The position numbers were made by a program, and so were the translations under genes. Below the pieces are notes generated by a model. That model was not told the origin of the DNA. It searched no databases and worked only from the letters and a program-made list of their open reading frames with translations. 64,000 bases of DNA. Source: an uncultured Thermoleophilia bacterium. Lineage in GTDB: Bacteria; Actinomycetota; Thermoleophilia; Gaiellales; Gaiellaceae. Below, piece after piece: positions 1 through 64,000 of this stretch. Positions within the stretch are counted from its first letter, which is position 1. Each line of letters starts with the position of its first letter. The DNA lies in the NCBI GenBank assembly GCA_963786185.1, contig CAWAYE010000004.1, positions 44,105 to 108,104 of the forward strand, in the 5' to 3' direction.

Positions 1-140
1 ACACGGACGACCAGAATCGTCTCGCCGTCAAACTGGGCGACGCCGGGATTCGTGACCGTGTTCACCGTGTGGGGCCAGTGGGCTGCGGTGAGAATCGGGT
101 TCACCTCGTACCGTCTGAACAGCTCCGGGGACGTCAGCAT
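1..140 (-). CDS. GH130-like glycosidase/phosphorylase (DUF377-type), N-terminal fragment; the gene runs off the window start
   Basis: Minus-strand translation from ATG at 138-140 gives MLTSPELFRRYEVNPILTAAHWPHTVNTVTNPGVAQFDGETILVVRV. By eye this fits the NPIL..(F/T)NPG..G..LL.R N-terminal pattern of GH130 enzymes. It is absent from the ORF track because it has no stop in the window. A GTG near 197 is an alternative start. Confidence 0.45.
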   Translation of the reverse strand, partial: MLTSPELFRRYEVNPILTAAHWPHTVNTVTNPGVAQFDGETILVVR

Positions 141-200
141 GACGTGACCCGGATCGTCCGGTACCTGGCGCAAGTCTTGCCAACCCACGTTCTCGACCTC

Positions 201-349
201 TTAGTCGTTGACGCTACCCAGCCTGCCGGGCCGCCCCGGCACGGACGTCCGGGAAATCGCGGATTCGCGTGCCGCTTTGCCGCACCAAAGGCCTGAAGGA
301 GCGCGAGCCGGCCAGCCAGTCCGAGCTTGGCGTTAGCGTGCAAATACAT
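201..349 (-). pseudogene. IS481-like transposase N-terminal (HTH) remnant, frameshifted and truncated
   Basis: ATG at 347-349 reads MYLHANAKLGLAGRLALLQ, matching the H-x-N-A-x-L-x(3)-G-R-x-x-L start typical of IS481-family transposases. A second frame then reads ..GKAARESAISRTSV.., which is HTH-like, and ends at TAA 201-203. No catalytic domain follows. Confidence 0.35.
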
Positions 350-353
350 CCGA

Positions 354-403
354 GCCCTCCTTTGAGCGTGAGTCCGGGAAGACCCACAGCCTCAAAGGAG
401 GGC
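354..403 (-). promoter_or_regulatory. 13-bp perfect inverted repeat (GCCCTCCTTTGAG-N24-CTCAAAGGAGGGC) able to sequester the SD of the transposase remnant
   Basis: Arms lie at 354-366 and 391-403. On the minus strand one arm carries AAAGGAGGG 6 nt upstream of the remnant ATG (349). The other arm is anti-SD-like (CCCUCCUUU). Confidence 0.4.
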
Positions 404-508
404 CGGATAGAACTCAGCCGTTCACAACGTCTGTAGGCACGTCACCTAGGCGCGAGGCTGAGGCCAAACGGTTCCGGTCCGGAGTAACGTCTGCGAGGAG
501 GGGCCGAC

Positions 509-1451
509 ATGGAGTTCGGTGTACACCTTCCGCTGATCTCGTTCGCAGGCGAGCAACGCTCGCTCGACGATCTGCTCGCGTTCACGGAAGCCGCACGCGA
601 TCTCGGGTTACTCGCACCTCTGCGCGAATGACCATCTCGTGTTCTCGCGCCCATGGCTCGATGGGCCGACGGTGCTAGCTGCGGTGCTTGCGCACACCGG
701 TCAGATGACGCTCGCGACGACCGTCGCTGTGCCGGTGCTTCGAGGACCGGCAGCAACCGCGAAGATCCTCGCGGCCATCGATCTGTTGTCCGGCGGCCGG
801 CTGGTGGTCGGACTCGGTCCCGGTTCGTCTGCTCGGGACTTCGAGCTTGTTGGCGTGCGATTCGAGGAGCGCTGGAAGCGGCTGGACGAGGCAGTGGAGA
901 CGCTGCGCGCGTACTGGCGAGCCGACGACGTCGCGTTTGAGGGCGCGTTCTACTCCACCGCCGGCATCACGCTGGCCCCGACGCCGTCGCAGCGCCCCGG
1001 CCCACCGATCTGGATCGGAAGCTGGGGATCGGCGGCGGGGCTCAAACGCGTGGCGCGCCTTGCCGACGGCTGGCTCGCGTCTGGCTACAACACGACCCCG
1101 GAACTGTTCGCCCAGGCCTGGTCGGACGTCCAGGCGGAGGTGGCGGCACGCGGGCGCGACGTTTCGCGATTCGCGAACGGCATCGCGACGATGTGGTGCT
1201 ACGTCACCGACGACCGGACTCGCGCCGACACGATGCTCACAGACGTGCTGGCGCCGATGCTCAATCGTCCGGAGGAGCAGCTGCGAACATCACTTCCGAT
1301 CGGTTCGGCAGAGCAATGCGCGGAGAAACTGTTGCCGTACGCTCGCGCGGGCGCCCAACGCGTCTTCCTGTGGCCGCTCGCCGACGAACTCGCTCAACTC
1401 GAGGTGTTCCGCGAGCGCGTCGTGCCACTTCTCGATGGTGAGCGGACGTAG
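509..1451 (+). pseudogene. LLM-class (luciferase-like) flavin/F420-dependent oxidoreductase, disrupted by a 1-nt insertion near 605-608
   Basis: ATG 509 reads MEFGVHLPLISFAGEQRSLDDLLAFTEAARDLG and then hits TGA at 629-631. The frame of ORF 639..1451 reads backwards as GYSHLCANDHLVFSRPWLDGP. The two frames join cleanly if one base of the ctcGGGTtac stretch is removed. The remainder (270 aa) is a typical LLM family sequence. Confidence 0.8.
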
Positions 1452-1515
1452 GGCGCCGGCGTTCGGGAACGTCCCTTGAGGCACTGCGCCGGAGTGTGCG
1501 AACGTCGCGTGAATC

Positions 1516-1653
1516 TCAGGTGCCGTCCGGATCCGCTGTCTCCTCGCACTCGAGGCAGATCCATTCCCCGTCGCGCGCTTTCCGTGCGCTCAGTGCCACC
1601 GGAACCATTGTCACTCCGCAAGCGGGGCAGATCGGCGGGCGCTCGTCGTCCAT
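1516..1653 (-). CDS. Small zinc-ribbon protein (45 aa, CxxC..CxxC)
   Basis: The minus strand reads MDDERPPICPACGVTMVPVALSARKARDGEWICLECEETADPDGT*. It is below the track cutoff and in a different frame from ORF 1394..1681. It has four Cys in two CxxC pairs and moderately high GC3. The SD is weak. Confidence 0.35.
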   Translation of the reverse strand: MDDERPPICPACGVTMVPVALSARKARDGEWICLECEETADPDGT

Positions 1654-1761
1654 GCCCGAAGTATGGGCGGCAAGCGACCACCAGGCGTTGGTCGCCTCGC
1701 CTGGGCTAGCGTCCTCACGCTAGAGGCGGTTCTTCACCACGCAGTGGGGATGGAGGAAGGC

Positions 1762-2898
1762 CTACAGGCCGAGCTTCAAGACCTCGCTCGAGAAGGCGTT
1801 GTAGCTGGGCTTCTTCGCGCCGGTGCGCTTCTCGACGCCGCTCGCCCAGGTTGCGCCCGTGCTGTCGCGGAAGATGAACCAGATGAACATCTGGACGTAC
1901 GGGTCCTTGTGCGCGAGCTGGAGCGCCTTCCGCAGGTCGGCCGCCTGCTTCGCATAGGTGATGCCGCCGAACGTGTCCTCCGGCTTCGTCTGCTCGCCGT
2001 ACTCGGTGATCCAGATCGGCACGCGGCGGTGGAACCACTTCCGCAGGTCGGCGCCGAACCTGGACATCGTCGACAGGGCGACGTTCGGGTACGCGACGCG
2101 CTGGCCGGGGCCGAGCGCGTAGACGGTCGGATACGGGTGCGTCGCCCACGCCGCGAAGCTCAGGTGCGGGTTCGCCTTGGCGACCAGCTGCGCGAAGGTC
2201 GCCGGTGCGACGGTGTCGTAGCCGACCTTTCCGGTCGGATGGTTCCGACCGCGGTTCGACGTCTCGCCGGCGGCGACCTGCGCGCTCGAGTTGCCCGACT
2301 TGATCCCCTTGTAGCCGGCGAGGAAGAGCTTGGCGTACGTGGCGCCGCTCACGATCTTCTTGCCGCGGTACTGGGGTGCGAGGAAGCGGCCGAGGTTCGG
2401 CTCGTTCCAGATCGACCAGCGCGTGACGACTCCGCGCTCGGCGTTCGTTCCGTCGTAGCGCGCCGCGAGCATGTGCGCGAACTGGGTGAGCGTTCGCAGG
2501 TTCGTGGGCGGGTAGTTCTGGGTCCGGCCGCCGTTCGCCCACTTCGGTGTGCCGGTAATCGTCACGAGGATCTGCATCCCGTGGTCGGTTGCCCCCGCGA
2601 CGAACTTGTCGAGGTCGCTCAGGTTGTAGGCGGGATCGTCGCCGTCGAGCGGGCTCGCCGGCTTCGTCGGTGCGATCTGCGCCCAGTTCGCGAGCGTGTG
2701 CACGATCGTCGCGCCGGCCGCCTGGGCGGAGTCGAGGTTCTGGGTTGCGTCCGGAGACCAGCGGAAGCTGGGGTCGTCGTAGAAGCCGACCTGCATCTGC
2801 GCCTTCGTGCGCGCGGCGGTCGTGCCGGGCAGCGCCGCGACGAGCAGGGCCGCCAGGGCGAGGAGGATCAGGTTTCTCTGAGAGGTGATCGAAGACAT
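1762..2898 (-). CDS. Secreted clan GH-A (GH5-like) glycoside hydrolase
   Basis: 378-aa ORF with an N-terminal signal peptide (LILLALAALLVAALPGTTAA). It has WNEPN (acid/base Glu) and ITEYG (nucleophile Glu) motifs. Confidence 0.8.
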   Translation of the reverse strand: MSSITSQRNLILLALAALLVAALPGTTAARTKAQMQVGFYDDPSFRWSPDATQNLDSAQAAGATIVHTLANWAQIAPTKPASPLDGDDPAYNLSDLDKFVAGATDHGMQILVTITGTPKWANGGRTQNYPPTNLRTLTQFAHMLAARYDGTNAERGVVTRWSIWNEPNLGRFLAPQYRGKKIVSGATYAKLFLAGYKGIKSGNSSAQVAAGETSNRGRNHPTGKVGYDTVAPATFAQLVAKANPHLSFAAWATHPYPTVYALGPGQRVAYPNVALSTMSRFGADLRKWFHRRVPIWITEYGEQTKPEDTFGGITYAKQAADLRKALQLAHKDPYVQMFIWFIFRDSTGATWASGVEKRTGAKKPSYNAFSSEVLKLGL

Positions 2899-2977
2899 GC
2901 GTACAGCGTTGCCCCGACCGGTCGGCTTTCAGTCGTGAAGTGATGGGGACGCCGTAAAACTCTCGTCAGGACTGCGT

Positions 2978-2999
2978 AAAAAACCCGGAATCGGGCCGG
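2978..2999 (-). terminator. Weak intrinsic terminator candidate after the membrane-protein gene
   Basis: On the minus strand a short GC hairpin (CCGGCCCGATTCCGGG) is followed by TTTTTT. A T6 run is conspicuous in this GC-rich sequence. It lies 8 nt after the stop at 3007. Confidence 0.35.
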
Positions 3000-3006
3000 A
3001 AGGCGT

Positions 3007-3606
3007 CTACGAGAACGGCTTCGTGACCATGTCGAGCACGACGATCAGGAGGACCGTCACGTCGACGCGGACGATCAGCAGGATCCGCTGGATCAACGCG
3101 ATCGTCTCGGGGTGAGCCGGCCCGTTCGTCTCGGCCGCCGCGGCGATCCGCTTCGCGAGCGGCGACAACACGGCGATGCCGGTGACGAAGGTGAGGGCAT
3201 AGCCGATCAGCCCGAGCACCACCCAGAACCTGCCCCACCCGAAGTTCGTGTTGACCATCATCGCGATTCCCATCAGGAACACGATCAGGCCGGACGGTGC
3301 GAACAGCCGCTCGCCGACCAACGCCGCCTGCTTGGCGACGTGCGCCACCTCGGCGGGGTCGCCGCTTCGCTCTGCGACCAGGCCGAGGATCGTCAGCAGC
3401 AGCCCGCCGCCGACCCAGAGCACGGCGAAGGTGACGTGCACGGCCTTGAAGAGGGCGAACCAGTCGTTCGGCAGGAGCGTCGACGAGAACGCGAAGACGA
3501 CGGCGATCACCGCGACTGCGCCGAGCAGGCCGGCCGTGATCAGCTGTGAGTTCGCCGAGGCGCCGGTGCTCTGCTGCGTCTCTTCGAGTGCGGGTGCGTC
3601 TTCCAC
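3007..3606 (-). CDS. Integral membrane protein (about 5 TM helices; DUF2269-like is a guess)
   Basis: 199-aa ORF with several long hydrophobic segments. It is the last gene of the ECF sigma operon, 10 nt downstream of the peroxiredoxin stop. Confidence 0.7.
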   Translation of the reverse strand: MEDAPALEETQQSTGASANSQLITAGLLGAVAVIAVVFAFSSTLLPNDWFALFKAVHVTFAVLWVGGGLLLTILGLVAERSGDPAEVAHVAKQAALVGERLFAPSGLIVFLMGIAMMVNTNFGWGRFWVVLGLIGYALTFVTGIAVLSPLAKRIAAAAETNGPAHPETIALIQRILLIVRVDVTVLLIVVLDMVTKPFS

Positions 3607-3616
3607 GGGGGGAGAT

Positions 3617-4096
3617 CTACTCAGGTTTTTCGTTCGAGTGCAAGTCCCGGCACGCCCCGAGCAGCTCGTCGACGTCCGGCAGCTCGCTGTTCTCGAAGCT
3701 CCAGGCGGCGCGAACGATGCCGTCCGAATCGACCAGGAAGGTGCAGCGCCTGGCGACGTTTCGGAAGCCGCGGAACTCCTGGCCGATCCCGAACGCGCGG
3801 ACAGCGTCGCCGTTGAAGTCCGAGAGCAGCCCGAAGTTCAGGTCGAGCGCCTGGGTCCACGCGATATGCGTCCACGGCGAGTCGCGTGAGATGCCGACCG
3901 GCTGGACGCCGAGCTCGTCGAACTCGTCTCTCCTGTCACGCAGGAGCTCGAGCTCGTTCGTTCAGGTCGACGACCAGTCGAAGAGATAGAAGAAGAGCAG
4001 CTTCGGGCCGTCCTCGACGAGCTCCGCCATGGTGACGGGCTCGTTCGGGCCGAGAAAGACCGTCGCCTCGGGAATCGGGTCGCCGACCGTGAGCAC
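3617..4096 (-). CDS. Peroxiredoxin (AhpC/TSA/Bcp thioredoxin-fold family) with in-frame TGA at codon 45, predicted selenocysteine
   Basis: GTG 4094-4096 reads MLTVGDPIPEATVFLGPNEPVTMAELVEDGPKLLFFYLFDWSST. TGA follows at 3962-3964, then [114 protein letters not shown] and TAG at 3617-3619. The TGA aligns with the peroxidatic Cys of D-F-T-x-x-C-x-x-E. The conserved Arg (RRCTFLVD) is present and GC3 is high on both sides. The gene is missing from the ORF track because the part after the TGA has no ATG/GTG/TTG. Confidence 0.75.
3919..3956 (-). promoter_or_regulatory. Bacterial SECIS-like hairpin downstream of the UGA
   Basis: mRNA positions +9 to +46 from the U of UGA form an 8-bp lower stem (CGAGCUCG with CGAGUUCG, one G-U pair) and an AG/AGA internal loop. 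Above that is a 6-bp upper stem (CUCCUG/CAGGAG) with apical loop CGUGA. The loop starts 21 nt after UGA and has G at its second position. Confidence 0.6.
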
Positions 4097-4105
4097 GTGT
4101 CGACC

Positions 4106-5224
4106 CTATCGCGGGCAGCACCAGCGGCCGTCGAGCTCCAGCTGCGGCCCGAGTCGGTCTCCGCGCGGGAACTGCTGCTCGATGTTCGAGACCGCGCGCA
4201 CGTGGGAGCCGCGGAGGAAGAGCCATTGGTTCGCCGTCGGCCAGTCGACGAGCAGCCAGCTTCCGTCCGGCGCCCACGCGAAGTCGCCGAAGGTGCCCGG
4301 CCCGGCGAAGAGCACGTGCGGCGCCCTCGGCCGGTCGGCGTGCACCAGCGAGACCTGGCTCCGTCCCTGCTCCCGGAGCGACAGCGCCAGGTCGTGGGTC
4401 CGCGGGCGGAAGGCTGCATCGACGATGCGCTCGGCCGGCGCCGCGACGGTGCGTTTCACGCTGCCGTCGCCGCGCAGCAGGACGACGCTGTGGCCCGAGA
4501 CGACGGCCAGCAGCCGGCCGTCCGACGACCAGCTCAGCGACGACGGGGTGATCGTGATCGGCGCCCGCCAGACGACCTTCCTCGTGTCGGCGTTGCGGAG
4601 CACGATCGCGCCGCCGGCGACGTACGCGACGGTGTGGAGGCGGGACGGGTCCCACGCCGGCGGCACCTCACCGGCGAAGCGGTCGAGCAGGCGGTCGTCG
4701 GTCCCGTCGCCGGCGACCACGCGCAGGCCGCCTCGCGTCATGTACGCGATCCGCGTGTCGGTGAGCGTTCCTTCCCAGCGGGGCCAGTACGCGCCGGGCC
4801 GGGGCAGCGACCAGCGGACGCCGTGCCGCACGTCCAGCGTCAGCAGGTCGGAGCTCGTCGTCGCGACCACGTAGAGCCCGTGCGGCGACCACATCGCGTC
4901 CTCGTAGTCGCCGAGCCGGCGCCGCAGGCCGTCGGCGCCGACCACCCACACCCCGCCGTCCTCGGCCGACACGACGAGCAGGCGGCCCGGCGCGGGAAGG
5001 GCGGCGAGCCGCGGCGAGGCGTGCTCGATCCCGACGGCGCGGCGCACCCGCTCGAGCACCGCGTGCCCCGGCGGCGTGATCACGGCCACCGCAACCGCCG
5101 CCGCACCGGCGACGGCCACCAGCGCCAGCAGCAGCCTGGTGCTCGGCCGCCTGCTCGCGCGGGCCGGCGAGCGCTCCTCGAACGCGCGACGCACGACCTC
5201 CCAGGCACGGTCTTCCGGCGTCAC
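4106..5224 (-). CDS. Single-pass membrane protein with extracytoplasmic TolB/WD40-like beta-propeller; putative anti-sigma or sigma-associated sensor
   Basis: 372-aa ORF whose ATG overlaps the sigma gene stop (ATGA at 5221-5224). It has a cytoplasmic segment of about 28 aa, one TM helix (LLLALVAVAGAAAVAVAVI), and a repetitive beta-strand-rich region with SPDG/SSDG-like blades. Confidence 0.7.
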   Translation of the reverse strand: MTPEDRAWEVVRRAFEERSPARASRRPSTRLLLALVAVAGAAAVAVAVITPPGHAVLERVRRAVGIEHASPRLAALPAPGRLLVVSAEDGGVWVVGADGLRRRLGDYEDAMWSPHGLYVVATTSSDLLTLDVRHGVRWSLPRPGAYWPRWEGTLTDTRIAYMTRGGLRVVAGDGTDDRLLDRFAGEVPPAWDPSRLHTVAYVAGGAIVLRNADTRKVVWRAPITITPSSLSWSSDGRLLAVVSGHSVVLLRGDGSVKRTVAAPAERIVDAAFRPRTHDLALSLREQGRSQVSLVHADRPRAPHVLFAGPGTFGDFAWAPDGSWLLVDWPTANQWLFLRGSHVRAVSNIEQQFPRGDRLGPQLELDGRWCCPR

Positions 5225-5715
5225 TCGGCGCCTCTCATCCGGTCGAGGCCGCGGCGGAGGCGCGAGTTGACGGTGCCGCGCGGCAGCCCGAGCAGCTCCG
5301 CGATCTCGCCGGGCGTGTACTCGAGCACGTAGCGGAGGACGACGACCGCCCGATGCTCCGGCGACAAGCCGGCGATCCGGGCGAGCGTGCCGTCGTCCGG
5401 CTCGGGCGCGGCCGGCGCGGCGTGGACGTCGCCGAGCTCGACCTCCGCCCGCAGCCTGCGCGAACGCGTGAAGTCGATCGCCCTGTTGACGACGATGCGG
5501 TGCAGCCAGGGGCCGAAGGGCCGCCGCCGGTCGAAGCGGTCGAGGTTGCGGATCGCAGCGAGAAAGGCCTCCTGGGCGATGTCTTCGGCGGCGGCGGCGT
5601 CGCCGGTGACGAGGTAGGCGGCCCGGTGGGCCCGCGGCCAGTGCTCGCGGAAGAGCCGTTCGAGGTCCGCGACCGAGCCCCGCTTGGCACCTCGGATCCA
5701 GGCGCGCTCAGCCAC
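5221..5715 (-). CDS. ECF-type RNA polymerase sigma-70 family factor
   Basis: 164 aa. Region 2 (AEDIAQEAFLAAIRNLDRFD...FGPWLHRIVVNRAIDF) and region 4 (YTPGEIAELLGLPRGTVNSRLRRG) are recognisable. Confidence 0.92.
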   Translation of the reverse strand: MAERAWIRGAKRGSVADLERLFREHWPRAHRAAYLVTGDAAAAEDIAQEAFLAAIRNLDRFDRRRPFGPWLHRIVVNRAIDFTRSRRLRAEVELGDVHAAPAAPEPDDGTLARIAGLSPEHRAVVVLRYVLEYTPGEIAELLGLPRGTVNSRLRRGLDRMRGAE

Positions 5716-5796
5716 CCGCCGACTCTACGACGGAGGTCGTCCACGAGGTCCATACGGGCGAGGGACCTGATCGGGTCCCTGCGGTGTACTGATGAC

Positions 5797-6882
5797 ATGA
5801 AGAGACTGCTGCTCGTCTGCGCCGCCGCGCTCGTGCTGCCTGGCGCCGCGCGCAGCGCGGCCTGCTCGCCGCTCTCCTGCTCTCCGAGCCAGTTCGTCCT
5901 CGGGCATGGCACGCTGCTGGCGGTGCGCGGCGCGCCCGACAAGCCGCTGCGCGTGATCGACCTGCGGACGGGCCGGACGAAGTGGTGGCTGCCGGCCGGC
6001 GTCGTGACCGGGAACACCCTCGTCCATCAGGACTCTTCGCTCGTCACGTGGTTCGACGCGACCCGCGGGTCGCGCGTCGCCGACGCCGTGCTCCGGGAAC
6101 ACGGCAGCTTCACGCTCGTGGGGACGTCCCAGGACGCTGCACGCGCGGTGCTCGCGCGCACGCAGGGCCGCTCGACGACGTTCGCGATCGTTTCGCGCAG
6201 CGCGCAGCGCACCGTGAAGCTGGGAGGGAACGACTGGCAGTTCGACGCACTCGACGGACGTAACCTGTTCCTGATCAAGCAGCTCCAGAACGGGTACGAG
6301 GTGCGCCTGTACGACCTCGCCACGAACACGCTGCAGCGTCAGGCCCTCAAGGACCCGCAGGAGAGCGCGCTCATCCAGGGGATTCCCTTCGCGCGGGCCT
6401 CGTCGCCGAACGGGCGCTATCTGTTCACGCTGTACGTCGGCAGCAACGGCAACGCGATGATCCACGAGCTGGACACCGCCGCCGGGTCTGCCCACTGCAT
6501 CGACCTGCCGGGAGTCGGCGACTTCAACGCTGCGATCACGTGGGCGATCGTGCCGTCGCGCGACAATTCGACCGTCTGGGCCGTGAGCGTCGGCTACGGC
6601 CGCGTCGTCGCGATCGACGTCGCCGCGCACGCGGTTCACGAGCATACGAGCTTCGCCCGCGTCACCTGGACGTCGAACGCCGGCGTTGCCGCCATGGCCC
6701 CGGACGGGAAGCGCCTCGTCGTCACCGACGCGGAGCACACCTGGTTCGTGTCGCTCGGGACGTTCGCCGTCAGGCGAGGCCCGAACCACACGGCGATCGC
6801 GCTCGCGTTCTCCACCGACGGCCGGCGCGTCTGGGGCGTGGGTCAGCGAAGTCGCGTGTTCGCGTTACGCGTGAACCGCTGA
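5797..6882 (+). CDS. Secreted beta-propeller repeat protein (YncE/YVTN-like)
   Basis: An in-frame ATG at 5797 inside ORF 5353..6882 gives MKRLLLVCAAALVLPGAARSAAC, a signal peptide. The upstream part of the ORF is antisense to the sigma gene. The body is repetitive and beta-strand-rich. Confidence 0.65.
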   Translation: MKRLLLVCAAALVLPGAARSAACSPLSCSPSQFVLGHGTLLAVRGAPDKPLRVIDLRTGRTKWWLPAGVVTGNTLVHQDSSLVTWFDATRGSRVADAVLREHGSFTLVGTSQDAARAVLARTQGRSTTFAIVSRSAQRTVKLGGNDWQFDALDGRNLFLIKQLQNGYEVRLYDLATNTLQRQALKDPQESALIQGIPFARASSPNGRYLFTLYVGSNGNAMIHELDTAAGSAHCIDLPGVGDFNAAITWAIVPSRDNSTVWAVSVGYGRVVAIDVAAHAVHEHTSFARVTWTSNAGVAAMAPDGKRLVVTDAEHTWFVSLGTFAVRRGPNHTAIALAFSTDGRRVWGVGQRSRVFALRVNR

Positions 6883-8070
6883 CGCCTCGGTCGCGAGCGA
6901 AATCTCGCGCACGACCTCGACGATGTCGCGGTTCGCGTTCCACACGCGCAGCTGCCGGTCGGATCCGTTTCCGCGGGCGAGGATCTCGCGCACACCTTCG
7001 AGCTCGCGTTCCGAGCCGAGCTCACGGGCATGCGGCGCGACGTCCCGGAGCGTGCGGCGGACGAGCTGAGCGACCGGCACGCGGTTCCGACGGCCCGTGG
7101 CGAGATCCATCACCGGCGCCTCGAGGCCGTAGCGCGCCGCGAGCCACTTGTTCTCCGTCGTCAGCAGGCGATGCCAGCTCGGGATCTTCTTGCCGGCCTC
7201 GAACTGCTCGCAGTACATCTTCACGATCGCCTGGAAGAACGCCGTGATCGCGACCACGTCCTCGAGCCTCGTGACCGCGTCGCAGACCCGCATCTCGATC
7301 GTGCCGAGACGCGGGTGCGGCCTGATGTCCCACCAGATGTGCGTGTAGTCGGCGATGCAGCCGGTGCGCTCCAGCTGCCCGACGAGCGCGGCGTAGTCCG
7401 CGTAGTCGCGGAACCGCGGCGGCGGCCCGGAGCGCGGGAACGCGGCGAACACCATTTGCCTGCTCGACGAGAGGCCCGTCGGCTCGCCCCGCCAGAAGGG
7501 CGACGACGAGGACAGCGCCAGCATCTGCGGCAGGTGCAGCAGCAGCCCGTTCATCACCTGGATCGCCTTCTCCGGGTCGTCGACGGCGACGTGCATGTGC
7601 ATGCCGAAGATCAGCTCGCGCCGCGCGACGTACTGCAGCTGGTCGACGAGCTGCCGGTACCGGTCGCGCGCGGTGATGCGCTGGCGCTCGAACAGGCTGA
7701 ACGGATGCGTCCCCGCGGAGCCGACGCGGCATCCCTGCTCCCGGGCGATCTCGGCGACGTACGCCCGGAGCTGCGAGAGCGCCGTCGCCACGTCCGCGGC
7801 CGTGCGACAGACCGGCGTCGTCACCTCGAGCACCGACTGCATCAGCTCCGCGTTGATCCGCGCCTCGTGCTCGCTGTCGGCGACCGCGGAGAGCACGGAG
7901 TCGATGTGCTGCACGAGGTCCCAGGTCTCCGGGTCGAGCAGCATGTACTCCTCCTCGACGCCGAGCGTGAACGGGTCGCCCTTGCCGAAGGCGTGGTCGA
8001 GGACGCTCGCGCCTCGGCCGCCGGTGACGGCACCTTTGCCCGTGATCGACGACGGAAAGATCTGCTTCAC
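6865..8070 (-). CDS. Carboxylate-amine ligase, YbdK/GCS2 family
   Basis: The C-terminal 400 aa of ORF 6865..9096 contain TLGVEEEYMLLD and match GCS2 throughout. GTG at 8068-8070 overlaps the RidA stop (GTGA). The exact start is uncertain. Confidence 0.85.
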   Translation of the reverse strand: MKQIFPSSITGKGAVTGGRGASVLDHAFGKGDPFTLGVEEEYMLLDPETWDLVQHIDSVLSAVADSEHEARINAELMQSVLEVTTPVCRTAADVATALSQLRAYVAEIAREQGCRVGSAGTHPFSLFERQRITARDRYRQLVDQLQYVARRELIFGMHMHVAVDDPEKAIQVMNGLLLHLPQMLALSSSSPFWRGEPTGLSSSRQMVFAAFPRSGPPPRFRDYADYAALVGQLERTGCIADYTHIWWDIRPHPRLGTIEMRVCDAVTRLEDVVAITAFFQAIVKMYCEQFEAGKKIPSWHRLLTTENKWLAARYGLEAPVMDLATGRRNRVPVAQLVRRTLRDVAPHARELGSERELEGVREILARGNGSDRQLRVWNANRDIVEVVREISLATEASAVHA

Positions 8071-8453
8071 GAGCGGAGTATCACTGCTTCCACCTCGAGC
8101 TCGACCAGCCACCGCGGGTCGAGCAGCTCTGTCACGACGCCGGTGCACGCCGGCCGCGCCCGCCCGAACGCCTCGGCGTGCGCCCGGCCGACGCCGTCGA
8201 TGTGCCCGCGCTCGGTGACGTAGATGCGCGTGCGCACGACGTCGTCGAGCGACGCGCCGGCCTCCTCGAGCGCACGCTCGATGATCCCGATGCAGACCCG
8301 CGCCTGCTCGTAGGCGTCCGGCGGTGGATCGGCGTCGTCCGGCATGATCGGAGCCGTCCCGGAAACGAGCACCCGTTCGCCGACCCGGACGGCGCGGGAG
8401 TAGCCGACGCGCTCCTCGAACGCGGCGCCCGACGAGATGCGTTGGCGCTCCAC
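8067..8453 (-). CDS. RidA/YjgF/Rid family reactive-intermediate deaminase
   Basis: The 129-aa tail of ORF 8067..9083, from GTG 8453, reads VERQRISSGAAFEERVGYSRAVRVGERVLVSGTA...RTRIYV...VELEVEAVI. Confidence 0.8.
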   Translation of the reverse strand: MERQRISSGAAFEERVGYSRAVRVGERVLVSGTAPIMPDDADPPPDAYEQARVCIGIIERALEEAGASLDDVVRTRIYVTERGHIDGVGRAHAEAFGRARPACTGVVTELLDPRWLVELEVEAVILRS

Positions 8454-8471
8454 CCGGATAGCCTGCCGCCG

Positions 8472-9263
8472 ATGCAGGCCCTGAGGCAAGTGGACGGCTG
8501 GGAATGCGACCACGCGGCCGTCGCCGTGACCGGCCGCGCGGCTGCGGAGCACGGGACGCTCGACCGCCGGTTCCCGTGGGCGTCGGTGACCAAGCTCGCC
8601 ACCGCCGTCGCCGTGCTCGTCGCGGCCGAGGAGGGGCTCGTCGGCCTCGACGAGCCGGCCGGGCCGCCGGGCGCGACCCTCCGCCACCTGCTCGCCCACG
8701 CCTCGGGCGCGCCGCCCGAGGCCGGCCCTCCGCTCGCGCCTCCGGGCCGACGCCGCGTGTACTCGAACTACGGGTTCGAGCTCGCCGCCCAGGTCGTCGC
8801 GGAGCGCTCCGACCTGGCCTTCGCCGAGTACTTCGCGGCGGTCTGGGGCGCGACCGGAATCGCGCTCGAAGGCTCGCCCGCCTCCGGCGCCACGGGCACG
8901 ATCGGCGACCTCGTCGCCCTCGCACAGGAGCTGCTCGACCCGGTGCGCATCGCCCGCGAGACGCTCGACGAGGCGTCGTCGGTGCAGTTCCCCGGGCTCG
9001 TCGGCGTGCTGCCGGGCTTCGGCCGGCAGGAGCCGAACGACTGGGGGCTGGGCTTCGAGCTCCGCGACGCGAAGTCGCCGCACTGGACCGGCTCACGCAA
9101 CTCGCAGCGCACCTTCGGGCACTTCGGCCGCAGCGGCACGTTCCTGTGGATCGACCCGGCTGCGGGGCTCGCGCTCGCCTGCCTGACCGACCGCGAGTTC
9201 GGGCCGTGGGCGGCGGACGCCTGGCCGCGCCTCTCCGATTCAGTCCTCGAGGAACTCGAGTAG
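8472..9263 (+). CDS. Serine hydrolase, beta-lactamase (class C-like) family
   Basis: An in-frame ATG at 8472 lies inside ORF 8178..9263. SVTK (SxxK), YSN (YxN) and GHFGRSG motifs are present. Confidence 0.8.
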   Translation: MQALRQVDGWECDHAAVAVTGRAAAEHGTLDRRFPWASVTKLATAVAVLVAAEEGLVGLDEPAGPPGATLRHLLAHASGAPPEAGPPLAPPGRRRVYSNYGFELAAQVVAERSDLAFAEYFAAVWGATGIALEGSPASGATGTIGDLVALAQELLDPVRIARETLDEASSVQFPGLVGVLPGFGRQEPNDWGLGFELRDAKSPHWTGSRNSQRTFGHFGRSGTFLWIDPAAGLALACLTDREFGPWAADAWPRLSDSVLEELE

Positions 9264-9956
9264 CAGCCGGTTCAGCTCGTCGGGCCGGTCGACGCCGACC
9301 AGGTGCCCGGCGCCCTCGACGACCTCGAGCCGGGCGCCGGCGACCGTCGAGGCGACGTGTTCCGCGATCGCCCGGAAGTCCGGCTGGTCGCGGTCGCCGA
9401 CGACGACGAGCGTCGGCACGGCGAGCGTCTCGAGCGGCGGCAGCTCCGGCCAGAGCACCTCCGGCTCCTCGTGTGCCGACTGCAGCTCCATCGCCCGCCG
9501 CTGCTGCGGCCGGAGCTCGTCCCGGTGCTCGGGTGCGATCCAGAACTCCAGGTTCACCTCGGTCACGGCGTCGAGATCACCGCGCTCGAACGCCTCCGCC
9601 TCGCGCGCCCAGTACTCGCGGATCGTGGGCGCCCAGTCCCAGTCGGGCAGGTCGGACGCGACCAGCACCAGCCGGTGGACGAGCTCCGGCTGCGTGAGCG
9701 CGAGGCGGAGCGCGATCCCGCCGCCCATGGAGTTGCCGACGAGCGCGCCCGGGAGCAGCGGGACGATGCGCTCGACGAACGAGAACGGCTCGGTCGGCAT
9801 CGGCTCGCTGCCGAAGCCGGGCAGGTCCGGCGCGACGACGTCGAACCGGCTCTGGAGCGCGTCGACCTGGCGGCGCCACTGCCGCGAGTCGCCGACGGCC
9901 GAATGGAGGAGGACGACGCGCGGCTTCACGCCCGTAGCATGCACCGCCGTGGGCAT
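9240..9956 (-). CDS. Alpha/beta hydrolase
   Basis: ORF 9240..9995. The probable start is ATG 9956 (MPTAVHATGVKPRVVLLHS) or GTG 9929. It has a GNSMGG nucleophile elbow and an HLVGVDRPDE C-terminal His region. Confidence 0.85.
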   Translation of the reverse strand: MPTAVHATGVKPRVVLLHSAVGDSRQWRRQVDALQSRFDVVAPDLPGFGSEPMPTEPFSFVERIVPLLPGALVGNSMGGGIALRLALTQPELVHRLVLVASDLPDWDWAPTIREYWAREAEAFERGDLDAVTEVNLEFWIAPEHRDELRPQQRRAMELQSAHEEPEVLWPELPPLETLAVPTLVVVGDRDQPDFRAIAEHVASTVAGARLEVVEGAGHLVGVDRPDELNRLLLEFLED

Positions 9957-10434
9957 CCTCGACGGCTGGCGGTTCTGTCCGCGCTGCAGCGGCACGCTCG
10001 TCCAGGAGGAGGGTCACCTGCGCTGCGAGACCTGCGGCGAGCGCTACTGGGCGAACTCGCTGCCCGCCGTGCAGGGCCTGCTCGAGCGCGACGGGCGCGT
10101 GCTGCTCGCCCGCCGTGCGATCGAGCCGCGCCTCGGCTACTGGGACCTGCCGGGCGGATTCGTCGAGGAAGGCGAGCTGCCGGGCGACGCCGTGCGCCGG
10201 GAGCTGCGCGAGGAGACCGGCCTCGAGGTCGAGCCCGTCGAGCTGATGCGCATCGACATCGAGCCGTACGGAGACCGCTTCGTCTTCTCCGTGACCTATC
10301 GCGTCACGGGCGACGGCGAGCCCGTCGCGGCGGACGACGTCGCCGAGCTGCGCTGGTTCTCGACCGACGAGCTGCCCGGCGAGATGGCGTTTCCGGGGCA
10401 GGACGACGTGCTCCGCGAGTGGTCGCGGCGCTGA
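9949..10434 (+). CDS. NUDIX hydrolase with N-terminal zinc ribbon (NudC-like)
   Basis: The tail of ORF 9625..10434 from GTG 9949 contains CPRCSG...CETCG and the Nudix box GGFVEEGELPGDAVRRELREETGL. Confidence 0.85.
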   Translation: MGILDGWRFCPRCSGTLVQEEGHLRCETCGERYWANSLPAVQGLLERDGRVLLARRAIEPRLGYWDLPGGFVEEGELPGDAVRRELREETGLEVEPVELMRIDIEPYGDRFVFSVTYRVTGDGEPVAADDVAELRWFSTDELPGEMAFPGQDDVLREWSRR

Positions 10435-10481
10435 ATTTCACTCGGACGAGGGACGTCTCCTGGGCTATCAGTCCAGGGAAA

Positions 10482-10673
10482 ATGGGCCGAACGGCTCATG
10501 CGGCCGTCCTGGGGAGCGTCGATGATCGGTGCATGGACGACTGCGGCACGTTCCACCGGATCGAGGACGACCTCTCGGGCGACTGGGTGGCCGACTGGGC
10601 GCAGGACGGCGTCGAGGCGATCGAGGAGTACCTCGTGAAGCACCTCGCGTTCCAGACCTTCCTCGAGGACTAG
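10482..10673 (+). CDS. Small acidic hypothetical protein (63 aa; ATG 10533 would give 46 aa)
   Basis: This is the tail of ORF 9303..10673. GC3 is high, AGGGAAA precedes ATG 10482, and a strong hairpin follows. Confidence 0.45.
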   Translation: MGRTAHAAVLGSVDDRCMDDCGTFHRIEDDLSGDWVADWAQDGVEAIEEYLVKHLAFQTFLED

Positions 10674-10686
10674 ACGACGGAGCTTC

Positions 10687-10711
10687 GGGCGGAGGCTTCG
10701 CGCCTCCGCCC
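10687..10711. terminator. 10-bp perfect GC hairpin between convergent genes (bidirectional terminator candidate)
   Basis: The sequence is GGGCGGAGGC-TTCGC-GCCTCCGCCC, lying between the small ORF stop (10673) and the trxA stop (10724). There is no U tract. Confidence 0.5.
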
Positions 10712-10723
10712 CGCTACGTCAGC

Positions 10724-11038
10724 TCAGGCAGCTTCGAGCCCGAGCGCGCGCTCGAGCGAGCCCTTCGGCATCGCGCCGACTGCGGATGCCTGCGGCTCTC
10801 CGCCCTCGAACAGCACCATGAACGGGATCGACGCGACGCCGTAGCGCAGCGCCAGGTCCTGGTGCTCGTCGATGTTGACCTTGACGACCTTCAGCTGGTG
10901 CTCGTCGGCGATCCGATCGAGCACGGGAGCGACCGCGTGGCACGGCCCGCACCACTCGGCCCAGAAGTCGACGATCACCTTGCCGTCGGACTTGAGGACC
11001 TCGGCGTCGAACGTGGCACTGGTTGCTTCGGTGGCCAT
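10724..11038 (-). CDS. trxA: Thioredoxin
   Basis: 104 aa from ATG 11038 (MATEAT..), with the WCGPC active site. Confidence 0.95.
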   Translation of the reverse strand: MATEATSATFDAEVLKSDGKVIVDFWAEWCGPCHAVAPVLDRIADEHQLKVVKVNIDEHQDLALRYGVASIPFMVLFEGGEPQASAVGAMPKGSLERALGLEAA

Positions 11039-11124
11039 GAGTTTCAAACCGTTCCTTTCGTGGGGCTTTTCAGATCTTCAAACGCGGGTGGGGCGCCGTT
11101 TCTTCCCCTCGGTACGATCGCTAC

Positions 11125-14100
11125 ATGCTCGCGCCGCTACCGGACAAACCCGATCATCCCGCCCTCGAGCTCGAGCTGCTCGAGCTGTGGGAGCGGGAGG
11201 GTACCTTCGCGGCGCTCCGTGCCCACAATGCGGGCGGGTCGAAGTGGTCGTTCGTCGACGGCCCCGTCACGGCGAACCGGTTCGCCCTCGGGGTGCACAC
11301 GGCGTGGGGCAGGACGCTCAAGGACGTCTTCCAGCGCTACAAGGCCCTGCGCGGCTTCGACCAGCGCTACCAGAACGGCTTCGACTGCCAGGGGCTCTGG
11401 ATCGAGGTCGGGGTCGAGCGCGAGCTCGGCCTCAATTCGAAGCCGGAGATCGAGGAGTACGGACTCGAGGAGTTCGCGCGGAAGTGCCGCGACGTCGTCG
11501 TCAGGTCGTCGGCCGCCCTGACGCGAGGCTCGAAGCGGCTCGGGCAGTGGATGGACTGGGGCAACGACTACTTCACGTTCAGCGACACGAACATCGAGTA
11601 CATCTGGAAGTTCCTCGCGCTCGTCCACGCGCGCGGCTGGCTCGTCAAGGGACACCGGTCGACCGAGTGGTGCCCGCGGTGCGGGACGTCGCTGTCGCAG
11701 CACGAGCTGACGCAGGCCGGCGTCTACCAGGATCGCGCCGATCCGTCGCTGTACGTCCGGCTCCCGCTGCTCGACCGGCCCGGCGAGTCGCTCGTCGTGT
11801 GGACGACGACGCCGTGGACGTTGCCGGCGAACGTCGCCGCGGCCGTGCATCCCGACGAGGAGTACGGACGCCGCGAGGGTGGCGAGTGGGTCGCGGTCGA
11901 GCTGTTTCCCGACGACACGTTCGTCGAGCGCCGCCGCGGCGCCGAGCTGGTCGGCTGGCGCTACCGCGGACCGTTCGACGACCTCGAGCCCGGGTCGCGG
12001 GTCGAGCACCGCGTCGTCCCCTGGGAAGACGTGACGATGGACCAGGGCACCGGCGTCGTGCACATCGCGCCGGGCGCAGGCCCCGAGGACTTCGAGCTCT
12101 CGCGCGAGCACGACCTTCCCGTGCTGACGCCCGTGGACGAGGCGGGGCGCTTCTACGACGACTACGGCTGGCTGCACGGGCTCACGACGACGGAGGCCGC
12201 CGACCAGATCATCGGCCGCCTCGGCGAGCTCGGCCTGCTCGCCGCCGAGGCGGGCCTGTACACGCACGCCTATCCGCACTGCTGGCGCTGCGACACGCCG
12301 CTGATCTTCCGGATCGCCGACGACTGGTTCATCGCGGTCGACGAGATCCGGCCGAAGCTCCTCGAGGAGAACGCCGAGGTGCAGTGGGTGCCCGAGTACA
12401 TGGGCAAGCGCATGGACGACTGGCTGCGCAACATGGGCGACTGGAACATCTCCCGGCGCCGCTACTACGGGCTGCCGCTGCCGTTCTATCCGTGCGCGTG
12501 CGGGCATCTGAACGTGATCGGGTCGAAGGCCGAGCTCGTGCAGCGTGCGCTCGAGGGCATCGACCAGCTCGAGGAGCTGCGCCGGCCGTGGATCGACCGC
12601 GTCCCGATCGCCTGCGAGCAGTGCGGCGGGCGCGTCGAGCGGATCCTCGAGGTCGGCGACGTCTGGCTCGACGCCGGAATCGTCCCGTTCGCGACGCTCG
12701 GCTGGGAGAACCCCACGCGCGTCCCCGAGGGCTACGCGACCGGCGCCGCCAAGGGACTGACGACGGCGGACCTCCCGGAGCACGCCTACTGGGAGGAGTG
12801 GTTCCCGGCCGACTGGGTGTCGGAGATGCGCGAGCAGATCCGGCTCTGGTTCTACTCGCAGTTCTTCATGTCGGTCGTGCTGACCGGCCGTTCGCCGTAC
12901 CGCCGCGTCCTCGGCTACGAGAAGATGCTCGACGAGCACGGCCGCGAGATGCACAGCTCGTGGGGCAACACGATCGACGCGGAAGACGCGTTCGCGCAGA
13001 TGGGTGCGGACGTGATGCGCTGGCAGTACTGCGCGCAGCCGCCCGACCGCAACCTGCTCTTCGGCTTCGGGCCGGCACACGAGATCAAGCGGAAGCTCCT
13101 CACGTTCTGGCATTCGGTCAAGTTCCTCGTCGACTACGCGAACATCGAGGGCTATGCACCGTCGTGGGCCGACTTCGGCAAGGTGTCCGACCCGAAGCCG
13201 CTCGACCGCTGGCTGCTCGAGCGCACGCGCCTGCTGGTCGCCGAGGCGACCGCCGGCTACGAGGCGACGCTCACGGTCGACGTGATCCGGTCGTTCGAGG
13301 CGTTCGTCGACGACGTTTCCAACTGGTACATCCGCCGGTCGCGGCGGCGCTTCTACTCGCTCGACGAAGCGGCCTTCGGATCGCTCTGGTTCGCGGTCGT
13401 GCAGTCGCTGCGCGTGATCGCGCCGATGCTGCCGTTCCTCGCCGACCACCTCTGGCGCAACCTCGTGCAGGAGGGGCCCGCGTCGGTGCATCTCGCGGGC
13501 TGGCCGGAGGCCGAGACGCCGGACGAGGCGGTGCTCGCCGAGATGGCGCAGACGCGGCGCGTCGTCGAGCTCGGCCGGCAGGCCAGGTCCACGTCGCAGC
13601 TCAAGCTGCGCCAGCCGCTTCGCCGCCTCGTCGTCGCGGGGCCGGCCGGCGGAGCCGAGCGGCACAGTGGCGAGATCGCCGACGAGCTGCGCGTCAAGGA
13701 GGTGTCGTTCGGCGACGTCGAGTCGTCGGAGCTGCGCGTGAAGCCGAACCTGCCCGTGCTCGGCCCGAAGCTCGGCTCGGCGCTGCGCGACGTGCGCGAG
13801 CGGCTCGCGAGGGGCGAGTTCGAGGAGCTCGACGGCGGGCGCTTCCGCGTCGACGGGCACGTGCTCGAGCCGCACGAGGTGCTCGTCGAGCGCGTCGGGC
13901 TCGAGGGCTGGGCGGTCGCGAGCGAGGACGGCGTCACCGTCGCCCTCGACACCGCGCTCGACGACGAGCTGCGTCGCGAGGGCCGCCTGCTCGACTGGAT
14001 CCACGAGGTGAACGGCCTGCGCAAGGGGTCGGGGCTCGCGGTCACCGACCGGGTCAAGCTGTGGCTGCCGGACGAGGAGATCGTCGCGACGTACCAGGAA

Positions 14101-14166
14101 CGGCTGCAGGCCGAGACGCTCGCAGTGTCGGTCGAGGTCGGCCCGCTCCGGGTGGAGCGCACGTGA
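11125..14166 (+). CDS. ileS: Isoleucyl-tRNA synthetase-like protein (type 2 architecture) with atypical catalytic signature motifs
   Basis: 1013 aa. The CP1 editing motif WTTTPWTLP, GTGVVHIAPG, YPHCWRC, DWNISRRRYYG and the type 2 C-terminal domain are recognisable. The positions of HIGH, WD(C/T)HGLP, DQxRGWF and KMSKS read LGVH, FDCQGLW, EQIRLWF and EMHSS. Confidence 0.8.
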   Translation: MLAPLPDKPDHPALELELLELWEREGTFAALRAHNAGGSKWSFVDGPVTANRFALGVHTAWGRTLKDVFQRYKALRGFDQRYQNGFDCQGLWIEVGVERELGLNSKPEIEEYGLEEFARKCRDVVVRSSAALTRGSKRLGQWMDWGNDYFTFSDTNIEYIWKFLALVHARGWLVKGHRSTEWCPRCGTSLSQHELTQAGVYQDRADPSLYVRLPLLDRPGESLVVWTTTPWTLPANVAAAVHPDEEYGRREGGEWVAVELFPDDTFVERRRGAELVGWRYRGPFDDLEPGSRVEHRVVPWEDVTMDQGTGVVHIAPGAGPEDFELSREHDLPVLTPVDEAGRFYDDYGWLHGLTTTEAADQIIGRLGELGLLAAEAGLYTHAYPHCWRCDTPLIFRIADDWFIAVDEIRPKLLEENAEVQWVPEYMGKRMDDWLRNMGDWNISRRRYYGLPLPFYPCACGHLNVIGSKAELVQRALEGIDQLEELRRPWIDRVPIACEQCGGRVERILEVGDVWLDAGIVPFATLGWENPTRVPEGYATGAAKGLTTADLPEHAYWEEWFPADWVSEMREQIRLWFYSQFFMSVVLTGRSPYRRVLGYEKMLDEHGREMHSSWGNTIDAEDAFAQMGADVMRWQYCAQPPDRNLLFGFGPAHEIKRKLLTFWHSVKFLVDYANIEGYAPSWADFGKVSDPKPLDRWLLERTRLLVAEATAGYEATLTVDVIRSFEAFVDDVSNWYIRRSRRRFYSLDEAAFGSLWFAVVQSLRVIAPMLPFLADHLWRNLVQEGPASVHLAGWPEAETPDEAVLAEMAQTRRVVELGRQARSTSQLKLRQPLRRLVVAGPAGGAERHSGEIADELRVKEVSFGDVESSELRVKPNLPVLGPKLGSALRDVRERLARGEFEELDGGRFRVDGHVLEPHEVLVERVGLEGWAVASEDGVTVALDTALDDELRREGRLLDWIHEVNGLRKGSGLAVTDRVKLWLPDEEIVATYQERLQAETLAVSVEVGPLRVERT

Positions 14167-14642
14167 GCCGCGCCGCGCTCGCCGCCTGTCTGCTCGCGTT
14201 GCTGGCGCTGACCGCGTGCGGCAGCACGGCCAAGCCGAAGGACGACCCCGCCCGCTTCGCGGTGAAGGTGGTGCAGCTGGTCACGCACAACCGCTACGAG
14301 CAGGTGTGGAACGACCTGCATCCCGACGATCAGAAGGTGGCGCCGCTCCAGGAGTACGTCGGGTGCGAGTCGCGGTCGCCGGTCGTCGCCGTGCCGAAGC
14401 GGATCAAGGTGCTGAGCGTGAACGACGAGTCCATCGGCATCGGCAACGGCAACTTCGCGCAGAGCAAGGCCGTCGACGTGTCGCTCGACTTCGCCGGCGG
14501 CTTCAACGTCGTGCACACCGTGCACCTGATCGCGAAGGACGGCCGCTGGAAGTGGATCCTGCCGAGCTGGCGGTTCCGCGACTACCGGGACGGCCGTTGC
14601 CCGACGACTCCGGAGTCGGGCTCGGCGCCGCAGCAGTCCTAG
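14163..14642 (+). CDS. Lipoprotein, unknown function
   Basis: GTG 14163 overlaps the ileS-like stop (GTGA). The protein starts VSRAALAACLLALLALTAC, with an L-T-A-C lipobox. It is the tail of ORF 10872..14642. Confidence 0.75.
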   Translation: MSRAALAACLLALLALTACGSTAKPKDDPARFAVKVVQLVTHNRYEQVWNDLHPDDQKVAPLQEYVGCESRSPVVAVPKRIKVLSVNDESIGIGNGNFAQSKAVDVSLDFAGGFNVVHTVHLIAKDGRWKWILPSWRFRDYRDGRCPTTPESGSAPQQS

Positions 14643-15598
14643 AGGCCCTGCTCGCGGGCGAGCGCGAGCTCGCGGCGCAGCTCGATCGGCAGCCGGAACT
14701 CGACGTCCTCGTCGACGAGGCGGTACGGCTCGATCTGCTCGACGCCGCGCGCGCGGAACCAGTCGCACACCTGCATCACGAGCTTCTCGGGCGCCGAAGC
14801 GCCGGAGGTCACGCCGACGACCGATGCCGCGTCGAGCCACTGCTCCTCGATCTCGCTCGCATCGTCGATCAGATGCGCCGCGACGCCGCCGGCACGCGCC
14901 GTCTCGACGAGCCGGTTCGAGTTCGACGAGTTGCGCGACCCGATCACGAGCAGCAGGTCGATCTCGGCGAGCATCTCCTTGACCGCCCATTGGCGATTGG
15001 AGGTCGCATAACAGATGTCTTCCTTCTTCGGTGCGTGGATCGACGGATAACGGCGGCGCAGCGCCGCGATCACCTCGGACGTCTCGTCCACCGACAGCGT
15101 CGTCTGGGTCACGTACGCGAGCCTCGCGTCCGCGCCGAAGCCGAGCGCCTCGACGTCGGCGACCGACTCGACCAGGACGATCGAGTCCGGCGCCTCGCCC
15201 ATCGTCCCGACGACTTCCTCGTGCCCGGCGTGGCCGATCAGCACGACCGTGTAGCCGGACGCGGCGTAGCGGCGCGCCTGCACGTGCACCTTCGTGACGA
15301 GCGGGCACGTCGCGTCGAGCGTCTGCAGCCGGCGGGCCGCTGCGGCCGCGTGGACGGCGGGCGCCACCCCGTGCGCCGAGAAGACGACCGTCTCCCCCTC
15401 GGGAACGTCGGCCTCGTCCTCGACGAAGACGGCGCCGCGGGCCTCGAGGTCGCGCACGACGTGGAGGTTGTGGACGATCTGCTTGCGGACGTAGACCGGT
15501 GGGCCGTAGAGGTCGAGCGCCTTCTCGACCGTCTCGACGGCCCGCTCGACGCCGGCGCAGTAGCCGCGCGGCGAGGCGAGGAGCACCTTGGAGACCAC
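14639..15598 (-). CDS. ispH: 4-hydroxy-3-methylbut-2-enyl diphosphate reductase
   Basis: 319 aa with a full-length match to IspH/LytB. The three cluster Cys are present (GYCAGV, ATCPLV, ICYAT). Confidence 0.95.
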   Translation of the reverse strand: MVSKVLLASPRGYCAGVERAVETVEKALDLYGPPVYVRKQIVHNLHVVRDLEARGAVFVEDEADVPEGETVVFSAHGVAPAVHAAAAARRLQTLDATCPLVTKVHVQARRYAASGYTVVLIGHAGHEEVVGTMGEAPDSIVLVESVADVEALGFGADARLAYVTQTTLSVDETSEVIAALRRRYPSIHAPKKEDICYATSNRQWAVKEMLAEIDLLLVIGSRNSSNSNRLVETARAGGVAAHLIDDASEIEEQWLDAASVVGVTSGASAPEKLVMQVCDWFRARGVEQIEPYRLVDEDVEFRLPIELRRELALAREQGL

Positions 15599-15755
15599 GC
15601 GTGGATCGTAGCCCTCGTTCCCCGCCGTTCCGGTTTACAAAGATGGGCCGCTCGGCCTATTCCGCTGACCGCGGGTCCTGGGATAGCGTCAGTCCACTGG
15701 GCGATGCGAGCCGCGGCGGGGGCCTTCGGGTCACGCCTGCGGCGAGCGATCACGA

Positions 15756-15792
15756 GGAGCCCGCTGCCTCGTCCCCCCGAGCAGCGGGCTCC
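15756..15792 (+). ncRNA. 12-bp perfect hairpin with a C6 loop followed by a U-rich tail (leader attenuator or sRNA 3' end candidate)
   Basis: The sequence is GGAGCCCGCTGC-CTCGTCCCCCCGA-GCAGCGGGCTCC, then ATCGTTTCT. It lies in the ispH/kinase intergenic region, 35 nt before the kinase GTG. Confidence 0.35.
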
Positions 15793-15826
15793 ATCGTTTC
15801 TGGGACGTACGATCTCCCCGAAACCG

Positions 15827-18800
15827 GTGACCGACGCGACCCAGGCGGTGCTCTTCAACGCCGTCCCCCTGATCGTGCTCGCGGCCGCGTACGCCGCCGT
15901 GGCAGGCGCCGCCCTGCCGGCGCTCTGGCGCCTCCGCGGCCGGGCGCAGCTGGTCGACTGGGGCGTCGCGCTCGTCTTCCCCGCGGTGTCGGGCACCGCC
16001 GCGATCTTCGGGGTCCTCGTCGTCCGCGAGGAGCGGGCTGTCGGCGGCCACGTCTGGCTCTCCCTCGTCGCGATCCTGCTCGCGCTCGTGCCCGCCGTCC
16101 TGCTGCTCGCGCGCTGGCGCGAGCGCGGCACGGTCGCCGGCGGGCTGGGGCGCACGCTCGCCGCCGAGGCGCGCGTCTCGATGCGCGACCGCGAGCTCGA
16201 GGCCGTGACGGCGATCTCCGAACAGCTCGTACGAGCGGGCGACGAGATCGACGTGGCGCGCCCGCTCGTCCGCCAGGTCGCCGACCTGCTCGACGTCGGC
16301 TTCGTCGCCGTCACGCTGGTCGACGAAGGCGGCGCGAGCGCGACGGGGCTCTACGCCGAGCTCGAGGGACGCGCGGCCGACTGGTGGCCGGCCGTCGGCA
16401 TCGACCTGCGACAGGAGCCGTCCGGCGTCGCGAACGCCGTCTCGGATGCGGCGCCCGTGAACGTCTACGACGTCCCGCGGTCTCCGCTCGTCAGCCGCCG
16501 GCTCGCGTCGCGCGTCGCCGCGAAGAGCGCGGTGTTCGTGCCGATGCTCGCCGAGTCGCGCGTGATCGGCGTGCTGACCGCCGCCTCGACCGGCGAGCGG
16601 CGCGCGTTCACCGCCGACGAGCTCGCGCTGCTCCAGGCGGTCGCCGGCGAGGCCGCGCTGGGGCTCGCACGCCTGCGCTCCGCGTCGGCGCTCGCGGTGG
16701 CGCTCGAACAGCAGCAGGCGCTGCTGCACGCGGCGCAGGTGGTGGCGGGCGAGCTCGAGCTCGACTCCGTGCTGCGCCTGCTCGTCGAGGAGGTGACGAC
16801 GCTCCTCCGCGCCGACGCCGCCGACTGCTATCTCGAGGACGAAGAACGGGGGGTGCTCCGCTGCGCGGCCGTCCACGGCTTTGACCCGAGCCTGGTCGGC
16901 TTCGAGTTCGTGCCCGAGCCCGGCGGCACGGGCGCGATCCCGCATCCGGCGTACGACGGGTTCTCGCGCGCGCTCGTCGCACCGATGGTCTGGGCGGGCG
17001 AGACGCTCGGCGTGCTCGGGGTCGGCCTGCGCGACGGCGAACGCCGTTTCGGCGACGACGATGCGGAGCTGCTCGAGACGTTCGCCTCGCTGGCGGCGCT
17101 CAGCATCCGCAACGCCGAGAGCTTCGCCGCCAGCCTCCGGCAGACCCGGATCCAGCGCGGCTTCTACCGGATCGCCTCCCTGCTCGGCGAGCCGCTCTCG
17201 CTCTCGGAGTCCTACGACGCCGCCGCCCAGGCGGCGGCAGAGGCGCTCGGCGGCGACTTCGCCGCAGTGCTCGCCCGGCGGGGGTCGCGGCTTGCGGTCG
17301 CGGGCGGCTTCGAAGTCCCGCCGGAGGTGCGCGAGCTGGAGGTGCCGCCGGCGCTCGAGGAGGCTGCGTCGGCGGGCCACGTCCTCGCCGCCGCCTCGGT
17401 GCGCGGCGACGAGCGGTTCGGGCCCGCCTGGCAGCGTTCGCCGGTCGAGTCGCTGCTCGCCATTCCCGTCGCCGCGGAGGCAGGCGGCCTGGTGCTCGTC
17501 TGCTTCCGCGAGCCTCGCGACTTCACCCGCGACGACCTCGAGCTCGCCCAGCAAGTTGCGGCGGCCGCGCACGGCGCGCTCGAGCGAAGCCGGCTGTTCG
17601 AGGCCGAACGCGCCGCGCGGTCGCTGTCGCAGCAGCTCGCCCGCGCCGGCGGCGCGCTCGCGACCGAGCTCGACCCAGCCGCGGTGCTCGACGCGACCGC
17701 GCGCGAGGCGGCGAGCCTGCTCGGTGCGGAGGCGGCGCTCGTCTCGATGCTCGTGCGCGACGAGTTCGTCGTCGTCGCCGAGGCCGGGCGTCTCGCCGGC
17801 AAGGCGGCCGGCAGCCGCTCGCCGTCGACCGACGGCGTCGCCGCCGACGTCCTCTCCGCGCGCGCTGCCGTCGTGATCGAGGACGTGACGCTCGACGAGG
17901 GCCACGCGCTCGCCGACCCGTTACTCGCGGCCGGGCTCGTCGCCTACCTCGGCGTGCTGCTGGTCGGGCCGGACGACGAGGCGCGCGGTGTGCTGTCGGT
18001 CTACGCACCCGAAGCGCGCGCGTGGCGGCCCGAGGAGGTCGAAGCGCTGACGACGCTCGCCGCGAACGCCGGTGTGGCGCTCGTCAACGCCGAGCAGTAC
18101 CGCCAGGTCGCCGTCGAGCGAGAGCAGAGCGTGGCGATCCTCGCCAACATCGCGGACGGGATCGTCGTCGTCGACCGGGACGGGGCAGTCGTCCTCTGGA
18201 ACCGCGCCGCCGAGCTGATCACGGGCGTGCCCGCGTCCGAGGCGATCGGCCGGACGCCGCTCGAGGTCCTGCAACGCGACCTCGAGTCCGACCGAGGCGC
18301 TGCGACGCGGCTCGTCTCGATCACGCGCTCGGGAGCCGAGGTCTGGCTGGCCTTGTCGGAGGCGGTGATGCGCGATCCCTCGGACACCGTCGCCGGCCGG
18401 ATCTTCGCCTTCCGCGACATCTCGGCCGAGTACGCGGTCGAGCAGATGAAGTCGGACTTCGTGTCGAGCGTGTCGCTCGAGCTACGGGCGCCGCTCACCT
18501 CGATCTACGGATTCGCCCAGACGCTTCTCCGCGACGACGTCACGTTCCGCGAAGACGAGCGCCGGACGTTCCTCGACTTCATCGCCCGTGAGGCGGAACG
18601 CCTCACCGAGACCGTCGACGCGCTGCTCAACGTCGCCCGGCTGGAAACCGGGGACCTCGCGGTCTCGCTGGAGCCGACCGACGTCGCCGCGGTCGTCGGC
18701 GAGCTCGTCGCGGCCGCCGCAGACGTCGGGGGTGCGAACGGACACCGGATCGTCGCCGACGTGGAAGCGGACATGCCGCCCGCCCGCGCCGACCCGGTCA

Positions 18801-19123
18801 AGCTGCGCGACGTGCTGGAGCAGCTCGTCTCGAACGCCGTGAAGTTCTCGCCGGACGGCGGCACGGTCACCGTGTCCGCGCGCGGTTCTGCCGACGCGGT
18901 CGAGCTCGCGGTGACGGACGAGGGGGTCGGTATCGCCGTCTCGGAGCAGGAGCGGATCTTCGAGAAGTTCGCCAAGGCGGGATCCGGCCACGGCCGGGGA
19001 ACCGGCGTCGGGCTGTTCATCGCGCAGGGTCTCGTGCGCGAGATGGGCGGCCGCATCCACGTTCACTCGTCCGAGGGAATCGGATCGCGTTTCGCGTTCG
19101 AGCTGCCCGTGGTGAGGGAATAG
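15827..19123 (+). CDS. Membrane-anchored multi-GAF/PAS sensor histidine kinase-like protein (H-box His replaced by Leu)
   Basis: This is the C-terminal two thirds of ORF 14216..19123. The start is GTG 15827 (ATG 15704 is an alternative). It has N-terminal TM helices, several GAF-like segments, a PAS segment (ILANIADGIVVVDRDG), a DHp helix SDFVSSVSLELRAPL, and HATPase N, G1 and G2 boxes. Confidence 0.85.
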   Translation: MTDATQAVLFNAVPLIVLAAAYAAVAGAALPALWRLRGRAQLVDWGVALVFPAVSGTAAIFGVLVVREERAVGGHVWLSLVAILLALVPAVLLLARWRERGTVAGGLGRTLAAEARVSMRDRELEAVTAISEQLVRAGDEIDVARPLVRQVADLLDVGFVAVTLVDEGGASATGLYAELEGRAADWWPAVGIDLRQEPSGVANAVSDAAPVNVYDVPRSPLVSRRLASRVAAKSAVFVPMLAESRVIGVLTAASTGERRAFTADELALLQAVAGEAALGLARLRSASALAVALEQQQALLHAAQVVAGELELDSVLRLLVEEVTTLLRADAADCYLEDEERGVLRCAAVHGFDPSLVGFEFVPEPGGTGAIPHPAYDGFSRALVAPMVWAGETLGVLGVGLRDGERRFGDDDAELLETFASLAALSIRNAESFAASLRQTRIQRGFYRIASLLGEPLSLSESYDAAAQAAAEALGGDFAAVLARRGSRLAVAGGFEVPPEVRELEVPPALEEAASAGHVLAAASVRGDERFGPAWQRSPVESLLAIPVAAEAGGLVLVCFREPRDFTRDDLELAQQVAAAAHGALERSRLFEAERAARSLSQQLARAGGALATELDPAAVLDATAREAASLLGAEAALVSMLVRDEFVVVAEAGRLAGKAAGSRSPSTDGVAADVLSARAAVVIEDVTLDEGHALADPLLAAGLVAYLGVLLVGPDDEARGVLSVYAPEARAWRPEEVEALTTLAANAGVALVNAEQYRQVAVEREQSVAILANIADGIVVVDRDGAVVLWNRAAELITGVPASEAIGRTPLEVLQRDLESDRGAATRLVSITRSGAEVWLALSEAVMRDPSDTVAGRIFAFRDISAEYAVEQMKSDFVSSVSLELRAPLTSIYGFAQTLLRDDVTFREDERRTFLDFIAREAERLTETVDALLNVARLETGDLAVSLEPTDVAAVVGELVAAAADVGGANGHRIVADVEADMPPARADPVKLRDVLEQLVSNAVKFSPDGGTVTVSARGSADAVELAVTDEGVGIAVSEQERIFEKFAKAGSGHGRGTGVGLFIAQGLVREMGGRIHVHSSEGIGSRFAFELPVVRE

Positions 19124-19131
19124 GCGAGCCG

Positions 19132-19572
19132 ATGGCGACACGCGTGCTGGTGATCGACGACGAAGCACCGATCCGGCTGCTCTGCCGGGTCAACCTCGAA
19201 GCTGCCGGCATGCAGGTGATCGAGGCCGCCGACGGGGTCACCGGCATCGAGCAGGCGCAGAACGCAGAGCCCGACGTGATTTTGCTCGACGTGATGATGC
19301 CGGGCCTCGACGGCTGGCACGTCGCCGAGGCGCTCCTCGACGATCCCGGCACCGACGAGATCCCGATCGTCTTCCTGACCGCGCGTGCCGAGCTGCGCGA
19401 CCGGGCGCGCGGCATCAACCTGGGCGGAGTCGACTACGTGACGAAGCCGTTCAACCCGATCGAGCTCGCGCCGCTCGTCCGCGACCTGGTCGAGCGCGTG
19501 CAGCAAGGGCAGCGCGACGACCTGCGCCGCGAGAAGCTCAGCGAGCTGCGGGCCTTGCTCGCCCGGCTCTGA
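19132..19572 (+). CDS. Single-domain response regulator (CheY-like receiver)
   Basis: 146 aa. VLVIDDE, ILLDVMMPGLDG and YVTKPF motifs are present. Confidence 0.92.
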   Translation: MATRVLVIDDEAPIRLLCRVNLEAAGMQVIEAADGVTGIEQAQNAEPDVILLDVMMPGLDGWHVAEALLDDPGTDEIPIVFLTARAELRDRARGINLGGVDYVTKPFNPIELAPLVRDLVERVQQGQRDDLRREKLSELRALLARL

Positions 19573-19585
19573 CCGATTCGACGGT

Positions 19586-20281
19586 TCAGCGAGTCTCGGA
19601 GAACGCCGCGCGGTTTGCGGCGAGCCACGCTCGCTCGAACGGCAGCTTCGCGAGCTGCCGCTGCCACCCGTTCCGGCGGCAGCGCTCCTCCGCGCGGTCG
19701 TACTCGCGCTCGAGGATCGCGGCCACGTCGTACTCACGGCCGTAGGTCTGGAGGGCGACGGTCGTTCGCGTGACCAGCTCGCCGGGCTCCGCGAGCGCGA
19801 TGCCGTAGCCGACGAACATCCGCAGCGCGTACGCGACGTCGTCGGCCGCGTCGCCGGCGTAGATGTTGTCGAAGTCGATCAGCCCGACCGGCAGACCGTC
19901 CCGCCAGACGAGGTTCCACGGGCCGTAGTCACCGTGGCAGACGACGGTGCCCTCGAAGGTGTCGTGGTAGCGGCGCAACAGGCGCATCGCGAGTGCGACT
20001 TGCTCGTTGGAGAACGTCACACGTTCGCCTCGGTCGTCGAGATACGGGTGCAGCCGGCCGCGGTCGACGAAGGTCTCGCCGTCGATCCAGGAGACGACGT
20101 CGCGGCCCTGGTCGTCGACGCCGAGCCAGCGCGGCGCAGCGTCGAAGCCGGCGCGCTCCAGGTGGCGGAGGACGTCGCGCATGCGCTCCGACGTGGGCCC
20201 CGCCGGCCGGCGCACGGTGTCGCCGACCCGCACGACGCCCGCCGTCAAGGCACCGCCGGCGAGCGGGATCTCCTCGCTCAA
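19586..20281 (-). CDS. Phosphotransferase enzyme family protein (APH/choline kinase-like)
   Basis: 231 aa with HGDYGPWN (Brenner motif) and IDFD. The TTG start abuts the tRNA-Gly 3' end, so the start is uncertain. Confidence 0.8.
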   Translation of the reverse strand: MSEEIPLAGGALTAGVVRVGDTVRRPAGPTSERMRDVLRHLERAGFDAAPRWLGVDDQGRDVVSWIDGETFVDRGRLHPYLDDRGERVTFSNEQVALAMRLLRRYHDTFEGTVVCHGDYGPWNLVWRDGLPVGLIDFDNIYAGDAADDVAYALRMFVGYGIALAEPGELVTRTTVALQTYGREYDVAAILEREYDRAEERCRRNGWQRQLAKLPFERAWLAANRAAFSETR

Positions 20282-20282
20282 G

Positions 20283-20354
<72 letters not shown>

Positions 20355-20381
20355 CGCGCCTCAGGGTACCGCCGCAGGCGC

Positions 20382-20867
20382 TCAGCGTACGGACGGCAGG
20401 AGTTGCGAGTCGTGGTGCGTCCGCAGCACCGTCACCTCCCGGGTGAAGGCGAAGAACTCGACGCGCGCGCCTGCCGCGACGCCCCTGATCACGACGACGA
20501 GCCGACCGGTTCGCTGTTCGTACGCGCCGTCGCCGCGGACGCGCGTGCCCGAGTAGCGGAACGTCCAGCGATCGCCCGCGTGGGTCGGCTTCGGCCGGAC
20601 GACGGCGTCCCGGCGCGTCCAGAGCGCGGCCGAAGCCCGGACGACGCCCTCGAGCGCGCCGTCCTCCGGGTTCGCGAGCAGCGTCAGCGCCGTCGGCGCG
20701 TCGCCGTGCAGCACCGCCCGTGCGAACCGACCGGCGACCGCCCGCTCGGCGGCGGGCGTCGGCTTCGGCGGCGCGGCCCGGTGCCCGCCGCAGCCCGCCG
20801 CAGCAGCCGCGAGGCAGCAGATCGCGAGCGCGCTCCTTCTAGTGTGCGCCCCGTGCTGCTCGCGCAC
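20382..20867 (-). CDS. Lipoprotein, unknown function
   Basis: This is the high-GC3 tail of ORF 20382..21473. GTG 20867 is preceded by GGGAGAG. The protein starts VREQHGAHTRRSALAICCLAAAAAGC, which includes a lipobox. Confidence 0.6.
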   Translation of the reverse strand: MREQHGAHTRRSALAICCLAAAAAGCGGHRAAPPKPTPAAERAVAGRFARAVLHGDAPTALTLLANPEDGALEGVVRASAALWTRRDAVVRPKPTHAGDRWTFRYSGTRVRGDGAYEQRTGRLVVVIRGVAAGARVEFFAFTREVTVLRTHHDSQLLPSVR

Positions 20868-21611
20868 GTGCACTCTCCCTACGCCTGGCAGGCGGACGTC
20901 GACACGACGGTCGTCATCCCGGTGCTCTCGCTGCTCTATCTGTTCGCCGTCGGCCGTGTCGGCGCTCCCCGCTGGCGCGTTGCCTGCTACGCCGGGGCGA
21001 TGGCGCTGCTCGCAGTTGCGTTCTGGACGCCGCTCCACCATCTCGGGCTGCACTATCTCTTGACCGCGCACCTGCTTCAGAACGTGATCCTCGCGGAATG
21101 GGCGCCGCTGCTCGCGGTGCTCGGGATCTCGGGGCCGATGGCGGCGGCAGTCGCGCGGTTCCGGCCCTGGCGGTGGGCGACGCATCCGGCGGTGGCGCTG
21201 CCGCTCTGGCTCGGCAATTACTTCGCCTGGCACGTCCCGGTCGTGTACCAGGCGGCGCTCCATCACCAGGCGTGGCTGATCCACGTCGAGCACGCGTGCT
21301 ACTTCGCGACCGGCGTCCTCTTCTGGTGGCCCCTGTTCCAGGACGCACCGCGCCTGCTCGCCTCGGGCTTCCGCGCCGGCTACGCCTTCGCGGCGTTCGT
21401 GTTCGCCGCGCCGCTCGGCCTGCTGCTCGCCCTGCTGCCGAAGCCCGCCTATCCCTTCTACGTCGCTGCGCACCCGCGCGTGCTCGGTCTCAGCCCGCTC
21501 GCCGACCAGCAGATCGCGGGCGTGACGATGGCGAGCGAGCAGGCGCTCGTGCTGTTCGCGGTCGTCGCCTACTGGTTCCGGCGGTTCCTCTACGAAGAGG
21601 GCGCTATTTGA
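20844..21611 (+). CDS. Cytochrome c oxidase assembly factor CtaG-like membrane protein
   Basis: This is the tail of ORF 20403..21611. It is a polytopic membrane protein with His-rich helices (WTPLHHLGLHYLLTAHLLQN..). The start could be GTG 20844, 20853 or 20868. Confidence 0.65.
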   Translation: MRPVLLAHVHSPYAWQADVDTTVVIPVLSLLYLFAVGRVGAPRWRVACYAGAMALLAVAFWTPLHHLGLHYLLTAHLLQNVILAEWAPLLAVLGISGPMAAAVARFRPWRWATHPAVALPLWLGNYFAWHVPVVYQAALHHQAWLIHVEHACYFATGVLFWWPLFQDAPRLLASGFRAGYAFAAFVFAAPLGLLLALLPKPAYPFYVAAHPRVLGLSPLADQQIAGVTMASEQALVLFAVVAYWFRRFLYEEGAI

Positions 21612-21981
21612 GGCAGTCGGTGACGAGCGCCAGATCCTGGTCGCTCGGGTGGGCGCGCCACAGCATCACCGCGTTTCCCTGGCGGCGGAGGACGTCGTCG
21701 ATCCCGACGTTGCTCGCGTGAAAGCGCCGGTAGGCGGCGTCGATGTTGTCCGAGTCGCCGGTCGTCTGGCCGAACACCACCGTTACGCCGTTGTCGCGGA
21801 GCTGGGCGCGCACGGCGCCGCCGGTCGCCGTCGTCGCGACGAAGTCGAGCTGGCCGCCGAGGATGACGCCGTTGTCCCGCAGGCAGGTCGACGTCTTCGC
21901 CAGCGTGTAGGTCGGCGTGCTCTTGCCGCAGCCGGCGAGCACGGCCGCAGCGGCAAGCGTGGCGATGGCGAATCGTCCCAC
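21604..21981 (-). CDS. Lipoprotein, unknown function
   Basis: 125 aa starting MGRFAIATLAAAAVLAGC, which includes a lipobox. Confidence 0.7.
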   Translation of the reverse strand: MGRFAIATLAAAAVLAGCGKSTPTYTLAKTSTCLRDNGVILGGQLDFVATTATGGAVRAQLRDNGVTVVFGQTTGDSDNIDAAYRRFHASNVGIDDVLRRQGNAVMLWRAHPSDQDLALVTDCLK

Positions 21982-22035
21982 GGCGCGTCAGTCTAGGGCG
22001 AGCGACTCTTCGCGGCCTGGCTACTGTGTGCGGCC

Positions 22036-23251
22036 GTGCCGGAGCCCACAGACAGGGTCGACGCCCTCGGCCGCCTCGCCGTCCAGGTCGGGCTCAACCT
22101 CCAGCAGGGCCAGACGCTCGGCATCAACGCCCTGCTCGAGCACGCGCCGCTCGTGCGCGCGGTCGCGCGCGAGGCCTATGCCGCCGGCGCCCGGTACGTC
22201 GACGTCTTCTACACCGACCAGCACGTCCGGCGGGCGCACGTCGAGTACGCCGCGGAAGACGACCTGGGCTTCTCGCCGCCCTGGCTCGTCCAGCGGACGC
22301 GGTGGCTCGGCGAGAACGGCGGCGCGATCATGGCGATCTCGGGCAACCCCGAGCCGGAGCTCTTCGCCGACCTCGACGGCAGCCGTGTCGGCAAGGCGCG
22401 CATGCGTGAGCTGGCCGAGGAGTCGCTGAAGCTCACGGACGGGCTCTGCAACTGGACGATCGTCGCCTACCCGAACGAGGGCTGGGCCCAGACCGTCTTC
22501 GGCGAGCCCGACGTCGAGCGCCTCTGGCAGGCGGTGGAGACGGCGGTGCGGCTCGACGAGCCCGATCCGGTCGCCGCCTGGCGCGAGCACATCGCCAAGC
22601 TGCAGCGCCGCGCCGACCTGGCCAACGAGCGACGGTTCGACCACCTGCGCTATCGCGGCCCCGGCACCGACCTGACGATCGGACTGCATCCCGAGTCGAC
22701 GTGGAAGGCCGCACTCGACGTCTCGCGCGGGATCGAGCACGTCGCGAACATGCCGACCGAAGAGATCTTCACGACCCCCGACGCACGGCGGACCGAGGGC
22801 GTCGTCCGCTCGACGTTGCCGCTCCAGATCCAGGGCACGATCGTGCGCGACCTCGACGGTCCGGTTCGAGGGAGGTCGGGCAGTCGACGTCCGTGCCTCG
22901 TCCGGCGAGGACGTGATGCAGACGCACGTCGCGACCGACGACGGTGCTGCCCGCCTCGGCGAGGTCGCCCTCGTCGACGCCGACTCCCGTGTCGGCAAGA
23001 CCGGCCTCGTCTTCTACGACACCCTGTTCGACGAGAACGCCTCGTCGCACATCGCGCTCGGCGCGTCGATCGTCGATGCCGTCGCCTGGGCACGCGACCT
23101 CTCGGCGGAGGAGCGAAGCGCCCGCGGCGTCAACCACTCCTCGATCCACACGGACTTCATGATCGGCTCGACGGAGCTCGAGATCGACGGTGTCGCCGCG
23201 AACGGCGACGTCGTCCCGCTGCTCCGAAACGGCGACTGGCAGCTGGCGTAG
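22036..23251 (+). pseudogene. M29 family aminopeptidase (AmpS/PepS-like), disrupted by a 1-nt insertion near 22858
   Basis: ORF 22036.. is M29-like up to ..GTIVRDLD and then becomes Arg-rich nonsense. The frame of ORF 22913..23251 reads VRFEGGRAVDVRASSGEDVMQTHVATDDGAARLGEVALV..FYDTLFDENASSHIALG from 22859. The two halves join if g22858 is dropped. Confidence 0.85.
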
Positions 23252-23303
23252 GCCGAGTCCGCGGGCGTCCGCCGGCGGTCGCGGCGCCTACACTCCGCTG
23301 CAG

Positions 23304-23377
23304 CGGGACGTAGCTCAGCCTGGTAGAGCGCCGCCTTTGGGAGGCGGAAGCCGTCGGTTCGAATCCGACCGTCCCGA
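23304..23377 (+). tRNA. tRNA-Pro (anticodon UGG)
   Basis: Acceptor CGGGACG/CGTCCCG, anticodon loop TTTGGGA, T-loop TTCGAAT. Confidence 0.9.
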
Positions 23378-24508
23378 CTCGCCGGCCGCGTCGAGCGGGT
23401 CGAGCTCGGCCGCGGCCAGCTCGTAGCCGCGGCGGATCAGCAGGCGCTTGTCCTCGGTCGTCCAGCGCGGGCTCGAGCGGAACCCCGGGTCGAAACCCAC
23501 GCCCTCGACGCTGCCGCGCACGGTGATCCGCGGCACGATCCGGTCGCCGCGGAACGGGAAGCTGGCCCTCGCGAACCGTCGCTCGATCGCCTCGCGGAGC
23601 ACCTCGTCGTCGCCGGCGAGCGCCGTCACGTCCTCGCGCAGCGCGCGAAGCTCGCGCAGCGATTCGTCCCGCTGCTCGGCGCCGCGCTCTTCGAGCTCGG
23701 TGTTGCGGACGATCGCGACCCGGGCCAGCCGCACGATCATGTCCGCGAGGTGCGCCGGCTCGCCGCGCTGCGCGCGCGCCTCCGCCTCCTCCAGCTCGGC
23801 GACGAATGCGCGAACCGGCGGGATCCGGCCGAAGCGGCGCAGCCGGCGCTTGAGCTGCTCGAGCGCGGCAACGCCCATCCGCGGGTACTGCGGCAGGTAG
23901 CGGAAGGCGACGATCAGCTCGACCTCGGAGCGGTCGTACGCGTGCCCCAGCGGGAAGTTCCGCACCCACGAGCCGTCCGTCGCGATGCGGTCTCCGACGC
24001 GGAGCGGCAGGACGAGCGCAGGCACCGCGGCCGAGGCGAGCACGGCGCGCGCGAGCAGGTCGGGCGGCGTGGACCGTGCCGCGTAGACGAGCTCGTAGCC
24101 GGACTCGAGCCGCTCGTGGTCGTCGGTGAGGTCGGTCGCCAGCACGACCAGCTCGACCGGCGCGCGCTGCAGGGCGGTGGCGACGTCGTGCAGGTCGCCG
24201 AACCAGGCCTCGACCGTCTGCGGCAGCGCGTACTCGTGCAGGCCGAGGAACGGCAGGCGCCACAGCCGGTGGGGCCGGAAGGTCTGGTCCGGCTGCAGCG
24301 CGAGCATGAACGCCTCGAGCTCGTCGAGCCGGTCGAGGGCGGCCATCGCGCCCGAGAGGGCGCCGGACGACGTCCCGAAGATCACCGACACCCGCGGCCA
24401 GAGCACGCTCTCGCGCAGGCGCTCGAGGAATCCGAGCTCCATCAGCACCCCGTTGATGCCGCCGCCCGACAGGACGACGCCCACGTCTCGCTGCTGCTCC
24501 ACCAGCAC
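23315..24508 (-). CDS. Patatin-like phospholipase
   Basis: This is the tail of ORF 23315..25318 from GTG 24508. It has GGGINGV (oxyanion), GTSSGA (GxSxG) and ATDGS (catalytic Asp). The last approximately 21 codons run antisense through tRNA-Pro. Confidence 0.85.
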   Translation of the reverse strand: MLVEQQRDVGVVLSGGGINGVLMELGFLERLRESVLWPRVSVIFGTSSGALSGAMAALDRLDELEAFMLALQPDQTFRPHRLWRLPFLGLHEYALPQTVEAWFGDLHDVATALQRAPVELVVLATDLTDDHERLESGYELVYAARSTPPDLLARAVLASAAVPALVLPLRVGDRIATDGSWVRNFPLGHAYDRSEVELIVAFRYLPQYPRMGVAALEQLKRRLRRFGRIPPVRAFVAELEEAEARAQRGEPAHLADMIVRLARVAIVRNTELEERGAEQRDESLRELRALREDVTALAGDDEVLREAIERRFARASFPFRGDRIVPRITVRGSVEGVGFDPGFRSSPRWTTEDKRLLIRRGYELAAAELDPLDAAGESGRSDSNRRLPPPKGGALPG

Positions 24509-24526
24509 AGGGTAGGTTCGGCGGCC

Positions 24527-25474
24527 ATGAGCGAGGCGCCCTTCCCGGTTCCGAGCGCGCCGCACCGCCACGCGCGGCTCGGTTACGCGATGGCTGCGAC
24601 CGCTGCGATCCTCTGGGGCGTCAACGGCGCCGTCTCGAAGACGATCCTCGCGACCGGCCTGTCGTCGGAGCGCCTCGCACAGGTGCGCTCGCTCGGAACG
24701 GCAGCCGGGCTGGCGGCGGTCGTGGCGCTGACCGCACCCGGCAGGTTGCGGCTGACCCGGCGCGAGCTGCCATACCTGATCGTGTTCGGCGTCGCGGGTC
24801 TCGCGTTCGTCCAGTGGTTCTACTTCCTCGCGATCCACCGCCTCGCGATCGGCATCGCCCTGCTGATCGAATACCTCGCCCCGCTGCTGGTCGCGCTCTG
24901 GGCCCGGTTCGCCTACCACGAGCCGGTGCGCCGACGGATCTGGTTTGCGCTGGCGCTGTCGCTGTCCGGCCTCGCGCTGATCGTGAACGTGTTCGGCGGC
25001 GGCGTGAGCCTGTCCACCGCCGGCGTCGCCTTCGCGCTCGCCGGCTCGGTCGCGTATGCGCTGTACGTGCTGCTCGCCGAGCACGTGGTCGGAGGACGCG
25101 ATCCGGTCTCGCTCCTCGCCTGGGGCTTCGGGTTCGCCTCGGTGTTCTGGGCGGTGCTGACGCCGTGGTGGTCGTTCCCGGGGCACGCGCTCACGCACAG
25201 GACGTCGCTCGGCGGTCACCTGCACGCGCTGCACCTGCCGGTCTGGGCACTCGCCGCCTGGATGATCGTGCTCGGGACGATGATCCCGTTCTTCCTGCTC
25301 GTCAGCGCACTGCGGCACATCTCCGCGACGCGCGCCGGCATCGTCGCGATGCTCGAGCCGGTCGTCGGCGCGCTCGTCGGCTGGGCCTGGCTGTCGGAGT
25401 CACTCGGCGGTGTACAGCTGCTCGGCGCTGTCGTCGTGCTCGCGGCGATCACGCTGGCCCAGACCGCGCGCTGA
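24527..25474 (+). CDS. EamA/DMT family transporter
   Basis: ATG 24527 lies in ORF 23750..25474. It has about 10 TM helices and a duplicated EamA-like pattern. Confidence 0.85.
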   Translation: MSEAPFPVPSAPHRHARLGYAMAATAAILWGVNGAVSKTILATGLSSERLAQVRSLGTAAGLAAVVALTAPGRLRLTRRELPYLIVFGVAGLAFVQWFYFLAIHRLAIGIALLIEYLAPLLVALWARFAYHEPVRRRIWFALALSLSGLALIVNVFGGGVSLSTAGVAFALAGSVAYALYVLLAEHVVGGRDPVSLLAWGFGFASVFWAVLTPWWSFPGHALTHRTSLGGHLHALHLPVWALAAWMIVLGTMIPFFLLVSALRHISATRAGIVAMLEPVVGALVGWAWLSESLGGVQLLGAVVVLAAITLAQTAR

Positions 25475-26722
25475 CACCGGCGCGGCGCGGCGGACGAGCC
25501 GGCGCAGCAGAAGCGATCCGACGGCGGCGGCCACCGGGACCGCGAGATACCACGCCGAGAAGATCCCGAGTACGAGCGTCGCGCCGAGTGCGATCAGGGC
25601 AGCGGCGCGCACGCGGCCCTCGAGGATCCGCACCGCGGACACGAGCGCCAGCACGTAGACGGCGATGAACAGCGCCGACGTCGCGCGCACGAGCGCCTCT
25701 GTGCTCGCCGCACCCGCGGCGAGCACAGAGAGCACACCGATCACGACCACCGAGATCGCGGCGAGCGGGCGGCGCGGGACGCTGCGGTGCACGTCGCCTC
25801 CGAGCCAGCGCGGCAGCGCTCCCTCGGTCGCGAGCGACGCGGCCAGCTTCGCCGCACCGCCGAGATACACGTTCATCGTTCCCATCGTCAGGGCGACGGC
25901 GAGCACGGCGGTCGCGTCGCGACCCGCACGTCCGAAGCCGACCGAGATCAGGTCGGCGAGCGGCACCCGCGAATCCGTGGCGCTCGTCACGCCGATCGAC
26001 GCGACGGCCAGGCCGAGGTAGAGGACGGTGACGACGGCGAACGCGACGGCGATCGCGCGCGGGAGCTCGCGCTCGGGCTCCCGGAAGTCGCCCGCGAGCT
26101 GCGCGACGCCCTCCCAGCCGACGAACAGCCACACCAGGATGTTCGCGGCGGTGCCGACCGCCCACCAACCGTGGGGTGCGAACGGCGTCCAGTTGTCGCC
26201 GCCGCGCGACGGGAGCGCGACGGCGACCGCGAGCGCGACCACGACGACCAGCAGCGTCGAGAGCGCGAGCTGGAACGCAGCCGAGACGCGGAGGCCGAGC
26301 ACGTTGGCGGTGAGCACCGCCAGGTACATGGCGAAGCCGACCGCGGTGGCAACCACCGTCCCGGAGCCGGTCAACGCCGCGACGTAGTAGCCGCCGATCA
26401 GCGACACGGCCGGCGCCCCGAGCAGGACCGCGGTCAGGAACCAGCCGCCGGTCATCGCCGCCGCGTCCTCGCCCAGGCCCTCGCGCACGTAGGCGGAGAC
26501 GCCGCCCGCCACCGGGTGGCGAACGCCCAGCGCCGCGAACGTGAGCGCGAGCGGGGCGGAGAGGGCGAGCAGGCCGACCCAGGCGACGATCGAGGCGGCG
26601 CCGGCCCGCTGGGCGGCCAGCGCCGGGACGAGCAGGAGACCGGGGCCGATCAGGGCGCCGAGGTAGAGCGCGCTCCCGTGGAGCACGCCGAGCTTGCGCC
26701 CGCCGTCCATGCCCTCGATCAA
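25400..26722 (-). CDS. APC family amino acid permease
   Basis: 440 aa with 12 TM-like segments. The 3' end overlaps the EamA gene by 75 nt in convergent orientation. Confidence 0.85.
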   Translation of the reverse strand: MIEGMDGGRKLGVLHGSALYLGALIGPGLLLVPALAAQRAGAASIVAWVGLLALSAPLALTFAALGVRHPVAGGVSAYVREGLGEDAAAMTGGWFLTAVLLGAPAVSLIGGYYVAALTGSGTVVATAVGFAMYLAVLTANVLGLRVSAAFQLALSTLLVVVVALAVAVALPSRGGDNWTPFAPHGWWAVGTAANILVWLFVGWEGVAQLAGDFREPERELPRAIAVAFAVVTVLYLGLAVASIGVTSATDSRVPLADLISVGFGRAGRDATAVLAVALTMGTMNVYLGGAAKLAASLATEGALPRWLGGDVHRSVPRRPLAAISVVVIGVLSVLAAGAASTEALVRATSALFIAVYVLALVSAVRILEGRVRAAALIALGATLVLGIFSAWYLAVPVAAAVGSLLLRRLVRRAAPVSARGLGQRDRREHDDSAEQLYTAE

Positions 26723-26750
26723 CGACCGGAGGCCGCCGGAACGTCCCGGG

Positions 26751-27047
26751 TCAGCGCAGGCGGTCGGCGAACGGCTCGAGTTCGTGCGCGTGCAGGCCGA
26801 TGTCGCCGGCCTCGAGCGCGGCGCGCACCTCGCGGGCCAGAGCCTCGCCCTGCGAGACCTCGTCCGGCTCGAGCACCGTGGAGACGCTCGCGAGCACCGA
26901 CCGTCCTTCCCGCAGCTGTACGTCGACGGTCGTCAGCTGCGACTTGTCGTCGATGTACGGGTCGTCCGGGACCCCGACCCACACCGTCACCGTGCCGCCG
27001 CCCGGAAGGGCGACGTGCTCGACGGCGGGAGATGTGCGGAGGCTCAT
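26751..27047 (-). CDS. Hypothetical protein (98 aa)
   Basis: ORF 26751..27125, with an internal ATG at 27047 (MSLRTSPAVEHV..). GC3 is high and no motif was recognised. Confidence 0.5.
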   Translation of the reverse strand: MSLRTSPAVEHVALPGGGTVTVWVGVPDDPYIDDKSQLTTVDVQLREGRSVLASVSTVLEPDEVSQGEALAREVRAALEAGDIGLHAHELEPFADRLR

Positions 27048-27091
27048 GGAGAGAACGTAACAACGTCCGGCGGTGGCGGGATGCTTGAGGC

Positions 27092-28174
27092 GTGACGCCC
27101 GTGCGTGTGATCGACCTGCGGCCACGTACGGTCCTCCGCACGATCATGATCGCGCTCGGCGTCGCGCTGGTGCTGATCGTGATCTGGACGGCGCGCCACG
27201 TGATCTCCTGGATCGTGATCGCGCTGTTCCTCGCGCTCGCCCTCGACCCGCTCGTGTCGTTGATCGAGCGGCGCACGCGCCTCGCGCGCGGCCTCTCGAT
27301 CGCACTCGCCTACCTGATCGTGCTGGTCGCGATCGTGGGGATCGGCGCCAGCTTCATCCCGAAGCTCGTCGACGAGGTGAACGGCTTCGTCCAGGCCCTG
27401 CCGGACTACGTCCACGACGTGACGCACGGACGCGGGCGGCTCGGCTTCCTCGAGACCAAGTACCACGTCGTCGAGAAGGTGCGCGAGCAGGTGAAGAACG
27501 GAGGAGCGAAGCGCGTGCTCGGCCTGTCGGGCGTCGCGCTCTCGATCACGAAGAGCATCATCACGATCGTCGCCGCGACGGTCACGATCGTCTTCCTGAC
27601 GTTCTTCATGCTCCTCGAAGGGCGGACGTGGGCCGACCGCTTCTACTCGCTCCTCCCGGAGAGCTCGCAGCCCCGCTGGCGCAAGGTCGGGCACGACATC
27701 TATCGCACGGTCGGCGGCTACGTCACCGGCAACCTCCTGATCAGCCTGATCGCAGGCGGCTCGATCACGGTCGTGCTGCTGATCATGGGTGTGCCGTACG
27801 CGGTGGCGCTCGGCCTGCTCGTCGCCGTCCTCGACCTGATCCCGCTGGCCGGCGCGACGATCGCCGGCGTGATCGTCGCGATCGTCGCCTTCCTGCACTC
27901 CGTGCCGGCGGGAATCGTCGCGGTCACCTTCTTCGTCCTCTACCAGCAGCTCGAGAACCACTTCCTGCAGCCGGTCATCTACGGCCGCACCGTCGAGCTC
28001 TCGCCGCTCGTCGTGCTGATGTCCGTGCTCGTCGGCGCCGAGCTCGGCGGCATCCTCGGCGCCCTGGCGGCGATCCCGGTGGCCGGCGCGATCCAGGTCG
28101 TCGTGCGCGATCAGCTGGCGTACCGGCGGGCGGCCTCGGCCCCGGTGCCGGAGCCCGCGGCCCCCGACCCGTAG
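27092..28174 (+). CDS. AI-2E family transporter (PerM/YhhT, UPF0118)
   Basis: 360 aa with the typical TM layout and motifs GNLLISLI..LDLIPLAG..QQLENHFLQPVIYG. Confidence 0.88.
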   Translation: MTPVRVIDLRPRTVLRTIMIALGVALVLIVIWTARHVISWIVIALFLALALDPLVSLIERRTRLARGLSIALAYLIVLVAIVGIGASFIPKLVDEVNGFVQALPDYVHDVTHGRGRLGFLETKYHVVEKVREQVKNGGAKRVLGLSGVALSITKSIITIVAATVTIVFLTFFMLLEGRTWADRFYSLLPESSQPRWRKVGHDIYRTVGGYVTGNLLISLIAGGSITVVLLIMGVPYAVALGLLVAVLDLIPLAGATIAGVIVAIVAFLHSVPAGIVAVTFFVLYQQLENHFLQPVIYGRTVELSPLVVLMSVLVGAELGGILGALAAIPVAGAIQVVVRDQLAYRRAASAPVPEPAAPDP

Positions 28175-28238
28175 GCGACTAGGCCAAGCCCCCCGAACGG
28201 GCGATGCGCACGGCCCTCACGCGCCCATCCTGAGACCG

Positions 28239-28769
28239 GTGATTGCGCGGGTGCTCAGGCTTGCCTTGTTCGTGTCTCTCGTGGGCGTCTTGTTCGTGCC
28301 CGCGGCGCTGCCTGCCCCCGTCCGGCATCAGCAGGGAGTCTCGATGCTCGACGCCGGCGTGCTGGGTGGCCTGAACGCGATTCGCACGGCGCACGGGCTC
28401 AAGCCGCTTCGGCTGAGCACGAGCCTCTCGGCGGCGGCCGCGTTCCACTCGCGCGAGCTCGCGTCCGACGGCTACTTCTCCCACGACTCGGCCGGGGGTG
28501 GGGCGTTCTGGAAGCGGATCGAGCGCTGGTATGCGCCCGTCCCGCAGGGCAGCTGGACGGTGGGTGAGAACCTGCTCTGGCAGTCCCCGAGCGTGAACGC
28601 GTCCCAGGCGCTCGCCGCGTGGATGAAGTCGCCGGAGCACAAGGCGAACATCCTGAGCCCGGACTGGCGCGAGATCGGCATCGCAGCCGTGCACGTCGAG
28701 AGCGCAGGCGGCGTCTACGGCGGCCGTCCGGTCACGATCATCACCACCGACTTCGGCGCGAGAACCTAG
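28239..28769 (+). CDS. Secreted CAP/SCP (PR-1-like) domain protein
   Basis: 176 aa with a signal peptide. It contains LN..R...GL.PL, GYFSHDS, GENLLW and WM.SP.H..NIL. Confidence 0.8.
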   Translation: MIARVLRLALFVSLVGVLFVPAALPAPVRHQQGVSMLDAGVLGGLNAIRTAHGLKPLRLSTSLSAAAAFHSRELASDGYFSHDSAGGGAFWKRIERWYAPVPQGSWTVGENLLWQSPSVNASQALAAWMKSPEHKANILSPDWREIGIAAVHVESAGGVYGGRPVTIITTDFGART

Positions 28770-28802
28770 AAGCGGCCCCTCCCGGGGCTACGCTTCGGCC
28801 AC

Positions 28803-28874
28803 GCGCCCGTAGCTCAGTGGAAGAGCGGCGGCCTTCTAAGCCGTTGGTCGGGGGTTCGAATCCTCCCGGGCGCA
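28803..28874 (+). tRNA. tRNA-Arg (anticodon UCU)
   Basis: Acceptor GCGCCCG/CGGGCGC, anticodon loop CTTCTAA, T-loop TTCGAAT. Confidence 0.88.
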
Positions 28875-28970
28875 CTACTACTGCTCTGCTACCCGGACGA
28901 CGCTGCGAGCGCCCCCGCTCGTAACCTCTCCGACCTGGCTCGGCGGGAACTGTGAGTAGGGTCACGGCGA

Positions 28971-30224
28971 ATGACGCGCAAGCGGCTGGTGGTCGGCCTC
29001 TCTCTCCTCCTGCTCCTCGTCGTCGGCGTTGTGGCCGCGTACGTGGTCGTGAAGCGGGTGGCGGGCAGGAACGTGAAGGGCTCGTCGACGATCGAGTTCG
29101 TCTCGACGGAGGCACCCAAACCGAAGCCGCCGCCGCTGCCGGGCGTGGAGTGGCCGCTGTACGGCTTCGACGCGACCCGTGATCGCGTCTCCCCGTACGC
29201 ACACCGGCCGCCGTACCGGCAGCTGTGGCTGTTCCGCGCTCACTCGCTGATCGAGTTTCCGCCCGTCGTCGCCTACGGTCGGGTGTACTTCGCGAACAAC
29301 GACGGCGTTCTCTTCGCCGTCGACGCCGCGACCGGGAAGGAGGCGTGGCACTTCGACTCCGGCCGGGTGCAGGCGGCGAGCCCTGCCGTCGGTGCGAGGA
29401 TCGTCTTCCATACCTTCCTGTACCGGCGCACGCCCGGCAAACGCCGCGACGGCGAGATCGTCGCCCTGGCGGCCGCGACCGGGAAGGTGCTCTGGCGGCA
29501 CGTGTTGCCCGGCCCGTCCGAGTCGTCGCCGCTCCTGCTCCGCGGCAGGGTCTATGTCGGGGACTGGAGCGGCCGGATCTCCTGCTTCGACGCGCGCACC
29601 GGCCGGACGATCTGGACCGCGCAAACCGGCGGGGCGGTGAAGGCGGCGGTGTCCGCTGCCGGAGGGAAGCTCTACGTCGGCTCGTACGACCACCATCTCT
29701 ATGCGCTCTCGGCGGCAACTGGCAAGCAGCTCTGGCGGGCTTCGGTGCAGACGCGCCTCGGCACGCCCGGGCGGTTCTACTCGTCGGCGGCGGTCGCCTA
29801 CGGTCGCGTCTACGTCGGCGGCACGGACGGACGCGTCTACTCGTACGGCGCCACGACGGGTTCCCTTCGCTGGTCGCACCAGACCGGCGGGTACGTGTAC
29901 GCGTCCCCGGCCGTATGGCAGGACCGCGTGCTCGTCGGTTCCTACGACCGGCGGTTCTACGCGCTGGACGCGGCAACCGGCTCGGTGCTGTGGCAATACG
30001 TCGCCGGCGGCAGGATCTCGGGCTCCGCGACAGTCGTGGACGGACTCGTCTACTTCTCGACGCTCGAGGGTCGCACGATCGCGCTGAACGCGCGCGACGG
30101 CAAGCTCGTCTGGTCGTTCCGCGACGGCCAGTACACGCCTGTCGTCACCGACCGGAAGCACCTCTACCTCGTCGGCGGCGCGACGGTACGTGCTCTCGTC
30201 AGCCGAGCGCGGCCCGGTCGATGA
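28971..30224 (+). CDS. PQQ-like beta-propeller repeat protein, N-terminally membrane-anchored
   Basis: 417 aa with one N-terminal TM helix. Motifs of the type G.VY.G..DG.LYALDA.TGK..W recur. Confidence 0.8.
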   Translation: MTRKRLVVGLSLLLLLVVGVVAAYVVVKRVAGRNVKGSSTIEFVSTEAPKPKPPPLPGVEWPLYGFDATRDRVSPYAHRPPYRQLWLFRAHSLIEFPPVVAYGRVYFANNDGVLFAVDAATGKEAWHFDSGRVQAASPAVGARIVFHTFLYRRTPGKRRDGEIVALAAATGKVLWRHVLPGPSESSPLLLRGRVYVGDWSGRISCFDARTGRTIWTAQTGGAVKAAVSAAGGKLYVGSYDHHLYALSAATGKQLWRASVQTRLGTPGRFYSSAAVAYGRVYVGGTDGRVYSYGATTGSLRWSHQTGGYVYASPAVWQDRVLVGSYDRRFYALDAATGSVLWQYVAGGRISGSATVVDGLVYFSTLEGRTIALNARDGKLVWSFRDGQYTPVVTDRKHLYLVGGATVRALVSRARPGR

Positions 30225-31746
30225 CGACGAGCGTACGCGGCCAACGGTCGGCCGGCGTGGTCACGCCCCAGGCGCGCCGGACCCGGATCCCGAGCTCGAT
30301 CAGGTGCCTGGGCCCGAGAGCCGCGCGGGACGTGACGACGAGCAGCTCGGGGCCGATGCGGATCGGCGAGACGAGGGAGACGGCACGAAGGTGTCGCTCG
30401 GCCGCACGCACCCGCCGCCTCGGCCCGCGGAACACCCAGACACCCCGCAGCTCGCTCGACCCGGCGAGGAACGCGCGGACGTTCCGGTCTCCCTTCGCGA
30501 CGAGCCCCGACTCGTAGCGCGGGTCGATCGCCGGCAGCTCCTCGACCCGGTTCAGGCGTCCCGTCTCGAGCGCGATGAAGTCGTCCAACAGCTCCGGTGG
30601 GCGGCTCGCGGGAGCGCCGGTCGAGGAGAACAGGACCTCGTCGTGAGCGATGGTCGGCAAGGCCCGCAGGTCGAGGTCGTAGAGCGCGCGCACGCGGTCG
30701 ACGTCCGCTCTCACCTCGAGCGCAAGCGCGACGAGAACGAGACCGACGATCACGGCCCGGTACCGGCCGAGCAGCCGGCAGCCGGCCACCACGAGCACGA
30801 GGAACGCCGGCAGGGCCGGCAGGAGATACCTGCCGAAGAAGCGCGTCTGGGCGGGAACGACGGAGAAGAACGCGATCGGCAGCACGACCCACACGGCGAG
30901 CAGCAGCGTCGCCCGTGGGTGTTCTCGCCGGAGCTGCAGGGCACCGACGAGCGCGAAGAGCACGAACACACCCAACCCGAGCAGGCCCGGTGGTGAGAGC
31001 GAGCGCAGCGACTCCTCGGCGACCGTGCGCCCCGCCGTGGTCGAGACCGGCCCCGCCTCACCGACCCCGTAGCGAGACCGGAGAACCGCCAGGGCGTAGA
31101 CGTACGGCGCGCCGACGACCGCCGCGGCCGCGATCGCCGGTCGCAGCTCGCGAAGACCCTCTCGGAGCGGCCTGTCGGTGACGACGACACCGCACGCGAG
31201 TGCGGGCGCCGCGTAGAGCGGCGCGATCGGGTGAACGTAGACGAGGCCGGCGCCGAGCGCGCCGGCGGCGACCCACCACCCGCGCCGACCACGACGACCT
31301 GCCTCGATCGCGACCAGCGACGCGACCAGGACGAGCAGCAGGAAGAGCGCATACATACGGGCGAACGTGGCGAGACCGACTGCGAGCGGCGCGGCGGCGA
31401 GCAGCAGCGGCACGGCGACCGCCTCGGCCGGCCCGCCGAGCCGCCGCGCCAGGAGTCCCGCGCAGGGCAGCGCGAGCAGGAAGAACACGAGCGAGGGCAC
31501 GCGCAGACCCACCGGGCCGCCCGGCCAGGCCAGCGTCACGCGTTCGACGATGAACTGCGCCGGAGCGCCGCCGCGGTCGATGAAGACGTTCCGGACGATC
31601 CCGAAGACCGAGCCGCGGGAGAACTCGAGCATGATCCGCTCGTCGAGGTGGAGCGGCTCCCACCACACCGCCGGAAGACAGACGGACGCCGCGAGCACGG
31701 CCGCAACCGACCAGACGGCCGCCTCGATCCTCGTGAGTCGCGGCAC
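30199..31746 (-). CDS. GT-C fold membrane glycosyltransferase (GT39/GT83, ArnT/PMT-like)
   Basis: 515 aa. It has a polytopic N-terminal region of about 330 aa with an early DE motif (HLDERIM), followed by a soluble C-terminal domain. Confidence 0.6.
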   Translation of the reverse strand: MPRLTRIEAAVWSVAAVLAASVCLPAVWWEPLHLDERIMLEFSRGSVFGIVRNVFIDRGGAPAQFIVERVTLAWPGGPVGLRVPSLVFFLLALPCAGLLARRLGGPAEAVAVPLLLAAAPLAVGLATFARMYALFLLLVLVASLVAIEAGRRGRRGWWVAAGALGAGLVYVHPIAPLYAAPALACGVVVTDRPLREGLRELRPAIAAAAVVGAPYVYALAVLRSRYGVGEAGPVSTTAGRTVAEESLRSLSPPGLLGLGVFVLFALVGALQLRREHPRATLLLAVWVVLPIAFFSVVPAQTRFFGRYLLPALPAFLVLVVAGCRLLGRYRAVIVGLVLVALALEVRADVDRVRALYDLDLRALPTIAHDEVLFSSTGAPASRPPELLDDFIALETGRLNRVEELPAIDPRYESGLVAKGDRNVRAFLAGSSELRGVWVFRGPRRRVRAAERHLRAVSLVSPIRIGPELLVVTSRAALGPRHLIELGIRVRRAWGVTTPADRWPRTLVVIDRAALG

Positions 31747-31816
31747 GAGCGCGATTATCGCCCGAGGCGCGTCGCTTCAGCTTCCGGGCCGCGATGTCGA
31801 TATTCGAAGGGACATC

Positions 31817-33010
31817 GTGAGCCCCTGGCTGTCCTCGTACACGGTCGCGCTCGGCGCGCTCGTCCTCCTCTGGGTGGGCGTCTCGGCGTACGTCGTCGTC
31901 ACCCGGGCGCTCTTCGACCTGGCCGGCCTCTCGTTCCACACGGCGCGGCGCGTCCTCGACCGCCGGCTCGCGCGCGGGCTGCCGCCCGACGAGGCGCTCG
32001 CGCGCCTGCCGCGGCGGACGCTCGCGGGGATCGCCGCCGACGCCTCGACGCCGCCCGCGCTCGCGCAGGCGGCGGCCCGGCGGCTGCTGGCGAAGCGGCG
32101 CGGCCGGATCGTCAACCAGGCCCGCTCGCATCGCAGCGACACGGACAAGTGGAAGCGGCTGTCCGCGCTTCGCATCCTCTCGCTCGGCGACACGAAGACC
32201 GCAAAGCCGACGCTTGCACGCGCTCTGCGCGACCGCGACCTCGACGTCGTCGGCGGCGCGGTGTCGATCCTCGGTGCGCGCGCCGATCTCGGCAGCGCGA
32301 AGATGCTCGTGCAGGCGCTCTGCGAGGGGCGCTACTCGCGCTCGCGGATCGCCGCGCAGCTCGACGCATTCGCGCTGCCGATCAGCGACCTGCTGCGACC
32401 GTTGCTCGAGAGCTCCGACCCGGCGATCCGGCAATGGGGCGCGACGCTCCTCTCCCGCTACCCGCAGCCGGAGATCGAGCTCGAGCTCGCGATGCTCATC
32501 GTCGACGACGATCCGCAGGTCCGTGCGGCCGTGCTGAAGAGCCTTGCTCGCAACGAAAGCCGCTTCGCAACGCCGGTTGCACTGAACGCGCTCTCCGACC
32601 CTGTCTGGTTCGTGCGCGTGCACGCCGCCCGCGCGCTCGGGAAGCTCGGCGCGGCCGACGTCGCACCCGAGATCGTGACGCTGCTCGCCGATCCGAAGTG
32701 GTGGGTCCGGACGGCGGCGAAGGAATCGCTGCAGGAGCTCGGCACGGAAGCGGCGCCGGCGGTGATGCAGTCGCTGAAGAGCGACGACGCCTTCGTGCGC
32801 AACGGCGCCGCCGAGGTGCTGCAGAACATCGGCGTCGTCGACGAGCTGATCAAGCGTCTCGACAACTCGCCGCGCGACGAGCTCGCGCTCCGTACGCTGC
32901 GCTCGATCCTCGAGGGCGGCGGACAGACGATCGCGACCGCAGCCGTCCGTCGCGCGACCTCGTCGGGCGCGAACCGTGCGGCCGAGCTGCTCGAAGAGCT
33001 CGCTCAGTAG
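31817..33010 (+). CDS. Membrane-anchored HEAT-repeat (PBS lyase-like) protein
   Basis: GTG 31817 is preceded by GAAGGGA. It has one N-terminal TM helix and repeated D..VR..A..(A/S)L..LG units (DPQVRAAVLKSL, DPVWFVRVHAARALGKLG, DPKWWVRTAAKESLQELG, DDAFVRNGAAEVL). Confidence 0.8.
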   Translation: MSPWLSSYTVALGALVLLWVGVSAYVVVTRALFDLAGLSFHTARRVLDRRLARGLPPDEALARLPRRTLAGIAADASTPPALAQAAARRLLAKRRGRIVNQARSHRSDTDKWKRLSALRILSLGDTKTAKPTLARALRDRDLDVVGGAVSILGARADLGSAKMLVQALCEGRYSRSRIAAQLDAFALPISDLLRPLLESSDPAIRQWGATLLSRYPQPEIELELAMLIVDDDPQVRAAVLKSLARNESRFATPVALNALSDPVWFVRVHAARALGKLGAADVAPEIVTLLADPKWWVRTAAKESLQELGTEAAPAVMQSLKSDDAFVRNGAAEVLQNIGVVDELIKRLDNSPRDELALRTLRSILEGGGQTIATAAVRRATSSGANRAAELLEELAQ

Positions 33011-33015
33011 ACGCC

Positions 33016-34473
33016 ATGCGGGACGCCGTCCTCATCGGCACGCTGATCTGCCTCGGCTACATGCTCGCCGTGTTCGGGATGTCGGCGGTCGTGCTGATCA
33101 TCTCGGCGCTCGACAACGCGATCCGCAGCCGCGAGACCCTCGCCGAGAACTTCGACGTGCTCGTCCACTCCCGCTTCACGCCGCCGGTCAGCGTGATCGT
33201 CCCCGCGTACAACGAAGAGGGGATGATCATGATCTCCGTGCAGTCGGTGCTCGACTTCGACTATCCGGAGTTGGAGGTGCTGATCGTCGACGACGGATCG
33301 ACCGACCGGACGTTCGAGGTGCTCGAGCACGAGCTCGACCTCGAGCCTTTCGGCTACTACGAGCGCCGCATCGTCGAGTGCGCACCGGTCACCGGCGTGT
33401 ACCGGAGCCGGACGTTCGAGCACGTGAAGGTGATCCGCAAGGAGAACCAAGGGACGAAGGCCGACGCGAGCAATTGCGGCCTCAACTACGCGCGTTACCG
33501 GTACGTGCTTCTGCTCGACGGCGACACGATCTACGAGCCCGACGCGCTCCTGAACTGCATGCGGCTGATGGCGAGTGACCCGGCGCGGGTGATCGGGATC
33601 ACCGGCCACATCTCGGTCGCGTCACACCCCGAGACGACGGTCGGCGCGCGCGGCGAGGATCGCGAACTGATCGACCGGACGCTGCTGAGCAACTTCCAGC
33701 ACATCGAGTACCTGCGGTCGTTCCTGAACACGCGGCTCGGGTGGAGCCGCCTCGGGTTCATGATGTGCGTCAGCGGTGCGTTCGGCCTCTGGCGGCGGGA
33801 CGTGGTCGAGGAGGTCGGCGGCTTGTCGAAGGACTTCAGCTGCGAGGACATCGAGCTGACCTTCCGCGTGCACGAGCACATGCGCCGCACGAACACGCCT
33901 TACAAGATCCTCTCGATCCCGGAGATGGTCGCGCGGACCGAGGCGCCGGGCCGGATCAAGGCGCTCGTCTCGCAGCGAACGCGCTGGCAGCGCGTGACCC
34001 TCGAGACGTTCTGGCACTACCGGAAGATGATTCTCAACCCGCGCTACGGCTTCGTCGGCCTGGTGGGGATCCCCGTGATGCTGCTCAGCGAGGCGCTCGG
34101 CCTCGTGTTCGAGCTCGTCGGCTTCGCGACGCTCGTCGCCGGGATGGTGATGGGCATCTTCTCCTGGCAGGCCTACATCATCTTCTTCACGTCGATGTCG
34201 TTCGGCCTTGCGGTGCTGACGAGCGCGGCGATCCTGATGGAGGACATCTCGACACGGGCGTACCGCCTGCGCCACCTGGTGCGACTGCTCGCGCTCGGGC
34301 CGCTCGAACTGTTCTTCTACCGGCCCATCCTGATGTGGTCGCGCTACCGCGGCGCGATCGGCTTCTTCCGAAACGACAAGGGCTGGGACAAGTTCGACCG
34401 GAACGAGCGGAGCGACTCGGCTCACGCGCCGGCCCGGCTCGAGCCACCGCGCAGCGCCTCGCACGCCGCCTGA
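33016..34473 (+). CDS. Processive family 2 glycosyltransferase (PgaC/IcaA/cellulose-synthase-like polysaccharide synthase)
   Basis: ATG 33016 lies 6 nt after the HEAT gene stop. It has VDDGSTD, LLLDGDT, CEDIELT and QRTRWQR (QxxRW) motifs and flanking TM helices. Confidence 0.9.
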   Translation: MRDAVLIGTLICLGYMLAVFGMSAVVLIISALDNAIRSRETLAENFDVLVHSRFTPPVSVIVPAYNEEGMIMISVQSVLDFDYPELEVLIVDDGSTDRTFEVLEHELDLEPFGYYERRIVECAPVTGVYRSRTFEHVKVIRKENQGTKADASNCGLNYARYRYVLLLDGDTIYEPDALLNCMRLMASDPARVIGITGHISVASHPETTVGARGEDRELIDRTLLSNFQHIEYLRSFLNTRLGWSRLGFMMCVSGAFGLWRRDVVEEVGGLSKDFSCEDIELTFRVHEHMRRTNTPYKILSIPEMVARTEAPGRIKALVSQRTRWQRVTLETFWHYRKMILNPRYGFVGLVGIPVMLLSEALGLVFELVGFATLVAGMVMGIFSWQAYIIFFTSMSFGLAVLTSAAILMEDISTRAYRLRHLVRLLALGPLELFFYRPILMWSRYRGAIGFFRNDKGWDKFDRNERSDSAHAPARLEPPRSASHAA

Positions 34474-34478
34474 TCCGC

Positions 34479-34988
34479 CTACGCGCGCGTGTAAGCCGAG
34501 AACTGCAGCTGCCCGTGCTCACAGACGGGTGTCGGCGGCGCGACCGCGACGATCGTCTTGCCGCCGCCGGGCGCGTGCACGGCGAGCTTGTAGGCGGTGC
34601 GCTCGCACGCTCCGATCGTCTGCTCGCCCGTGCCGGGGACGTCCGGCGAGAAGCGCGCGGTCGCGCGGGTCGAATGCCCGGGTGCGAGCCGCACGAGCAC
34701 GGCGGTGAGCCCGTTCGGGAACGCTGCCCGCACGTGGGTCGGCAACGCCTTCCCGCGCCGGCCGAGGAGCGTGACCGACGGCAGTCCGCTGACCTGGCAC
34801 GTCCGGGCCGAGCGGTTGCGGAGGACGAGCGCGTAGACGATGTTCCCCGCGCCGGCACTGTTGGGCACGACCGCGAAGCGCCCCGTGAGCTCCGCGCCGG
34901 TGCAGGACGCCGACCCGGGCGCCGCGCCGGCGGTGCCGCCGGCGACGGCGGCGAGGAGCAGGGCAGCGACGAGCAGCGGGCGGTGCAT
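34479..34988 (-). CDS. Secreted DUF4232-like protein
   Basis: ATG 34988 gives MHRPLLVAALLLAAVAGGTAGA, a signal peptide. The conserved Cys pattern C..(A/S)..L ... RN.S...C.(V/L).G.P is present. Confidence 0.6.
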   Translation of the reverse strand: MHRPLLVAALLLAAVAGGTAGAAPGSASCTGAELTGRFAVVPNSAGAGNIVYALVLRNRSARTCQVSGLPSVTLLGRRGKALPTHVRAAFPNGLTAVLVRLAPGHSTRATARFSPDVPGTGEQTIGACERTAYKLAVHAPGGGKTIVAVAPPTPVCEHGQLQFSAYTRA

Positions 34989-35039
34989 CGGGCCGCCATC
35001 GTAGTTCGAAGCGAGACGCCCGATACGATGCCTGCGCAC

Positions 35040-35113
35040 GGTGGCAGTAGCTCAGTTGGTAGAGCCCCGGGTTGTGGTCCCGGTGGTCGGGGGTTCGAGT
35101 CCCCTCTGCCACC
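35040..35113 (+). tRNA. tRNA-His (anticodon GUG) with encoded G-1
   Basis: G-1 plus acceptor GTGGCAG/CTGCCAC, anticodon loop TTGTGGT, T-loop TTCGAGT. Confidence 0.88.
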
Positions 35114-35117
35114 CTCG

Positions 35118-35966
35118 TTGCGCGAGTCGCGTCATCTGAGGGAGATCCGCCGTCTCGACCCCGAGCGCGACGCCGACCGGATCGTCTTCCTCGACGCCTC
35201 GCTCGAGTTCCCCTGGGACACCCAGCGTTCGCTCGAGCTCGCGTTCTACCGAACCTACGCCGTTCCCTCGATCGCACGACTGCTGGCGTCGACCGGCGAG
35301 TTCACCGGTGCGCCGCAGAAACGCTACGACGACACCCAGATCCTCATCTCGGCGTTCTGCGAGTTCGGCCTCTCGAGCGACTTCGGGCGCCGCGCCCTTC
35401 GCCGGATGAACCGGATCCACGGACGCTTCGAGATCGCGAACGACGACTATCTCTACGTCCTCTCGACGATGGTGTTCGAGCCGATCCGCTGGAACGCCCG
35501 CTTCGGCTGGCGGCCGCTGCTCGACGCCGAGCGGCTCGCGACGTTCCACTTCTGGCGTGCGATCGGAACCCACATGGGCATCCGCGACGTTCCGGAGGAG
35601 TACGCGGAGCTCGAACGGTTCAACGTCGAGTTCGAGCGCGCCAACTTCGCCTACACCGACGAGGGCCATCGCGTCGCGGTGGCGACACGCGACATGTTCC
35701 TCGACTGGTTCCCGGGGCTGCCCAAGCGCGTCGGCCGTCCGCTCGTCCACGCGCTGCTCGACCCGCCGCTGCTCGAGGCGCTCGGGTTTCCCGCGCCGCC
35801 GCCGCAGTTGCGGGGTGCGGCCGAGGCGGCGTTGCGCGCCCGCTCGCGCGCCCTCCGCGTGCTGCCCGCTCGGCGCCGGCCACGGCTGCGCACGCTCGAG
35901 CGCCACCGCGCCTACCCGGACGGCTACCAGCTCGAGGAGCTCGGCCCGGAACCCTCGCTAGGCTGA
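35118..35966 (+). CDS. MpaB/DUF2236 family oxygenase-like protein
   Basis: This is the tail of ORF 33741..35966. TTG 35118 lies directly after tRNA-His. The protein reads LDPERDADRIVFLDASLEFPWDTQRSLELAFYRTYAVPSIA... and ...RMNRIHGRF... Confidence 0.65.
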   Translation: MRESRHLREIRRLDPERDADRIVFLDASLEFPWDTQRSLELAFYRTYAVPSIARLLASTGEFTGAPQKRYDDTQILISAFCEFGLSSDFGRRALRRMNRIHGRFEIANDDYLYVLSTMVFEPIRWNARFGWRPLLDAERLATFHFWRAIGTHMGIRDVPEEYAELERFNVEFERANFAYTDEGHRVAVATRDMFLDWFPGLPKRVGRPLVHALLDPPLLEALGFPAPPPQLRGAAEAALRARSRALRVLPARRRPRLRTLERHRAYPDGYQLEELGPEPSLG

Positions 35967-35975
35967 CAGCGGCCC

Positions 35976-36047
35976 GGCCCCGTAGCTCAGAGGACAGAGC
36001 GGGAGCCTTCGAAGCTCCGTGCGCAGGTTCGATTCCTGCCGGGGCCA
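35976..36047 (+). tRNA. tRNA-Arg (anticodon UCG)
   Basis: Acceptor GGCCCCG/CGGGGCC, anticodon loop CTTCGAA, T-loop TTCGATT. Confidence 0.88.
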
Positions 36048-36109
36048 CTGAATCGAGGGCGTCGGCCGACGACCGGGATGCAACGGCTCCCGGTGCATCG
36101 GCGGCGGAT

Positions 36110-36235
36110 TCAGCGGCTGGCGAAGCGGAAGAGCAGCCAGAGCAACACGACGAAGATGCCGATCAGCGCGCCGATGTCCCTGATGAAATGGGCACCGGTG
36201 TTGACGTCGACTGGAAGGTCCACGGGACCGTTCAT
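36110..36235 (-). CDS. 41-aa single-TM micro-protein candidate
   Basis: The minus strand reads MNGPVDLPVDVNTGAHFIRDIGALIGIFVVLLWLLFRFASR*. It lies 40 nt downstream of the ATPase gene, has mostly G/C third positions and is below the track cutoff. Confidence 0.3.
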   Translation of the reverse strand: MNGPVDLPVDVNTGAHFIRDIGALIGIFVVLLWLLFRFASR

Positions 36236-36275
36236 CGGCACGCGCCGCCGGGCGCTTGAGCCTCGGCGCGGGTGA

Positions 36276-37430
36276 TCACTGCTGTTCGCGCCCGACCCAG
36301 GCTGCGAGGAACGGCTCGACGATCGCGATCGTCCCGTCGTCGATCCTCCCGACGAGCTCCTTGCGCGTCAGGGCGGTGAGGGCGGACTGCAAGGTCGGCG
36401 CCGGCGGCAGGTCGTAGGCCAGGCGGTAGTCCTCGGCGTACGGCGAGGCCGTCGGCTCGGCCGCGAGCGCGGTCAGCAGCCGGCGCTGCGTGCGGGGAGC
36501 GTCCGCCCACAGCTGCTCGAGGTGGTTGTGCTCGGCGCGCAGGACGTTGTCGAGCCCCGCGTCGACGTCGGACTCGTAGGCGAACGCGCCGGCCGGCGTT
36601 CGCTCCCACACCTCGTGCGCGAGCTCCTGCGTCGCATACGGATGGCCGGCGGTCAGGTCGAGCAGCCGTGCGGCGGCGCTCTCGGTGATGCCCTTGTCAG
36701 TCCGTTCGAAGCGGGAGCGGACGAAGCGTGAGAAGACCTCCTTGCCGATCAGCCCGATCTCGAGCTTCTTCGCGCTGCGCCAGAACGGCTCGTTGCGGTC
36801 GCCGAAGATCTGGTCGAGCACGTGTCGCTTGCTCCCCAGGTAGACGTGCGCGACGTCCGGCTGCGTCTGGAACACGGCGCGCAGCAGGTTCGGATAGCGG
36901 CGGTCGAGCTCGACGATCTCCTGGAACTCGTCGAAGATCATCACGACCCGTCGCCGGCGCTCGGCGGCGAGCCGGCCGAGCAGCTCGAGCAGGGACTCGA
37001 TCGTGTCGTCGATGTCCGTGCGGCGCCGCGTCGCGCGAAAGCTGAAGCTCAGCGAACCGTCCTGCGGATCGACCTCCATCGACGGGACGATCCGCAGTCC
37101 GCGGAACAGGTCGGCGGCACGCTCGTGCGCGCGGCCGGATGCCGTGTCGACGTCTCGGTGGATCGTGCGCGCAAGGGCTGCGGCGAACCGCTCCTTGCTG
37201 GTGACCTTCAGCAGGTCGACGTAGCCGACCAGCGCACCGTCCCGGGCGGCGCGCCGCGCTGCTCTGAGCACGAGTGACGACTTGCCGTAGCGGCGCGGCG
37301 CGTACACGAGCACGTCCTGGCCGTTTCGCAGCTCTGCGACGAGCTCGCGCAGCTCCGACTGTCGGTCGGTGAACGCGTCGCCGAGGGCGAGTGCGCCGAA
37401 GCGGAACGGGTTCGTCGGTGATTTAGCCAC
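36276..37430 (-). CDS. ATP-binding protein of the archaeal-type AAA+ ATPase family (COG1672/ATPase_2-like)
   Basis: 384 aa. It has the N-terminal NPF.FG...F.DR..EL pattern, Walker A APRRYGKSS, Walker B VMIFDEFQ, and a winged-helix-like C-terminus. Confidence 0.8.
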   Translation of the reverse strand: MAKSPTNPFRFGALALGDAFTDRQSELRELVAELRNGQDVLVYAPRRYGKSSLVLRAARRAARDGALVGYVDLLKVTSKERFAAALARTIHRDVDTASGRAHERAADLFRGLRIVPSMEVDPQDGSLSFSFRATRRRTDIDDTIESLLELLGRLAAERRRRVVMIFDEFQEIVELDRRYPNLLRAVFQTQPDVAHVYLGSKRHVLDQIFGDRNEPFWRSAKKLEIGLIGKEVFSRFVRSRFERTDKGITESAAARLLDLTAGHPYATQELAHEVWERTPAGAFAYESDVDAGLDNVLRAEHNHLEQLWADAPRTQRRLLTALAAEPTASPYAEDYRLAYDLPPAPTLQSALTALTRKELVGRIDDGTIAIVEPFLAAWVGREQQ

Positions 37431-37501
37431 CGTTCCATTACGTTAGCGAACATAAAGGACTTCGACCGACAGCCCGGGCGGTTACGCTCTCGCGGAGCAA
37501 C

Positions 37502-37586
37502 GCGGGCGTGGCGGAACTGGCAGACGCGCCGGGTTTAGGTCCCGGTGGGCCGATGGCCCTTGGAGGTTCGACTCCTCTCGCCCGCA
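37502..37586 (+). tRNA. tRNA-Leu (anticodon UAG), long variable arm
   Basis: Acceptor GCGGGCG/CGCCCGC, anticodon loop TTTAGGT, a 15-nt variable arm and T-loop TTCGACT. Confidence 0.88.
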
Positions 37587-37599
37587 CCTGCCCCGCCAA

Positions 37600-38109
37600 C
37601 TAGGGCAGCGTCTGCACGACGTCGCCGAGCGTCGCGCGGTCCTTCACCGGCGGCTCGCTGGCCGGCGAGCCGAGGTGGACGAGGCCGACGATGCGCTCCG
37701 TCGGGTCGAGGCCGAGCAGCTCGCGCACCGCCGGCGCCTCGAGCGCCTCGGGCGTCCGCCAGTACGACGCGAGGCCGCGCGCCGTCGCTCCGAGCAGGAT
37801 CGCGTAGACGGCGCAGGCGGCCGACAGGAGATCCTCCTGGTCGGTGCGCGGGTCGCCGCCGAGCACGGCCGTGGCCAGCACGAGCGTCGGCGCGCGCCGC
37901 AGCTTGGCCGCCTCCTTCTCGCCGCACAAACTCTCGAGGCGCGCTCGCGTCTCCGGGCCGAGCACGCGAAAACGTGACGGTTGCGTGAGGTGGTGGTTCG
38001 GCGCCCAGCGCGCGAGCTCGAGCAGCTCCGCGAGCGTCGCCGCCTCGACCGGTGCGGAGCCGTACTGTTTGTGCGTTCTGCGTAGCCGAATCGCGGTGTC
38101 GACGTCCAT
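37600..38109 (-). CDS. Nitroreductase family protein
   Basis: This is the 169-aa tail of ORF 37600..39396 from ATG 38109. It reads MDVDTAIRLRRTHKQY...ARWAPNHHLTQP. Confidence 0.8.
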   Translation of the reverse strand: MDVDTAIRLRRTHKQYGSAPVEAATLAELLELARWAPNHHLTQPSRFRVLGPETRARLESLCGEKEAAKLRRAPTLVLATAVLGGDPRTDQEDLLSAACAVYAILLGATARGLASYWRTPEALEAPAVRELLGLDPTERIVGLVHLGSPASEPPVKDRATLGDVVQTLP

Positions 38110-38148
38110 CGGCCAGACGCTACCCGCATGATTCAATGGCCGAGCCCG

Positions 38149-39480
38149 ATGCCGACGCAGATCGAACAGCTCGCGGACGACAAGGTCAAGCTGACCGTGG
38201 ACGTCCCGGCCGGTGACGTCCACCACGCCGTCGAACACGCGGCGGCCGATCTCGCGGCGAGTGTTCGCGTGCCGGGCTTCCGGCGCGGCAAGGTGCCGAT
38301 GCCGATCCTCGTGCAACGCATCGGCCGCGACCGCATCTACTCGGAGGCGGTCGAGAGTCACATCGGCAGCTGGTTCTGGAGCGCTGCGACCCGCGCGCGC
38401 CTCAACCCGTCCGCCCAGCCCGAGTTCGAGTACAACCTGCCGACGTCCGACTCCGAAGGCTGGAGCTTCTCCGCGACCGTCGCCGTGCATCCGAGGCCCG
38501 AGCCCGCCGACTGGACGCAGCTCGAGGTGCCGAAGCACGAGGCGACGGTGCCCGAGGAGGCGGTGCAGGCCGAGCTCGAGGCGCTGCAGCGCACCGTGGC
38601 GGAGCTGGTTCCCGTCGAGGGGCGCGGCGCGCAGGAGGGCGACACGGTCGTGGTCGACCTCGAGCCCGAGGACGGCCCGGCCCAGCGCGACTACGTGGTC
38701 GAGCTCGGCTCCGACCGGCTCGTCGAGGAGCTCGACAACGGCCTGCGCGGCCTCCAGGCCGGTGAGAGCCGCGAGATCGCCTACGAGCTGGCGGATGGAA
38801 GCCGGCGTCGCGCGACCGTCGCGGTGAAGACGATCTACGAACGCGTGCTGCCGCCGCTCGACGACGAGCTCGCGCGCGCGGCCTCGGAGTTCGACACCTA
38901 TGGCGACCTGCGCGGCGAGGTCGAAGACCGGTTGCGCGGACAGGTCGCAGACGAGCTCGACGGAATCTTCCGCGCCGCGGCGGTCGACGAGCTCGTGAAG
39001 GCGTCGAACGTGAGCGCGTCCGGCCCGCTCGTCGAGCTGCGGACACGCGAGCTTCTCGGCGGTCTCGCCCGCAGCCTCCAGGCGCGCGGGATCGACGCAG
39101 AGTCGTACCTGCAGCTGACCGGCCAGTCGCCCGAAGCGCTCGAGCAGCGACTGCGGGCGGAGGCGACGATCTCGGTCGCCCGCGAGCTGGTGCTCGAAGC
39201 AGTGGCCGACAAGCTCGGCCTCGAGGTCACCGACGACGAGATTCGCGAGGAGCTGCGCGAGGCCGGCGAATCCGAGGAGGACATCGAGGCGTTCGTGACC
39301 GGCGGCGGCGCCGACCGCGTCCGCGACGACCTCCGGCTGAAGAAAGCCGTCGATCGCGTCGTCGCCGACGTGAAGCCGATCGCGCCCGAGCTGCACGAGG
39401 CGCGCGAGAGCATCTGGACGCCGGGGCAGGAGCAGCAGGCCGATGCCCCGAAGCTATGGACCCCAGGCACCAAGGAGTGA
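38149..39480 (+). CDS. tig: Trigger factor
   Basis: ORF 38128..39480. The likely start is ATG 38149 ([17 protein letters not shown]..). It has the GFRRGKVP ribosome-binding motif and the conserved tig-clpP-clpX context. Confidence 0.92.
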
Positions 39481-39487
39481 CACCGAC

Positions 39488-40096
39488 ATGCCACTGATTC
39501 CGATGGTCGTAGAACAGACGTCGCGCGGCGAGCGCGCGTTCGACATCTATTCGCGCCTCCTGGCGGAGCGCATCGTCTTCCTCGGTACGCCGGTCGACGA
39601 CCAGATCGCCAACCTGATCATCGCCCAGCTCCTTCACCTCGAGTCGGAGGATCCCGAGAAGGACATCAACCTCTACATCAACTCCCCGGGCGGTTCCGTC
39701 TACTCCGGGCTCGCAATCTACGACACGATGCAGTTCATCAAGCCGGACGTGCAGACGATCTGCGTCGGCATCGCGATGAGCATGGGCTCGCTGCTCCTGG
39801 CCGGGGGCGCGAAAGGGAAGCGGATGTCGCTGCCGAACTCACGGATCCTGATCCACCAGGTCTCCGGCGGCTTCCAGGGCCAGGGCACCGACATCGAGAT
39901 CCAGGCCCGCGAGGTGATCGGCCTCAAGCGCCGCCTGGAGGAGATCTACACGCATCACACCGGCAAGTCCCAGGAGGAGATCTCACGCGATATGGAAAGG
40001 GATTTCTTCCTGAGCCCCACCGAAGCCAAGGACTACGGGATCATCGACTCCGTCATCACTCATCGCGAAACGGGATCTGCCGCCGCCGCTGCCTAG
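39488..40096 (+). CDS. clpP: ATP-dependent Clp protease proteolytic subunit
   Basis: ATG 39488 starts [25 protein letters not shown]. The Ser (GIAMSMGS), His (ILIHQ) and Asp (ERDFF) triad context is present. Confidence 0.96.
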
Positions 40097-40131
40097 CGGC
40101 CGGCGTCAAACTGGGGTAAAAGGAGAGAGGG

Positions 40132-41409
<1,278 letters not shown>

Positions 41410-41489
41410 CAGTCGAGAGGGAAACCGCGGGGTTGAGCCCGGCTCCGGCGGCGACCGTTTGCCGACCCGCCGTAGTGTGTCGGCCAACG

Positions 41490-43754
41490 ATGTGGCCCCG
41501 GAACCTCGCCGCGACCGCCGTGGCACTGGCCGTACTCGCTTCGTCGGCGGGGCCTTCGAGATCGACGCGAACCAGGCCATGTGAGATCCGCGCCTCGAGC
41601 GCCGACCACACCGCGTCGGTCAGGCGAGCCGTCGCCTCCAAGCGCGATCTGTGGGGCGAGCGGCTCCTTCACACACCGGGAGGGCCGACCTATGCGGCTG
41701 CGCGGACGCTCCTGGCGCCGCTCGACCGCGCGGTGGGGTGGTACCGGCAGCCGCTGACGCCGAGCGGTTTCTACTACATGCCGTTCTCGTTTCCGTTCAC
41801 TTCCAACGGGTCGACGGTGTACGCGCTGCACGTCGCGGACGGCAGCGAGCTCGACACTCGCGTCGTCGGCGGCCCGTCGTTGTCCGTGTACGTCGGGTCG
41901 GGCGGCGAACGCTTCGGCTCTTGCACGACCCGACGGCAGCCGGCGCGGCTCGTCGCCGGCAACCTGCCGATTCTCAGAACGGGGTATACCGACGAGAACG
42001 GGGTGCGTTACCGGCAGGAGTCGTTCGTCGGCCGCGCGCTCGGCGCACGCTCGGTCGTCAGCTTCGTGCGACTCACAGTCGATGCGCGACACGCTCCGGA
42101 GGCGGCGACCGTGCGCCTCGTCGCGTCGCCGTCGCTCACGCGCATCGCGCCCGCGCGTCTCGGCGCCCGTGGCCGCGCGCGCCTGATCGTCTCGCGAGGT
42201 GCGAACTTCTCCGGCGGGGCGATGCGCTGGCGTGTCCCGGCCGGAACGACCCGGACGCTCTACGCCGAATGGCTGCTCGCGCCTTCGGTGGCGCGCTATC
42301 TGCACGCGACGCCCGCTGCGTACCGCGCCGCCCGCGCGACCGTCGTCGGGTTCTGGCGGTCGCGCCTCGACGCGGGTGCGACCTTCGACGTGCCGGAGCC
42401 GGCGGTGCAGGACGCCGAACGCGGTGTGCTCGCGCAGCTGATCGCCTACGGCTGGCGCTACAGCATCGGCAACCCGTACGAAGAGCTCTCCTACGCGGAG
42501 TCCCTCGATGCGGCCGAGGTCGCGGCCGAGTACGGCTACACGTCGGTCGCGCGGTCGATCGTCGAGCTCGCACTCCAGCGGATGCGGCTGCGACCGTGGC
42601 GGTTCACCGCGTTCCGCGGCGCGCACATCCTCGGAACCGCTGCCCTGTATTACCGCCTGACGAACGACGGGGTGTTCCTGCGGTCGCAGACGCCCGCGCT
42701 CGAACGGCTCGTTGCGCGCATCGCCGCGCGTCAGCTCCCGAGCGGAAAGCTGCACCCGGAGCCTCTCTCGACGGATCTCGAGGACGAGGACGTCGACAGC
42801 GTCTCGGGCCAGATCGAAGCCGTGCAAGGGCTCCGAGCGATCGGAGGTGTGTGGGCGTCGGCCGGCGACGACGGACCGGCCGCCCAGGCGCGAGCGCTCG
42901 CAGCGTCGATCGACCGCGCACTGCGTCCCGCGGTCGACGAGGCGGCGTCGCGGCTTCGCGACGGGTCGCTGTTCGTTCCCTCGCAGCTCTCGAAGCCGCA
43001 GGGGCCGTTCCAGCGGGTGACGGCGACCCGCGAGGGCTCGTACTGGAACCTCGTCATGCCGTACGCCTTCGCGTCCGGCTGGTTCTCCCCGGCCGAGTCG
43101 CGCGGGATCCTCCGCTACCTCTTCGGGCACGGCTCGTTGCTTCTCGGTGTGCCGCGTACGGCGGCGCGCAGGATCTACCTCCGACCGAACGGCGCCGGCG
43201 TCGCGCCGGCCTACGGTCTCGCCGCGTCGCGGTTCCTCGCCGGGAACGACCGCCCCGACCGGCAGGTGCTCAGCCTGTATGGCCTGCTCGCGATCGGGAT
43301 GACGCCGGGGACGTACGTCTCCGGCGAGGCGGTCTCGGTGCTTCCCGTCGGCGACGCCTACGACCGGATGATGCTGATGCCGCCGAACACCGGCTCGAAC
43401 GCCTCGTATCTCGGGACGCTCCGCGAACTGCTCGTCCACGAGCGGGGCGGCGGTCTCGACCTCGCGTTTGCCACACCGCGCGCGTGGCTTTCCGACGGCC
43501 GCGCGATTCGCGTGCGCGACGCGCCGACCAGATTCGGGAAGGTCAGCTACTCGATCGTCCGGCACGGTCGCGTCGTCGAGGCGAGACTCACGCTTCCGGC
43601 TCGTGCGCACGCCCGGTTGCGGCTGCGCCTACCGGCAGGCGAGCGCCTCGAGCGGGTGCTCGTCGGGGCGACACGCGTGCGCCCCGATCGCGCCGGGACA
43701 ATCGACCTGGGCGACCGCCGAGGCGCCGTCGCCGTGCGGGCGACCGTTTCCTAG
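41490..43754 (+). CDS. Large secreted protein of unknown function (754 aa)
   Basis: ATG 41490 lies in ORF 41301..43754. It has a signal peptide (MWPRNLAATAVALAVLASSAG). I could verify no catalytic motif. The helical-repeat-like central part might be glycosidase-like, which is only a guess. Confidence 0.6.
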   Translation: MWPRNLAATAVALAVLASSAGPSRSTRTRPCEIRASSADHTASVRRAVASKRDLWGERLLHTPGGPTYAAARTLLAPLDRAVGWYRQPLTPSGFYYMPFSFPFTSNGSTVYALHVADGSELDTRVVGGPSLSVYVGSGGERFGSCTTRRQPARLVAGNLPILRTGYTDENGVRYRQESFVGRALGARSVVSFVRLTVDARHAPEAATVRLVASPSLTRIAPARLGARGRARLIVSRGANFSGGAMRWRVPAGTTRTLYAEWLLAPSVARYLHATPAAYRAARATVVGFWRSRLDAGATFDVPEPAVQDAERGVLAQLIAYGWRYSIGNPYEELSYAESLDAAEVAAEYGYTSVARSIVELALQRMRLRPWRFTAFRGAHILGTAALYYRLTNDGVFLRSQTPALERLVARIAARQLPSGKLHPEPLSTDLEDEDVDSVSGQIEAVQGLRAIGGVWASAGDDGPAAQARALAASIDRALRPAVDEAASRLRDGSLFVPSQLSKPQGPFQRVTATREGSYWNLVMPYAFASGWFSPAESRGILRYLFGHGSLLLGVPRTAARRIYLRPNGAGVAPAYGLAASRFLAGNDRPDRQVLSLYGLLAIGMTPGTYVSGEAVSVLPVGDAYDRMMLMPPNTGSNASYLGTLRELLVHERGGGLDLAFATPRAWLSDGRAIRVRDAPTRFGKVSYSIVRHGRVVEARLTLPARAHARLRLRLPAGERLERVLVGATRVRPDRAGTIDLGDRRGAVAVRATVS

Positions 43755-43765
43755 GAGACGATGAG

Positions 43766-44056
43766 TTACTTCTCCGGCGCAGCCGGAGTCGTCGCGGTCG
43801 CGTCGATCAGGCGCGTCAGGAACGTGCGCTGGAGCTCGAGTGCCTGGACCGCGACACCGAAGCTGCCGTCGATCAGCTCGGCGGGCGACGGGATGCCGCG
43901 CGCGGTGCGGACGAACGGGTGGTCGGCGGCGAGCTCGGCGACGCGGACCGCGTAGTCCTGGGTCTCCTTGAGGGCCTCGAGGCTCTGCTGCTGGAGCGCG
44001 GCGAACGAGAGCGTGAAGGTGGTGTCGCTGGAGCTGGTGTGGGTGGCGGTGGGCAT
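43766..44056 (-). CDS. Small helical protein, phasin-like candidate (96 aa)
   Basis: ORF 43766..44086. ATG 44056 is preceded by AAGGAG at 6 nt. Its position next to the XRE regulator and phaC suggests a granule-associated role. No motif proof is available. Confidence 0.5.
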   Translation of the reverse strand: MPTATHTSSSDTTFTLSFAALQQQSLEALKETQDYAVRVAELAADHPFVRTARGIPSPAELIDGSFGVAVQALELQRTFLTRLIDATATTPAAPEK

Positions 44057-44096
44057 CGTCTTCTCCTTCGTCGTTGGGGCTGTCACGGCGCTAAGT

Positions 44097-44118
44097 ATAC
44101 CAATCAGACGATTGGTAT
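44097..44118. promoter_or_regulatory. Perfect 9-bp inverted repeat ATACCAATC-AGAC-GATTGGTAT (operator candidate)
   Basis: It lies 41-62 nt upstream of the phasin-like ATG and directly after the XRE gene stop. A related half-site pair, ATAGCAA-N5-TTGGTAT, occurs at 44468-44486. Confidence 0.5.
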
Positions 44119-44119
44119 G

Positions 44120-44458
44120 TCAATCAGCGCCGACGAAGCCCCGGTACACGCCGAGGAGGGCGTGCTTCTGCGTCTCGGTCAGCCGCTCGTCGAGCTGAAT
44201 CGCCTCCTCGACCGACCGCCGGGAGTGCTGGGCGCGCTCGTCGAGCAGCCCGGCCTGCGCGAAGAGCGACTCCGCCGAGAGGTTGAGCGCGCCGGCGATG
44301 CCCTTCAGCACCTGTGCCGACGGCTGGTAGAGGCCGCGCTCGACCTGGCTCAGGTACGCGTTCGACACGTCCGCGACCTCGGCGAGCTGGCGCAGGGAGA
44401 GCCGGGCGAGCTGACGCTGGGCCCTGATGAACGCTCCCAGGCCGCCGGTCTCCGCCAT
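44120..44458 (-). CDS. XRE-family helix-turn-helix transcriptional regulator
   Basis: 112 aa from ATG 44458. The HTH reads LSLRQLAEVADVSNAYLSQVERGLYQPSAQVLKGIAGAL. Confidence 0.88.
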   Translation of the reverse strand: MAETGGLGAFIRAQRQLARLSLRQLAEVADVSNAYLSQVERGLYQPSAQVLKGIAGALNLSAESLFAQAGLLDERAQHSRRSVEEAIQLDERLTETQKHALLGVYRGFVGAD

Positions 44459-44484
44459 GTGGCTCTTATAGCAAACTGCTTGGT

Positions 44485-46206
44485 ATGCCGAGCAGGCGGT
44501 TTGCGCTGCGCCTCGATTCGTGCGAGAACGAGGCCGTGGACGCCGCTGATCTCCGCTACGGGCTGACCCTCTCGGGCGCAGACCCGGCCGCGATCGGCAA
44601 GGCGCTGGTCGAGGCCGCGGTCGGCCTCGGCCGCCGCCCGGAGCGCGTGCTCCGGCGTGCCGCGGAGCTGGCGCTGGCTGAGGCCGCGGTCGGCATCGAC
44701 GTCTCACGGATGCTCCTCGGGGCGCACGACGAGCCCGTCGCCGCCGCGGACCCCTCCGACCGCCGCTTCGCAGACCGCGCCTGGCGCGAGAACCCCGCGC
44801 TCCGCGCGGCGCTCGGCAGCTATGTCGTCTCGTCGCGGGTCGCGCGCGGACTGCTCGAGGACGCCGACGTCTCGAAAGAGACACGCCGCAAGGCGCGCTT
44901 CGCGCTCGAGATCGGGCTGGCCGCCCTCGCGCCGACGAACGTGCCGTGGCTGAACCCGAAGGCCGTGAAGGAGCTCTTCGAGACCGGCGGCCTGAGCGCC
45001 TGGCGGGGCCTCGGGAACGTGGTCGACGACGTGCTCCACAACAACGGCCGGCCGCGGCAGTTCGACGAGGGCGCGCTCGCCGTCGGCTCCGGGCTCGCGG
45101 CGACGCCGGGGCGGGTCGTGTACCGCAACGACCTGATCGAGCTGCTCGCCTACGAGCCGCAGACCGAGACCGTCTTCGAGCAGCCGCTGCTCTACAGCCC
45201 CGCCTGGATCAACAAGTACTACGTGCTCGACCTCGCGCCGGGCCGCTCGTTCATCGAGCACGCCGTGCGCTCCGGGTTCACCGTGTTCGCGATCAGCTAC
45301 CGAAACCCCGACGAGTCGATGGTCGACCTGCGGCTCGACGACTACCTGCGGACGGGGTTCCTCGCCGCCCTCGCGAAGTGCAGCGAGCTCACCGGATCGT
45401 CCAAGGTCAACGTCATCGGCGTGTGCGTCGGCGGGACGCTCACGGCGCTCGCGCTCGCGGCGCTGGCCGCGCGGGGCGAGGGGGAGCGCATCGGCTCGGC
45501 GACGCTCAGCGTCGCACTCGTCGACTTCGCCGAGCCAGGCGGCGCCGGAGCGTTCACGGACGCCGAGTCGATCGACCGGATCGTGAGTCAGACGGGCAAG
45601 CGCGGCTACTTCTCCGGCGACGAGGTCGCGAGCCCGTTCAACCTGATGCGGACGACGGAGTTCTTCTGGAACTACGTCGTCTCGAACTGGTACATGGGCC
45701 GCAAGCCCGCTCCCTTCGACATCCTCGCCTGGAACGCCGACCGCATGCGGCTTCCGGTGGGGATGCACGCCGAGGTGCTGCGCGGGTGCTACCTCGAGAA
45801 CCGGCTGGTTCGCCCCGGCGCCTTCTCGATCGACGGCACGCCGGTCGACCTCTCGCTGATCGACACCCCGCTCTACGTGCTCGGCACCGAGACCGACCAC
45901 ATCGCCCCCTGGCGGTCGGTCTATCGGACGACGCAGCACGTCTCGGGGCCGTGCCGCTTCGTCCTGACCTCGGGCGGCCACATCGCCGGCATGGTGAACC
46001 CACCGGGCAGGCCGGGCGCGTGGCACCGGGTGTCGGGCGACGGCTGCCCTCCCGATCCCGATCGCTGGCTCGACCAGGCGCGCACCGTCGACGGCAGCTG
46101 GTGGGACGACTGGGTCGCCTGGGCGTCGGAGCGGTCGGGCGGCCGCGTCCAGCCGCCGCGGCTGCCCGAGGGCGAGCCGGCGCCGGGTCGCTACGTCCGC
46201 AGCTAA
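44485..46206 (+). CDS. phaC: Poly(R)-hydroxyalkanoate synthase, class I-like
   Basis: 573 aa (GTG 44536 is an alternative start). It has the lipase-box-like GVCVGG with catalytic Cys and PhaC-type N- and C-terminal regions. Confidence 0.9.
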   Translation: MPSRRFALRLDSCENEAVDAADLRYGLTLSGADPAAIGKALVEAAVGLGRRPERVLRRAAELALAEAAVGIDVSRMLLGAHDEPVAAADPSDRRFADRAWRENPALRAALGSYVVSSRVARGLLEDADVSKETRRKARFALEIGLAALAPTNVPWLNPKAVKELFETGGLSAWRGLGNVVDDVLHNNGRPRQFDEGALAVGSGLAATPGRVVYRNDLIELLAYEPQTETVFEQPLLYSPAWINKYYVLDLAPGRSFIEHAVRSGFTVFAISYRNPDESMVDLRLDDYLRTGFLAALAKCSELTGSSKVNVIGVCVGGTLTALALAALAARGEGERIGSATLSVALVDFAEPGGAGAFTDAESIDRIVSQTGKRGYFSGDEVASPFNLMRTTEFFWNYVVSNWYMGRKPAPFDILAWNADRMRLPVGMHAEVLRGCYLENRLVRPGAFSIDGTPVDLSLIDTPLYVLGTETDHIAPWRSVYRTTQHVSGPCRFVLTSGGHIAGMVNPPGRPGAWHRVSGDGCPPDPDRWLDQARTVDGSWWDDWVAWASERSGGRVQPPRLPEGEPAPGRYVRS

Positions 46207-46217
46207 TCGTTAGCCTC

Positions 46218-47027
46218 GTGCCCGTGCGCTTCGCGACGAACGGGTCCGTCCGTCTGGCGTACGACGTGGGCGGAAGCGGCCCGCCGCTCCTGCTGATCCA
46301 TGGGCTCGGCTATTGCCGGCTCGGCTGGGGGCCTGTCACCCGGCAGCTCGCGGAGCATTTCCAGGTCGTGCACTTCGACAACCGCGGCGTCGGCGACAGC
46401 GACGCGCCCCGCGGGCCCTACACGGTCAGCGCCCTCGCCGCCGACGCCCTTGCCGTGCTCGATCACGCCGGGGTCGAGCGCGCACATGTCGTCGGCGTCA
46501 GCCTCGGAGGCGTGATCGCGCAGATGCTCGCAGCCGGCTCGCCCGACCGTGTCGACCGGCTCGTCCTCGCCGGGTCGACGTCCGGGGGCGCGCGCTCGTA
46601 TCCGCCGCCGCGCTCGAGCCTGCTCCTGATGACGCAGGCGGCCGCCCTCGAGCGCGAAGAGCTCCTCCGGCGTCTCGTCGTCAACGCGCTCGCGCCCCGG
46701 ACCGTCGAGCGCCGGCCGGAGCTCGTCGACGAGATCCTCGACTACCGCAGGCAGCGCGCACCCGGGCTCGGCCCGTGGCTCGCCCAGGCCGCCGCCGGCG
46801 CGTGGTTCGGGCTGGTCGGGCGCGGCGGCGCGATCGAGGCGCCGACCCTCGTCCTGCACGGCGCCGCCGACCACGTCGTCGACCCGCGGAACGCCGAGCT
46901 GCTCGCCGGCAGCATCCCCGGCGCGGAGCTGGTCGTGTTCGAGCACGCGGGCCACCTGCTCTTCTGGGAAGAGCCGGAGCGGTTCGTCTCCACGCTCTCG
47001 CGCTTCCTCGGCCGCGCCGCCGCCTGA
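46218..47027 (+). CDS. Alpha/beta hydrolase (paralog of 51752..52507)
   Basis: This is the tail of ORF 44946..47027 from GTG 46218. It has HGLGY, FDNRGVGDSD, GVSLGG and HGAADHVV..AGHLLFWE. Confidence 0.85.
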   Translation: MPVRFATNGSVRLAYDVGGSGPPLLLIHGLGYCRLGWGPVTRQLAEHFQVVHFDNRGVGDSDAPRGPYTVSALAADALAVLDHAGVERAHVVGVSLGGVIAQMLAAGSPDRVDRLVLAGSTSGGARSYPPPRSSLLLMTQAAALEREELLRRLVVNALAPRTVERRPELVDEILDYRRQRAPGLGPWLAQAAAGAWFGLVGRGGAIEAPTLVLHGAADHVVDPRNAELLAGSIPGAELVVFEHAGHLLFWEEPERFVSTLSRFLGRAAA

Positions 47028-47076
47028 ACCCTGCCCGTTCGGGGCGAGAGCTGGCCCCCGATGCGGGTTTTCACCG

Positions 47077-47106
47077 TTGACAGGCTCGCCCGAACCTGGA
47101 TAGAAC
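47077..47106 (+). promoter_or_regulatory. Sigma-70-like promoter candidate, TTGACA-N18-TAGAAC
   Basis: There is a perfect -35 hexamer at 47077-47082 and a TAnnn(C/T)-type -10 at 47101-47106, about 55 nt upstream of the SBP gene ATG 47162. Confidence 0.4.
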
Positions 47107-47161
47107 TAACACCTGAATCGGGTCTCAGTTCTCGCTCCACGTCTCCAGAAGGGATGCGCTC

Positions 47162-48358
47162 ATGCGCCATCGGTTCACGAAGGTCCTGCTCGGGCTGGCG
47201 CTCTTCACGCTGCTCGCCGGGACCGCGACCGTCGCTGCGAGGTCGCACTCGAGCTCGGCCGGCTCCTACAACGTCGGCTTCATCTATCCCCGCACCGGTC
47301 TGCTCGGCGCGTACGGCGCCGAGGAGATCGAAGGCTTCAAGCTGGGGCTGCAGTACGCGACGAAGGGCACCAACAAGGTCAACGGGAAGACGATCAACGT
47401 CACCTACCAGGACGACCGGGGCGATCCCGCCACCGGCGTCTCGCAGGCGAAGGACTTGATCGGCCAGGGCTACAAGATCCTGATGGGCACCGGCTCGTCC
47501 GGCGTCGCCCTCCAGATCGCGCCGCTCGCTGCCCAGAATCAGATCCTCTACCTCTCCGGGCCGGCAGCCGCCGACGCGATCACCGGCCTCAACAAGTACA
47601 CGTTCCGCTCGGGCCGCCAGACGATCCAGGACGTGCTCGACGCGGCCTCGTTCCTCGGCAAGTCCACCGGCAAGAAGGTCGTCGTCTTCGACCAGGACTC
47701 CGTCTTCGGCCACGGCAACTACGCCGCGGTCAAGACCTACATCGGAGGCAAGGGCCACACCGTCACCGAGATCTCGGTGCCGCTGACCGCGACCGACTTC
47801 ACGCCGTTCGCGCTCCAGGCCAAGCAGGCGAACCCCGACCTGCTGTTCGTCGCCTGGGCCGGAACCACCGCCGGCGCGATGTGGAACGCACTTGACCAGC
47901 AGGGCGTCTTCGCCGGCACGCAGGTGGTCACGGGTCTCGCCGAGCGCGCGACCTGGGCCGCCACCGGTCCTGTCGCGACGAAGATCCAGTACCTCTCGCA
48001 CTACGTCTGGACCGCGCCGCACAACAAGGTCAACACCTGGCTGATGAACGCGGTGCGCAAGCGCGGCCACGGTCAGGTACCCGACCTGTTCACGCCGGAC
48101 GGCTTCGTCGCCGCGCAGATGCTCGTCCACGCGCTGCAGAAGGGCGACTACGACGTCGACAAGATGATCTCCGCGCTCGAGGGGTGGAAGTTCCTCGCTC
48201 CGAAGGGCTTCCAGGCCATCAGGCCGCAGGATCATGCGATGTTGCAGCCGATGTTCCGCGTGAAGCTGGTGTCGAAGAACGGGCACCTCGTGCCGAACAT
48301 CCTCGGCACGGCGTCGCCGTACGACACCGCTCCACCCATCCACCCGTTCCCGAGCTAG
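47162..48358 (+). CDS. ABC transporter substrate-binding protein, Liv (branched-chain amino acid/organic acid) type
   Basis: 398 aa with a signal peptide and the type 1 periplasmic binding fold pattern. Confidence 0.88.
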   Translation: MRHRFTKVLLGLALFTLLAGTATVAARSHSSSAGSYNVGFIYPRTGLLGAYGAEEIEGFKLGLQYATKGTNKVNGKTINVTYQDDRGDPATGVSQAKDLIGQGYKILMGTGSSGVALQIAPLAAQNQILYLSGPAAADAITGLNKYTFRSGRQTIQDVLDAASFLGKSTGKKVVVFDQDSVFGHGNYAAVKTYIGGKGHTVTEISVPLTATDFTPFALQAKQANPDLLFVAWAGTTAGAMWNALDQQGVFAGTQVVTGLAERATWAATGPVATKIQYLSHYVWTAPHNKVNTWLMNAVRKRGHGQVPDLFTPDGFVAAQMLVHALQKGDYDVDKMISALEGWKFLAPKGFQAIRPQDHAMLQPMFRVKLVSKNGHLVPNILGTASPYDTAPPIHPFPS

Positions 48359-48380
48359 GGGACGAGGCACGACCCCGCGC

Positions 48381-49139
48381 GTGAGCGCATCTCCAATCCT
48401 GGTCACGAAAGGCCTCGGACTCGACATCGGCGGCGCCACGATCGTCGCCGATGTCGGGCTCGAGGTGCGTCACGGCGAGCTGCTGGCCGTGATCGGGCCG
48501 AACGGCGCCGGCAAGACGACGCTGTTCAACCTCGTCTCCGGGCTGCTCAAGCCGACGAGCGGACGGGTCGAGCTGGACGGCGCCGACATCACGGACGACC
48601 CGCCGTTCCGGCGCACGCGTGCCGGTCTCGGTCGCACGTTCCAGGTCTCGAACGTGTTCCCGCTCTTGTCGGCACTCGAGAACGTCCGGCTGGCGGCGGA
48701 GGCCGCGCTCGGCGGGACGATGCGGATCTGGCGGCAGGCGTCGGCCGTGCGAGAGGCGCTCGAGCGCGCCCACTGGGCGCTCGCGCGCGTCGGTCTCGGG
48801 GAGCGGCAGCTCGTCCCGGCCGCGGGGCTCGCGCACGGCGACAAGCGCAAGCTGGAGCTCGCGATGCTGCTCGCCGGCGAGCCGAAGATCCTGCTGCTCG
48901 ACGAGCCGATGGCGGGCGTCTCGATGGAGAACGTCCCCGAGCTGGTCGAGCTGATCCGGTCGGTGCACGTCGACGAGGGCAAGACCGTGCTCATGGTCGA
49001 GCACCACATGGAGGTGGTGACCGGGCTCGCGCAGCGGATCGCGGTCATGCACCACGGTCGCCTGCTCGCGGTCGACGAACCGGCTGCGATCATGCGCAAC
49101 CCGACCGTGCAGCAGGCGTATCTCGGAGAGCCGCTGTAA
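48381..49139 (+). CDS. ABC transporter ATP-binding protein (LivG-like)
   Basis: Walker A GPNGAGKTT, an LSGG-type signature region and LLLDEP. Confidence 0.92.
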   Translation: MSASPILVTKGLGLDIGGATIVADVGLEVRHGELLAVIGPNGAGKTTLFNLVSGLLKPTSGRVELDGADITDDPPFRRTRAGLGRTFQVSNVFPLLSALENVRLAAEAALGGTMRIWRQASAVREALERAHWALARVGLGERQLVPAAGLAHGDKRKLELAMLLAGEPKILLLDEPMAGVSMENVPELVELIRSVHVDEGKTVLMVEHHMEVVTGLAQRIAVMHHGRLLAVDEPAAIMRNPTVQQAYLGEPL

Positions 49140-49837
49140 TGGCCGCCGTCCTCTCGGTCCGCGACCTGCACGTCTATCTCGGCGAGTCGCACGTGCTGCA
49201 GGGAATCTCGTTCGACGTGGCCGACGGCGGCGCAACTGCGCTGCTCGGGCGCAACGGCGTCGGCAAGACGACCACGTTGCGCGCGCTGATGGGGCTGGTC
49301 GGCAGGCACGGGCGGGTCGAGCTCGCGGGAACCGACATCACCTCGACGCCGACGCACAAGATCGTGCGTCACGGCATCGGCTACGTGCCCGAGGACCGCG
49401 AAATCTTCACCGGCCTCTCGGTGGCGGAGAACCTCCGCATCGCCGAGCGGGACGCCCAGCCCCGCTACGAGCTCGTCTACGACCTCTTTCCGGAGCTGAA
49501 GGAGCGCGCGAAGCAGCGCGCCGGCACGCTCTCGGGCGGTCAGCAGCAGATGGTCGCGATCGCGCGGGCGCTGCTGAACGGCAATCGCGTGCTGCTGATC
49601 GACGAGCCGACGAAGGGTCTCGCCCCGCTGCTCGTCACCGAGGTCGCGAACGTGCTCGCGCGCGCCGCCGAGCTGACCACGATCCTGCTCGTGGAGCAGA
49701 ACCTCGGCGTCGTCCAGCGCGTCGCCCGCGACGCGGTCGTGCTCGACACCGGTCGGGTCGTGCACGTCGGGCCGGCGCAGGAGCTGCTCGACGACAAGCC
49801 GATGGTCCACCGGATGCTCGGCGTGGGGCGGTCATGA
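49139..49837 (+). CDS. ABC transporter ATP-binding protein (LivF-like)
   Basis: Walker A GRNGVGKTT, LSGGQQQM and LLIDEP. Its start shares 1 nt with the upstream stop (TAATG). Confidence 0.92.
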   Translation: MAAVLSVRDLHVYLGESHVLQGISFDVADGGATALLGRNGVGKTTTLRALMGLVGRHGRVELAGTDITSTPTHKIVRHGIGYVPEDREIFTGLSVAENLRIAERDAQPRYELVYDLFPELKERAKQRAGTLSGGQQQMVAIARALLNGNRVLLIDEPTKGLAPLLVTEVANVLARAAELTTILLVEQNLGVVQRVARDAVVLDTGRVVHVGPAQELLDDKPMVHRMLGVGRS

Positions 49838-50715
49838 GCACCCTGCTCCTGCTCACGATCACGGGGATCGGGCTCGGCGCCGTGTACTTCCTGATCGCCT
49901 CGGGTCTCTCGCTGATCTACGGGCTGATGGGCGTTCTCAACTTCGCGCACGGCGCCTTCCTGACGGTCGGCTCGTACACGATGTGGTTCACCGAGTCGAA
50001 GCTCGGCGGGATCCCCGTGCTGCCGCGCTTCCTGCTCGGCGCTCTCGCCGGTCTCGTCGTCGGTGCGGGCTTCGCGGCGCTGGTCGAGCTCGTCTTCATC
50101 CGCCCGCTGTACGGCCGCCACATCGAGCAGGTGCTGGTGACCATCGGCGTCTCGCTCGCCGTCGGGGCGCTCGTGGTCGCGATCTGGGGCAACGACGCAC
50201 GCGTCGTGGCGAAGCCGCACTGGGCCGGCAGCACGACGACGCTCTTCGGCGCGCACATTCCGAACGACCGCTGGATCGAGATCCTCGCGGCGCTGGGCGT
50301 GCTCTTCGGCCTCGAGACCTTCCTCAAGCGCACGCGCTACGGCCTGATCATCCGCGCCGGTGTGGAGAACCGGGCGATGGTGACCGCCCTCGGGATCGAC
50401 GTTCGCAAGGCCTTCACGCTCGTGTTCGCCCTCGGCGGTGTGGCGGCGGGGCTCGCCGGAGTGCTCTACGGCGTGTACGTCGGCACCGTCGACCCCACGC
50501 AGGGGACGAGCGTACTGATCTTCGCCTTCATCGTCGTCGTGATCGGCGGCCTGGGCTCGTTGCGCGGAACCGCCGTCGCGGCCGTCGTCGTCGGCCTGAT
50601 CCAGCAGTACACGAACTACTACGCCTCGTCGGGGCTGGGCGACCTGAGTGTCGTCCTGCTGCTCGCGGCCGTGTTGCTCGTCCGTCCGACGGGCCTGTCG
50701 AGGAGCCTCGCGTGA
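49834..50715 (+). CDS. Branched-chain-type ABC permease (LivH-like)
   Basis: 293-aa polytopic protein. ATGA overlap with the upstream gene. Confidence 0.9.
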   Translation: MSTLLLLTITGIGLGAVYFLIASGLSLIYGLMGVLNFAHGAFLTVGSYTMWFTESKLGGIPVLPRFLLGALAGLVVGAGFAALVELVFIRPLYGRHIEQVLVTIGVSLAVGALVVAIWGNDARVVAKPHWAGSTTTLFGAHIPNDRWIEILAALGVLFGLETFLKRTRYGLIIRAGVENRAMVTALGIDVRKAFTLVFALGGVAAGLAGVLYGVYVGTVDPTQGTSVLIFAFIVVVIGGLGSLRGTAVAAVVVGLIQQYTNYYASSGLGDLSVVLLLAAVLLVRPTGLSRSLA

Positions 50716-51755
50716 GGCGCTTCGGCATTCCGCTCCTGATCTTCGTCGCGCTGGCCTTCGTCCCGAAGCTGACGGTCGACCTGCCGTACGTCTTCAAGCA
50801 TTCGATCAACACACCGGGGACGCTCCAGCTGCTCGCGACGTGCCTCGTCTTCGGCGGCGTCGCCCTCACCTACGACCTGCTCTTCGGCTTCACGGGCCTG
50901 CTCTCGTTCGGGCACGCGCTCTACTTCGCGGTCGGCGTCTACCTCGTCACGATCGCCGTGACGAAGTGGCACTGGAGCTTCTGGGCGGCGATCGCGTTCA
51001 CCGCGCTCGTCGGCCTCCTGCTCCCGCTCGCGCTCGGGTCCGTCTCGCTGCGCGTGGGCGGGATCGCCTTCGCGATGGTCACGCTCGCCTTCGCGCAGGC
51101 CGGCTCGGTGCTCGCCTTCAAGAACCCGTTCGGCTGGACCGGCGGCGAAGAGGGGCTCGGCGCCGACTACACCAAGCTCCCCGACTGGACGGTGGGAATC
51201 CTCAACACGCGGCACCTGTACTGGATCGCGCTCGCCTATGCGGCTGTCGTCTTCTTCGCCGTCCACTGGGCGATCGGCTCGTCGCCGGGGCACGTCTGGC
51301 AGGCGATCCGCGAGAACGAGCTGCGCGTGCAGGTGCTCGGGCTGCGTCCGTACGCGTTCAAGCTGATGGCGTTCGTGCTCGCGTCGTTTCTCGCGACTGC
51401 CGGCGGCGTCGTCTACCTCCTGCTCTACAGCGGCGCCACGACCGACGTCACGACCGCGAACTTCACGCTGACGCTGTTGATCATGGTCGTGCTCGGCGGA
51501 ACGGGCACGCGCTGGGGCGCGATGATCGGCGGAATCCTCTACACCTGGGCGAACCAGCGGCTGATCGACGCGTCGTCGTCGCACTCCGTCTCGACGTTGC
51601 CCGGGGTGCTGCGCACGCCGTTGCAGCAGCCCCTGTTCGTGCTCGGTGTCCTGTTCATACTCGTCGTGTTCTTCGCGCCCGGCGGGCTCGCCCAGATCCA
51701 CCGCCTCCGCGTGCCGAAGACCGTGCAGCGCTTGCAGGAGGCGATGCAGAAATGA
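50712..51755 (+). CDS. Branched-chain-type ABC permease (LivM-like)
   Basis: GTG 50712 (GTGA overlap) in ORF 49983..51755. Polytopic. Confidence 0.88.
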   Translation: MRRFGIPLLIFVALAFVPKLTVDLPYVFKHSINTPGTLQLLATCLVFGGVALTYDLLFGFTGLLSFGHALYFAVGVYLVTIAVTKWHWSFWAAIAFTALVGLLLPLALGSVSLRVGGIAFAMVTLAFAQAGSVLAFKNPFGWTGGEEGLGADYTKLPDWTVGILNTRHLYWIALAYAAVVFFAVHWAIGSSPGHVWQAIRENELRVQVLGLRPYAFKLMAFVLASFLATAGGVVYLLLYSGATTDVTTANFTLTLLIMVVLGGTGTRWGAMIGGILYTWANQRLIDASSSHSVSTLPGVLRTPLQQPLFVLGVLFILVVFFAPGGLAQIHRLRVPKTVQRLQEAMQK

Positions 51756-52507
51756 TCAAGATCGCGTGGGAGTCGCACGGGGCCGGCCACCCGCTCCTGC
51801 TGATCCAGGGGCTCGGCTACGCCCGCTGGGGCTGGGACCCGGTGCTGCCGGCGCTCGCCGAGCGCTATCGCGTGCTCACGTTCGACAACCGCGGCATCGG
51901 CGAGTCGGACAAGCCCGAAGGCCCGTACACGGCACAGCTGATGGCCGCCGACGCGCTGCAGGTGCTCGACGAGGCCGGGGTCGACCGCGCGCACGTCGTC
52001 GGCGCGAGCCTCGGGGGCATGATCGCCCAGGAGGTCGCAGCCGGCGCGCCGGAGCGGGTCGACAAGCTCGTCCTTTGCTGCACGACGCGAGGGGGAGACG
52101 ACGCGGTTCCGATGCCCGAGGCGACGCTGCAACTGCTGGCCGAGTCCGCGTCGCTCGAGCCCGCGGTCGCGCTCCGGCGCTTCATCGAGAACGCGCTCGC
52201 CGCGGCGCCGGACGAGGCGCTCGTGGATGAGCTCCTCCGCCGGCGCCTGGCCGACCCTCCGGATCCGGCCGGGTGGCAGGCGCAGGCCGCGGCGGGCACC
52301 ACCTTCCCGGGCGTTGACCGGCCGATCTCCGCAGACACGCTCGTGCTGCACGGAACGGAGGACAACGTCGTCGACCACCGGAACGCGCAGCTGATCGCCG
52401 ACTCGATCCCGGGAACGGCCGTCCGGCTCTTCCCGGGTACGGGGCACATGCTCTTCTGGGAGCGGCCCGACGAGTTCGTCGCGGCGGTGACGGAGTTCCT
52501 CGGATGA
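51752..52507 (+). CDS. Alpha/beta hydrolase (paralog of 46218..47027)
   Basis: ATG 51752 (ATGA overlap) in ORF 50648..52507. It has QGLGY, FDNRGIGESD, GASLGG and HGTEDNVV..TGHMLFWE. Confidence 0.88.
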   Translation: MIKIAWESHGAGHPLLLIQGLGYARWGWDPVLPALAERYRVLTFDNRGIGESDKPEGPYTAQLMAADALQVLDEAGVDRAHVVGASLGGMIAQEVAAGAPERVDKLVLCCTTRGGDDAVPMPEATLQLLAESASLEPAVALRRFIENALAAAPDEALVDELLRRRLADPPDPAGWQAQAAAGTTFPGVDRPISADTLVLHGTEDNVVDHRNAQLIADSIPGTAVRLFPGTGHMLFWERPDEFVAAVTEFLG

Positions 52508-53919
52508 ACGAGCACACGATCGACCGGTGGCTCCGCGACCGCGCCCGGACGACGCCCGGCCGGACGGCGATCGACTACGACGGCAGCCTCACGACGTACC
52601 GCGAGCTCGACGAGCGCTCCGACGAAGTCGCGCGGACGCTCCGGCGCGGTCAGGTCGTGTCGACGCTGACCGGCACCTCGGCCGACCACGTCGTCCTCTT
52701 CTTCGGGTGCGCGAAGGCCGGTGCGGTCCTGCATCCGATCTCCTGGCGCCTCGCCCCGGCAGAGGTCGCTTACCAGCTCGACGACGCGGGCTCGTCGCTC
52801 TTCCTCGTCGAGGACGACTACCGCGAGCTCGGCGAAGAAGCGCTTGCGCTTGCCCGGGTCGAGCCTGCGCGCGGGCTCGGCGGCGATGCAGCTGCTGCAC
52901 TCGTTCCTCCGCACGACGACGACGGCCTGCTCCTGATCTACACGTCGGGCACGACCGGCAAGCCGAAGGGCGCCTTGCTGACGCAGGCGAACTGCTTCTG
53001 GACGAACCTCTCGCTCGACCTCGCCACCGGTCTCACGGGCGACGACGTCGTGCTCGCGTTCCTGCCGCAGTTCCACTGCGGCGGCTGGAACGTCCAGCCG
53101 CTGCTCGCGTGGTGGAAGGGGGCCTTGGTGGTGCTGGAGCGGGTGTTCGATCCCGCCCGGGCGCTGCGGCTGATCGAGGAGAAGCGCGTCACGACCGTGA
53201 TGGGCGTTCCGGCCAACTACCTGTTCATGGCCCAGGACCCCTCGTTCGCGAGCGCGGACCTCACCTCGCTGCGGCAAGCGGTCGTGGGCGGCGCGCCGAT
53301 GCCGGTGCCGCTGATCCAGACGTGGCGCGAGCGCGGTGTCGAGATCGTGCAGGGGTACGGCCTGACCGAGGCCGCGCCGAACGTGCTCTGCCTCCCGCCC
53401 GAGGACGCGATGCGGAAGATCGGCTCCGCCGGCCGGCCGTACCCGTTCGTGGACGTCGACGTCAGCGAGGCCGGCGAGCTGCTCGTCCGCGGCCCGAATG
53501 TCTTTCCCGGGTACTGGCGAAACCCGGAGGCGACGGCCGAGGCGCTGGCCGGAGGCTGGCTGCACACGGGCGACCTCGTGGAGCGGGACGACGAGGGGTA
53601 CTTCTGGATCAGAGGACGGCTCAAGGAGATGTACATCTCCGGCGGCGAGAACGTCTACCCGTCCGAGATCGAGTCGGTGCTCCACGAGCACCCGCAGGTG
53701 AAGGACGCTGCCGTCGTCGGCGTCGCCGACGAGCGCTGGGGCGAGGTCGGGCTCGCCTACGTCGTCGTGGACGGCGCGGTCACCGAGGACGAGCTGATCG
53801 CGTTCTGCCGCGACCGCCTCGCGCGGTTCAAGGTCCCGAAGCGTTTCGTGGTGGTCGACGAGCTGCCCCGCAACTCGATGGGGAAGATCCAGAAGTCCGA
53901 GCTTCAGGTGCGGGCGTGA
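52504..53919 (+). CDS. AMP-dependent acyl-CoA synthetase/ligase
   Basis: 471 aa with the YTSGTTGKPKG AMP-binding motif and GWLHTGD. ATGA overlap upstream. Confidence 0.92.
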   Translation: MNEHTIDRWLRDRARTTPGRTAIDYDGSLTTYRELDERSDEVARTLRRGQVVSTLTGTSADHVVLFFGCAKAGAVLHPISWRLAPAEVAYQLDDAGSSLFLVEDDYRELGEEALALARVEPARGLGGDAAAALVPPHDDDGLLLIYTSGTTGKPKGALLTQANCFWTNLSLDLATGLTGDDVVLAFLPQFHCGGWNVQPLLAWWKGALVVLERVFDPARALRLIEEKRVTTVMGVPANYLFMAQDPSFASADLTSLRQAVVGGAPMPVPLIQTWRERGVEIVQGYGLTEAAPNVLCLPPEDAMRKIGSAGRPYPFVDVDVSEAGELLVRGPNVFPGYWRNPEATAEALAGGWLHTGDLVERDDEGYFWIRGRLKEMYISGGENVYPSEIESVLHEHPQVKDAAVVGVADERWGEVGLAYVVVDGAVTEDELIAFCRDRLARFKVPKRFVVVDELPRNSMGKIQKSELQVRA

Positions 53920-54533
53920 CCAACGCGGCGATCACGAACGTCGAGGGGCGGCCGCTGTCGCAGCGCGGGCTCAACACGCGGCGCCGCCTGCTCGATGCGG
54001 CCGAGCGGATCTTCGGCGAGCTCGGATACCACGACGCGTCGATCGTCAAGCTCGCGGAGGCCGCCGGCGTCGCGACCGGCACCTTCTATCTCTACTTCGA
54101 CTCCAAGCGCTCGATCTTCGACGAGCTCATCCGCGACCTCAACCGCCGCATCCGGCAGGCGATGAAGGAGGGGTCGTCGCAGGGGACGACGCGTCTCGAG
54201 GCCGAGCTGCTCGGCTTCGACGCCTACTTCCGCTTCACGCGCGACCACCCGTCCCTGTACCGGATCATCCGGCAGGCGGAGTTCGTCTCCCCCGAGATGC
54301 TCCACTTCCACTACGACCGCCTGTCGCGGGGGTACATCGAGGCGCTCCGCGAAGCCGCCGAGCGCGGCGAGGTCGGGCCGCTCGACGCCGAGGTGACCGC
54401 GTTCGCACTCATGGGCCTCGGCGAGATGATCGGCATGCGCTGGATCGTGTGGGGCGGCGAAGAGCCGGTGCCCGGCCGCGTGGTCGACGAGCTGCGCAGG
54501 ATCGTCGGTGCGGTGCTCGGAGCGCGCCCGTGA
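53916..54533 (+). CDS. TetR family transcriptional regulator
   Basis: GTG 53916 (GTGA overlap) in ORF 52527..54533. The HTH reads ASIVKLAEAAGVATGTFYLYFDSK. Confidence 0.9.
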   Translation: MTNAAITNVEGRPLSQRGLNTRRRLLDAAERIFGELGYHDASIVKLAEAAGVATGTFYLYFDSKRSIFDELIRDLNRRIRQAMKEGSSQGTTRLEAELLGFDAYFRFTRDHPSLYRIIRQAEFVSPEMLHFHYDRLSRGYIEALREAAERGEVGPLDAEVTAFALMGLGEMIGMRWIVWGGEEPVPGRVVDELRRIVGAVLGARP

Positions 54534-55525
54534 GACGAGTCGGCCTCGTCGCGACCGCGTCGTACCTGCCCGAGCGGTGGATGCCGGCGTCGGAGATCGC
54601 CGCGCTGTCCGACATTCCCGAGGAGATCCTCGTCGAGCGCTTCGGGCTGCGCGGGAAGCACATTGCAGCGCCCGATGAGCACGTGAGCGACATGTCGGTC
54701 ACGGCTGCACAGCGTCTGCTCGAGGAATCCGGTGTCGACCCGCTCGCGATCGACGTCGTCATGTACTTCGGCTCGACCTGGAAGGACTATCCGGTCTGGC
54801 AGGCCGCGCCGCACATCGCACACCGACTCGGCGCGACGAAGTCGTTCGCGGTCGAGTACGACAACGTCTCGCACGGGACGTCGATCGCCCTGCGGATCGC
54901 CCGCGACGTGCTGCGCGCCGAGGACGAGCTCCGCACGATCCTGATGGTCGCCGCCTGCCGCGAGTCGTACCTCCTGGACTACGGGAACAACCGCTCTCGC
55001 TTCATGTTCAACTTCGGAGACGGCGCCGTCGCCGGCCTGCTCGTCGCCGATCCCGACCGCAACGAGACGCTGGGGGCGCACGCGATCACCGACGGCTCCT
55101 ACTCGCTCCAGGTCAAGCTGGCCGGCGGCGGCTCGGCCGACCCCGACGGGTACCGCTACCTCGACGTCGACGACCCCGCCTCGATGAAGGCCGGTCTCGA
55201 CCAGGTGTCGCTGCCGAACTTCATCGAGGTCGCGAGGGGCGCCCTCGAGCGCTCGGGCCTCGGGCTCGACGACCTGACGTTCCTCTGCCCGCTGCACACG
55301 AAGCGCTCGATGTTCAGGGCGTTGCTCGAGGGCCTCGGGATCGGCGAAGATCGAGCCGTGTATCTGGAGGACACCGGGCACATGAGCGGGGTCGACCCGC
55401 TGCTCGCGCTCGATCGCGCGGAGCGCGAGGGCCGGCTCGCGGACGGCGACGTGGTGCTGCTGCTCTCGGCCGGCACCGGCTACACGTGGGCGGCCGCGAC
55501 GGTGCGGTGGGGGCCGGTGCGATGA
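54530..55525 (+). CDS. KAS III (FabH)-like thiolase-fold protein with a non-canonical active site
   Basis: GTG 54530 (GTGA overlap). FabH-like throughout (SYLPER.., FGDGAVAG, GTGYTWAA). By eye, the Cys, His and Asn positions read Ser (DNVSHG), His (PLHTK) and His (TGHMSG). Confidence 0.8.
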   Translation: MRRVGLVATASYLPERWMPASEIAALSDIPEEILVERFGLRGKHIAAPDEHVSDMSVTAAQRLLEESGVDPLAIDVVMYFGSTWKDYPVWQAAPHIAHRLGATKSFAVEYDNVSHGTSIALRIARDVLRAEDELRTILMVAACRESYLLDYGNNRSRFMFNFGDGAVAGLLVADPDRNETLGAHAITDGSYSLQVKLAGGGSADPDGYRYLDVDDPASMKAGLDQVSLPNFIEVARGALERSGLGLDDLTFLCPLHTKRSMFRALLEGLGIGEDRAVYLEDTGHMSGVDPLLALDRAEREGRLADGDVVLLLSAGTGYTWAAATVRWGPVR

Positions 55526-55938
55526 AGGTCGGCGAGACCTACGGGCCCTCCAGCTGGATCGAGATCACGCAGGACCGGATCGACGCGTTCGCCGAGGCCA
55601 CCGGCGATCACCAGTGGATCCACGTCGACCCGGAGCGCGCGAAAGACGGCCCCTTCGGGACCACGATCGCCCATGGCTACCTCACGCTCTCGCTCCTGAC
55701 GGTCGCGTCGTACGAGGTGACGCCGCGAAGCGGGCGCATGGGCATCAACTACGGCCTGAACCGCGTGCGCTTCACGGCGCCCGTTCCCGTCGACTCCCGG
55801 GTGCGGGCGTCGTTCGAGGTGATCGCCGTGGACGAGTTCGACGGCGGCTCGCAGGCGACGATGAAGGCGACGGTCGAGCGCGAGGGCGGCGACAAGCCCG
55901 TCTGCGTCGCCGAGGTCGTCTTCAGGCACTACGACTAG
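55522..55938 (+). CDS. MaoC-like (R)-specific enoyl-CoA hydratase/dehydratase
   Basis: ATG 55522 (ATGA overlap). The hot-dog fold motif ATGDHQWIHVDPERA is present. Confidence 0.88.
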   Translation: MKVGETYGPSSWIEITQDRIDAFAEATGDHQWIHVDPERAKDGPFGTTIAHGYLTLSLLTVASYEVTPRSGRMGINYGLNRVRFTAPVPVDSRVRASFEVIAVDEFDGGSQATMKATVEREGGDKPVCVAEVVFRHYD

Positions 55939-55945
55939 ACGGCGG

Positions 55946-56653
55946 ATGGCGAGGGTCGCGCTCGTCACGGGAGCCCGCGGCGGCATCGGCGCCGCCGTCG
56001 TCGAGCGCCTCGAGCGAGACGGTTGGCTCGTCGCCGGGGTCGACATCGAGGACGCGGACCTCACGACCTCCGAAGGCAACCGGTCCGTCGTCGCGGACAC
56101 CCTCGACCGGTACGGCCGCCTCGACGCGCTGGTTCCGAACGCCGGCTTCCAGCACGTCGCCCCGGTCCGGGAGTTTCCCGAGGAGGCGTGGGACCGCCTG
56201 CTCGCCGTGCTCCTGACCTCGCCGTTCCTGCTCGCGAAGCACGCCTGGGACGCCCTGGCGGCGTCGGGTGACGGCCGGATCTGCGTGATCGCGTCCACGC
56301 ACGCCCTCACCGCCTCGCCGTTCAAGGCGGGCTACGTCGCCGCCAAGCACGGAGTGCTCGGGCTCGTGAAGACGCTCGCGCTCGAGGGCGCGCCCGTCGG
56401 CATCAGCGCAACGGCCGTCTGCCCCGCCTACGTCCGCACCCCGCTGGTCGAGCGCCAGATCCAAGACCAGGCTCGGGCCCACGACCTCCCGCCCGAGCAG
56501 GTGCTCGAGCAGGTGCTCCTGGAGCGGCAGGCGGTCAAGCGCCTGCTCGAGCCGGCCGAGGTCGCGGCGCTCGTCGCCTACCTGCTCGGCCCGGAGGGCC
56601 GCGGCTTCACGGGCGTCCCGCTGCCGCTCGACCTGGGCTGGACCGCGGCCTAG
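55946..56653 (+). CDS. Short-chain dehydrogenase, 3-hydroxybutyrate dehydrogenase-like
   Basis: [11 protein letters not shown] and S..YVAAKH (YxxxK) are present. The C-terminal half resembles BdhA ([18 protein letters not shown]). Confidence 0.85.
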
Positions 56654-56672
56654 GCGGGAGGTCGCAGTCGCG

Positions 56673-58127
56673 ATGCGGGATACTCGGGCGGTGTCAGGCG
56701 TGCTGTCGCGGGAGGCGCTCGCCTTCGTCGACCGTCTCCACCGCGAGCTCGATCCCGAGCGGCAGCGCCTGCTCGCGGCGCGCGAGGCGCGGAAAGGAGA
56801 ACGGCCGGTGTTCGTGGCCGCGCCGGAGGACTTCACGGTCGCGCCGGCGCCCGCCGACCTGAGCGACCGGCGGGTCGAGATCACCGGCCCGGTCGACCGC
56901 AAGATGATGATCAACGCGCTCAACTCGGGCGCGCGCGTCTTCATGGCGGACTTCGAGGACGCGAACTCGCCGACGTGGGAGAACGTGCAGGCCGGGCAGC
57001 AGAACGTGTACGACGCCGTCCGCGGCACGATCGAGCTGGAGACGCCGGAGAAGCGCTATCGCCTGAACGACGAGACGGCGACGCTCGTGATCCGGAACCG
57101 GGGCTGGCATCTCGTCGAGCGCCATCATCGCGTCGACGGCACGCCCGTCAGCGCCTCGCTGTTCGACTTCGGGCTCACGGTGCACGCGAACGCGCGCGAG
57201 CAGCTCGAGCGCGGCACCGGTCCGTACTTCTACATCCCCAAGCTCGAGTCGCACGAGGAAGCCCGCCTCTGGGCGCGGGCGTTCTCGCTCGCCGAGGACG
57301 AGCTCGGCCTGCCGCACGGCTCGATCAAGTGCACCGTCCTGATCGAGACGATCCTCGCGGCGTTCGAGATGGACGCGATCCTGTACGAGCTGCGCGACCA
57401 TTCGTGCGCGCTGAACGCCGGTCGCTGGGACTACATCTTCAGCTGCATCAAGAAGATGGGCGCGCTGCTTCCCGATCGCGCCCAGGTGACGATGACGGTG
57501 CCGTTCATGCGCGCGTACTCGGAGCTCCTGGTGCGGACGTGCCACGCCCGCGGTGCGCACGCGATCGGCGGCATGGCGGCGTTCATCCCGTCGCGGCGCG
57601 ACCCGGCCGTGAACGAGCTCGCGCTCGCGAAGGTCGGCGAGGACAAGCGCCGCGAGGCCGGCGACGGCTTCGACGGGACGTGGGTCGCGCACCCCGACCT
57701 CGTCGCGACGGCGCAGGCGGAGTTCGACGCGGTGCTCGGCTCGCGCGCCAACCAGCTCGAGCGGTTGCGCGACGACGTGCACGTCACCGAGCAGCAGCTC
57801 GTCGACTTCGACATTCCGGGCGGCGAGATCACCGACGAGGGCCTGCGCGTGAACGTGAGCGTCGGGGTCCGCTACGTCGACGCGTGGCTGCACGGTGTCG
57901 GGGCGGCCGCGATCGACAACCTGATGGAAGATGCGGCGACGGCCGAGATTTCGCGTGCGCAGGTGTGGTCGTGGGTGCAGTCGGGACGCTTCGACGTCCC
58001 GCGCGTGCGCGACGAGATCGCCGGCGTCGACGCGTCGGACGCGGCGAAGGAGGTGTTCGCCGACGTCGCCCTGTCGGTGCCGATGAAGGACTTCCTGACG
58101 ACGACGGCCTACGACCGGCTGCCGTGA
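56673..58127 (+). CDS. aceB: Malate synthase A
   Basis: 484 aa with [37 protein letters not shown] and [10 protein letters not shown]. Confidence 0.92.
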
Positions 58128-58828
58128 TCGGCGCGCTCGAGCAGGCGGGCGACCAGCTCGCCGGCGGAGCGCACGTGATCGGCCATCGCAGCCCGGGCAC
58201 CCGCGGGGTCGCGCCGCTCGATCATCGTCAGGATCCGATGGTGCTGCTCGACGTTCTCGGCCAGCAGGTGGGAGCTGTGGCTCAACGCCGTCCAGGTGAG
58301 ATGGCGAGGGAAGCTGCGATGCAGCTGCGCGATCGCCGCGAGCAGCTGGGCGTTGTCGGCCGCCTGCTGGATCACTTGATGGAAGAGGTTGTTGGCGTGC
58401 TCCCAGTCGCTCTCCGCCGTCCACGGGTGGTCGCGCTCGCCGCGGTCGCGGCCGTCGATCACGCCGTCGATCGCGTGGTGGAACTCCGCGTCGGCCTGCC
58501 GTAGGCGGTCGAGGTCGTCGTCGCCGATGCGCGTCGTCGCGACCTCCGCGGCGAGGCCCTCGAGCTCGGCGCGCACGAGGTAGGCCTCCCGGACCTCCCG
58601 CGCCGTGGGGACGCGCACGAGCGCGCCGCGGTGGGGCTCGACCGCGACGATGCCGGTCGACTGGAGCTTGCGCAGCGCCTCGCGGACCGGCGTCCGGCTC
58701 ACCCCGAACTCGCTGGCGAGCGTCTCCTGGCGGAGCCGCGTGCCCGAGCTGATCTCCCCGCTCAGGATGCGCGACTGGATCGCGGCCGCCAGGCGGTCGA
58801 CGAGGCCGTCTCCCCCCAGCGTCGTCAT
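58109..58828 (-). CDS. GntR family transcriptional regulator, FadR/FCD subfamily
   Basis: 239 aa. It has the N-terminal wHTH ([19 protein letters not shown]) and a helical FCD-like C-terminal domain. ATGA overlap with the upstream TauE gene. Confidence 0.9.
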
Positions 58829-59548
58829 TCCGAGACGAGACTGTCGCGGACGAGGCGGACGGCGACGAGCGCGAGGAAGCCGGCGAAGACGAAGCGCAGC
58901 ACGTGCGCGGGGAGCGCCAGCGCGAGCAGCGCCCCGAGGACGCCGCCGGCCGCGCCGAGCACCCCGAAGCGGAGCGCGACCCCCAGGTCGCCGACGCCGC
59001 GGCGCCGCAGGACGATGCTCGCGACGACTGCGGTGGGGAGGACGACGAGGAGCGACGTCGCCTCCGCCTCGTGCTGCGACATCCCGACCGCGAGCGTGAG
59101 GAACGGGACGAGCAGCGTGCCGCCGCCGACGCCGAGCAGCCCGGCCGCGCCTCCGGCGACGATCCCGAAGCCGGCGAGCGCCAGGTAGAGGCCGGCTCCG
59201 CTCATCGCACGAACATCGCGATCGACACGGCCGCGAGGAACAGCCCGAACACGAGCTTCAGCCGTCGTTCCCGGATCCGCGAGAGCGCGCCCGCCCCGAT
59301 GCGGGCGCCGACGATCGACCCGGCCGCCAGGACCGCCGCGTCGCCCGGGCGGACCTTGCCGGCGACGCCGTACGTCAGCACGCTCGCGAGGCTGATCGGG
59401 ATGATCGCCCCGAGCGAGGCCGCGTGCGCGTCGCGCTGCCCGTAGCCCGCCCAGAACACGAGCAGCGGCACCATCACGATCCCGCCGCCGACGCCGAGCA
59501 GGCCCGAGAGGAGGCCGCCGAGGCCGCCGATCGCGACGAGCCGGGCAT
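58825..59548 (-). pseudogene. TauE/SafE family sulfite/organosulfonate exporter, read in three frame segments (two apparent 1-nt deletions)
   Basis: The C-terminal half (58825..59205) reads MSGAGLYLALAGF..LLGVGGGTLLVPFL... The N-terminal half (ORF 59202..59477 and its upstream extension) reads LVAIGGLGGLLSGLLGVGGGIVMVPLL..AMFVR*. The only upstream ATG (59548, MPG..) is in a third frame. Restoring one base at ccgg(g)ctc and one at cga(a)tg gives a single protein of about 241 aa. Confidence 0.7.
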
Positions 59549-59633
59549 CGAGCGCGTGGCTCCGCGCGCGCTCGCCGTCCGCGCCCGGCGCGAGCTGCGG
59601 CGGGGTGGTGCCGAGCGGAGCGCCGATGCCCGC

Positions 59634-59684
59634 ACGATACCGCCTTTGGATCCAGTTGACAAGCGAACGGATCCAAACTACGCT
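59634..59684. promoter_or_regulatory. Symmetric divergent promoter pair with an embedded 9-bp inverted repeat operator
   Basis: Plus strand: TTGACA (59656-61), N17, TACGCT (59679-84). Minus strand: TTGTCA (complement of 59657-62), N17, TATCGT (complement of 59634-39). The inverted repeat is TTTGGATCC (59645-53), N15, GGATCCAAA (59669-77). Confidence 0.5.
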
Positions 59685-59763
59685 CCCTGGTCCCTCACCT
59701 CAGGAGGGGCACCCGTTCCTCGACGTCCGAGCGATCGGCCGTTCGAACTCAGGGGGATTGCAC

Positions 59764-61362
59764 ATGAGAGGCTCACTGAGGCGCTTCGCACTGCTGGCCG
59801 TCGGGCTGGCGGTGATCGGGGCGCTCACGGCCGCCGTCGCCGGCGCCGGCCGCACCCAGACCGCCGGGATCAAGGACGGCGGCACCCTCACGATCGGGCT
59901 GGCCGAGGAGCCCGATGTCCTCGACCCCACCCTCGCTCGCACGTTCGTGGGCCGGATCGTCTTCCTGTCGATGTGCGAGAAGCTCTACGACCTCGACAAG
60001 AACCTGAACATCGTCCCGCAGCTCGCCGCCGCGCTGCCGCAGGTGTCGGCGGACAAGCTCACGTACACGATCAAGCTCCGCACGGGCGTGAAGTTCAACG
60101 ACGGCACGGCGATGGACGCCGCTGCCGTGAAGGAGTCGCTCGACCGGCACCTGACGCTGAAGGGATCGGTCCGCGCGAGCGAGATCTCCCCGATCAAGAC
60201 GGTGGCGACGTCCGGCACCAACACCGTTGTGCTGCACCTCTCGTCCCCGTACTCGCCGCTCACGGCGCAGCTCGCCGACCGCGCGGGGATGATCATGTCG
60301 CCGAAGGCGCTCGACGCGGAAGGGGCGAACTTCGCGCAGAACCCGGTTTGCGTCGGCCCCTTCATGTACAAGGACCGGGTCGCCGGCGACCACATCACGC
60401 TCGTCAAGTCGCCGTACTACTACGACAAGAGCAAGGTGCACTTCGCGTCGATCGTCTACCGGATCATGACCGACCCGAGCTCCCGCACCCAGGCGCTCCG
60501 TGCCGGCGACATCCAGGTCGAGGACCGCATCCAGTCGACCGACGTCCCGACGCTGCAGAAGGACAAGAACGTCTCGGTCGCCAAGGCGGTGACGATCGGC
60601 TACCAGGGCCTGACGTTCAACGTCGGCAACAAGTCGGGCGTCGGCAAGCCGTACAGCAGCGTCGGTACGCCGCTCGCGAAGTCCCAGTTCATCCGCACGG
60701 CGTTCGACCTCGCACTCGACCGGACGACGATCAACAAGGTGGTGTTCGGCGGCCTCAACCTGCCCGACTGCTATCCGGTCGCGCCGGTGAGCCCGTGGTA
60801 CAAGCCCACGACGAAGGGCCTGCAGTGCGATCTGCACGCGAACACCGCGCTCGCCTCGAAGCTGGTCAAGGCGTCCGGGATCGACTCGCCGACCGTGCAC
60901 GTGATGCTCGGTGGGACCGATCCGGTCACCGTGCGGCTCGGCCAGGTGATCCAGTCGATGGAGAAGGCGGTCGGGATCAACGTCACCGTCGACCCGACCG
61001 AGTTCACGACGTCGCTCAACAAGGCGACGGCCGGCTCGTTCGACGCATATACGATCGGCTGGTCGGGTCGCGTCGACCCCGACGGCAACATCTACGGCTT
61101 CGTCGCGTCACCCGGAACGCTGAACTACTCGGGGTACAGCAACGCGAAGCTCGACTACATCCTGAACGGCGCCCGGAAGTCGGTGACGACCAAGGCACGC
61201 GACACCCTGTACCGCGCCGCGATGCAGATCATCCACCGCGACCGGCCGCTCATCTACCTGTACCACCCGATCAACTACTACGGCATCTCGAAGAAGGTCT
61301 CGGGAATCCAGATCTACGGTGACGGCCTGATCCGCGCACAGTACGGCGCCTTCGTGCAGTAG
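59764..61362 (+). CDS. ABC transporter substrate-binding protein, family 5 (DppA/OppA-like)
   Basis: ATG 59764 lies in ORF 59605..61362 and is preceded by AGGGGGA. It has a signal peptide and the family 5 SBP pattern. Confidence 0.9.
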   Translation: MRGSLRRFALLAVGLAVIGALTAAVAGAGRTQTAGIKDGGTLTIGLAEEPDVLDPTLARTFVGRIVFLSMCEKLYDLDKNLNIVPQLAAALPQVSADKLTYTIKLRTGVKFNDGTAMDAAAVKESLDRHLTLKGSVRASEISPIKTVATSGTNTVVLHLSSPYSPLTAQLADRAGMIMSPKALDAEGANFAQNPVCVGPFMYKDRVAGDHITLVKSPYYYDKSKVHFASIVYRIMTDPSSRTQALRAGDIQVEDRIQSTDVPTLQKDKNVSVAKAVTIGYQGLTFNVGNKSGVGKPYSSVGTPLAKSQFIRTAFDLALDRTTINKVVFGGLNLPDCYPVAPVSPWYKPTTKGLQCDLHANTALASKLVKASGIDSPTVHVMLGGTDPVTVRLGQVIQSMEKAVGINVTVDPTEFTTSLNKATAGSFDAYTIGWSGRVDPDGNIYGFVASPGTLNYSGYSNAKLDYILNGARKSVTTKARDTLYRAAMQIIHRDRPLIYLYHPINYYGISKKVSGIQIYGDGLIRAQYGAFVQ

Positions 61363-61385
61363 GCGCGGACGGCGACTGGGCGACG

Positions 61386-62339
61386 ATGGGCGGCTTCCTC
61401 CTTCGCAAGGTGGGTGCCGCCCTCGTCGTCGTGACGCTCTCGAGCATCGTCGTCTTCGCCGGCGTCCGCGCGCTGCCCGGCGACCCGGCGGTCGCCCTGA
61501 GCGGCGAGAACAACGACCCGGCCGTGCTCGCCGCGGTCCGTGAGAAGTACGGCCTCGACAAGCCGCTGCCGGTCCAGTACGTGAAGTGGGTCTGGCGCGC
61601 GGTTCACGGCGACCTGGGCGTCGACTCGCGAGACCTCTCGGTCGCGCACACGATCGTCACGCGGATCCCGATCACGCTCGAACTCGCGCTACTCGCCGTC
61701 CTGCTCGGCGCGACGATCGGCATCGGCGCGGGGGTGATCGCCGCGGTCCGGCGCGGCAAGCCCTCCGACCACGTGGCGACGACGTTCGCCCTGGCCGGCC
61801 TCTCGATGCCCCATTTCTGGCTGGGGCTGCTCCTGATCATCCTGTTCGCCGTCGACCTGGGCTGGCTGCCGGCGAGCGGCTACGTCTCGTTCGGGTCCCA
61901 TCCGCTCCAGAATCTCGAGCACATGGTCCTGCCGGCGGTGGTGCTCGGGACGGGGCTGTCTGCCGTGCTGATGCGGCAGATGCGCTCCTCGATGCTCGCG
62001 TCGCTCGGCGCCGACTACGTGCGGACGGCGCGCGCGAAGGGCCTCTCGGAATGGTCGGTCGTCGGCAAGCACGCGCTCCGCAACAGCCTGATCACCGTCA
62101 CGACCGTGATCGGGCTCCAGCTCGGCGCGCTGATCTCGGGCGCCGTGATCACCGAGCAGATCTTCGTGATTCCCGGGTTCGGGAGGCTGACGATCGAGGC
62201 AATCAACCAGCGCGACTACACGCTGCTGCAGGGGGTCGTGCTCGTAGCGGCGACGGGGTACGTGGTCGTGAACCTGCTCGTCGACGTCGTCTACTCGCTG
62301 CTGAACCCGCGCATCCGCGTGTCCGGGGCGTCGCCGTGA
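61386..62339 (+). CDS. Peptide/nickel-type ABC permease (DppB/OppB-like)
   Basis: 317 aa with the N-terminal LRK.. helix and an EAA-type loop (YVRTARAKGLSE). Confidence 0.92.
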   Translation: MGGFLLRKVGAALVVVTLSSIVVFAGVRALPGDPAVALSGENNDPAVLAAVREKYGLDKPLPVQYVKWVWRAVHGDLGVDSRDLSVAHTIVTRIPITLELALLAVLLGATIGIGAGVIAAVRRGKPSDHVATTFALAGLSMPHFWLGLLLIILFAVDLGWLPASGYVSFGSHPLQNLEHMVLPAVVLGTGLSAVLMRQMRSSMLASLGADYVRTARAKGLSEWSVVGKHALRNSLITVTTVIGLQLGALISGAVITEQIFVIPGFGRLTIEAINQRDYTLLQGVVLVAATGYVVVNLLVDVVYSLLNPRIRVSGASP

Positions 62340-63213
62340 GCTCCGTCACCGCCGTCTCCACGCTCAGCCCGCGCGCGCGCCGGCGGCGCCTCGTCCGCCG
62401 GCGGTTCCTGCGCCGGCCGCTCGCGGTCGCCGGGCTGGTCGTCGCGCTCACGTTCATCGTGGCGGCGATCCTGGCGCCATCGTCGCGCCGTACTCCGCCG
62501 GCGCGACCGACTTCAACGCGATGCTCGCGCATCCGTCGCGGCACCATCTGCTCGGCACGGACGAACTCGGGCGGGACGTCTTCTCGCGGATCGTCTGGGG
62601 GTCGCGTGCCTCGATCGAGGCGGGCGTCTTCGCGACGCTGCTCGCGCTCGTCGTCGCCGTGCCGATCGGCGTGATCGCCGGGTACTACCGCGGCTGGGTC
62701 GACACCGTGATCGCGCGGCTCACGGACGTCCTGCTCGCGTTCCCGTTCCTGATCGTCGCCGTCGGTCTGGCGGCGATCCTCGGCCCGTCGCTCACGAACG
62801 CGACGATCGCGCTCGGGATCGGTGCGGCGCCGGGCCTGATCCGGATCGCGCGCGGCGAGGCGCTCGCCCTCCGCGAGGAGGACTACGTACGCGCGGCCGT
62901 CGCGAACGGTGCGAGCGACGTACGGATCCTCGCGCGGCACGTGCTGCCGAACATGCTCTCGACGCTGATCGTGCAGGCGACCGTCGCGATCCCGGCCGCG
63001 ATCATCGGCGAGGCCGTGCTGTCGTTCCTCGGCCTCGGCGTCCAGCCACCCACGCCGTCGTGGGGCGTGATGCTGTCCGACGCACAGTCGTACCTCTCGC
63101 AGGCGCCGAGCCTCGCCGTCTATCCGGGGATCGCGATCTTCGTCTGTTCGTTGTCCTTCAACCTGCTCGGGGACGGCTTGCGCGACGTGCTCGATCCGCG
63201 CACGACGCGATGA
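62336..63213 (+). pseudogene. Peptide/nickel-type ABC permease (DppC/OppC-like), disrupted by a 1-nt deletion near 62478
   Basis: GTG 62336 (GTGA overlap) reads ..RRFLRRPLAVAGLVVALTFIVAAILAP and then goes out of frame. The frame of ORF 62521..63213 reads IVAPYSAGATDFNAMLAHPSRHHLLGTDELGRDVFSRIVWG from 62479. One missing base in ctggcgcc-atc rejoins them. Confidence 0.85.
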
Positions 63214-64000
63214 GCCTGCTGACGGTCGACGACCTCTCGGTGCGCTTCGAGACCGACGACGGGTTTGTCCATGCGGTCGACCGCTTCTCGTTCTCGCTCG
63301 CGGAGCGCGAGGTGCTCGGGATCGTCGGCGAGTCCGGCTGCGGCAAGAGCGTCAGCTTCATGGCCTTGCTCCGCCTGCTGCCCGAGACCGCGGTCGTGAG
63401 CGGGCGGGCGGAGTTCGCGGGCGCAGACCTGCTGACGATGCCGGCTGCGAAGCTCCGCCGCGTCCGCGGCCGGCAGATCGCGTTCGTGTTCCAGGAGCCG
63501 ATGACGTCGCTCAACCCTGCGTTCAAGGTGGGGCGCCAGATCGGCGAGGTGCTGCGGCGCCACCTCGGCGTGACGCGAGCGGAGGCGGACCGCCGCACCG
63601 TCGAACTGCTCGACCTGGTCAGGATTCCCGCGCCCGACAGGCGCGCCCGCGAGTATCCCCACCAGCTGTCCGGCGGGATGCGGCAGCGGGTGATGATCGC
63701 GATGGCGCTTGCGTGCGACCCGAAGATCCTGATCGCGGACGAGCCGACCACTGCCCTCGACGTGACGATCCAGGCGGGCATCCTCGACCTGATGCGCGAC
63801 ATCCGCGAGCGCCTCGGCACCGCGATCGTCCTGATCACCCATAACCTCGGAGTCGTGGCCGACGTCGCCGACCGGGTGATCGTGATGTACGCGGGGCGGA
63901 AGGCCGAGGAAGCGCCGGTCCACGAGCTCTTCGCCAACCCCCAGCATCCGTACACGAACGGGCTGCTCGGCGCCGTCCCGCGGCCGGTGGTCGAGGGCGC
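63210..64000 (+). CDS. Peptide/nickel-type ABC ATP-binding protein (DppD/OppD-like), 3' end beyond the window
   Basis: ATG 63210 (ATGA overlap) starts MSLLTVDDLSVRF... It has Walker A GESGCGKS, LSGGMRQR and ILIADEPTTALD. It is absent from the track because it has no stop in the window. Confidence 0.9.
   Translation, partial: MSLLTVDDLSVRFETDDGFVHAVDRFSFSLAEREVLGIVGESGCGKSVSFMALLRLLPETAVVSGRAEFAGADLLTMPAAKLRRVRGRQIAFVFQEPMTSLNPAFKVGRQIGEVLRRHLGVTRAEADRRTVELLDLVRIPAPDRRAREYPHQLSGGMRQRVMIAMALACDPKILIADEPTTALDVTIQAGILDLMRDIRERLGTAIVLITHNLGVVADVADRVIVMYAGRKAEEAPVHELFANPQHPYTNGLLGAVPRPVVEG

Follow-up and report, generated by a model that had tools for sequence, protein, structure and literature searches.

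The minus strand of the window (the 64,000-nucleotide stretch of Gaiellaceae DNA analysed here) carried a putative four-gene operon whose third gene is a peroxiredoxin frame with a single in-frame TGA. The coordinates of the genes, and of the features within and behind them, are given in Table 1.

Table 1. Features of the peroxiredoxin locus, in order of position in the window.
Feature	Position	Strand	Details and basis
Terminator-like hairpin and T-run directly after the DUF2269 gene	2984..3000	minus	consensus scan; position
DUF2269 integral membrane protein, last gene of the putative operon	3007..3606	minus	Pfam DUF2269, E=9.6e-17
Predicted selenoprotein peroxiredoxin CDS	3617..4096	minus	GTG start 4096-4094, predicted Sec codon 3964-3962, TAG stop 3619-3617; 159 residues, BCP/PrxQ-like, 1-Sec type
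Candidate SECIS, full hairpin: core, internal loop and 8-bp lower stem (3956-3949 / 3926-3919)	3919..3956	minus	MFE fold
Candidate SECIS core: 6-bp stem CUCCUG/CAGGAG, apical loop CGUGA (3940-3936)	3930..3946	minus	synonymous-site constraint, fold
In-frame UGA, predicted to be read as selenocysteine; residue 45, motif S-x-x-U	3962..3964	minus	TGA/TGC alternation, alignment to peroxidatic Cys
372-aa protein: short N-terminal part, one hydrophobic segment, beta-propeller-like C-terminal domain	4106..5224	minus	weak PD40/beta-propeller Pfam matches
ECF-type sigma factor, first gene of the putative operon	5221..5715	minus	Pfam Sigma70_r2 and r4; NCBIfam sigma70-ECF superfamily above cutoff

The first-pass annotation had read this part of the minus strand as a single 159-codon peroxiredoxin frame, provided that the TGA is decoded, and the conceptual translation of positions 3617-4096 agreed with it: VLTVGDPIPEATVFLGPNEPVTMAELVEDGPKLLFFYLFDWSST*TNELELLRD...NEKPE*, the first asterisk marking the TGA. 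The frame held 159 sense positions with the TGA counted and ended at a TAG. Frame and coordinates were right as first described, but the start codon was GTG and not ATG; an AGGG was located 7 nt 5' of it and overlapped the stop of the preceding gene. The GC content at third codon positions was high on both sides of the TGA, as had been stated (0.94 upstream, 0.92 downstream). It had also been expected that standard gene callers would overlook the gene. In the source record (ENA ERZ25039573, contig_332) the calls at the locus were limited to a 44-aa stub and an 83-aa ORF on the opposite strand, and public gene calls split or miss the peroxiredoxin.

The genes around the peroxiredoxin were compared with those at 80 orthologous loci from Gaiellaceae/Thermoleophilia genomes, which represent about 79-80 species-level genomes and have identities of 59-87%. 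The sigma factor gene, for which the SigE family was the best NCBIfam subfamily match, below cutoff, was present upstream on the same strand at 66 of these loci. The gene for the 372-aa protein occupied such a position at 68 of the 80; the protein had no NCBIfam match, and its position suggests that it is an anti-sigma factor. Spacing within the unit was tight, as the start of the 372-aa gene overlapped the sigma factor stop, its stop lay 9 nt before the peroxiredoxin start, and the DUF2269 gene started 10 nt after the peroxiredoxin stop. The DUF2269 gene was found downstream on the same strand at 45 of the 80 loci and also adjoined Cys-form peroxiredoxin genes. The terminator scan gave one site against 0.9 expected in shuffles, and what speaks for this site is its position. 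Judged by gene order, the peroxiredoxin is the third gene of a conserved putative four-gene unit (ECF sigma factor, putative membrane anti-sigma factor with a beta-propeller, Sec-peroxiredoxin, DUF2269 membrane protein). Given this context, the peroxiredoxin is probably expressed in an envelope or oxidative stress response.

With the Sec residue read as Cys, the protein matched Pfam AhpC-TSA (PF00578), whose cutoff is 26 bits, with 93.9 bits (E=9e-27). The match covered residues 4-130 of 159 and profile positions 1-123 of 124. The AlphaFold2 model of a 76% identical Cys form (P0002) had a pLDDT of 95.2 and matched PDB peroxiredoxins with TM scores of 0.8-0.9, the best match being Bcp4 3hjp (TM 0.90, rmsd 1.7 Å, 157 columns). 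C45 of the model was positioned at the N-terminus of helix 43-54. The alignment with proteins of solved structure placed the TGA on the peroxidatic Cys of the Aeropyrum pernix BCP 2cx3, the position at which it had been put from the letters alone, and aligned S42 with the Ser of 2cx3 three residues before the catalytic residue. Both S42 and the catalytic column were invariant in the family. The conserved active-site Arg that had been pointed out was recovered as R117 (+72), and none of the 170 Sec and Cys forms deviated from it. In the PxxxT/SxxC motif, Leu38 aligned with the Pro of 2cx3; all 77 Sec forms had Leu in this column, as did 30 of the 85 Cys forms from the databases, and Pro was found in the remaining Cys forms. 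The Pro of the PxxxTxxC motif has been termed an essential active-site motif (PMC4749874). As the other features and the fold were present, the replacement of Pro by Leu was treated as an atypical motif within the peroxiredoxin family. Because Leu replaces the canonical Pro, the catalytic competence of the protein, and with it the peroxidase activity, is an assumption. No conserved resolving Cys was found in the Sec forms; 51% of them had C149, which lies near the C-terminal helix.

The names PrxU, BCP and AhpC were rejected for the protein, as no NCBIfam model reached its cutoff. The PrxU model (NF040737, thioredoxin-dependent Sec-peroxiredoxin), with an equivalog cutoff of 270 bits, scored 43.7 and aligned residues 33-131 with profile positions 69-171 of 233. 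The BCP model (NF006960, thioredoxin-dependent thiol peroxidase) scored 55.1 bits, below its equivalog cutoff of 140, and the protein has no Cys at +5, where the 2-Cys members have their resolving Cys. The closest resemblance was to the BCP/PrxQ class (Sulfolobus solfataricus Bcp4 3hjp; A. pernix 2cx3 and 4gqf; Mycobacterium tuberculosis BcpB 5epf), in which the best PDB sequence matches were found (2cx3, E=3e-19; 3hjp, E=6e-18). The protein shares with this class its size, a C/U-T-x-E signature that follows the catalytic residue and, with 2cx3, the Ser at -3. It differs from it in that the identity is only 28-31%, Sec stands for Cys and Leu for Pro (-7), and a Cys is missing at +5, where BCP proteins usually have the resolving one. 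As the class resemblance comes from the top PDB matches in sequence and fold, it is described as BCP/PrxQ-like and not as a member of the class. AhpE of M. tuberculosis (Rv2238c; 1xxu/1xvw) is likewise actinobacterial, of similar length (∼153 aa) and of the 1-Cys type, and aligned end to end (E=3.5e-12). However, it was a weaker match than the BCP proteins in both sequence and structure, and it has the canonical Pro and Cys. In some AhpE members a resolving Cys is present in helix alpha5 (PMC4749874), a feature comparable to the C149 of about half of the Sec forms.

At the catalytic codon, TGA was found in 77 and TGC in 4 of 81 sequences (the 80 orthologous loci and the window). The comparison of orthologs at this column, which the first-pass annotation had put forward as a check, thus gave only TGA or TGC, and sister genomes retained the TGA. 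Among the database matches, 85 Cys forms had Cys in this column. The alternation of UGA with Cys at a catalytic column in Sec/Cys pairs is a signature of selenoproteins (PMC1794560). In a neighbour-joining tree (170 sequences, ∼150 aligned positions, computed without support values), Sec and Cys forms were interleaved, and the Pro-Cys forms were nested among them. A metagenome scan with the 17-nt core of the hairpin as query gave at least 120 matches; those listed added at least ∼108 copies of this peroxiredoxin family with a TGA exactly 15 nt upstream, some of them from clearly more diverged subclades. Of the 80 species-level genomes retrieved, 76 have a conserved, ECF sigma-linked peroxiredoxin that appears to be a selenoprotein.

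Selection was assessed on both sides of the TGA. The dN/dS ratio was 0.16 upstream and 0.25 downstream (codons +16..+78, 600 ortholog pairs), which indicates that purifying selection is acting on the coding sequence on either side. The observation that the sequence remains family-like after the TGA was borne out, in that the 114 downstream codons were constrained and the Pfam match spanned the TGA. We give negligible probability to a pseudogene, or to a sequencing or assembly error in which TGC was changed to or miscalled as TGA. A lone in-frame stop in an otherwise intact gene looks like either, and the gene calls of the source record agree with such a reading, but the TGA recurs in 76 further genomes, each assembled independently, and on at least ∼108 metagenome contigs from many projects and technologies, the downstream part is under selection, and the hairpin strictly co-occurs with the TGA. 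Since the identities among the orthologs span 59-87%, they are not copies of one contaminant.

The two halves could also be separate products, namely a 44-aa N-terminal peptide and a C-terminal protein with its own start. An ATG at +4 is indeed present in 44 of 76 Sec forms, and 105-113-aa products starting with MELLRDRR are found in databases. However, codon +4 is not a Met codon in the window gene or in 32 of the 76 orthologs, where it mostly encodes Leu, Phe or Val, and the window has no in-frame ATG, GTG or TTG after the TGA that is early enough to give an ORF of at least 40 aa, so that the downstream part could not be produced on its own there. Such a C-terminal fragment would also start behind the catalytic residue and miss the fold's first strands, and the arrangement would leave both the selection on the N-terminal part and the alternation of TGA with Cys unexplained. 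A split gene is thus extremely improbable.

In the databases the Sec-form gene was encountered as a 44-aa stub, as a C-terminal fragment of 105-113 aa or at full length, in this case with Trp or Gly for the active-site residue, and none of the best 120 protein matches was an intact full-length Sec form. The catalytic column contained W in seven and G in one of eight family proteins among the database matches, which on its face would be in line with a genetic code that assigns TGA to Trp or Gly (codes 4 or 25). These residues are the result of contigs being called under code 4 or 25 by some pipelines; the calls were made on short contigs, where the peroxiredoxin gene dominates the choice of code. 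TGA had been described as a normal stop throughout the window, and it terminated 29 of 54 long ORFs with high GC3. Ordinary stops in the window are most often TGA, and 36 of the 77 Sec-form genes themselves end in it; the recoding is therefore local, and a change of code has next to no probability. No second credible high-GC3 frame interrupted by TGA, with or without a SECIS-like hairpin, was found in the window or at any of the genome loci. The matches returned by these scans resembled off-frame or antisense translations.

The hairpin that had been proposed downstream of the UGA was reproduced with the same geometry: an 8-bp lower stem, an internal loop, a 6-bp upper stem and the apical loop CGUGA, which begins 21 nt after the UGA and has G at its second position. 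The upper stem starts 15 nt past the UGA. The 50-nt segment from the UGA onwards folded at -20.8 kcal/mol (z = -3.67; equalled by 0 of 200 shuffles), and a longer segment of 71 nt gave a z of -1.59 only. The earlier expectation that the hairpin is conserved in orthologs with TGA held for the upper stem-loop and failed for the lower stem. The 17-nt core CUCCUG-CGUGA-CAGGAG was invariant or nearly so in the 76 Sec-form orthologs, and all six upper-stem pairs were intact in 38 of 38 aligned sequences. The lower stem was poorly conserved; its consensus retained four pairs with little covariation, and many orthologs pair otherwise in this region. The six codons of the core (CTC CTG CGT GAC AGG AGA) had an entropy of ∼0 in the 76 Sec forms, compared to 1-1.8 bits for other Leu and Arg codons. 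Three of them are Arg codons with small shares in the window (CGT 7.7%, AGG 9.4%, AGA 1.9%), and the joint probability of these three from codon usage was 1.4e-4. The synonymous rate dS was 0.205 in the zone of the candidate SECIS, about three-fold lower than the 0.58 and 0.67 in its flanks.

The hairpin overlaps the conserved LLRDR peptide and the conservation of its nucleotides is therefore partly due to the protein. This share was controlled for by Cys forms that have the same peptide and no hairpin: P0063, P0039 and P0019 encode ELLRDR with CTG CTG/TTG CGC/CGG GAC CGC/CGG/AGA. The core was absent from all nine Cys forms examined. There was no compensatory covariation in the upper stem, as this stem never varies, and in the RNAalifold consensus only one pair showed a double change and covariation contributed -0.36 kcal/mol, so no covariation is claimed for the hairpin. 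The indications for an RNA element would thus be the constraint on synonymous sites and the loss of the hairpin in Cys forms. The covariance-type comparison with curated RNA models that had been suggested earlier did not identify the hairpin; neither a SECIS nor a tRNA-Sec was matched in Rfam, and the scans at gathering threshold over the window and at E<=10 over positions 3700-4150 returned tRNAs and noise. [quoted passage not shown] The hairpin resembles the fdhF SECIS of Escherichia coli, to which SelB binds, in being located in the coding region right after the UGA and in having a short upper stem-loop as its conserved part. It differs from it in sequence and shows no evident bulged U, and the upper stem of fdhF starts 11 nt after the UGA, compared to 15 nt here.

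No tRNA-Sec, selA, selB or selD had been noticed in the window, and this absence was confirmed. Searches by tblastn with SelA, SelB and SelD of E. coli, and then with SelD, SelA and SelB from a Streptomyces plasmid, found none of these three genes in the window, at the 80 genome loci or at about 119-120 related metagenome loci (L083 among the targets). The sole match was an unrelated SelB on locus L145. ARAGORN found no tRNA-Sec in the Gaiellales sequences scanned (the window and the genome and metagenome loci). In a separate route, the Streptomyces SelA was used to retrieve database homologs, all from the class Actinomycetes, from which 150 SelA cluster representatives led to five contigs (L211-L215). 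All five contained selA, with an adjacent selB in four, a tRNA-Sec in three and a SelD-type (AIRS-domain) gene in two. They were rejected as Gaiellales sequences, as their tetranucleotide correlations were 0.89-0.96, compared to 0.991-0.994 for chunks of the window and 0.967-0.992 for single Gaiellales loci. The relatives of L212, the closest of the five by composition, were Nitriliruptoria.

The search for literature on selenocysteine or selenoproteins in Gaiella, Gaiellales or Thermoleophilia returned nothing relevant, and no paper mentioning this peroxiredoxin was found. Gaiella occulta, a cultured member of the Gaiellales, is aerobic. The paper on its genome describes two peroxiredoxins and a formate dehydrogenase and leaves selenium unmentioned. 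SelD, SelA and SelB have all been recorded in Solirubrobacter soli, Solirubrobacter sp. URHD0082, Patulibacter americanus and Conexibacter woesei Iso977N (PMC5029168). This evidence for Thermoleophilia applies at the class level only. Sec forms of peroxiredoxins were linked to anaerobes in earlier surveys (PMC1794560). The predominance of the Sec form in an order with an aerobic cultured member goes against this trend.

That the Sec machinery was not found in the Gaiellales loci searched, and that the hairpin matched no curated SECIS model, would fit a read-through of the UGA without selenium, in which the hairpin stimulates the insertion of Trp, Cys or Arg by a near-cognate tRNA or Cys is carried on tRNA(Sec). 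The conservation downstream of the UGA demands read-through and is silent on the residue inserted. Still, the recoded position is that of the catalytic Cys and alternates only with Cys among the orthologs, Trp or Arg at this position would kill a peroxiredoxin, the loop distance of 21 nt and the G within the first two loop bases follow bacterial SECIS geometry, and related Thermoleophilia possess SelA, SelB and SelD. Read-through without selenium was considered very improbable. It is equally improbable that Gaiellales have no canonical SelA, SelB and tRNA-Sec and that the UGA at the catalytic residue is redefined in some other way, driven by the 17-nt hairpin.

The preferred reading, to which we assign a probability of roughly 0.9, is that the gene encodes a BCP/PrxQ-like peroxiredoxin with Sec at residue 45 whose UGA is redefined by the downstream hairpin. 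The comparative results support the first-pass annotation, which had proposed a Sec-type UGA at the peroxidatic position, a SECIS-like hairpin and local recoding. The insertion of Sec at the UGA, the binding of the hairpin by SelB, the reductant and the regulation are inferred. The UGA would be decoded by Sec-tRNA(Sec), brought by the elongation factor SelB, which would be tethered to the mRNA through the 17-nt upper stem-loop with its loop presenting a G-U dinucleotide; UGA codons elsewhere in the genome, without the hairpin, would lead to termination. In the protein, the selenolate would attack the peroxide and be converted to a selenenic acid. Since the family lacks a conserved second Cys, recycling of the selenenic acid would depend on an external thiol reductant, in a mechanism of the 1-Cys type.

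PrxU of Peptoclostridium (Eubacterium) acidaminophilum, the characterised example among the Sec-peroxiredoxins, is of the Prx1/AhpC type and comes from anaerobic Clostridia. It is longer (∼233 aa by the length of its model, compared to 159 aa for the Gaiellales protein), and the Gaiellales protein differs from it in being BCP/PrxQ-like, with Leu for the motif Pro and without a conserved resolving Cys. Sec-peroxiredoxins with a T/SxxU motif are an established family of bacterial selenoproteins, recorded in 78 organisms by Peng et al. 2016 (PMC5029168) and described also by Zhang et al. 2006 (PMC1794560). The Gaiellales protein resembles this family in its AhpC/TSA fold, in Sec replacing the peroxidatic Cys in T/S-x-x-U, in a candidate SECIS within the coding region after the UGA and in its widespread Cys-containing homologs.

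The locus very probably holds a gene of an already known kind that is missed by gene finders throughout a common group of soil bacteria, and the known principles of Sec decoding are left unchanged by it. Recognising the Sec form corrects the inventories of antioxidant genes in the Gaiellales lineage and flags one way in which short soil contigs come to be wrongly called under an alternative code. The fixed 17-nt core may serve as a compact candidate SECIS for the SelB of this lineage. The uncultured Actinobacteria of soil count Gaiellales and related Thermoleophilia among their commonest members, and the Sec form implies a selenium requirement in this abundant group. The interleaved Leu-Sec, Leu-Cys and Pro-Cys forms provide matched pairs with which it can be tested what Sec buys a peroxidase. 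A broader and more doubtful proposal, which we advance only tentatively, is that a distinct class of Sec-peroxiredoxins with Leu for Pro, repeated switching between Sec and Cys within one order and wiring to an ECF sigma/anti-sigma pair all hold together. If true, this would constitute a natural experiment on why aerobes keep Sec in a peroxidase.

The minus-strand peroxiredoxin frame proposed by the first-pass annotation was confirmed by translation across the in-frame TGA. The start codon was GTG (4096-4094), not ATG; the TAG that closes the upstream gene lay 9 nt before it, and an AGGG 7 nt before it. With the UGA (residue 45) read as Cys, the 159-residue product matched Pfam AhpC-TSA over residues 4-130 (E=9e-27, 93.9 bits, cutoff 26) and Redoxin (E=6e-13), and both matches extended across the TGA. 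The TGA column coincided with the peroxidatic Cys of Aeropyrum pernix BCP (2cx3; phmmer on PDB sequences, E=3e-19), where it had been placed, and GC3 was as high as claimed on both sides (0.94 over 35 codons and 0.92 over 60 codons). The sole ORF listed in this frame had 44 aa (3962..4096), in keeping with the reported lack of a credible ORF call. Standard callers had been expected to omit the gene, and ENA ERZ25039573 contig_332 (209 kb) indeed carries calls for a 44-aa stub and an antisense 83-aa ORF. No in-frame ATG, GTG or TTG followed the TGA of the window early enough for even a 40-aa ORF, and the codon at +4 (counted from the UGA) was CTC, where many orthologs carry ATG. The downstream part could therefore not be made alone in the window.

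Features of the proposed selenocysteine (Sec) peroxiredoxin locus and of compared sequences (window positions unless a contig is named)
Feature	Position	Strand	Remarks
ECF-type sigma factor	5715-5221	minus	Pfam Sigma70_r2/r4; NCBIfam sigma70-ECF above cutoff
372-aa protein	5224-4106	minus	weak beta-propeller matches; start overlaps sigma stop
Sec-peroxiredoxin CDS	3617-4096	minus	translation (74 protein letters not shown)...ARRCTFLVDSDGIVRAAW...NEKPE-stop
In-frame TGA	3962-3964	minus
Hairpin, lower stem	3956-3949 with 3926-3919	minus
Hairpin, 17-nt core	3946-3930	minus	CUCCUG-CGUGA-CAGGAG; loop 3940-3936
DUF2269 membrane protein	3606-3007	minus	directly after the Sec-peroxiredoxin
Terminator-like hairpin and T-run	3000-2984	minus	after the DUF2269 gene
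17-mer in L145 (JGI contig Ga0310342_100005409)	6417-6433	minus	exact match
SelB in L145	2214-4079	minus
Database proteins carrying W or G at the catalytic position	L209 152-610		P0054, P0084, P0086, P0092, P0100, P0107 and two others; Trp 7, Gly 1

One genome was scanned for each GTDB species, which gave 114 loci encoding a relative, and the best 80 of these 114 were used. They were 59-87% identical to the window protein and nearly all labelled Gaiellaceae, Gaiellales, Thermoleophilia or unclassified Actinomycetota MAGs. The catalytic codon was TGA in 76 and TGC in 4 (L028, L055, L059 and L063); with the window included, 77 Sec forms stood against 4 Cys forms. A base miscall or a private pseudogene was excluded as the source of the TGA, because this codon recurred in assemblies from many different projects, some built on long reads and others on short reads. 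Pairwise Nei-Gojobori estimates for 600 ortholog pairs gave a dN/dS of 0.16 over the 20 codons that precede the TGA and of 0.25 over codons +16 to +78, and the latter value argues that the sequence downstream of the "stop" is translated and under selection. One Sec-form locus with typical Gaiellales gene content (L042, JAICUZ010000037.1) came from a MAG labelled Burkholderiales and is probably a mis-binned contig.

A genetic-code change was rejected, since TGA ended 29 of the window's 54 long, high-GC3 ORFs and was the own terminator of 36 of the 77 Sec-form genes. The catalytic TGA is a local recoding, as originally suggested, and TGA is an ordinary stop elsewhere.

The hairpin lay exactly at its claimed position. 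Its lower and upper stems (the latter CUCCUG/CAGGAG) were separated by a 2x3 internal loop, and the apical loop began 21 nt after the UGA. With its short upper stem and G-U at loop positions 2-3, the element had the bacterial SECIS geometry attributed to it; Rfam held no model matching it. The 50 nt from the UGA folded at -20.8 kcal/mol (z = -3.67, 0 of 200 shuffles as good), and a 71-nt segment gave a z of only -1.59. Among the 76 full-length Sec forms, counted over the sequences sharing the residue, codons +6 to +11 were CTC (75/75), CTG (76/76), CGT (76/76), GAC (76/76), AGG (76/76) and AGA (61/62). Codon entropy was near zero at these positions, compared with 1.0-1.8 bits for Leu and Arg codons at other sites of the gene. 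The genome uses CGT, AGG and AGA for a minority of its Arg residues (7.7%, 9.4% and 1.9%), and their joint probability from codon usage was 1.4e-4. The synonymous rate over codons +1 to +15 was 0.205, against 0.58 and 0.67 in the flanks. The conserved 17 nt corresponded to the upper stem and loop, which were fixed in the TGA orthologs, whereas the 8-bp lower stem was not generally kept. In an RNAalifold consensus of 38 diverse Sec forms the six upper-stem pairs were kept in 38/38, with one G-U variant, and the lower stem was weak (4 bp, one compensatory change, covariation term -0.36 kcal/mol). As the core never varies, it showed no covariation support in these 38 sequences. The alignments point to the 17-nt upper stem-loop as the conserved element, with the lower stem of the window as one of several local solutions.

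DNA was available for nine Cys forms (four genome loci, and P0002, P0063, P0073, P0039 and P0019 via contigs). The core was present in 0/9, and none of those encoding ELLRDR could fold a 6-bp/5-nt hairpin; the peptide was spelled CTG CTG CGC GAC CGC, CTG TTG CGC GAC CGG or CTG CTG CGG GAC AGA. The same peptide thus occurs without the core, a decisive control which argues that the nucleotide constraint belongs to the UGA and not to the peptide. An exact 17-mer scan of JGI metagenome contigs returned at least 120 stretches, and about 108 among these listed matches were Sec forms of the family with TGA exactly 15 nt upstream, including more diverged subclades (...FYLYDWTGTURTQLRLLRDRS... and ...FYLFDWSPTUTQELRLLRDRR...).

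Twelve of the listed matches were non-peroxiredoxin sequences. One of them, L145, is an 8.7-kb locus (55% GC) from an unrelated genome, where the 17-mer lies inside an intact 126-aa DUF1232 ORF and encodes QLLRDRR with the same codons and no upstream TGA. On the same strand this ORF is followed by a HemN/HemW-like gene and then a bona fide selB. A rough estimate puts the chance expectation for the ~70 kb of non-peroxiredoxin loci at about 0.005 selB genes. The L145 hairpin might also be a SelB ligand, comparable to the SECIS-like element known at E. coli selAB. The L145 locus contained no tRNA-Sec or Rfam match.

At the level of loci, selA, selB, selC and selD were absent from the window, the 80 genome loci, the compared contig L083 and the peroxiredoxin-bearing metagenome loci. 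Five SelA contigs were reached via database homologs of SelA from a Streptomyces plasmid sel cluster; all had selA, with adjacent selB in 4/5, tRNA-Sec in 3/5 and a SelD-type (AIRS-domain) gene in 2/5. Their tetranucleotide correlation with Gaiellales was 0.89-0.96, where window chunks gave 0.991-0.994 and single Gaiellales loci 0.967-0.992, and on this composition they were rejected as Gaiellales; the nearest contig had relatives among the Nitriliruptoria. The plasmid cluster itself (L210) comprises selD-selA-selB and tRNA-Sec on the 387-kb linear plasmid NZ_CP109276.1 of Streptomyces anthocyanicus. Compact sel clusters with adjoining tRNA-Sec were seen on three of the five contigs, which belong to other actinobacterial MAGs (L211, L213 and L214; ENA ERZ25039476, ERZ25039498 and Logan SRR33509560), some with ENA accession numbers near that of the window's source, and L211 had glycine-reductase genes near the cluster. 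In a genome set without any Gaiella (Peng et al. 2016, PMC5029168), four Thermoleophilia (Solirubrobacter soli, Solirubrobacter sp. URHD0082, Patulibacter americanus and Conexibacter woesei Iso977N) are listed as SelD+/SelA+/SelB+, and so is Rubrobacter xylanophilus.

The comparative signature argues strongly that the UGA is decoded as Sec. It bears out the initial observation and supports its interpretation, and we put the probability of a genuine Sec-encoding gene with a functional SECIS at about 0.9.

No NCBIfam model matched the U-to-C product at cutoff. It scored 55 of 140 bits against the BCP equivalog and, as a partial match, 43.7 of 270 bits against PrxU, the characterised Sec-peroxiredoxin family, in which membership was rejected. 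The best PDB sequence matches were the archaeal BCP/PrxQ proteins 2cx3, 3hjp and 2ywn, with M. tuberculosis AhpE weaker (3.5e-12). A structure model (pLDDT 95.2, pTM 0.90) of P0002, a Cys form that shares the Leu motif and 76% identity with the window protein, placed the catalytic residue at the start of helix 43-54 and best matched S. solfataricus Bcp4 (3hjp, TM 0.90/0.90, rmsd 1.7 A). Next came 5enu, the Prx6-type 6q5v and A. pernix PrxQ 4gqf; M. tuberculosis BcpB 5epf ranked further down. The protein is BCP/PrxQ-like and a member of no named equivalog. Ser42 (-3), the active-site Arg noted earlier (Arg117, +72) and other residues were invariant in 170 Sec and Cys forms. Within PxxxT/SxxC, the essential active-site motif (Poole and Nelson, PMC4749874), the Pro was Leu (residue 38, codon 3983-3985, minus strand) in 77/77 Sec forms and, among the matches listed, in 30 of the 85 Cys forms from the database, the others having Pro. 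Sec forms had no second conserved Cys and none at +5; C118 and C149 of the window were Cys in 13% and 51% of them. The missing second Cys makes a 1-Cys-type mechanism with an external reductant likely. In a rough neighbour-joining tree Sec and Cys forms were interleaved and Pro-Cys forms made nested clades, which suggests repeated Sec/Cys switches whose direction this weak tree does not fix.

The gene is the third of a tight same-strand series. The same-strand upstream sigma gene was kept in 66, the 372-aa gene in 68 and the downstream DUF2269 gene in 45 of the best 80 of 114 loci, and Cys-form genes had the same neighbours. The 372-aa protein, in which a short N-terminal part is combined with a single hydrophobic segment and weak beta-propeller-like matches, had no recognisable zinc-binding anti-sigma motif and is an anti-sigma candidate by position. 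This context points to stress-regulated expression and is silent on the reductant. Two further genes were mapped from L083 gene calls: a GCS2 (glutamate-cysteine ligase family 2) gene immediately upstream of the sigma operon (approximately 6864-8069, minus; syntenic in 60 of the best 80 of 114 loci) and a 104-aa thioredoxin gene ~7 kb from the peroxiredoxin (~10723-11037, minus); either could be related to low-molecular-weight thiol supply or peroxiredoxin recycling.

The gene probably works like the established bacterial T/SxxU Sec-peroxiredoxins, of which 12 proteins with five inferred Cys-to-Sec events were known in 2006 (PMC1794560) and 91 proteins from 78 organisms, the seventh commonest family, in 2016 (PMC5029168). 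We found no literature report of a Sec form in the Gaiellales lineage or in this peroxiredoxin class. The best 120 database matches included no full-length Sec form; they comprised Cys forms, C-terminal fragments of 105-113 aa, and eight products in which the catalytic position was W or G. The DNA of one of the latter, P0092, had the TGA and the SECIS core, and its table 11 translation differed from the stored protein. This one selenoprotein gene has evidently led some pipelines to read short contigs under genetic code 4 or 25.

The cultured member of the Gaiellales is aerobic, and the Sec form in 76 of 80 species (best 80 of 114 loci) speaks mildly against a tie of Sec-form peroxiredoxins to anaerobes. 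That tie comes from earlier surveys (PMC1794560). The principles of Sec decoding are unchanged by this gene; the finding is solid and widespread and of use in annotation, and the matched Sec/Cys and Leu/Pro variants are material for enzymology.
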